From Saccostrea echinata (lineage: Eukaryota), in the NCBI RefSeq assembly GCF_033153115.1, contig NW_026889801.1:13950001-14014000 (forward strand): a stretch of 64,000 nucleotides of DNA, read 5' to 3'. Position 1 is the first letter of the stretch, and each line of letters starts with the position of its first letter. Positions 1 through 64,000 of the stretch are shown in pieces. A program made the position numbers and the translations under genes. The notes beneath the pieces are model-generated. The model worked only from the letters and a program-made list of their open reading frames with translations, ran no database searches and was not told the DNA's origin.

Positions 1-1222
1 TATTTAGTTATATACAAAATTACATCCGGAACAGCCGCGTTATAAAAAAAAAAACCCTTCCTTAAATGTAAAGCGATTTACAAGTGCGGTGTATCCAATC
101 AGTTTCCGCCTGTATCGTATAACGATTTTAGTCATTTGGCGATTTTTTTTTTTGTCGCTCAAAGAGAAGAGTGCCATTTGGGGATCAATCTACCCAGCGT
201 CTCTCTGTGTCTCCATTCGTCTGTTTGTTCTTCTATCTCTACTTATATTTTGAGAACTGTTAAATAAACGGATTTGAGACTTGACCTACTTTTCAAAGAA
301 CGCTATAGAGCATATATACATAAAATGTATATTCGTTGACTTTATTGGATGTCTGTGTTATTTGCCAAGTACAATGTTGTCAAATGAAAAGGTGAATACT
401 ATCAGCGATACAATCCACCTAACGTTGTCATTTGGTTTATTTTCAAGAATACTCTGAACCGTTGTTATATCTCATGAATTTTGAGAATAATGGCTATGTC
501 AACTAGCATTTATTAACATGTTTATAATACACTGCACCTTTTTCCAATGTATTAATGACATCAATAGACAAACTAAAATTTAAATGCTGCCTGTTAGCAA
601 TCTGAAATAAATCGACCTCTTCTGTCAACCAAGATAACCGGTTTTCTTCGACTTAAATGAAAAGACTAAGTGATGTTCTCGAACTGACTGAAAACGCCAT
701 GTGTTTTCCAGTCGTTCTATTTGTTGTTTTTCAAAAATAATAATACCGACTTTTAATCGTAAATCTTGAATATTGTTAATTAATCTCGTATTAATAAAAA
801 TATCCAATGAAATTTTCTCATGTGTGATGTTCCATTTCTTCCGTTAGTTAGTGATCGGTAAAATGATAACAACTTGGGCTTGTGATTCTTGGGGATTGTC
901 AAAAAACTCGAATGAATGATAATTTTTGATTAATTCAGTTTTATTTTTATTGAATTTATATTGATTGCATCTTTTAAGATAAATATTGTTTATCGCTTAC
1001 TTTTTTTTAAATTTATCTGGATTTTTCTCTCCTTTATCTATAATGCTCATATGATTTTCAAAAAAAAAGTAGATGACCACAATAAGTTTTATATATGTTA
1101 TCAATGATGCTATAGTAGGTGTTACATGCGTTCCTCGGAACACTATAGTTTTAAAACAAATATGTTCTTGACAGTTATATTTTGTATAACAAGTTTTATA
1201 GACCCGAATGTCCCTACTGAGA

Positions 1223-1268
<46 letters not shown>

Positions 1269-2410
1269 CGTACAAAGGTTCCTGGATAAGTCACTTTTTA
1301 TGGTCTCGGAGCTTTTTCACAGAACTTCATTTCCTTTGAAAAGAACGATCCTACCTCACTCATCAATTGTATTGAATCTTTTGAAACAAGCAATTGCTTT
1401 GTACATGTGCGTGTAAAAGACAAGTCACTACTGTTTTTTACCCATTATCTTAGACTCTAAAACTATCAATCTGTGCAAAATCAATTGTGTATTTAATGTT
1501 CCAACGCATTTTGTTTCAATTGAAATCCTTAAACCATTAATTAAAAAAAGTGTATCTGTGAAATCCCAAATTTTAAATTAAATTTACTAAATCATTGTAT
1601 GTTAGGTCAAAAAATCACATATGTTAAAGATTTATTTTCGCAGTGCAACACTTAAATGTATTTTAATTTCATTTATCTGCGAAATGGAGTCAAAAACAAA
1701 ATTCAACAGGAGGCCCATGGGCCACATCGCTCACCTGAGCACATTGGCTAGGAAGAAGCAGAAATCAGTTCAGTATTGAAAAGTGGGGAGGGGGGGTGCA
1801 AACTTTAATTTACACTACCTCAGGATGCTTCCATATTTATATTACTAACCATTGTTTTACTGTTCTTCAACAGAAGAATTTTAAAGCTTCCCCCCATGTT
1901 TTCCTATGAAAATCTCTGATCTCTCATTGTGGCCCCACCCTACACACCCTAGATTTGAATCTACTATACCTGAGGATGCTTCTATAATAATATGACTAAT
2001 CATGACTTTGCTGTTCTTGAGCTGAAGGGTTTTTTTTCAAGATGATTCCTAGATATTCTTATGTAAAACTCTGACCTTCCGTTGTGCCCCCCAAACCCTT
2101 GGGGTCATGATTTGAACACACTCGATTCTTAGAAAATGATTTATGAAGAAAAATTTTCGAAGATATATTCAACTAAGCGGTAATTACTTTTGCTATTAGG
2201 GATGGAATATATATACCTTTAATTCTTTATTGCTGATTCAAAATCTAACTTCTTCAGCTAGTTTCTGAATGCCCGAATTTCCCAAAACTTTGCCTCGTAT
2301 ACCCGTTGGTTTGGGAAAACCATTCCAAGGGTTGTAGGTCATTTGATTAAATGAAGTCTTCAATGCGTAAATAATGGTTGCCACCCGGCACCACGTGTGC
2401 CGACGGAGGA

Positions 2411-2483
2411 GGACCTGACACCTGAATCGGTGTTTCGGGCACATTTTGGGAATGTTCCAGGGTCTGCCACTCGTCAGAGGTCC
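2411..2483 (-). ncRNA. Type I hammerhead ribozyme (3' pLTR copy, sense to RT)
   Basis: Minus strand reads GGACCT-CTGACGA-G(T)GGCA...TGCCC-GAAA-CACC-GATTCA-GGTG-TC-AGGTCC: stem I GGACCT/AGGTCC, CUGANGA and GAAA core, stem III CACC/GGTG, GUC cleavage triplet. Confidence 0.9.
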
Positions 2484-2642
2484 AACCCAAATTAAATTCT
2501 AATATACTAGCTGTATAGATATCCGGGTATGGTGTTGCATGCAATCTATTATACTAATAAATATATTAAGTAATTATCAGAATTGAGAATTATTTGTTGG
2601 CGGTAGTTGTAGTGGACATTGTTTCTGTTTTCTGTTCCACTA

Positions 2643-2856
2643 ATAAAGCCTTGTGAATTCGAAGCTGTATGCTTTCGGATATAAGTCGATGAGTGAGACA
2701 ATGTATGTTGTCAAAGAGAATTAATATTCTCTATGTTGCGAGCTTATAGTTAAAGCCTTGTTAATCCGAAACTGTATGGTTTTGGATATATGTCAATGAG
2801 TAAGACAATATATTTTGTCAAAGAGAATTAATATTCTCTATCTTGCGAGCTTGCAG
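2643..2856. repeat. Two tandem ~107-bp repeats in the pLTR, each with an AGAGAAT-N4-ATTCTCT hairpin
   Basis: TAAAGCCTTGT...GTCAAAGAGAATTAATATTCTCTAT.TTGCGAGCTT occurs twice, with a further partial copy at 9346-9411. Confidence 0.8.
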
Positions 2857-3101
2857 CTATTAGCTCGTCTTATTTAGTTGTACAGGTTGTACTTAACGGC
2901 TCTTAGATAGAACTGCAGTTAAAATTCGTTGGGAGCGGGCGGGGCGACCAATCACGTCGTCGCGCTGGAGGAGTTAAGGCGCGTGGCATGAGAGAGATCG
3001 CATTGGCTGTTTATTTAGAGTGTGTATTGGGTTATTGACAGCCGCCTGTTTGCTGATATCTGCTCAGCATGATTCTCGCCATCACGGATTGTCTTTATTT
3101 G

Positions 3102-6100
3102 TTAATTAATATGTTGTCTGTTCGAGTTTAAAAGCTCGTTTAGGTTTCTATGTCGCTTGTATCCAATGATAGGGGGTGTCGGGAATATTGCAGAACACTG
3201 TTTATCTTTTTGGATAATTTTCCAATGTTTGCGTAATATTTTTCCAAGTTTTTTGACTGCGGGGTTGTATTTGGTAACAAGCACAGAGGGTGGTCTATTA
3301 GATTTGGTCTTGCTATTTTTTAGCAGATCTTGTCTATTGATTGTTTCCGTCTCTGAAACAATGCTGTCAATTTCAGAGTCCGAGTACCCCCTTGATAAAA
3401 GTCGTTTCTTGAACTGTGAAATTAATTGTTTTGTTTTGTGTGGGTCAGAGGTGTTCCTCTTATGCCGAATAATTTCACCCTTGATAAATCCTCTGAAGGT
3501 AGCATTGGGGTGTGCACTGCTGCGATGCAGGTACATAAACGTTTCGGTGGGTTTGATGAACGTTTCAACGTCTAAGACTCCAGTCTGTATGAATCTCTGT
3601 CCTTTGTGCACTTTTGTGTCCAAGAACGCAGTCTCATTCAAGTGAATATTGTAAGTAAATTTAAGGTATGTGTGCTCCAGATTTGCAAGTTCAAAAAACT
3701 GCAGTATTTCACTTTCTGTGGCATCAATGACCATAAAACCGTCATCCCTATATCTAAAGTGGGCCACAATCTTATTTCTATGGTTGTATTTTTTGGTAAT
3801 ATTTTCAAGGATATCAAAAAGGCGGAGGTCACATATCTCGGGTGAAGGAACCGCCCCCATGCTGGCCCCTAGTATTTGTTTATAAAGGTGGCCATTAAAT
3901 TCAAATTCATTGTTCTCGAGCAGAATTTTTAATAATTTAATTAGGTAATTGGTATCTGGGATTGGTATTGTGACATCATTTTGTTTCAATTTTGTGAGTG
4001 CTTTTGCTGCAGATTGGATGAGTTCCGTGGCTGTCATGTTGGTATACATCGAAGTTACATCATAGGTAACAAGCCAGGTATCAGGTTTCAAGTGTAGGGA
4101 TTCAACTTTGCTGATAAAGTCTTTGGTGTCTCTAACATAAGTGTGTTGTTTTTGTACTAATGGTACCAGGAAGTGATCTATAAAGTGGCCGATTGGCATT
4201 GTACAGACCCTGAAACGTGCTACTACCCCAAAAAAGCGTGTGACTTTCGTGCACTTTTCGTTTCGTGCAAACAGTGTAGCGTTTCGTGTAAACCGTGCAG
4301 CGTTTCGTGCAAACCGTGTAGCGTTTCGTGTAAACCGTGCAGCGTTTCGTGTAAGCTCCAAAGCGTTTCGTGCAAACCGTGTAGCAAACGTGCGAGAACC
4401 GTGTGAGAAACGTGTGAGAAACGTGCGACTTTCGTGTAAGAACCGTGCGACTTTCGTGCAAGAATCGTGTGAGAAACGTGTAGGATTCATTCGGAAGTCT
4501 TTTTATTTTACAGATGGCTATTGGTGGATCAGCATGTCATTCTGTGTTGTTTGTAATTAATATTATTCGGATATATCATACCGGTGGTATTTTAAGAGTG
4601 AAAAAATACGGAAACAACAAAATAAAATTACTCGTTAATGTATTACAAATTTGTTTGATTTTCTTTCTTTTTTATTTCAATAAAGATGGACAGAAAATGT
4701 GTTAAAAGTAATTAATTATTTGCACATAAATTTTAAGGTATTTGATTCAATACATTTTTTTAAGGGAACAATACTGAACATTTTTTAAAAGAAAATTCAT
4801 TAGAAATTCGGTCTTGTCCTTTTCATTCATTTATTCGAATCTCTTCACCATTCTACAATTATGGGATGTGGGATTACAAGAACATGTCGGTGATTAATAC
4901 AAAATAATAGATAAATATGTCAGGTGTGAAAAATAAAATGCAAAATTTAGTGTGTTGCTATAAATGTGAAGTATTGGAATTCTAGGCCGGGGAGCACAGT
5001 TAATTGATTTTCTTTATAAATGAACATAATTTTCTTATATTACGAGATTTTGATGCAAATTATGAGTCATTTATAGTTTATTTTTATGCAAAAAATTGGT
5101 TGATTAATAATAGTCATATAAATGAATTATAATTCACATGCATCGACAAATACAGGGTTAAATATTTCCGGGAGGGGGGGGGGGCTGATCAAATGAAAAT
5201 ACTGAGTTTTTGTTGTAAACAAGTCTTTTATTGATGATTTTCTTTCTTAAAATAATCTATTGCTTTTTGCGGCGTGCGCCCGATGCACCCCTTAAAAAAT
5301 ATTGTGATCTTCTTTACACTTTCAGCACTTTTCTTACGACTGTGATCAAGGTCATTTACAACAGCGATCACGGCTATCGCGTGCCGGGACTGAAAACTTG
5401 TTCTGCAAGTATCTCTTGTCAATCATAGATAAGATGACAACCGACAATAACGATTGATTTTTAATTTGTGAAATTAAACGGTTTTATTAGTATTTAATGG
5501 GTATAAATAAATACCCGTGGATTTTATGTCTTAAATTTATCCGATTGTCTATAAACAGTGAATTAATTTGCAATTGCATTCGTAAATAAAATAAATCCTG
5601 AACAATCATACATGTATATTAGTTGTTTTATTAATCACGCAGTTCTAGAGCATATTTTTTTTTAGTTTTTAGGACATTAGACATGTATACATATATATTG
5701 AATGTATAAGCCGTGATTATTGATTGCATAAATTATTGATTTTTTTTTGTCTAGACGCGGTTTGAAATGAAGGACTTTAAAAGGTGGTGGGTATAATATT
5801 GCTAGGCGCTTTTATTTGATAAACCAATGCCTCAAAAGAGAACTAAATGATTACAATACTTATCCCCCAACTTCTCTACCATATAAAATTTAAATGATTA
5901 AATAAAGTTTAACTCTGTAATGAAACGATATATTTACCATTTACCATTTTGAATAAAGTGCATTTAATGAATTACATGTATCGGGTCCCGCTACAGATAT
6001 CCCTTTTTTTTCTTAGAACGGGCACTTGTTTCTATAATATTTTTCCACCGATGGTATACTTACTGAAACAAGTGCCCGTTATATTTAGTCATGTACAGAT

Positions 6101-7791
6101 TTGAAGATACAACAGTAAGATGTCGATAATCTACCCCCCCCCCCCCCTTTTCCTACACAATGTTCCTGTTAGATGCAGTTTACATATTACCTTTGCAAAT
6201 TATAAACAGAACCTAATTTTATCAAATGAAATTATTTATTTTTTTTACTAAATCAAAAAATGTATAAATCAATCAATAATTAAAAAAGGGAAAAGAAAAT
6301 CAATCCGTTTACAGAAATCATACGCAATTGAATCATTTTTTTTTTTCAAATCAATAACTGAGTTTATTTGTTAGTTATAAAACGACTATTTATTATCAAA
6401 CTATAATTGGAAAAACATTAAATGCTGTGAAAGATTATGAATTATAAATATGACATTTTTTTCAATGCGTAATTTAGAGTCTAGTGAAAAAAGTTTTGTA
6501 CACAGACGATAATAAGTATTTCACCGGGCGGGTCACATACTCACTGACAACTATGTATTAATTACAATTGAACATTGAGTATTTTATCTGTTAATATAGT
6601 ACTGGTGTAGCGAGTTTTAATCTTAACTTAATCTGAATGATTCCAATTCTTAACTAATCTTTGATTAATCCGTAATAATTGAAATAAAGTCCGAGAGATT
6701 CCGAAAAGAAAATCCAGATCGAGGCCAAAGCGTGCGAGAATCGTGTACAAAGCGTGTGAGAAACGTGTACAAAGCGTTTCGTGCAGGCTTTCGTGCAAAG
6801 CGTTTCGTGTAAACCGTGTAGCGTTTCGTGCAAACCGTGTAGCGTTTCGTGTAAACCGTGCAGCGTTTCGTGCAAACCGTGTAGCGAGCGTGTACCGTTC
6901 GTGCAGCGTGCGTGTGGGGTAGTAGCACGTTTCAGGGTCTGTAGGAGAGGAGCATTGAGAGATAATTGGCCTCCCTGGTATAATCATTCCACGCTGCAGG
7001 GCTTCGGACCCTTTGAAGTTTTCAATGTCAGAGATGCAGATTTTATGTATTTTAGGTAGTAGGTATAATCTGCCAGGCCTGAATGTAAGGGGCTGCGACA
7101 GAAATCTGTGAGTAGTGTTGTCAATGTTAGAATTGATGTGCATTTCACATACAACCTTATTGATCAGATTGTGTATTTCTTGTGTTCTGTCCTTGTGAAT
7201 TGCGGCATAATGAATGCCATCATTTAATTGTCTAAGTCCCTCCGCTACATAATTGGAGCGGTTCTGAACTACAACAGTAGTGGATTTGTCTGCCTTTTTT
7301 ATGATAATATTAGGCTCGTTGCGGAGACTGGTCAGGGCAGATCGTTCTTTTTTAGTCAAATTGTCTCTAAATTTGTGAAAGTGGATTTTACATAGCTCCA
7401 TTTTAGTTGCATAGAGATAATTCTCTAAAGCTGTGTACGGTGTGTTGCCAGGGTTGTATTTAGTATTGATATATAAGGGATGCAATTTTGTATCATTCTC
7501 ATCTGTTTGAAAGAGTATCCTGCATCTCATTTTCCTTGCTAGTTCATTGAAACTACATAGCAAGTTCTGTCTTATGTTTTGCGTCCCAGGTGTGGGAATA
7601 AATTTCAAACCTTTGCTGAGTAATGATATTTCAGCTTCAGACAGGGTATAGTCTGAGAGATTGAGAACATTATTCTTAGCGTTCTCTGACAGACGTTTTG
7701 TTCATCTGATAGTGCGAGCTTTTCTGTTGTTTGCTCGTCTTATTTTATATTTTTTCTTTTTCTGCGTTTTAGAGAGCCTTCTACTAGGCAT
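3102..7791 (-). pseudogene. Penelope-like reverse transcriptase (join 7791-6942, 4201-3102), interrupted by a DNA transposon and one in-frame TGA
   Basis: Motifs VLNLSDYTLS..LLSKGLKFIPTP, KADK, LPKIHK, PGRPIIS, YDVTSMYTN, GASMG, RYRDD, FLD, SAHP, KGEIIR. Removing 4204-6941 plus one TA restores QCSSPT-MPIGHF in frame. The TGA at 7702-7704 is in frame with the upstream basic ORF 7702-7905. Confidence 0.9.
4204..6941. mobile_element. Non-autonomous TIR DNA transposon with TA TSD and 21-bp subterminal tandem arrays
   Basis: 27-bp TIR CAGACCCTGAAACGTGCTACTACCCCA at both ends, TA at 4202-4203 and 6942-6943, and (AAACCGTGYAGCGTTTCGTGY)n arrays at ~4245-4480 and ~6730-6900. No transposase recognised. 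Confidence 0.9.
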
Positions 7792-8570
7792 CTTAACGTA
7801 ATGCCGATCTGGGGAACAGATCTGCATTGATTGCTTAGTATAATGGACGAGGTTATGATCATCAGGGGCTCCTAGGGGGTATAGTTGAGGCGCGCTGATT
7901 GGCATGCGGAGTTATTTCGGGGCGCCGGCAGGCGAGGTAGATTGAAATGAGAGGAGGCGTATTTTTTTTCTAGGAGTGGTATAGAAACGTTTATTTTCCT
8001 GTGAATGACTATATGATGCAATACAGATGCCATGATTACAATGTCCGGCTTAGACTTGTTGCGGGACCGCGTATGAGAAGCGTCGAGGCGAGGGTTAGGT
8101 GTGTTAAAGCCCTATGGCTTCGACAATAATAATTGCTGCAGATGTTCTGAGTTTTGTACATATCTAAATGGTCCGCAGTGTAGAGTTGTGAAATTCAACA
8201 CTGTGGTAATCATAATCAATAATCATAAACGCCCCAAGTACGACAACAATGGGGCAGGTTCGCTGAGGCATGCAGGAAGTAAAACAGAGATGTCGACAGT
8301 GACTCATATAACAAAGCTTTATTGTACATATTTTTTATGCTGAGTTTTTCACAGTACAAGTTATGTTGGTTGGTTTTAAGTCTGTATACTAAACGTACAA
8401 TAAAAGTTTCTTGTTCAGAGAGAATAAAAGGATTAATATGGCGGTAAACCTTACCATACGTTTGGGTAGTCCACGAATATGAATTGTTTTATATACTTAG
8501 TGTCTGTTTACAAACACGTAAGATACGTTCACACCCTAGCAGTTGCAAAAAGGGCAAGGAACTTGCACGG

Positions 8571-9323
8571 TCATTTGTTACTTGGGTCCTGAAGCATTTT
8601 AGTCAGATTTTTCAGTTCTTGAATGATAGATGGTTGATTGGTCCTTGAATTTCTCTGACCATTGCCCCGTCCTCTTGACCATGGTCTTGACTGGCTTGAA
8701 CTCGGGCGTTTCTGCTCGTAGGCTCTCGCAGGAGCTCTCAATTTGTATTGGTTGATCTTTTCAACCCATTTTTGTTTGAGGGCCTCAAGGTCCGAGAAGA
8801 ATTTGGCCCGGTAAGTGCCGGCTTCACGGTCATTAGCTGCTAATTTGCTTTTGGTCTCGGCCACTCTTTTCTTGATTTCCTCATTTTTTTCTCGGATGAT
8901 CTGTGCACATGTATCTTGCAGAGTGCTTATAAGTTTGGTAAGCCCCTTTTGGTGAAGGTCCTTGGTTATGTCCTTAAATAGCTCCTGGCTAACTTCATCG
9001 CAGCTTGCTGTGAAGTTGAGTTGAAAGTTCAGGAAGGCGGGTAGGTTTGGGTTTTCCGCATTGACATCCACCTTGTCTATTGAGTGCTTAATGGTGGCAA
9101 TTCTGTGGCGTTTGAACATTAAATTGTCAACTTCCTTAATAGCGCTGTCCACCGTTTTTTGGTAGTCTTCACTTTTGCTTGCCGATGAGACGAGCGTTGT
9201 CTCATTCAAGTCCAAATCAGGATCACTATCATATTCAGGTGGTGTGTCCTCTATTTTTTGGCCCGGTGTGGGATAGCTGTGTGTTAGGTCAAAGTTGTCC
9301 GTGTCCATATTATTGCTTTCCAT
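8571..9323 (-). CDS. ORF1 of the Penelope-like element: acidic N-terminus, helical/coiled-coil core, basic RGRG tail (putative nucleic-acid chaperone)
   Basis: Intact ~250-aa ORF (ATG at 9323, MESNNM) co-oriented with the RT and lying between the pLTR copies. AATAAA follows on the minus strand near 8320. Confidence 0.7.
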   Translation of the reverse strand: MESNNMDTDNFDLTHSYPTPGQKIEDTPPEYDSDPDLDLNETTLVSSASKSEDYQKTVDSAIKEVDNLMFKRHRIATIKHSIDKVDVNAENPNLPAFLNFQLNFTASCDEVSQELFKDITKDLHQKGLTKLISTLQDTCAQIIREKNEEIKKRVAETKSKLAANDREAGTYRAKFFSDLEALKQKWVEKINQYKLRAPARAYEQKRPSSSQSRPWSRGRGNGQRNSRTNQPSIIQELKNLTKMLQDPSNK

Positions 9324-9637
9324 GTTAGAAGGTAGCAGTGGAGGGATGTATGTTGTCAAAGAGAATTAATATTCTCTATGTTGCGAGCTTATAGTTAAAG
9401 CCTTGTTAATCAACATACATTGTCTCACTCATCGACTTATATCCGAAAGCATACAGCTTCGAATTCACAAGGCTTTATTAGTGGAACAGAAAACAGAAAC
9501 AATGTCCACTACAACTACCGCCAACAAATAATTCTCAATTCTGATAATTACTTAATATATTTATTAGTATAATAGATTGCATGCAACACCATGCCCGGAT
9601 ATCTATACAGCTAGTATATTAGAATTTAACTTGGGTT

Positions 9638-9710
9638 GGACCTCTGACGAGTGGCAGACCCTGGAACATTCCCAAAATGTGCCCGAAACACCGATTCAGG
9701 TGTCAGGTCC
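9638..9710 (+). ncRNA. Type I hammerhead ribozyme (inverted 5' pLTR copy)
   Basis: Same sequence as 2411-2483 in the opposite orientation; predicted cleavage after GTC 9702-9704. Confidence 0.9.
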
Positions 9711-10846
9711 TCCTCCGTCGGCACACGTGGTGCCGGGTGGCAACCATTATTTACACATTTTCAAATGCCCCATACCTACATATTCCTATGTAAAACTTTG
9801 ACCCACTGTAAGCCTCGCCTACCCCCTATGATTTGAAAAAAACTTGAAATATACACTACCTGAGGATACGTCTGTTTTAATATGACGAATAATGGCTTAG
9901 CTATTCTTGAGAAGAAGATTTTTAGACATTACACCTATATATCCCTAAGTTAAACGTTGACTCCTTGTTGTTGCCCTGTCCTACCCCCAGGGGTAATGAT
10001 TGGAACAACTTGAATCTACATTACCTGAGCTGAGGATACTTCTATTATTATATGACTAATCAATGCTTTGCTGTTCTTGAGAAGAACATTTTTAAAGATA
10101 TTTTCCATATAATTCTATATTAAACTTCTCCCCCTCTTGTGGGCCCGCCCTACCCCAGAAGGTTATGATATGAACAAATTTGAATTTAGAGTATGTAATG
10201 ACGCTTTCACTTAAGTTTCATCTTTTCTTGCCCCGTGGTTTTTGAGAAGAAGATTTTTAAAAGATGACACCAAATTTTCACGAATTTTTAATTATCTCCC
10301 CTTGAAAGAGGGCGCGGCACTTTCTTAAATCCCTTTTACCCAAGGATGCTTTATGGCAAGTTTGGTTGAAATTGCACCAGTGGTTCTTGAGAAGAAGTCG
10401 AAAATGTGAAAAGTTTACAGACGACAGACTACAGACGGACACCGGACAATCTTCGATCAGAAAAGCTCACGTGAGTCTTCCGCTCAGGTGAGCTAACAAT
10501 CTTTCAAAATTTTACAGAAACGGAAAAAAAAATAAATTAAATTTTAGAATATGACTTGGACAGAAATGAGTGTTGTATTAAACAATTGGTGTATGCATTT
10601 GTTTTTTTATTTAGACTGATGAAAATACATTGTAGTTCCTCTTGAAAAGGAGTTAAACCAGAGGTCAATTCTCGATTCTTTGATCTTTTCCAGGTGGTAA
10701 ACACTATAAAAGAACAAAAAATCTATTCTTGGTCATGAACTGCTGTAAAGAAGCATCAGCGTTTCACAAGCGCATCTTATTTACACGATTGTACATTTGA
10801 GTTCCTTCATGCACATGTATGCGTACACATGCGTAATTCTATATCA

Positions 10847-11168
10847 AACAAGACGTGTTTGTGAAACACTGATGCCCCCCGTATGGCGACTTATAGCAAA
10901 AGTTAAACTTTCTCAAATACAAATCAAATATGTTGGTACCCAAAGTAAGGTCTTGTCTCGAGGAATATACCTATGAAATATGAAAGCCCTAGCAGCAACC
11001 ATTGAATAGATATAAAAAAGGTTCAGGTAATTTAAGCATCAGGGTCAAGGTCAAATTGTCAAAATAAATGGTGCATAAGAAAAGGCCTTCTCAGAAGAAA
11101 TATACAGGTGAAATATGAAAGCATAAGCACCAATCGTTCAAAAGCTATGACCAAGGTTAAAGTGTTTC

Positions 11169-11199
<31 letters not shown>

Positions 11200-11600
11200 A
11201 TGGATTACAATTGTTGGTATCCAAAGGAAGGTCTTGTCAAAAGGATCATATGTGAAGTATGAAAGCCCTAGCACCAACGGTTCAAAAGTTATGGCCAACG
11301 TTAAAGTTTTCCAAAAGTAAGCCAAACTCCAAGGTCAAGGTCAAAGGGTCAACGTTGTTGGTATCCAAAGAAAGGTCTTGTCACAAGGATTACATTTGTG
11401 AAGTATGAAAGCCATAGCATCAGTGATTCAAAAGTTATGGCGAAGGTTAAAGTTTTTCAAAGTAGGTCAAACTCCAAGGTCAAGGTCAAAAGGTCCATGT
11501 TGTTGGAATCCAAAGGATGGTTTTGTCACAAGAATTACATATTTGAAGTATGAAAGCCGTAGTATCAGATGTTCAAAAGTTATGGCCATGTTAAAGTTTA

Positions 11601-11632
<32 letters not shown>

Positions 11633-11747
11633 AGGGGTCAAAGTTGTTGGTATCCAAAGGAAGGTCTTGTCAAAAGGATTACATATGCTAAGTATGAAAG
11701 CCTTAGCACCAACCGTTCAAAAGTTATGGCCAATGTTAAAGTTTTTC

Positions 11748-11778
<31 letters not shown>

Positions 11779-12145
11779 AAAGGTCAAATATGGTGGTACC
11801 CAAAGAAAGATCTTGTCACAAGAAATACATTTGTGAAGTATGAAAGCCCTAGTACCAATCGTTCAAAAGTTATGGCCAAGGTTAAAGTTGGGAATTTTTT
11901 TTTTGCAAAACTGGGTCAAACTCCAAGGTCAAGGTCAAAAGGTCAAATATTGTGGTACCCAAAGAAAGGTCTTGTCACAAGGAATAAACATCTGAAACAT
12001 GAAAGCCATAGCTCCAAGCAATCAAAAGTTACGGGCAATGTTAAAGTTTTTGCGGACAAACAGACAAATAGCTAGACAGACAGACAGACGGACGGACAGG
12101 GCAAAAACTATATACCCCCGAATCTTCGATACGGGGGCATAAAAA
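10847..12145 (-). mobile_element. Non-autonomous Helentron-type element (HINE) with ~145-bp satellite array
   Basis: AACAAGACGTGTTTGTGAAACAC hairpin plus ATGCCCCC at the left end. AAGTAGGTCAAACTCCAAGGTCAAGGTCAA recurs at 11171, 11315, 11460, 11604 and 11750. GACA/GACG microsatellite and CCCCCG..CGGGGGCATAAAAA at the right end. Confidence 0.8.
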
Positions 12146-38171: not shown

Positions 38172-39090
38172 ATTGGTCGACCTCTCTCGGCCAAGAGTAA
38201 ATTAGTGAAAACCTTACGACGTTTACAGCGGGAACGAGATCCTGCCAAGCGGGCCCATTTAATCGAATTAGGGCGTAAAGCCTTATTGAATTGGTTTGCT
38301 ATGGGAGCTCGAAATTTGATACGTGGGGTCTTACCCATCAATAAACAGACTCAAAAGTTTATTAATAATCATCGTCAAGATTTAAGCATCATAGCCGATA
38401 AGTCGGCGAGTGATCAAGACAGAAAAAATGCCATTTTAAAACGCGGAGGAGCCGGATTTCTAGGCGGAGTCATCATTCGTCATTTATTTAAATGGAATGC
38501 ACCTAAGAAACGACGTGTCCGTCGTTTGAAAAGTGTGGTAGTGCGAGTCGATAATAAGAAACAAAGAGTGTTTCCCGACTGGATGGTCCGAGTAGGAGGA
38601 GGAGCAGCTCAAAAGACCAGAAAGAAGAGAAAACCTCCTAAGAGAAAACCTACTCAAAGAAAAGCCCCTGGTGGTAGAAAGAAGAAAAAAAACCACTCCC
38701 AAAACTCCAGCTCAACGAAAAGCCATGCCCGAAAGTCTAAAAAACGAAATCAATCAGTATTATAAGGAACAAAGACAAAAAACTATTGGGGAGTTATTAA
38801 AGAAACAAGCTGAAATGAGAATGGATCGTCCTATGGGGCCCATAGGCAGTCAAAGAGCTACCGATTTAGAAGTGTTTCCTCGAGTCAATGTGGGAATTCC
38901 CTCTCCTAGAATTAAAGTCCCCATTCACACTCCTAAAATAGCACGCTTTCAACCTCTGACCGCTTCTACACCTACACTTCCTAAAGGAATGAGATATAAA
39001 TGTCGATATTGTTCCAAAATCTACGTCACCCAGAAAAATAGAGACAAACACGAGAAGGACAAACACGACATGTATGCTCCTCCTCCTTGA
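38172..39090 (+). pseudogene. Highly basic protein with C-terminal C2H2 zinc finger (one gene, frameshifted in an A-run near 38685-38692; start ATG reads ATT in this copy)
   Basis: ORFs 38205-38765 and 38671-39090 join into one frame when compared with the inverted copy. Motifs RGGAGFLGG and CRYCSKIY...DKHEKDKH. Confidence 0.7.
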
Positions 39091-39140
39091 GAGTATAAAA
39101 AGGAGAGAAACATGGGACATGTCCTCATTTTAACCCCAGG

Positions 39141-39515
39141 ATGGCTAAGAAGAAGAAGAAAAGAAGGACTTGCTGTTCTACACGATTAAAACCTCATTGG
39201 CCTCTTTTAAGAGTGTTATATGACCCTCACTATTCCTCTCCATTAAAGACGGGTATTTTAAAACATTGTTCTGGAGATTGTATTCTCAAAATCTGCGAGA
39301 TCGTGTATAACCTATTAAAAGGAGTGTTACCTCTCAGTTCGGCTCATAAACGAAAACTAGCTCCTAAGAAACACATCTTCAGGAGACTGGTCAAACCTCA
39401 ATCTATCCGTAGACGACGAGCTTTGTTAGTCCAGCAAAAAGGAGGCTTCTTCCCTCTCTTAGCAGCAGCCGCTCCTTTACTTTTGGGAGCAGCTTCTTCC
39501 CTCCTAGGAAAATGA
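39141..39515 (+). CDS. Basic virion core-type protein with QKGG|F protease site and amphipathic C-terminal peptide
   Basis: ICEIVYNLLKG..PL and QQKGGFFPLLAAAAPLLLG match a conserved Polinton gene. Confidence 0.75.
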   Translation: MAKKKKKRRTCCSTRLKPHWPLLRVLYDPHYSSPLKTGILKHCSGDCILKICEIVYNLLKGVLPLSSAHKRKLAPKKHIFRRLVKPQSIRRRRALLVQQKGGFFPLLAAAAPLLLGAASSLLGK

Positions 39516-40372
39516 GTCGTAAAATGGTGTTAGTTCCCGAGGTCTTATTGAACGATCTCAAGGCAAAATTACCCAAACCTCCGGAATTTCAATCTACCAT
39601 CAGCTTAGGTCAGGAATTGGACGAGATTACAAGACGTGAAGATTTAACCCCAGAAGAAAAAGTCGCTTTATATGGCCAGGAACTTCATCGATATAGGAAT
39701 TATTTACAACAAGCTAGACAGGAACCTATTTCTAAACCTAAAATTTCAGCAGCTCCAGCAGCAGGAGCAGCTCCAGCCCCAGCAGCAGCAGCAGCAGCAT
39801 CACCAGCAGCCCCAGGTGAGATTGAAGATGAAATCCTTGAAACAGTGAATAAAAACATGAAAAGAAAAGCTGGATTATTATTAAATCATTTAAAGAAAAC
39901 CAAGGTGTTGAGTTGGAATAAAGAAGGTGAAATTAGTTATCGAGGTCAAAAAGTTCCCGATTCTAACATTGTGGATTTAATGGCTGATAGTATGAGATCT
40001 CGTTCTCGTGAAAACCATCCCCTTCCTAAAGGATTAGATGAATTTGCTCAAGCTTTAAAAGAGACGCGTACTCCTCTGGAATACGTGAGCAATGGAAACC
40101 TTATAAAAGCCATGCAGAGATCTGGAAAAATCAGTACTCCTAAAAGTATCTTCAGTGATAGTGAGGACGAGGGCGATAGTGGATTTAAAGATGCTTCTTC
40201 ATTTTTGACCCCTGTTAGTAGACCTGTAGGAGATAGAGGAATAAAAAAATCCACTCCTAGACCTCTGTTAAATTTAGCGAAGGCCATCAAAAAATCTAAA
40301 TTCAGTCCAAGTTTACCTAAAAAGAGATTAGAACAGATAGACGAAAATTGGCTTCAATTACCTAAGATATGA
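39512..40372 (+). CDS. Conserved Polinton protein of unknown function
   Basis: RKMVLVPE start and SWNKEGEISYRGQKVPDSNIVDL motif; ATGA overlaps with both neighbours. Confidence 0.75.
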   Translation: MSRKMVLVPEVLLNDLKAKLPKPPEFQSTISLGQELDEITRREDLTPEEKVALYGQELHRYRNYLQQARQEPISKPKISAAPAAGAAPAPAAAAAASPAAPGEIEDEILETVNKNMKRKAGLLLNHLKKTKVLSWNKEGEISYRGQKVPDSNIVDLMADSMRSRSRENHPLPKGLDEFAQALKETRTPLEYVSNGNLIKAMQRSGKISTPKSIFSDSEDEGDSGFKDASSFLTPVSRPVGDRGIKKSTPRPLLNLAKAIKKSKFSPSLPKKRLEQIDENWLQLPKI

Positions 40373-41461
40373 AAAAGAAACCAGAGGAAGACATTTTAAA
40401 AGAGATTTATTATGATCCTAAAAGAGGGTACGGAGGAATACAAGCTTTGTATCGTCAGGTCAGAAGTCTGGGACATAAGATTTCCTTGAAAAAGATACGA
40501 GAATGGTTAAAAGAGCAAGATGCGTATACCTTACATAAACCCATTCACAGAAAATTCCGGAGACAACAGACTAGAGTGACGGATATAGACGAACAATGGC
40601 AATTAGATTTAGCAGATGTGTCCAGTTTAAAGAAACACAATGACGGTTATACTTTTTTATTGTGTGCCATTGACGTCTTATCTAAATATGCCTGGGTGGT
40701 GCCTTTAAAACAGAAAACGGGAAAAGAAATGATTCGAGGATTACGAGAGATTTTTCAACAAGACGGTCGACGTCCCGTCCGCATTCAATCCGATCAAGGA
40801 AAAGAATTTACCAATCGAGAATTCTTACAGGCTTTTAAATCCATTCATTTTTTTACCACTCGTAATACGGACACCAAAGCCAGTATCGTGGAACGATTTC
40901 AGAGAACTCTCAAAGCACGCATGTGGCGCTATTTCACCCGTCATAAAACCAGACGGTATTTAGAGATCTTACCGGATTTAGTGTATGCTTACAATCACAC
41001 TTATCATCGCAGTATCCAAAGAGCACCAGCTCAAGTGAATGCTTCTAATGTGTTAAAAGTCTGGAAAACTTTATATGGGAAATCAAATCGGAAACTGTTT
41101 CCTAAACCTCAGTTTAAGGAAGGAGATCGGGTACGCATCAGTAAAGCCAAACGCACATTTGAAAAAGGATATTTACCTAACTGGACCACAGAACTGTTTA
41201 CCATTTCTAAAAGAGTTCCTGGAAGGTATCCTTACGTGTATAGAGTGCAAGATTATAACGGAGAGGAATTAGAAGGGACTTTTTACGAGAAAGAATTACA
41301 AAAGATCATTAAAAAAGACGACGTGTACGAAGTGGAGGAAATCTTGGGGTATAAAAAGCGACGCGTAGGGAAAAAAAATCATTCAAGAAGTCAAAGTTCG
41401 GTGGAAAGGATATCCCCCTAGTTTCGATTCATGGATTCCACAAACGGATCTCATCCAATAA
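40369..41461 (+). CDS. int: Retroviral-type (rve) integrase with C-terminal chromodomain; frameshift in the A8 run at 41371-41378
   Basis: WQLDLAD, IDVLSKYAW, IQSDQGKEF, KASIVERFQRTLK, FEKGYLPNWT. Removing one A gives YEVEEIL...EVKVRWKGYPPSFDSWIPQTDLIQ* (stop at 41461). Confidence 0.93.
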
Positions 41462-41697
41462 CTCCTCACTGGAAATTTTGTGGAGAGAATGTTCCCCGAG
41501 AAGAAATCGTTTATTTCGCACAATTATTGATCTGTGTATCTCTCATCGTCACCAGTGTGGTCATGTTAGCTTTACACGATCCTAATCGAGAATATTGGAT
41601 GGTATGTGTGAGTTCTTCAGTGGGTTATATCATGCCTAGTCCTACGATGATGCATCATACACCTACCCCTAAGAAGATCACGAATGCACAGAGTTAA
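41431..41697 (+). CDS. Small two-helix membrane protein
   Basis: EIVYFAQLLICVSLIVTSVVMLAL...YWMVCVSSSVGYIMPSP; similar small membrane genes occur in Polintons. Confidence 0.7.
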   Translation: MDSTNGSHPITPHWKFCGENVPREEIVYFAQLLICVSLIVTSVVMLALHDPNREYWMVCVSSSVGYIMPSPTMMHHTPTPKKITNAQS

Positions 41698-41797
41698 TGT
41701 CTTTTAAAAATAAATAGATACACCACAGAGTATATATAAAATGGGGAAACAACAAAGATTTTTTTCATTTCTGATCTGACTGAGGACAGAGCACAAC

Positions 41798-42268
41798 ATG
41801 GAATTTTTAAGCTCCGAGTATCGTTGGAAAATGCAAGAGCCTACAGGTTCCACTAAAAAAGGAGAATGGATGAAAAACAAAGAGGAATGCATCCAAGATT
41901 TCATGGATAAGAATCCGGGAGAAACAGGACTCAATGATGTGTACCTGTATAAGAGATTCAAATTACCGGACCATGAATGTGCACCACTCATAGTATCATT
42001 ATTAGGGTCATGGCGACCCCAGTATCAGGAATTCAAATGGAAAGTCAAATACGTTTTGGCTCACAAAACAGAGGCACCAGTAAGGACCTGGATTCAAGGA
42101 AAATGGATGGAAGAAGTCCGAGATTGTATCAAAGATTATGTAAACAAAGTGCTCAGAGAAGGATACGACATCATGGACTGTGCTTGTGAAACAGAATATT
42201 TGTACATGAGGAGAACTTTTCCTATTCAAAAAGAACTATGCAAAAGTATTCCATGTTTGGTAATTTAA
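41798..42268 (+). CDS. Unknown accessory protein, family A copy 1 (internally duplicated Trp motif)
   Basis: Has its own TATA box (~41731) and is similar to the 43877-44380 product. Confidence 0.7.
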   Translation: MEFLSSEYRWKMQEPTGSTKKGEWMKNKEECIQDFMDKNPGETGLNDVYLYKRFKLPDHECAPLIVSLLGSWRPQYQEFKWKVKYVLAHKTEAPVRTWIQGKWMEEVRDCIKDYVNKVLREGYDIMDCACETEYLYMRRTFPIQKELCKSIPCLVI

Positions 42269-42419
42269 TGTTGTTGTTGTTGTTGTTGTGAATTAAAAAC
42301 CTAAGGAAAAAAAAAAAAAATTCTGGTGTTGTTGGTTTTTCCGCTTCGACTAAAAATAGATATCCCAAGGTATATATAAATCTTAGCTTTGAGTTCACTG
42401 TGCTCATTTTTTTTCAATC

Positions 42420-42869
42420 ATGCCTTCTGTGTGGAGAATGTCGTATTTTCTTCACCAAGAAAATAGTGCCTGTCCTCATTGCCATAGGCAGTTGAGAGAG
42501 ATCAGCAGATTTCCTGAGTATGACAGTGACGACGACGACCTTATTGGTTGGTATTGGGGATGTAATGAATGTGGAGAACGTATACCTCACTGGGAAGTAG
42601 ACGATCCCCCTAGTTTGTGGTATTGTCGCTGTGATTGGTGCCTGAAATATTACCTGTGGAAATATGGGGTTGATTTTATGATGCCACGTTGGGCTAAGCG
42701 CATGAGAAGAAATACCAAGATCGAGAGATGCCCCTCCTGCTGGGAAGAAAACACCCAAGGAAAATGGAAATGTCAACAGTGTATGAAATATCCCTGCTGT
42801 GAAAAGTGTTACAAGTCCATTATACGGCTTTCTTACAGAAATTGTCCCTTGTGGCGATTTGAACAATAA
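42420..42869 (+). CDS. Cys-rich Zn-ribbon + RING-like protein, family B copy 1
   Basis: CPHC..CNEC..PHWEVDDPPS..CRCDWC..CPSC..CQQC..PCCEKC..CPLW (last Cys is Trp here). Confidence 0.75.
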   Translation: MPSVWRMSYFLHQENSACPHCHRQLREISRFPEYDSDDDDLIGWYWGCNECGERIPHWEVDDPPSLWYCRCDWCLKYYLWKYGVDFMMPRWAKRMRRNTKIERCPSCWEENTQGKWKCQQCMKYPCCEKCYKSIIRLSYRNCPLWRFEQ

Positions 42870-43008
42870 TAATAATAATAATAATAATAAAAATTATAAA
42901 ACAAAACCAGGTCTTATTTTTAACTCAGCTGAATACATGTGATGACGTCACAATAGGCAGCTTGATGACTTGAATCGGTGCCAAGTTTATGCCCTAGGTA
43001 AAAACCTG

Positions 43009-43037
<29 letters not shown>

Positions 43038-43044
<7 letters not shown>

Positions 43045-43157
43045 TTTTTAGACTTTGGAAAAACCAATAGACTTAAAAAATTTATTTTTTGACTTTGGAA
43101 AAACCAATAGACTTAAAAAATTTATTTTTTGACTTTGGAAAAACCAATAGACTTAAA
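43038..43157 (+). repeat. Three tandem 40-bp repeats carrying TGGAAAAACC and CCAAT (putative enhancer)
   Basis: AAATTTATTTTT(A/T)GACTTTGGAAAAACCAATAGACTTAAA x3, with CRE TGACGTCA at 42943. Confidence 0.85.
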
Positions 43158-43286
43158 TAGAGTAAGAACGTGTGAAGCACGTGTGGGTTTTTTCAAAGCG
43201 ACTATAAATAGTCAGATCCAAAGGTATTTAAAGCTGAGCTTTTTTGGAAAAAAAAAAAAATTTCACCACTACCACCACATTTCATC

Positions 43287-43739
43287 ATGATTTTTATGTG
43301 GAGACTGAAGTATTTCTTTGAGGTAGAAAAGTATTACTGTCATTACTGTGATAGGGAGATGATCCATGAGCGTACATTTACGGTGTATGACCATCCCGGA
43401 TGGCATCACAGAACTTATCAATTTTGCGAGCATTGTGAAATGGCTTTTCCTCACTGGTTTGTGGATGATCCCCCTTCCATGGAGACCTGTGGATGTAGTT
43501 AGTGCGTGAAATATTTCACATGGAAGTACGGGGCAGAGAATATGGTGCCCCTATGGGTCAAAGTCACCAGGAAGAGAGCCTTAAAGAAATGCCTGACCTG
43601 CTGGGAGGAAAATACGGAGGGGAGATGGAAGTGCCAACAATGCCGACAGTATCCATGCTGTGTGAAATGTGTCGAGAACTTCGTCAAGATTTGCTACAGA
43701 CTTTGTCCATTATGTAGATATGAAGGAAATAAATCATAA
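43287..43739 (+). pseudogene. Cys-rich Zn-ribbon + RING-like protein, family B copy 2, with in-frame TAG at 43500-43502
   Basis: ORFs 43287-43502 and 43506-43739 are in the same frame; CGCS*CVKY aligns with CRCDWCLKY of copy 1 (TGG>TAG). Confidence 0.8.
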
Positions 43740-43876
43740 AATCAAAAAAACTGTTGTTTGGTTTTTCCTGAGATGCTAAAAATAGATTGGATAAGGTTAT
43801 ATAAAGAGGTATGACCCCAAAAAAAATCATTCATTCTGAAAAAGTTCATTGTCCAAGTCAGACGTGTTTTAAAAAG

Positions 43877-44380
43877 ATGCAGTATCGTTGGTATTGTGAG
43901 AGCCCCATCACTCGGTTTATTTACATGGAAGGAGGGTGGATGAAAACTAAAGTAGGAGCGATCCTGGATTTCTTTGAAAATCATCCAGGACATTCCCTGG
44001 AAAACGTGTGGCTGGAAAAAAGAGTCAAAACCCCGCATCCTAAAGGAACTAGAGTGAGGGTGAAATTCAACCAGCATTACGAGCAATATAAATGGGTCAG
44101 CTGTACTCATCCTATGAATCGTTCGACACCGATGACTCTGGTTCTGAACGAAAGTCTCTGGTACTCCGACATAGCAGAGTGTGTGAGACATTTTTTCAAG
44201 ATGAAGAAAAGAGAACTGACATTTTCAGATTATCACGACGTTAAACAGTATGTGTATTGTCGCATCCCCCTTTCCCAGATCAAAGACAATATGGAGAAGG
44301 AAGGACTTGGTGTTTTAGACAGAGTGATTGATTACAGATCAGAAGAAGAAGAAGAAGAAGAAGAAGAAGAAAAAGTGTAA
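43877..44380 (+). CDS. Unknown accessory protein, family A copy 2, with poly-Glu tail
   Basis: YRW...GGWMKTK..AILDFFENHPG aligns with YRW...GEWMKNK..CIQDFMDKNPG. TATA at 43798 and Inr at 43827 favour the ATG at 43877 over 43811. Confidence 0.7.
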   Translation: MQYRWYCESPITRFIYMEGGWMKTKVGAILDFFENHPGHSLENVWLEKRVKTPHPKGTRVRVKFNQHYEQYKWVSCTHPMNRSTPMTLVLNESLWYSDIAECVRHFFKMKKRELTFSDYHDVKQYVYCRIPLSQIKDNMEKEGLGVLDRVIDYRSEEEEEEEEEEKV

Positions 44381-44482
44381 AAAAAAAAAAAACTCAATAA
44401 AATTTAAAAAAAAAAAAAAAAAAAAAAGTGTTGTTATAAATAGAAGGGTCCTAAGTTATTTTGTCTCAGTATCTCACTGAAC

Positions 44483-45484
44483 ATGGCCGAGAGCAGTGGC
44501 TTTTACATGACTTTACCCAGTGATGGGTCCATGCAATCTTTTCCGAGTAATACGACTGCTCAATTTAAAACCTTATTACCACAAACAGTAGATTTAACAG
44601 ATGGACAATGGGAAGTGGCTTTAACAGAATTGATGTATCCCATTTCATTGAAAAACATCACAGAAGAGGAAGCTTATTTTGACATCCTGCTTCCTCAGAT
44701 TTATAATCGAAAAGTCGAAGAACCTAATGTGTTTAGATGGGACAGATTTAAAATGAAAACCATAGAGGCGATGCCATTAAGCCAATGTCCTGTACTGCTA
44801 GATTGGGACCATACTGAATTTGGTGATCAAATAAGCAAAAATTGGAAAGACCAAAAGATGGAAATTAAGCGAATTCACTTTAGACCGGGGCCTTACATTC
44901 ATCCCATGGCTTTAACAAGTGAAATCAGTCTTGGACTGGAAAGAACTTTGAAAAAATTATGGAAGTTTTTAGGTGATTCTGTTGATTCTAAAAAAAAGAG
45001 TGAGATGAAATTAGCCTATCATGACAAATATGATAAAGTGATGTATCACTTTAACGGGAGAGAACTTAGAAAATATCCCTTTTGCATTCGTTTTCCCACA
45101 GCCTTAGCTTATAAGTTAGGAATAGAAAGTAAGAAGGTGATGCTTCAGAACGATACAGAAACCAAATGGATCAACGTGAGTTACATGGGTAACAATACCG
45201 TAGATTTATATGAAAATCTGAAATCCATGTACGTGTATTGTGACTTGATTGAACCCCAGACGGTAGGATCCAATGCCTTGAAATTATTAAGAGTGGTTCC
45301 TTGTACACTCAATCTGGAAGATAAAAAACAAGCTAAATGGGAACCCGTTAGAGCGGAATATTTGAAACTGAGTAAAAAACATTTCGATAGCATTGAGATT
45401 CATATCATGACTCCTTTAGGGATTCCCATGCCTTTTTTAAGTGGAAAATCGGTCGTGAAACTTCATTTCAGAAAAGTGTACTGA
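44483..45484 (+). CDS. Minor capsid protein (penton)
   Basis: FYMTLPS..S...FPSNT..QF...LP..VDL..QWEVAL.E; MYVYCDLIEPQTVG..LLRVV; VKLHFRK C-terminus. Confidence 0.92.
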   Translation: MAESSGFYMTLPSDGSMQSFPSNTTAQFKTLLPQTVDLTDGQWEVALTELMYPISLKNITEEEAYFDILLPQIYNRKVEEPNVFRWDRFKMKTIEAMPLSQCPVLLDWDHTEFGDQISKNWKDQKMEIKRIHFRPGPYIHPMALTSEISLGLERTLKKLWKFLGDSVDSKKKSEMKLAYHDKYDKVMYHFNGRELRKYPFCIRFPTALAYKLGIESKKVMLQNDTETKWINVSYMGNNTVDLYENLKSMYVYCDLIEPQTVGSNALKLLRVVPCTLNLEDKKQAKWEPVRAEYLKLSKKHFDSIEIHIMTPLGIPMPFLSGKSVVKLHFRKVY

Positions 45485-45485
45485 G

Positions 45486-45566
45486 ATGAGTGTACATCTT
45501 TTTTGTTACATCCTATTGGGAGTGATGACTTGTCTGATATGCTGTCTGTATTGTATTCAACCCTAA
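45486..45566 (+). CDS. Possible 26-aa hydrophobic Cys-rich micropeptide
   Basis: MSVHLFCYILLGVMTCLICCLYCIQP* starts 1 nt after the penton stop codon and fills the gap up to the next TATA box. Confidence 0.35.
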   Translation: MSVHLFCYILLGVMTCLICCLYCIQP

Positions 45567-45633
45567 GACAGGAGGGGTATAAAAAGGAGTCCCCGGAGTG
45601 CATTTAGGTCAGTCTGACACGAGTCATGAAAAC

Positions 45634-46408
45634 ATGCAGTATCATCCCGGATTATTGAGACAAAGAGGACACGGACAGTTTGTCTATCATAGAGGTTTAT
45701 TACGTCAAAAAGGACACGGTATTTTAGGATCCTTGTTTAAAGTAGCAGCTCCCTTAATAGGAGGATTATTTGGAGGAGGCCAACAGCAACCACCCCCACC
45801 CCCACCCTATTATTATCCACCCCAAAACTATCAAAGAGGGGAAGGATTTTTTACGGATTTACTGAAATCGGGGGCCAAACACGCCTTGACCGCTGCTGCT
45901 AGAACGGGGTTAGACGTGTTAGAAAATAAGAGATCTTTAAAAGACGCTGTCAAAACTCACGGAGTACAAGCCCTGAAAAACACTTCGGGAATGGTGAAAC
46001 AAAGAATGAATCTAGGAGGTACTAAGAAAAGAACAAGAAAGAGAATGAAAAAACAGAGGGGATCGGGAATGGTGATTAAAATAATAAGAAGAAAAAGACG
46101 ACAGAGAGGCAGAGGATTTTTTACGGATTTACTGAAAACGGGAGCCAAACACGCCTTGACCGCTGCTGCTAGAACGGGGTTAGACGTGTAAGAAAATAAG
46201 AGATCTTTAAAAGACGCTGTCAAAACTCACGGAGTACAAGCCCTGAAAAACACTTCGGGAATGGTGAAACAAAGAATGAATCTAGGAGGTACTAAGAAAA
46301 GAAGAAAAAAGACACCTGTGTTAGCCCGAGGAGGTCCTAAGAGAAAAAGAAAAAAAACAAGGAGGAATTCAGACTAAGAAAACACGTCCTTTAGATATCT
46401 TTGATTGA
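45634..46408 (+). pseudogene. pVII-like basic core protein with multiple Q-x-G-x-G protease sites and a 270-bp-period internal duplication
   Basis: QRGHG, QKGHG, QRGEG, QRGSG, QRGRG. TTA>TAA at 46189-46191 relative to the first repeat. Correcting one A near 46355 yields the terminal TKKTRPLDIFD*. Confidence 0.8.
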
Positions 46409-46480
46409 GAGACTATAAATAGGGAAGTCGAGTGAGATTGACCTTCATTTGTGAAAAATCCATCCTAGTAGACAGACATT

Positions 46481-47896
46481 ATGTTGCAACCAGATTCCTG
46501 TGCGTGTGGGATGAACAATTTACAATTGTTCCAAGTCCCCCCGACTAATATTGCTTTAGAAGACTCCAAATGGGAAGAATATTACCCCACTTCTAGTACT
46601 TTAGATTCGGATACGGCTCCCATTGAATTTGAAATTAAAGGACAAGGAGATCAATATCTGGATTTATCTCAAACGTATGTTCAAATGATGTGTAAATTTA
46701 CCAAAGACGATGGTACTGATCTGACTGGAGCTGGCACCACTTGCGCCCCGGTGAATAATATCTTTCATTCCTTGTTTACGGAAATCGATCTCAGTGTCAA
46801 TGGAAAAATAGTGTCTCCGGGAACCGATACTTATCCTTACAAAGTTTATCTGGAGAAATTACTTTCTTACAAACCCAGAACTTTAATGACACAGATGAGA
46901 GCCTGTAGTCTGTGGGAAAAAGATACGGCAGGACACATGGACGAAGTGGGGGTAGCAGACCTTGGAGTGGCTCAAAATAAGACATTTGATGTAAAAAAGG
47001 GTGTAAGTGGCGATACTGTGGTCATTGACGAACCCATCGTCCCAGAGTTACCGGCCAATTCTAGAAACGAAGGATTTAGAAAACGTCACCAGGCCATCAA
47101 AGATAGTAAGAAAATAGCCTTGTTTGATCGTTTACATCTGGATCTATTTCAACAAGACCGATTTCTACCCAATGGAGTAGACGTCCGTTTGAGATTTAAT
47201 CGAGCTAGACCTCAGTTCTATATGATGATCAAAGCACTAAGTACGGGAAAAGTGAAAATATTGAACATGGTCTTGTGGGTGAGAAAAGTCAAACCCACGG
47301 CCGTCATGATGAATGGCATTAATCAAAGTTTGAACACTCATAGAGCCAAATATCCTTTGAGAAGAGTCGAAGTGAAAACCTTTACCATACTGACAGGAAC
47401 TCAATCCAAGATTACGGATCATCTGTTTCAAGGCCAGATGCCTAAACGTCTCATTTTAGGCTTTGTGGAAAATGCGGCTTTTAACGGAGATAAAACTAAA
47501 AATCCGTTTCATTTTCAAAACATTGGAATTAAGAAATTAGATGTCAGTATCAACGGAGAGACCATGAGTACTCGTTGTTTTGAGCCCAATTTCAATGAAG
47601 ATTTATATCTGAGATCTTATCTGAGTCTATATCAAGCCTTGGGAAAATTAGGAGAAGATTGGGCTCCGGACATCACCCTAGAAGAGTATAAAAACGGATA
47701 CACTCTGTGGGGCTGGGATTTCACGAAAGATCAAGAAGCGCAATCGGACAAATTCCACATCATAGAAACCGGAAATCTGAGAATAGAAGTCCAATTTACG
47801 AACAATACGGTGAACACCTAAAATTGTGTGGTGTATGCAGAATTCGATAACCTGTTAGAAATAAACAAACAGAGAGAAGTGAGTATTGATTACTAA
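46481..47896 (+). pseudogene. mcp: Double jelly-roll major capsid protein with in-frame TAA at 47819-47821
   Basis: [61 protein letters not shown]. Readthrough gives [26 protein letters not shown], whose stop overlaps the protease ATG (TAATG). Confidence 0.95.
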
Positions 47897-48399
47897 TGGA
47901 TACAGGACAGTTGAGAGAAGTCTTATCCAGAGAATTAAAGAGTTCTTTTGGTGGAGTGTACCCTGTCGATATATTACCGGATCAATTAAGACCTGGAGAA
48001 AAAGCCATCGTGGTGAATACGGATCCTCAGGATCAACTTGGAGAACACTGGGTGTGTCTGTACGTGAGCAGTCCAGTGGTGGAATATTTTGACTCTTATG
48101 GATTTCCTCCCTTACAGAAAGAAATTCAAGACTTTATCCAGCGTCATGCTCACCAATGGATTTATAATCCGTATCGATATCAAGATTGGAAGACCGATGT
48201 GTGTGGACAATATTGTGTGTATTATTTACATCAAAGACACAAGTTGAGAAAGAAAGCAGACGAGTGGTTATTTCCCTTTGACCATAGTACAGCTTTACAA
48301 AGAGATCATTATGTAGCTCAATGGTTTAAAGACACTTATCATAAAAGACCTACGGGTCATGGACAAACTTGTCAATGTTTCTATCAAAATGTCATGTAA
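47896..48399 (+). CDS. Adenain-like cysteine maturation protease
   Basis: VNTD....GEHWV, EYFDSYG, YQ....VCGQYC (His-Asp-Gln-Cys). Confidence 0.95.
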   Translation: MDTGQLREVLSRELKSSFGGVYPVDILPDQLRPGEKAIVVNTDPQDQLGEHWVCLYVSSPVVEYFDSYGFPPLQKEIQDFIQRHAHQWIYNPYRYQDWKTDVCGQYCVYYLHQRHKLRKKADEWLFPFDHSTALQRDHYVAQWFKDTYHKRPTGHGQTCQCFYQNVM

Positions 48400-48448
48400 T
48401 TAATTGTTGTTATCAATAAAGAATTGAAAAAAAAAAAAATCTGTTCTT

Positions 48449-48485
<37 letters not shown>

Positions 48486-48570
48486 GGGTTTTCCCCATGA
48501 TACTAAATATAGATAGAAAAAAAAGGTATATAAAAAAAAAAGAAAAAGAAAAAAATAGCCTCATTTGATC

Positions 48571-49071
48571 ATGAGTCTCCAGGAGATACAGGGTGATTTA
48601 TTAAACATTCCTGTAGAAGCTATTGTACATCAATGTAACTGTTTAACAGTCAGAGCTCATGGATTGAGTCAAAGTATAGCAGATAAATATCCTCAAGCGA
48701 ATTTGTATGCCACCCGCAGACCTTTAGGGTCTAGAAATTTAGCCTTAGAAGAGGACAGGGATAAGCCAGGAACCATTAGGGTGTTTTCCTCACAAACACC
48801 TGTGGTCATTTGTTTATTAGCTCAATGGGATTATGGCAGAGCAAGTCACAGACCTAAAAGAATCTCCACTTATCAGGACACCCCACAAAATAGAGAGCAA
48901 TGGTTTCAAGCCTGTTTACAAGAATTGGGAAATTTACCTTATAAAACTCTTGCTTTTCCTTACAAGATTGGATGTGGCTTAGCTGGAGGAAATTGGACTC
49001 ATTATAGACATTATATTGAACAATTTGTACACACTTATGACAAACATGTGTACATTCTTCATAAACATTAA
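48571..49071 (+). CDS. Macrodomain protein (Poa1p/TARG1/DarG-like ADP-ribose hydrolase fold)
   Basis: IQGDLL, AIVHQCNC, GLSQSIADKYP, AFPYKIGCGLAGGNW. Confidence 0.88.
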   Translation: MSLQEIQGDLLNIPVEAIVHQCNCLTVRAHGLSQSIADKYPQANLYATRRPLGSRNLALEEDRDKPGTIRVFSSQTPVVICLLAQWDYGRASHRPKRISTYQDTPQNREQWFQACLQELGNLPYKTLAFPYKIGCGLAGGNWTHYRHYIEQFVHTYDKHVYILHKH

Positions 49072-49509
49072 CTGTGTGTGTGTGTGTTTTTTATGTGATA
49101 TAAAATAAATCTTTTTTTGAAATATATGGGTAGGCGTGATGCTATTGAAAGTACCTTTTTAGGAATGAAGTGCCATGCTCCAGCCTCCACAAAAGTAGAT
49201 ATATTTTAAAAACAGGAGAGAAGGTCCACAGCAGTCTGATGCACTCATAAGCAGATCCTTGTGGGTGGGGGGCCCAGTAGAAACACTAGGAATTTTTTAA
49301 AATTCCATGAGATCATCCAGTTTGGCTCACAGTACAGTTTTTCTTTTCCCCCTGTAATATATTGTCAATATTAAAAAATGAAAAAATTCAGAAAATCATC
49401 AGCACTTGGAGATATAAAAAAAACCTTGCTATCTTTTACCAACTATGGTATTATAATTTACATTATCAATTATCTTTGACTTATCCATTTTTTTTATCCA
49501 TTTTTTTTT

Positions 49510-49578
<69 letters not shown>

Positions 49579-50033
49579 ATGTATAGTAAAAAACAGAATT
49601 AAAATTTGTATCTCATTGAAAACTTCAAAGTTTTGTTTGTTTCTATATGTTGGATGATTAACTGTGTGTGTGTTTTTCCAAAAAGGAAGAGTACAGCCCA
49701 GGCTTCACTTCATAGAGACTGGATTATAGATGGTTAGGAACCTAAAAAAAAAACATATCTTCCAATGTTGAGGACTGTAGAAATAAAACCATTTTTGTTA
49801 TGATGACAAAATACTACATGAAACAATGCATGTTTTTAAATGTAATGGAAAAAAAAGAGTAATATATATATATCAAGACCTAACTTATACTGGAATCAAT
49901 GAAATTTCATTCATAAAAATATATATATTTAAAAGACAAAAGATAAAATACAGACTTTATTTACTATGGACCATAAATGATGACATGAATAGCAGGCCAT
50001 ACTTTAAGCACATGACAAACCATTATCTCAAAA

Positions 50034-50980
50034 TCATGCAGAACTGGGTTCATTAGCATAGCTGACATTAAAAGGAGCATACATGTCGTGTTTGTCCTTC
50101 TCGTGTTTGTCTCTATTTTTCTGGGTGACGTAGATTTTGGAACAATATCGACATTTATATCTCATTCCTTTAGGAAGTGTAGGTGTAGAAGCGGTCAGAG
50201 GTTGAAAGCGTGCTATTTTAGGAGTGTGAATGGGGACTTTAATTCTAGGAGAGGGAATTCCCACATTGACTCGAGGAAACACTTCTAAATCGGTAGCTCT
50301 TTGACTGCCTATGGGCCCCATAGGACGATCCATTCTCATTTCAGCTTGTTTCTTTAATAACTCCCCAATAGTTTTTTGTCTTTGTTCCTTATAATACTGA
50401 TTGATTTCGTTTTTTAGACTTTCGGGCATGGCTTTTCGTTGAGCTGGAGTTTGGGAGTGGTTTTTTTCTTCTTTCTACCACCAGGGGCTTTTCTTTGAGT
50501 AGGTTTTCTCTTAGGAGGTTTTCTCTTCTTTTGGGTCTTTTGAGCTGCTCCTCCTCCTACTCGGACCATCCAGTCGGGAAACACTCTTTGTTTCTTATTA
50601 TCGACTCGCACTACCACACTTTTCAAACGACGGACACGTCGTTTCTTAGGTGCATTCCATTTAAATAAATGACGAATGATGACTCCGCCTAGAAATCCGG
50701 CTCCTCCGCGTTTTAAAATGGCATTTTTTCTGTCTTGATCACTCGCCGACTTATCGGCTATGATGCTTAAATCTTGACGATGATTATTAATAAACTTTTG
50801 AGTCTGTTTATTGATGGGTAAGACCCCACTTATCAAATTTCGAGCTCCCATAGCAAACCAATTCAATAAGGCTTTACGCCCTAATTCGATTAAATGGGCC
50901 CGCTTGGCAGGATCTCGTTCCCGCTGTAAACGTCGTAAGGTTTTCACTAATTTACTCTTGGCCGAGAGAGGTCGACCCAT
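50034..50980 (-). pseudogene. Second copy of the basic Zn-finger gene (ATG intact, different frameshift near 50450, last codons replaced at the junction)
   Basis: ORFs 50414-50980 and 50034-50429. Confidence 0.75.
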
Positions 50981-51025
50981 GACGACTGCATAATGATGAA
51001 TGACAAGTGTAATGTTGATACATTT

Positions 51026-51667
51026 TTATTTATACTCTTGTGGCATGTGTATAGTTAACAATTCAAACAATCGACTTCTCAATCTGTATTCGTCTGGGGT
51101 CTGTGGATTCAAGTCCACCAGGAGATACCCGTGAGGAACACTGGTGGCTTCTTGATAGGCCGACATCAAATGAGGTAAGGCTAACTGTCGACTCAAGACA
51201 CTGATTTGAGATTTGTCTCTGGGATTTTTAAACAACACTAAATAATGAGCATTCAAACTAATGGTGCGATGCTGTGGTGCTCTATCAAATAAGTTCTGAG
51301 TGATGTAAATCACACTGGTATTCCGATGATGCGCTTTACGGGTAAACCAATCCACGATCGATTCGATGGCTTTTCCTCCCATCATGTCGTCAAAAATGAG
51401 TAAGTGAGGAATAGTTATATTGGCCACTAATTTCTCATCGTCTTCTGGAATATTTAGAATGAAGGAGACCCGATCTGTTAAAGTAGTGTAAGCAGGTTGC
51501 CATTCCCGATAACACCAGACAATTTTTTGTGGCATGGGGGTAATCCAATGTAAATTTTCCACCAATTTCTTGACAAATTCCGTTTTCCCCGATTTAGAAG
51601 GTCCTGCTACCACCATGGTAAATTCGTGTTTCAATTGAAAAGACGGGAGTGTCTCCTCAGGTTGCAT
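51026..51667 (-). CDS. Second copy of the packaging ATPase
   Basis: Identical to 37485-38126 except QEATS vs QEDTS. Confidence 0.95.
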   Translation of the reverse strand: MQPEETLPSFQLKHEFTMVVAGPSKSGKTEFVKKLVENLHWITPMPQKIVWCYREWQPAYTTLTDRVSFILNIPEDDEKLVANITIPHLLIFDDMMGGKAIESIVDWFTRKAHHRNTSVIYITQNLFDRAPQHRTISLNAHYLVLFKNPRDKSQISVLSRQLALPHLMSAYQEATSVPHGYLLVDLNPQTPDEYRLRSRLFELLTIHMPQEYK

Positions 51668-51715
51668 GATGACAAATGAAGAGAAAAATAGGGTTTCAAT
51701 CCTTTTTATTCATAG

Positions 51716-52258
51716 TCAACACAGAAATATACGCTGGGTTCTCTTCACATCGGCTCGACAGATGGGGCAATACCGGAAGGTGGGAGCACATAATGAACAG
51801 CAACATACGTGTCCGCAAGGGAGTAAAGCCATTTGTAATTCTCTCTCTAAACAAATGTGACATTTTCCTGTGGCCTGGATCTCTGTAGAGGTTTGGTCTA
51901 GTAGAGGTTTGATTTCAGGTGAAGGTTTGTATCCCGCCCGGAGTAAATGGTTAATGAATACATTCATCACCCACTCACGTCCTTCATAGGTATTGATGTA
52001 GGGACAATTAGGGTTCCAATAAGCATGTTCTACATAAGGATCGTCTGTAGGTTCCCAGAGGTTTAAAGTCATACCACAATGAAAACAGATGGTCTTATCA
52101 CTCACTCCTCTGTAATAAAATCCGGCTTTGGCTAGGTCGGGTATTAATCCTTTTAAAGAATCGGGCCATCGATCATCAAAGGTAGCTTCTCTCTTTAAGA
52201 GCAGAGCATATTTAGGGTAAACAGGAAGGTAGTCTGGCTCCTTATCAACACCAGCCAT
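51716..52258 (-). CDS. iap: Second copy of IAP (BIR + RING)
   Basis: Protein identical to the 36894-37436 product. Confidence 0.95.
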   Translation of the reverse strand: MAGVDKEPDYLPVYPKYALLLKREATFDDRWPDSLKGLIPDLAKAGFYYRGVSDKTICFHCGMTLNLWEPTDDPYVEHAYWNPNCPYINTYEGREWVMNVFINHLLRAGYKPSPEIKPLLDQTSTEIQATGKCHICLERELQMALLPCGHVCCCSLCAPTFRYCPICRADVKRTQRIFLC

Positions 52259-52370
52259 GACTGAAGTGTTATATTATTTTCCCCCCTTTTTATAACCCCT
52301 CATTTTTTTGGGGGGGTTTTCCCCATAAAATGACAACACATTTAAAATACAGTTTTTTTTTTTTGTTTTT

Positions 52371-52588
52371 CAGGCACTTTAAGGGCCTAAAAGTGCACTC
52401 CGTTGACCCCCCATCCCCCCAGGGCCCAAAAAGTGCACTGAGTTGACCCCGCCATCCCCCCATGGCCCCAAAAGTGCACTCCGTTGATCCCCCCAGGGCC
52501 CCAAAAGTGCACTCCGTTGACCCCCCCATCCCCCCAGGGCCCAAAAGTTCACTCAGTTGACCCGCCTAGCTAGACGCCTTATACTACT
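52371..52588 (-). repeat. Right TIR with ~5 tandem ~40-bp G/C-rich subterminal units
   Basis: AAAAGTGCACT(C/G)(C/A)GTTGACCCCCCATCCCCCCAGGGCCC repeated; the left end has only ~1.5 units. Confidence 0.9.
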
Positions 52589-54832
52589 GTTACTCATTTA
52601 AAAAGGATAAATCAAATAATGAACACAAGTTGATAATAAATGCAGAAGATACTACATGTATCAGCTAAGCTATCAAAACAGAACTGCACCTTATAAGTAT
52701 CCTTAATTTAATTGTTGAAATGTTCTATTTAATGCATTATTACATGTACGTTAACAGGATAATACAGACTCCTAAATATACGCCAGGAATAAATTACCGC
52801 GTAATTTCGCGAAAACACCATTTGCACAATAAAATGTGCTCGCTTTTATTTTTATGGTACTTAATAAGATTTAATATTTCAACCGTCCACTCTCTAGTAA
52901 CTGTTCTTGCGATTTGATCCTAGGGCCATTCCTCGATATTAAATATTGCGTAAAAATAGAAATCTACAGCTATGTTGAAGGAGAGTGCTTAAAAAGAACA
53001 AGGTAGAATTAGGGCCTTTTTTGGCCCTGTGAAATTCTGAAAAATCAAAACTGCTCAGTTTTAGGTAAAAATACATAAGATTTCACTTGGACACCTGGTG
53101 ACTGCATATCTCTTAAAAATGATTTTGTTTTTGCTGTATTATGACATCATGAATTACGTCACTTTCCTCAAATACTGAAAATTTCCACATTTATTTAATG
53201 GCAAAAATTTCAAGCTTTTTTTTTTCAATATTTTGCCAGATCCCAACCTCTGATCAAAAAATGTTCAATTGCATAATGAAAGAACTGTTTCAAAAGATTA
53301 TAATCCATGTTTCATTTTTTTTATCGAGGGGTGGTCGCATATTTTAATTCATTGCTGCAGCTGCTCAAATAAACCATTCTCTTCAAAATTCAAGAAAAAT
53401 GCAATTTCACAAAAAAACCTATTTTGAAATACCTAGACTCTCAGAGGAAATTTTTTTTATAGGAAATGAAGGCACTGATTCTCTACTTTATACTGATGTT
53501 TAAAATGGGACATTGGGACTTGGTCAGTTAATTGGTATACGTGCAGGGCCATTTTATGGATAAAGAGAATCTATCTCTTTGTACCGGTCAAACGTTAGAA
53601 TATGAAAAGCAATGCCAAGACTGTTACTGGCGGTATTTGTGCGACTATTTTGTGACTGTATATTTACCACAAATGTGACTTTAGAGCAAAACTTGTTCAT
53701 GACACCATGTTCACAAAAAAGAAAGAAAAAGAAAATGAAAAATTCAGGACTAGTTATTTAAACGCCTTGTTTTTGAAGTGTTTCTAATCCAAAGGGAATT
53801 TTCTTTATTATTCACGAATCGTATAATGTTCTAGAAAGTATAATTATTATATTTTGCTAAAATTTCGTGAATAAAATTAAGATGAATCGATATCTTTACA
53901 AGAAGAAAGTATGGTTTTAGATTTATTGTGCCCTTAATATTGAATGTTTTCAAAAAGTTTTGAAACTGGCTTAGATATTAATTGATTATATGTCTGTGAT
54001 GAATCCGGAAAGAATATGATATGAAGGAGTACGATTCTAGAAATATGACGTCATAAATATGATGCATATCTCTATTTTAAACAAAAAAGCCTCAAAATGA
54101 CACATTTCAAGGGTTATAATTAAGAAAATAGTATCCACAGCCGTCGCCCACTTTAATTTCGGATATGTTGTGAAAAATTCTTATAAAAAATCACATATCT
54201 CAAAATCTTTGGGCGATGCCTTTGGACAATATTATCTGAATGAAAATTCCAGAGAAAATTGGTGTCTTCTGCAACTTTTTAAGAAAATACGAGAAAATGC
54301 AGAAGTTTATGACGTGCATTTAGAAGGTCATGTGAGAAAAATCATTTGTATGATCTTTCTGCATGGAATTACAATGATTCAGAAAGCATAAGTTTTATAA
54401 TTTTTACATTTTTTTTACATAACGCTTTCATTTCTAAGAAAAACACAGGGCAAGATTTATATGGAAACCCTTCCTTGTTCTTTCAAAGTTGTTTGACTAA
54501 AAATTAAAAATAACACGAATTGTAAAAAAGGAAGATTCTATTTAGCAATTTACAGAATTAACGAGAAAATGATATAGTGCAACATTGTTAAAATTATCAC
54601 AACGATAGTAAAAGAAAAATATAACATGATGGCTAGATAGATTTATCAAGGATTAAGTGGGTTCTTAATTTATCGATTTCCGTTTATACAGAAAACACGT
54701 AGTCATTTGAATAATAGAAGGTCACCCACACTACTGTTAAAACGAAAGTGGACTTATTTTACATTCTACCGAGATATAAATGCTGCTGTATCGGTTTGTT
54801 ATGTTGACGTTTAAGATTTTATTTTTCCTCAG

Positions 54833-56626
54833 ATGTTTATGCTACCTCGCTGATCTTTCCGAATGTCAATTATGCACAGGGTAAGTAAAGTGTTTGAAAT
54901 TGTGTGCCGTGTTTTCAGAAAAAAAGAACATTAATACTGAACAGAAAGTATCTACTTGCTATGGATATAAATTCATGTATTTTTTGTTTTTGTTATTTTT
55001 TGTACAATAAGCTTGGAAAAGTGTTGCTTCGGATACATGTGGGACGGAAGCCTTCAACAATGTCTAAGTATGCATTATTATTAACATGTATTTGCTTTAG
55101 TTAAAAAGAAAAAAAAGACAATGCATTTACAGTAAAACTTACTGACAAGGATTTCAAATACAACGAAATCTTATTTTAAAGGAAGACATATTTCCCCATT
55201 ACTTACATTATTCCATTTTCTCAATGGATACACAATATTTCGAGAAGAGGGAACTAAATAAAGTATATTCAGTGTTTTGTAGTTGGATATGGAATTTATT
55301 TCACGAGTGGGACAGGATTTTTTTCTTATATACGAGTGCGAAGCACGAGTGAAAATATATATATATATATATAAAAAATCCTGTCTCACGAGTGAAATAA
55401 ATTCCATATCTAACTGCAAAATAATGAATTTTCTAGTTATTACATTTTCTTCGATTTTTTTTTTTTTGGTCTGTCTTTTCGTTACACAGTCCTATAAGCT
55501 TTGACATCATAGCTGAGCATCTGAGACTTCATAACTAACATTGTAAACATTTTGACAATTTTAGTCTTTGTCAGGGTGGTTTATTTACTCTATATTTTAG
55601 CAGACCAGTGCGTATTTGTACAACATTCTTTGTAAGGGAAGAAAAATGGAGAGTTTTGCAATACTTCTGATATTCTTTCACACTTTGACGGAATATCTCT
55701 TCAGTATCCTTTCATACTGTGACAGAATATCACTTTTATTTAATGGATAAATTACAGTATTTGACTGTTGAAAATGTAATAATTTTTTTATCCTTTACAC
55801 ATCTAACAAACGATTCACTGAATTTCTGTAGACTGCATATATACTGATTGATTATTATACTGATTTCTAATAGAATGTGGCCTGGGATATTACGGGAAAA
55901 ATTGCAGTAGTAGATGTATATATCCAAATTTTGGAGAGGATTGTCAAAATGATTGTAACTGCTCAGAAGATGCTTGCGATTTTGCATTTGGTTGTAGGAG
56001 ACTTACAGGTAAGAAAGTGCCTCTGTGCGACCTTAATAGGTAACTGTTTGGTTTGCAAAAATAATTTCGTTCAAATATAACTTTTTATATATTTTTTCAA
56101 CAATTAAAAAGGCTCAACTCAACTGGAACTGGAGAGCCATACAATCCAAATTACATCAAAATCGAGGAATGTTGCTGGGGAATCAACCTATCTACAGTTT
56201 GACTTTAAATATCTATTTCTTGTTTCTATTATTGCTCTGAGTTGTGTTGTACTGCTAAATGTGCTCTGTTTTATTGCTTTTAAACGAAGATATGTTAAAA
56301 GGACTACAGGTGACAAGAATTATGAAGATTTAGGAGATACGGCTGTTAACATGTACAGTTCATTAAGTACAGGTGGATCTAGTACACTCTGTGAGGCAAA
56401 GACGATAGGACAGATCAGAATGCTCAACAGCAATGAAGACAAAAAATACATACTGGAATTCAAGACAAAACCGTTTAAGCTTAATCTGAATAACTGTACA
56501 TGTACACTGAACATACGAGATCCTACGAATGAAACTAATGCAAGTGATTCTTTGACAACGGAGGGAAGGCGTAGTGCTTTGTCTCCTGGAAATTTAGAAA
56601 ATAATTTATATATCCAAGTATCGTAA
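54833..56626 (+). CDS. Host MEGF10/SCARF/Draper-like EGF-repeat single-pass membrane protein (exons 54833-54880, 55012-55067, 55874-56008, 56112-56626; first exon not located)
   Basis: Phase-compatible GT-AG splicing gives CLCYLADLSECQLCTGLEKCCFGYMWDGSLQQCLKCGLGYYGKNCSSRCIYPNFGEDCQNDCNCSEDACDFAFGC..., a TM segment YLFLVSIIALSCVVLLNVLCFIAF followed by KRR, and a Tyr-motif tail; AATAAA at 56633. Confidence 0.85.
55276..55421. repeat. Intronic palindromic element (Crypton-like non-autonomous repeat)
   Basis: ~48-bp arms TTGTAGTTGGATATGGAATTTATTTCACGAGTGGGACAGGATTTTTT and its near reverse complement, around CGAGTGCGAAGCACGAGTG. A similar decayed structure lies at ~29106-29260. Confidence 0.6.
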
Positions 56627-57704
56627 CTGGGAAATAAAGATATGAATTAATCATTGTTACCTGTCACTTAAACAGGTAACATTATTAACACTCTGTTATG
56701 ATTTCAAATTGTAATTAGCCAACGTTTTCAAGTAACTCTATGATATAGTTCACTTAATTTTTTTTAATTCAATATGACATGCATACGGTTCGAAGTCTAC
56801 CAAAAATTATATTTTACTTTGGATTTTTTACCCCCCCCTCCTCTGAAAAAAAACCCACTGAAGAACAAAAGAGGAAAAAAAACAGAGGTCTGGTATAAAC
56901 AAATATTATGCTTTCTTTTCTCTCTCAGGTTTGAATCATCTAGGGCTGCCTTAACTCCCTCTTAAGTCCCAACAAATCTCCAACTGTGATATTCAAGCAT
57001 ACGTAAATCTAAATAATCATATATGATTTTAATGATTGCTTGAATTGTCATTTACGTCAACTATGTGATTAAATTATGAAACCTTAAACAATCCGTCATG
57101 CAGACATTAAGGAAAACTACTTTAAATTTATATTCTTTCAATGTGGTACTTTAAGCTACAAATGTGATCCTATTTTTATATGAAGTGGAAAAGCAGAGGT
57201 ACTCTAATTTGAGGAAATCTGAGGGATTTATAAATTATTATGAGGTTCAGCTATTTATGGAAAGTTAATGATCGATCTTTATTTTATGAAAGTGTACATG
57301 AATGTTTCATAGAAATTAGGCTATTCGATATAACTTTATCCAGCCAATCACTGATTTATGTATATCCGATGTTTTCAAGCAACAGGACGGATGTGATGCA
57401 ATTTTGATATGTGATTTTGTTTTCTACGGACTTGATTATCTAATTTTAAAAATTAAGCTCTTGAGAGCTATTTCCGTGTCAGTATTTTATGAACTGATTT
57501 TATGTATATCAATATTTTTTGTAATTATTTCTAATAAATTAAAGTACTGACATTAACCTTTGAGCTTGCGTTTCAACGTTTATCTGAGGAGTTTACCATT
57601 GAAAGAAATGAAATCCAAAGTTCAAATTTTGTTCTAACTACTTTTATTTAATCAACAGTACACAGAATAAAAAAAGCATAATACTCCTTAAAAACTAAGA
57701 AAGA

Positions 57705-58372
57705 AACAAGATGTGTTTGTGAAACACTGAGGTCCCCTTATGACAGCTTAAATCGAAGGTTAAACTTTTTAAATGCAAGTCTTATTCCAATGCAAGGTTA
57801 AGGTATCAAAAATTTAGATTCCCAAAGAAAAGTCTTGTCTCAAGAAATATACAATAGGTGAAACAGAAATAAAAAGTTGGTAAAACTCAAAGGTCAAAGG
57901 GTTAAAATTGTTAGTATACAAAGAAAGGTCTTGTGACTAGGAATACTCCTTTGAAAAAATGTCCTAACCATGCATAAGCTTTGGTCAATTTTTAAGTTTT
58001 TAAAAGTGGGTCAAACTCTAAGATCAGGGTAAAAAGCTAAAAAATATTTATACACAAGAAAAAGCCTTCTCACAAGGAATGATTTTTTGCAGTATGAAAG
58101 CCCTAACACAAAGTGTTAAAAAGATATGGCTTATGTAAAAGTGTGGTAAAATGTTGCAAAAGTTGGTCAAACGCCAAGGTCAAATATGTTGCTACCCCAA
58201 GAAAGATCTTGTCACAAGAAATACATGTAAGAAATATGAAAACCATAGCTCGAACCAATCAAAAGTTTTGAGCAAGGTTAAAGTTTTTGCGGACAAACAG
58301 ACACTGTCAGACAGAGTGACGGACAGGACAAAAACTATATACTCCCGAGTATTCGATTATGGAGGCAAAAAA
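57705..58372 (-). mobile_element. Older, shorter copy of the 10847-12145 HINE family
   Basis: Same termini (AACAAGATGTGTTTGTGAAACAC; CTCCCG..GGAGGCAAAAAA) and degenerate ~145-bp units. Confidence 0.75.
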
Positions 58373-59965
58373 ATGGTACAGCATACAATATTTCATTCCA
58401 ACTAAGCAATGATAAGCAAGGATAATAAAAGAAAATATCTCAGCAATGCATAAAATCTTAGTAACAATAACTTAGCTATATACATGAAATAGTAAGGAAC
58501 AATGAAATTGTATTTGTTCAAGTATATCTGTTCTGTATGTTACTGCTTAATATGCTATATATCATGTTCTATGCTGTATTAGCCTCTCTTTCCTTCTCTT
58601 TTTCTTTTTATTGTATATACAACTGATTTCTTCTGTATTTTGTTGCAGATATTTACAATGTAAGATTTAGGAGAGAATAACTATATTTTCAAAAAAAAAA
58701 AAAAAAACAAAAACAAAAACAAAACAAAAACAAACAAACAAACAAACAAATTTTTACAGATAGAAGGCATAAAATGTTCACTGTTCATAATTAGATTTTA
58801 AATATATAAGTACGTAAGCATAATTCTTTAAAAAAGAATTTATTTGCAGTACCAATCGTCAATAATACAGTATTCTCTCTTGATGTACAGGAATTATTGT
58901 TGTTGTTGTTGTTTTTTTTTTCAATGATCTTCACTTCACAACATGAAATCTTCATCTTTTCTTTCGCCTTTGATGATTCCTTGATCATAAATTGAATTTT
59001 ATTATTTGGAATTATTCTAATCAATTTCTCTTTCGAACTTTCATGTACTGTGATCTGGTACATTTAGCATACTGCACACATAGACCGATTAATAAATGGT
59101 ATCGTTGTCTTTATGCAGGACTTGAGAGACAAACATGTAAATGCGCATATCGTAATTGGAACAACTTACAGTTTACTTCTAGGGAGTGATGATATGAAGA
59201 AAGATATATATTGCAAAATTCTATGATTCTAAGTATTGTATAATGCTGTATTTCTAGGGAAAAAGTTTTTCATAAAAAAACCTTTTGACCCTTCTTTGTA
59301 CCCAACCTATTTAATAGCTAACGGGTTGGGGCAGATTACGCTTTATAAACCACGAGGCTTTTTTTTAGTGTAAACTGTTCCAATCAAGTTATACAGTATA
59401 TCTTGCATACCTGAAAAAATTGATTGCTTATATTTTTTTTCATTCCGATAAGTGTAAAATCACGTATGAGACACTTTTCTCTTTGTAAATGTCTTCAAAT
59501 TCTACAGATTTTAAAATTAACGTCAAACGTATTGATACCTTTTTTATGTTAAGTTATTGTGACCTAGGCAGCACAGGTTATACGACAAAAACTGTTTTTT
59601 TATCCAATGAAATCAATAAAGGAATTTTTGATTCAGTAATCAAGGTAACAAACACTAATATACAGATCAATTCATATTTGTGTATTTTATTAAATTATTT
59701 GCATCTGTAGCTAATATCTAATATCTAATCATTACTGTTGAAATGACTGATTAAAGTAAACTTGTCTCCTTCAACATTAAATTACAGAGTTTGAGAGGAG
59801 TCTGGTCCTGTTGAAAGAAATAATTCCATGTTAATAGTGATAAAAGGAGTACAAAAAGAAATCTCTTATGATAATTTCAAGTACTTATTTGTGCGACCAG
59901 CGTAAATTGTAAAGGGTTTTTAATTAATGAAAAATAAATATAACATTAATATCTACAAAAAATCG

Positions 59966-61157
59966 TATTATGACGTCATTGTTCTTACTTATGGATGTAA
60001 TAAAACACATCAACAAAACGGCTTCGGCGCAAGGGATTACCCTATTTAATTTATACAACTGAGCTGTTGATATTTGTGCAGCAATATCAGCAACCTTTGG
60101 AATATTCTGCCTCTAAATATATCTTGTTTCAGTTAAATAAAATAGAGCATGCCCTTGCGCCGAAGCATTTTTGTTGATGTTCATTGTAATCTTGTGTAGT
60201 AAAGAACAACGATATCATAATATGACGTCATAATATGTACTGGCTATCTCATGTCGTGGGTACCAAGTATGTATTAGACAATAAGTTTTAACTTTCTCTG
60301 TATAATAGATAAAGTCTTTAGACATTTTAATTAGTTTATTTGCATAGAAATGCCTATACCTAGCCTTAACTCACCTGCGTCAAAACACAAACCCTACAGA
60401 GTCGGTTATGGAGGCATTCGATTAGTATAATCTACGCAAGTGAGTAAAGGCTAGGTATAGGCATTTCTAACTAACTAATAAACTAATTCAAATGCCTAAG
60501 CACTATACATATTATACAGAGAAAGTTAAAATTGAATGTCTTATACAAGTACATACTTGGTACCAACGACATGGTATACCTGGTGCACATTATGACGTCA
60601 TCTTATGACGTTATTTTTCTTTACTACACAAGATTATAAAGGACATTTACAAAAAAGCTTCGGCAAAAGGACATGCTCTATTACATTTAACCGAAACAAG
60701 GTATGTTTAGAAGCAAAATATTCCAAGGATTGCTGGTATTGCTGCACAAATATAAACAGCTCAGTTGTTAAATTACCATTTGAAAAGTTTTAAGTAGAAA
60801 CAGGGTAAAATTGTATAGTCCGGTATAAGTTTCCTCAAATTCCTATCAAATGAGAAAATGCCTAGGATTTGTGCAGCAGTTTTATTAATCAATAGAATAT
60901 TCTTCTTAGCCTTATACAATTCTTATGTAAAATGGAATTGGATAATCCCTTGCGCTGAAGCTGTTTTGCTGATGTGTTTTATTCCCTCCAGTAGGTAAGA
61001 ACAATGACGTCATAATATGACGTCATAATGTTCACTGGCTATAACATATCGTGGCTACTTAATATGTATAAGAAAATAAATCAGAACTTTCTCTGAATAA
61101 TAAATATACCTTTATTGCGTTTTAATTAGCTCATTTGCATAGAAACGCCCATACCTA
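59966..61157. repeat. Nested foldback (inverted) repeat complex
   Basis: 60055-60380 is the diverged reverse complement of 60434-60770; 59966-60040 is inverted relative to 60941-61018; 60946-61157 directly repeats ~60150-60380. Confidence 0.85.
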
Positions 61158-61702
61158 GCCTTAACTCACATGCGTAACTTTGTCATTTTTTAATTCCATT
61201 TAAAAAAAAAATGAATAGTTACAGGTACATAAAATATACCCCAAATCTGTTCACAGAACAAAAAAGCAATATTAACTTTAATTGATAAAAAAAATGAAAC
61301 ACTATATCTTGCTCTTTCATATTTTTTTACTCACTTTTTTTTCTTTTTCCTAGGATTTCAATCAAAACAATGACTAATAAGATCACAAAGCACCCAACTA
61401 CATACATAACGATGATGAATTCACCAGACCTGTAAATATATGTAAAAAAAGAGCAGCAAATAAGATAGAGTAGGATACGATTCATAAATATACTCTTTCC
61501 AAGATCACTAGCGTTTTCTGAATTAAAAAAAAATGCACCTTTATTTTTTGTTTGGGTATGACAACTTTCAAGTGAAGGGTTTATTTTCTTTTTAAAGAAT
61601 TAGATTTTTGGTAAGATTTGGAAAATTAATGTTGATAATGTTAGTATTTAATTGAGAGCTGATGTCTTGTTTATATCAGCTTGCCTCTGATTCATATGCT
61701 TA

Positions 61703-63985
61703 TCTATACTACTATATTAAAATCATAGACTCGAATTTTTGGCCTTTAATACCGATAAATCGGAAGAGTGCTTTTTTTATATATATATAGTTTAAACATC
61801 ATTGGTACATGTACTTGAAGATTACCAATTTGTTTTTATTTCTTCTCAATTAAGCTTCGCTAATTAATAATCAACGAAAATTCCTCAAAAAATTCCGGAA
61901 TTCATCTGGATTTTTTGGATTTTACAATTTTGCGCGTGCGCATTACATTCACGCTAAATCACGGTGTTCAAATCAGAGAAGACAAAAGTACTAAGTAGAT
62001 ATATATATATGTTATTTTATAATTTCTCCAATAAGAAATCATAAATATATATGAACAGAATATATAGCAAGTTTACAATGAAAATTTGCACGTATTTGTA
62101 TTATCGTTTCTGAGTTTATCCATGTAAATGTGATATTGTGGCCATGTGGGTAATCATTAGCCATCTCGGAGACACATTTGTTATATGTCATTTATGTATC
62201 TGGCCATCTCAACGGACGCAAAAAGCTCATGATCGTAGGAACAATATTAATGTAAATACCCGATTTTATTTTATCCTTCCTTTCTTTTATGCTTTTTTGA
62301 GGGGAAGGGGGGATGCTACAACTCCAGCTAGAATCACATCTTAGTGAAGTAGACATTCTTTTTCCGCCAAAAATTACAATAACATTATTTTTCATTTTTT
62401 AACTTTGAAATAAATCGAAATAATCAAATAACGTCAATATAGCCGATATTTTTCAAATTGAAATGTGTCAAAATGATTGCAACTTGGATTTGTTCGCCAT
62501 GTTTACTATTACCTTCACTGCTGGGATTTATAACGCGGTAAATATCAAACATAAACTAAGGGCAAAAAAATATTTGATTCCATGCAAATAATTCACATTA
62601 TATTTCTTAGGAGAGTGTAGTGAAATTAATATAGCATTATTGTAGGCTTATAGCTTTGTTATGTAAATACATGTAATTACCTCTGACCCTGGTCTTACCC
62701 CGGAGTTACCTGGGGCCCAGGTATAACAAGTCAAATCCTATAGCCATGTTGTCAACAACGCGTACTTCCTATCTTTTATGTATGCCTTTGTGTTTATTGT
62801 CCTGCCTGTTTAGCAGCGTGTATGTCCATGCATATGTACCATGCATTCGTAGCTGTTATTTAAATAATAAAATGCTTTCTTAAGTGGTTCATGTGAGATA
62901 TGTATGACACTAGCATAAAAGTAGCATGTAACCCGTATTAGCGGATTATGTAATTTTTTTCTGCAATGTTTGCGATGTGCATTTCCCACGTGAACCATCA
63001 AAGAAAGCATTTTATTGTTTATATTCAAATTCACCTCCAAAAATTTCTTTAACTTTAAAAAAAAAAGCGGGTGAAATTTGTAAATTATTGTTATTGATCT
63101 TCAGTACGTTATATGGAAGGGACAGCCTCTTCTTCTAAATATGTAAAGGTTGTCATGGTAACTACGCTTGATAGGTAGACTGAAGTCAGCCCATGCAGCC
63201 CGTACACAGTTCATTTTATCAATGCTGCTAAAATATCGATCGTTTATAAAATATAATCCATGCATAGTAAATCTCAAAACTATGAGATGGGACAAAATTA
63301 AGATCGTAAAAAATATATTTATTCATTGATGAATCAATTATATTTAATCGTAGCAAACAAACTAACGTTTTATTAAATCGCCACAAGAAAAAATACACCA
63401 GCGTGAAAACAAGTTGTCTTCTTCAGCAACCATGACAGTTCTCATGTGATGTAATGACTATTGATTGAAAACGTTTAACACTGCAGTAGATTAACTTTTG
63501 TTATCACTAAATAGATATATAAATGTTTCTGAGGAATTTTTTTTTTTATTTTGCTGCATTATTTACGTATGAAGTAAGAAAAATTCCCAATATTCAGTTC
63601 AAGATCCGCTCCCAAATTCTCATTGGCTGTCCCAAAATAAAATCGGTCAAGGTCAGTTAACTTTAAAGTTTGTGGTAAACTCAGACTTTACTAAATACAT
63701 GTATTTTGAAAAAAATTATGCTCTGAATAATTACACGACTACACATTATTTTAAAATGTTTCTGATTGCATTGTATGATTTCAACTAAAAAATGGAAATG
63801 GTATAGTATGATCCAAAAAGAGTTGTAACCTCCACCCCCATCCCCAGGAAAAGGCTTCATTATTGCAGCAAGAAATACTTTCAAGTTCCTACTTTCCTAC
63901 TTAGGATACCCTTGGTAAATGTCCGAAATGTACACGGATGCATTCATAACAATGTCAACCCGTGCACGCACGGGTCAAAGTCTAG
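61703..63985 (+). mobile_element. Non-autonomous Helitron
   Basis: 5' A|TCTATACTACTATATTAAAA; 3' hairpin ACCCGTGC-AC-GCACGGGT (63958-63975) followed by CTAG|T; no TSD; no Rep/helicase ORF. Confidence 0.8.
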
Positions 63986-64000
63986 TGCGTATATAAAAAA

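What the first reader, a model, noticed from the sequence alone, without database searches (positions are those of the whole stretch)
2170..9759. Endonuclease-less, two-gene Penelope-like retroelement with ribozyme-bearing inverted termini
Seen: the RT ends at YKRHRNLNELLNSNRQHIN*, with AATAAA a few bases later. That is the point where Neptune/Poseidon PLEs continue into a linker and GIY-YIG nuclease. No GIY-YIG was found upstream of the RT either (the Naiad/Chlamys position). A separate intact coiled-coil/basic ORF1 precedes the RT, with its own AATAAA and ~780 bp of spacer. Known: EN-less PLEs with coiled-coil ORFs (Athena, Coprina) are mainly telomere-associated. Inference: this may be an undescribed EN-less lineage with a Neptune-like RT and a split-off N-terminal domain. 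It would insert interstitially (here into a satellite-bearing Helentron) using pre-existing breaks or a trans-acting nuclease.
Basis: partly seen in the sequence, partly recalled or inferred. Interest (0 to 1): 0.8.

Follow-up and report, generated by a model that had tools for sequence, protein, structure and literature searches.

The report
Endonuclease-less two-gene Penelope retroelement lineage
This is a broken copy of a Penelope-type jumping gene that, like a whole branch of relatives in oysters, mussels and scallops, carries a reverse transcriptase, a small helper gene and a self-cutting RNA but no DNA-cutting enzyme, yet still spreads inside chromosomes.

Summary
On the minus strand, window 9757-2364 is a two-armed insertion of a Penelope-like element (PLE). 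It has ORF1 (250 aa), a 779-nt spacer and a 649-codon RT ORF that stops 8 residues after the conserved RT-end motif. A type I hammerhead lies in the 3' tail. This copy is dead: it is 5'-truncated, carries a TGA, and is split by a 2.7-kb TA-flanked MITE. An unbroken 99.5% copy (L031) has the same stop.

No linker or GIY-YIG is found in any frame, although the same HMM hits EN+ controls at 8e-53. Five Saccostrea echinata families (45-50% identical) stop at the same place. About 645-aa relatives occur in seven pteriomorph bivalve species. In the trees, one clade of 54 of 54 EN-minus rows has support 100. Its nearest EN+ relatives carry the Neptune-type CX2-5CxxC linker.

ORF1 is conserved clade-wide and resembles the N-terminal domain of single-ORF PLEs. 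The "inverted termini" are an inverted partial copy, not part of the element. One family has tails 98-100% identical on at least 14 contigs, so the lineage is active.

Published work mentions only occasional EN-minus families within Neptune. The scan had already noted such an element elsewhere in this genome (s1-810016). How it integrates is inferred, not shown.

The parts
9758..9764 (.). Possible target-site duplication, 6 of 7 matching the copy at 2357-2363
   Evidence: Read by eye: plus strand TTTTCAA here against TCTTCAA at 2357-2363.
9411..9757 (+). Inverted arm. It holds the last ~347 nt of the element's 3' tail in reverse orientation, with a type I hammerhead at 9638-9710. The outer end is the fixed element terminus.
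   Evidence: 349-nt inverted repeat, 99%; hammerhead; terminus ...TTATTTACACA.
9346..9411 (-). 66-nt direct piece of the tail's 107-nt repeat (equals 2765-2700). It joins the two arms. A 3-nt microhomology lies at the switch into the ORF1 region.
   Evidence: (100% match to the tail in L031).
8571..9323 (-). ORF1, 250 aa plus stop. It has an acidic disordered N-terminus, three long helices and a basic RG-rich C-terminus. In this 5'-truncated copy the upstream ATG of L031 is missing.
   Evidence: Homologues lie upstream of related RTs. No Pfam match.
7792..8570 (-). Spacer of 779 nt between ORF1 and ORF2, with AATAAA at 8323-8318.
   Evidence: In L031 the contigs of run X1 end 6 nt after the corresponding AATAAA.
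6942..7791 (-). ORF2 (RT), N-terminal part. It starts at the clade's conserved basic start and includes the N-terminal PLE motifs. An in-frame TGA lies at 7704-7702.
4204..6941 (.). Secondary insertion: a 2738-bp non-coding TIR element (MITE-like). It has 27-bp perfect TIRs, subterminal 11/21-nt repeats, and a TA duplication at 6943-6942 and 4203-4202.
   Evidence: At least 40 copies at 92-94% in the genome.
3102..4201 (-). ORF2 (RT), C-terminal part with the catalytic YRDD, thumb and RT-end motif. The TAA stop is at 3104-3102.
2364..3101 (-). 3' untranslated tail. It holds AATAAA at 3097-3092, a 107-nt tandem duplication at 2857-2644 and a type I hammerhead at 2483-2411. The cleavage site is between 2417 and 2416, and the fixed terminus lies 53 nt further on at 2364.
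2357..2363 (.). Possible target-site duplication, partner of 9758-9764.
   Evidence: Read by eye.

Best explanation
Window 9757-2364 (minus strand) is a dead, two-armed insertion of a Penelope-like retroelement. It belongs to a large lineage that has no endonuclease.

A full unit, as seen in copy L031, is about 4.96 kb and reads: 5' region, ORF1, spacer, ORF2, 3' tail.
- ORF1 is a helical protein with a basic tail. It is homologous to the N-terminal, putatively nucleic-acid-binding and dimerising domain of single-ORF PLEs.
- ORF2 is a PLE reverse transcriptase that ends exactly where EN+ relatives continue into the CX2-5CxxC linker and GIY-YIG domain.
- The 3' tail carries a complete type I hammerhead with a stable helix III.

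Shown:
- the architecture;
- the absence of any nuclease remnant;
- conservation of the layout across at least five families here and in other bivalves;
- monophyly of the EN-minus group on an unrooted tree;
- fixed 3' termini 53-58 nt past the ribozyme cleavage site;
- frequent head-to-head arms and tandem arrays;
- recent activity.

Inferred:
- Reverse transcription starts at a fixed internal RNA site, as published for an EN+ PLE.
- It is primed by 3'-OH ends that the element does not make itself, most likely the two ends of a chromosomal break. That would give outward-facing arms joined in the middle by template switching or microhomology, usually without a target-site duplication.
- ORF1 protein acts as an RNA-binding or assembly partner of the RT.
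- The hammerhead trims multimeric transcripts.
For: Family A copies. L031 is 99.4-99.6% identical, is uninterrupted and has the same stop. The C6, C29 and C1 copies (95-97%) are colinear through the RT end.

Other families. Families B-E end 5-7 residues after the same motif.

No nuclease. No linker or GIY-YIG appears in six frames of 10 EN-minus loci (best E 0.037, score 6). The controls score 8e-53 and 1e-24. No (TTAGGG)2+ run is present.

Relatives. Relatives of ~645 aa occur in Saccostrea cucullata, S. echinata, Pinctada imbricata, Argopecten irradians, Mytilus edulis, M. galloprovincialis and M. trossulus. PF01541 appears only at 35% identity or less.

Trees. An EN-minus clade of 96 of 160 rows has support 99 (FastTree). 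A clade of 54 of 94 rows has SH-aLRT 100 (IQ-TREE quick).

ORF1.
- It lies upstream of related RTs in 12 places.
- Families A and B match at BLASTP E 5e-8.
- It is present in metagenome contigs L041, L042, L056 and L060.
- hhalign against PLE N-terminal domains gives 84.7%, with controls at 0.2% and 0.0%.
- The AF2 model has three long helices.

Hammerhead. It is present in 8 of 8 EN-minus elements examined, with compensatory pairs.

Termini. They are fixed, which fits Frangieh et al. 2024 (main text read).

Activity. All 40 scored family B tails are 98-100% identical and lie on at least 14 contigs.

Insertion form. Arms face outward at 10 loci, and 2 of the 10 show a target-site duplication.
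Against: - Nothing shows directly how the DNA 3'-OH is made. One perfect 8-bp duplication (L031) and one 6/7 duplication (the window) point to staggered nicks in at least some events. That fits a nuclease supplied in trans as well as it fits breaks.
- No empty sites were available, so target deletions could not be scored.
- For three of the ten loci the absence of a duplication was judged by eye.
- The tree is unrooted and holds no named reference PLEs. 'Loss within Neptune' therefore rests on the linker motif of the neighbouring rows.
- Host range beyond bivalves is unknown. Most relatives come from unnamed ENA, Logan or JGI records.
- The ORF1 homology is moderate (84.7%, or 67.3% with the wider alignment).
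- The only run holding the element is of guessed kind, and it covers ORF1 only.
- Ribozyme activity was not assayed. Rfam did not recognise the motif.
Confidence: 0.6

Rival explanations
1. The lineage makes its own RT but borrows a nuclease. Nicks are made in trans by the GIY-YIG domain of co-resident EN+ PLEs, or by another host or transposon nuclease. Integration is then ordinary target-primed reverse transcription.
For: Intact EN+ Neptune-type PLEs with ORFs of 900-950 aa are abundant in the same genome. L031 has a perfect 8-bp duplication and the window copy a 6/7 one. An EN+ PLE protein cuts and extends both strands in vitro, which also gives two arms.
Against: Eight of the 10 two-armed insertions show no duplication. 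The one EN+ family examined has a different, minimal hammerhead and tail, and sits beside (TA)n, which none of the EN-minus flanks show. RT identity to the EN+ elements is only 31-36%. The clade is large and old, which is hard to sustain on a borrowed enzyme.
Confidence: 0.22
2. This is a member of an already described EN-minus clade (Athena or Coprina) that merely sits inside chromosomes here.
For: It has no EN, an upstream helical ORF1 and a hammerhead next to the 3' end, as the Fig. 1 legend of Craig et al. 2021 describes for EN-minus PLEs. Neptune and Coprina group weakly together in the published tree.
Against: There are no telomeric repeat stretches in or beside 10 EN-minus loci. Copies lie megabases inside contigs. 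The neighbouring rows in the tree are EN+ with the Neptune-type linker. The named hosts are bivalves, whereas the paper calls Athena rotifer-specific.
Confidence: 0.07
3. The copies spread mainly at the DNA level, by tandem or segmental duplication, and the EN-less RT is a relic.
For: Tandem arrays of 3655-bp units are seen, at least 8 units at C33:6.60-6.63 Mb.
Against: Tails 98-100% identical lie at separate loci on at least 14 contigs with unrelated flanks. Copies show variable 5' truncation and a fixed 3' end. Many copies keep ORFs of 685 aa open. Tandem arrays are themselves a known PLE habit.
Confidence: 0.04
4. The window copy is a deletion derivative of an EN+ element.
For: The ORF stops exactly at the RT/linker boundary.
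Against: Every related family and species stops there, and no EN remnant follows. The hammerhead begins 20-60 nt after the stop in all of them.
Confidence: 0.02

Closest known systems
Neptune-clade Penelope-like elements (EN+, C-terminal GIY-YIG preceded by a CX2-5CxxC linker)
   Same: The nearest EN+ proteins (31-36% identity over ~600 aa) all carry that linker. They share the N-terminal RT motifs, a hammerhead near the 3' end, tandem and inverted insertions and a fixed 'tail' terminus. Some EN+ relatives also have the N-terminal domain as a separate overlapping ORF (L046 and L053; Fig. 1 legend).
   Different: It has no linker and no GIY-YIG in any frame. ORF1 is fully separate, with its own stop and a 220-780-nt spacer. 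The hammerhead has a 4-8-bp helix III, not the minimal 1-bp form seen in the EN+ neighbour L039. No (TA)n targets are seen.
MjPLE01 of the kuruma shrimp (Koyama et al. 2013), cited as a Neptune-like EN-minus PLE
   Same: It is an EN-minus element said to have arisen within an EN+ clade and to use other 3'-OH ends (Craig et al. 2021, sections 12 and 17).
   Different: I know it only from that citation. The paper itself is not held and its sequence could not be compared. The present group is a whole clade across bivalves, not a single family.
Athena and Coprina (EN-minus, telomere-associated PLEs)
   Same: They have no endonuclease, an upstream coiled-coil ORF1 in some members, and a hammerhead by the 3' end.
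   Different: This lineage has no reverse-complement telomeric repeats and no telomeric location. Its tree neighbours are EN+ Neptune-type rows.
Metazoan non-LTR retrozymes (tandem non-coding repeats with type I hammerheads)
   Same: Both have a type I hammerhead with a stable helix III, as described for invertebrate retrozymes, and a tandem arrangement (abstract of the 2026 preprint).
   Different: This lineage is coding and 3-5 kb long. No short non-coding derivatives were found for family A, whose tail has 25 matches in the genome.
Endonuclease-independent LINE-1 insertion at DNA breaks (recalled, from no call)
   Same: It is a bicistronic ORF1/ORF2 retroelement that can use existing 3'-OH ends and usually leaves no target-site duplication.
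   Different: That is an unrelated RT clade. In LINE-1 this is a rare side pathway, whereas here it would be the only one.

Membership tests
Penelope-like elements (PLE) | PLE-type reverse transcriptase with conserved N-terminal motifs and thumb | tested here: met
   ORF2 aligns end to end with RT+GIY-YIG proteins (E 1e-60 to 1e-88). Its relatives carry PF28514, PF26215 and PF00078. The local Pfam copy gave only a sub-threshold RVT_1 match for family B.
Penelope-like elements (PLE) | Hammerhead ribozyme motif near the 3' end | tested here: met
   Found in 8 of 8 EN-minus elements, with covarying helices. Cleavage was not assayed, and Rfam found no hit.
Penelope-like elements (PLE) | Pseudo-LTRs, tandem or inverted partial copies, variable 5' truncation | tested here: met
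Penelope-like elements (PLE) | Fixed 'tail' terminus from internal initiation of reverse transcription | tested here: met
   All 7 family A termini end at the same base, 53 nt past the cleavage site. Family B termini fall within 5 nt. The published basis was read.
Canonical EN+ PLE (Penelope/Poseidon, Neptune, Nematis, Hydra) | C-terminal GIY-YIG endonuclease | tested here: not met
Neptune | CX2-5CxxC linker between RT and EN | tested here: not met
   The ORF stops 1-12 residues after the RT-end motif. No linker is found in any frame.
Neptune | RT groups with named Neptune references | not testable with these tools
   No named reference sequences could be obtained. Only the linker motif of neighbouring rows was used. 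The figure and supplements of Craig et al. 2021 were not visible.
Naiad/Chlamys | N-terminal GIY-YIG joined to the RT by a CxC domain | tested here: not met
   No GIY-YIG lies upstream of the RT or in ORF1, in six frames. ORF1 has no Pfam match. The insertion-in-fingers domain was not examined.
Athena/Coprina | Telomeric location with reverse-complement telomeric repeats at the 3' end | tested here: not met
   No (TTAGGG)2+ or (CCCTAA)2+ run occurs in 10 EN-minus loci. Copies lie megabases inside contigs.
Athena/Coprina | RT groups with Athena or Coprina references | not testable with these tools
   No reference sequences were available.
Non-LTR retrozymes | Short non-coding tandem repeats bounded by type I hammerheads | tested here: not met
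   The units are 3.1-5 kb and carry two ORFs.

The most novel reading that the evidence does not exclude
This is a superfamily-level clade of Penelope-like elements that lost its endonuclease long ago and has nevertheless diversified and stayed active inside bivalve chromosomes. It would live entirely on DNA ends it does not make, patching double-strand breaks by priming reverse transcription from both ends. It would have a split-off ORF1 chaperone and a hammerhead that can cleave as a single unit rather than as a dimer. That would make it a natural model for nuclease-free retrotransposition, and a candidate autonomous partner of bivalve retrozymes.
Probability: 0.35. Interest if true: 0.75.

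Novelty: new variant of a known kind. Interest (0 to 1): 0.6.

Why it matters
Textbook accounts split PLEs into two kinds: EN+ elements that move within chromosomes, and EN-minus elements confined to telomeres. EN loss inside EN+ clades is described as occasional.

Here an EN-minus group is large, ranging from 54 to 96 rows in my trees. It is old, with families only 35-50% identical. It occurs in at least seven bivalve species and is currently active, yet it is interstitial. It also has its own consistent anatomy: a separate ORF1 and a full-size hammerhead.

If the clade really depends on pre-existing DNA ends, it offers a natural system for two questions. One is how a reverse transcriptase finds and uses chromosomal breaks. 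The other is how PLE two-armed insertions form.

For annotation, these ~645-aa 'uncharacterized proteins' in bivalve gene sets can be named.

Tried and rejected
Searches that gave nothing useful:
- Rfam at E<=1 over window 1-14000 found nothing. The hammerhead was found by motif scans instead.
- The local Pfam copy gave no real hit for ORF1 or ORF2.
- ORF1 gave no result in Foldseek against PDB at E<=0.001 or in the ESM Atlas. Word-based protein searches found only close relatives without Pfam domains (7 and 3 hits).
- ORF2 against PDB sequences gave only chance hits at E 0.2-0.3.
- The ESM Atlas for ORF2 gave clusters with DUF8422 and HTH_animal in several phyla, but without sequences to test.
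- The listing of cluster members gave no organism names for 10 deep-branching relatives.
- BLASTP of ORF1 against the N-terminal extension of P0087 gave nothing. The profile comparison did.

An idea I dropped: ORF1 and ORF2 being joined by splicing. It fails because ORF2 starts at a Met conserved across the clade, and because a contig of run X1 runs through the ORF1 stop into the spacer.

The reads work was weak. One run of guessed kind, kept as contigs only, covers L031 5429-6493 and nothing else. Its 30-nt loose end at an AG|G site is not in the assembly at up to 2 mismatches.

Not visible: the figures and supplementary files S1 and S4 of Craig et al. 2021. These may already list bivalve EN-minus families. 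Koyama et al. 2013 and Gladyshev and Arkhipova 2007 are not held.

The claim 'not described' rests on searches, and on the passages read.

Full report
WHAT IS THERE.

Read on the minus strand, the region holds the following, in order:
- an inverted block, 9757-9411;
- a 66-nt direct piece of tail sequence, 9411-9346;
- ORF1, 9323-8571, 250 aa;
- a 779-nt spacer with AATAAA at 8323-8318;
- an RT ORF starting at 7791 and ending with TAA at 3104-3102, directly followed by AATAAA;
- a 738-nt tail ending at 2364.

The two blocks 2362-2710 and 9411-9759 are 99% complementary over 349 nt.

The RT is cut at 6942/4201 by a 2738-bp element with 27-bp perfect inverted ends and a TA duplication. The end of this intruder has at least 40 copies at 92-94% elsewhere in the genome.

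The RT also has an in-frame TGA at 7704-7702.

OTHER COPIES.

The genome is 923 Mb. One relative, P0046, is named Saccostrea echinata and lies on a contig of exactly the length of G000 contig C5.

A search with the RT C-terminal half gave 114 matches at E<=1e-10 (112 of 2126 candidates scored). One copy, L031 on contig C33, is 99.4-99.6% identical over the whole element. It has no intruder and no TGA, and both frames are open: ORF1 of 271 aa and an ORF2 frame of 689 aa.

It ends at the same stop as the window copy. It also shows what the window copy lacks: a 709-nt 5' region preceded by a direct 156-nt tail piece with its own hammerhead, in other words a pseudo-LTR.

Copies on C6, C29 and C1 (95-97%) are colinear through the RT end. 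One of them is 5'-truncated inside the RT and again has an inverted tail piece in front.

So the 'inverted termini' are the second, inverted and truncated arm of a two-armed insertion. [quoted passage not shown] 2021, abstract and introduction). They are not ends of the element itself.

NO ENDONUCLEASE, AND NOT BY ACCIDENT.

Four further families in this genome are 45-50% identical in the RT. All stop 5-7 residues after the same motif.

I built an HMM from the linker plus GIY-YIG region of 48 EN+ relatives. It hits two EN+ elements of the same genome at 8e-53 and 1e-24. It gives no hit at all in six frames of window 1500-10500. It gives only noise (best E 0.037, score 6) in L031, in families B-E and in three metagenome contigs.

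In the large protein collection, 348 proteins scored E<=1e-10 among 8000 scored candidates. The best 105 of the 120 listed carry no GIY-YIG domain. Many are 640-650 aa, and they include proteins named from seven bivalve species: Saccostrea cucullata, S. echinata, Pinctada imbricata, Argopecten irradians, Mytilus edulis, M. galloprovincialis and M. trossulus.

PF01541 appears in 7 of the 120 listed, all at 35% identity or less. The only named non-bivalve is one of these EN+ proteins, from Branchiostoma.

The exhaustive search of cluster representatives gave 19155 hits at E<=0.001. The same picture holds among its best 150.

TREES.

The first alignment covers the RT core of 160 full-length rows. 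I dropped rows under 560 aa or with X, and rows with fewer than 540 core residues. In it, 96 rows form one side of a branch with support 99 (FastTree), and all 96 lack EN. Of these, 79 stop within 20 residues and 17 carry a short acidic tail.

A second tree of 94 hand-picked rows (IQ-TREE quick, LG+G4) gives 54 of 54 EN-minus rows on one side, with SH-aLRT 100.

Outside that clade lie three groups:
- a group of four EN-minus proteins that keep a fused N-terminal domain;
- a small EN+ group;
- the main EN+ group.

Of the 48 EN+ rows in the first tree, 44 carry a CX2-5CxxC motif before GIY-YIG. The literature gives that motif as the mark of Neptune and Nematis.

The trees are unrooted and hold no named references. 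'EN loss within Neptune' is therefore likely but not shown.

ORF1.

ORF1 has no Pfam match. No precomputed domain appears in its few database relatives.

Weak but repeated matches lie just upstream of related RT ORFs: 12 places at 22-25% identity and E 1e-4 to 7.5e-4. Families A and B match pairwise at E 5e-8.

Among the 31 metagenome loci fetched, four (L041, L042, L056, L060) also have an upstream ORF that ends in an RG-rich stretch and a K/R-P-Y motif.

A profile of ORF1 matches a profile of the N-terminal regions of 19 longer PLE proteins. The result is probability 84.7%, E 6.7e-6 over 93 columns. The controls give 0.2% for the reversed template and 0.0% for all 10 column shuffles. A wider ORF1 alignment gives 67.3%.

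The AlphaFold model has mean pLDDT 65. It shows a disordered acidic start, three long helices (69-104, 131-181, 187-217) and a disordered basic end. There is no nuclease-like fold and no significant PDB match.

Frangieh et al. 2024 call the corresponding part of an EN+ PLE a putative nucleic-acid-binding domain. They predict that its long helix dimerises.

Some EN+ relatives also carry this domain as a separate overlapping ORF (L046 and L053). That agrees with the Fig. 1 legend of Craig et al..

RIBOZYME AND TAIL.

Every EN-minus element examined, 8 of 8, has a hammerhead of this form: CUGANGA, helix II, GAAA, helix III, U-H, helix I. The eight are families A-E, one further family (L010) and two metagenome contigs. 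The motif starts 20-60 nt after the RT stop in the loci where I read that region.

Features of the helices:
- Helix I pairs change in step (C-G to U-A, A-U to G-C).
- The outer pairs of helices II and III vary in step as well.
- Large insertions sit in loop II or loop III.
- Helix III has 4-8 pairs.

In contrast, an EN+ Neptune-type element of the same genome has the minimal form with a one-pair helix III, and it lies beside (TA)n. Cervera and de la Pena 2020 (passages) report that invertebrate hammerheads with a longer helix III self-cleave efficiently, while weak-helix-III forms act as dimers.

All 7 family A termini in hand end at the same base, 53 nt past the predicted cleavage site. Family B termini fall within a 5-nt window about 58 nt past it. 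This matches the internal initiation of reverse transcription and the 'tail' described by Frangieh et al. 2024.

ACTIVITY AND MODE OF INSERTION.

The family B tail gave 167 first-look candidates. All 40 that were scored are 98-100% identical, and they lie on at least 14 contigs. Many 685-aa ORFs are open. Family A is rare: its tail has 25 matches, 11 of them at 89% or more.

Arms usually face outward in pairs. Some arms are tandem arrays, for example 3655-bp units with at least 8 copies on C33.

Of the 10 two-armed insertions examined:
- one has a perfect 8-bp duplication (L031);
- one has a 6/7 duplication (the window, by eye);
- eight have none. Four of these were computed. Four were judged by eye.

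No telomeric repeats occur. No flank is (TA)n, though one flank is a CA-rich microsatellite.

This pattern fits priming from both ends of an existing break. It does not exclude nicks made by a nuclease supplied in trans.

EXPRESSION.

Only one public run holds part of the element. Its kind is a guess, and it is kept as contigs. Its three contigs cover L031 5429-6493 only. That stretch runs from an AG|G site 10 nt into the upstream start of ORF1, through the ORF1 stop, to 6 nt past the spacer's AATAAA.

If the run is RNA, ORF1 has its own spliced, polyadenylated message. The 30 nt in front of the contig are not in the assembly.

LITERATURE.

Craig et al. 2021 say that EN-minus PLEs are generally restricted to chromosome ends. 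They also say that EN-minus families 'occasionally emerge' within Chlamys and Neptune, naming MjPLE01 (sections 3, 12 and 17). I found no description of a bivalve-wide EN-minus clade with ORF1 in seven full-text searches. The figures and supplements were not visible, and Repbase could not be consulted.

EARLIER NOTES OF THIS SCAN.

s1-810016 described an EN-less, hammerhead-bearing, two-armed PLE insertion on another piece of this genome and reached a similar verdict. s1-812290 noted the two hammerheads of this window.

VERDICT.

The element is a real PLE, dead in this copy, of an endonuclease-less two-ORF lineage that is widespread in pteriomorph bivalves and still active here.

It is a new variant of a known kind rather than a new kind. 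The integration mechanism is the open and interesting part.

Noticed in passing
window 4204-6941: A 2738-bp non-coding TIR element inserted in the RT. It has a TA duplication, 27-bp perfect TIRs beginning CAG, and subterminal arrays of 11/21-nt CGTG-containing repeats. Its end region has at least 40 copies at 92-94% (880 first-look candidates).
   Followed up: partly
window 11043-12051: A tandem array of ~144-bp units (6.9 copies, 80% matches) that also reads as a repetitive ORF (KVGQTPRSRSKG...). It is unrelated to the element.
   Followed up: no
window 2110-2363: About 250 nt lie between the element's 3' end and the point where the flanking ~150-170-bp repeat resumes. This stretch matches neither the element nor the repeat, so the target site may have been rearranged or may hold another fragment.
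   Followed up: no
L031 5400-5430 and run X1: A contig of run X1 joins 30 foreign letters to L031 position 5429, just after an AG. These letters are absent from the assembly at up to 2 mismatches. The cause could be an upstream exon from an unassembled or different copy, another individual, or a chimeric contig.
   Followed up: partly
proteins P0088, P0095, P0096, P0102, P0104, P0132, P0142, P0147, P0151 and locus L042: A subclade of the EN-minus group carries a 30-70-residue acidic C-terminal peptide ending in a leucine-rich motif (such as LLDALI..L) in place of the endonuclease.
   Followed up: no
proteins P0087, P0090, P0139, P0140: These EN-minus RT proteins of 628-901 aa stop at the same RT-end motif; three of them (853-901 aa) keep a fused N-terminal domain of 270-320 residues. 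In the tree they sit beside the two-ORF clade, not inside it.
   Followed up: partly
L039 (G000:C37:3480000-3485000): An intact EN+ Neptune-type PLE (937-aa frame). It has a minimal hammerhead about 510 nt after the stop and a long (TA)n run next to its 3' end.
   Followed up: partly
G000:C33:6603947-6632656: A head-to-head pair of tandem arrays of the EN-minus family B, with 3655-bp units. At least 8 units lie on the minus strand and one on the plus strand.
   Followed up: partly
L046 and L053 (metagenome contigs): EN+ relatives in which an upstream ORF of 308-358 aa overlaps the start of the RT-EN ORF in another frame, as expected for an ORF1 separated by a frameshift.
   Followed up: no
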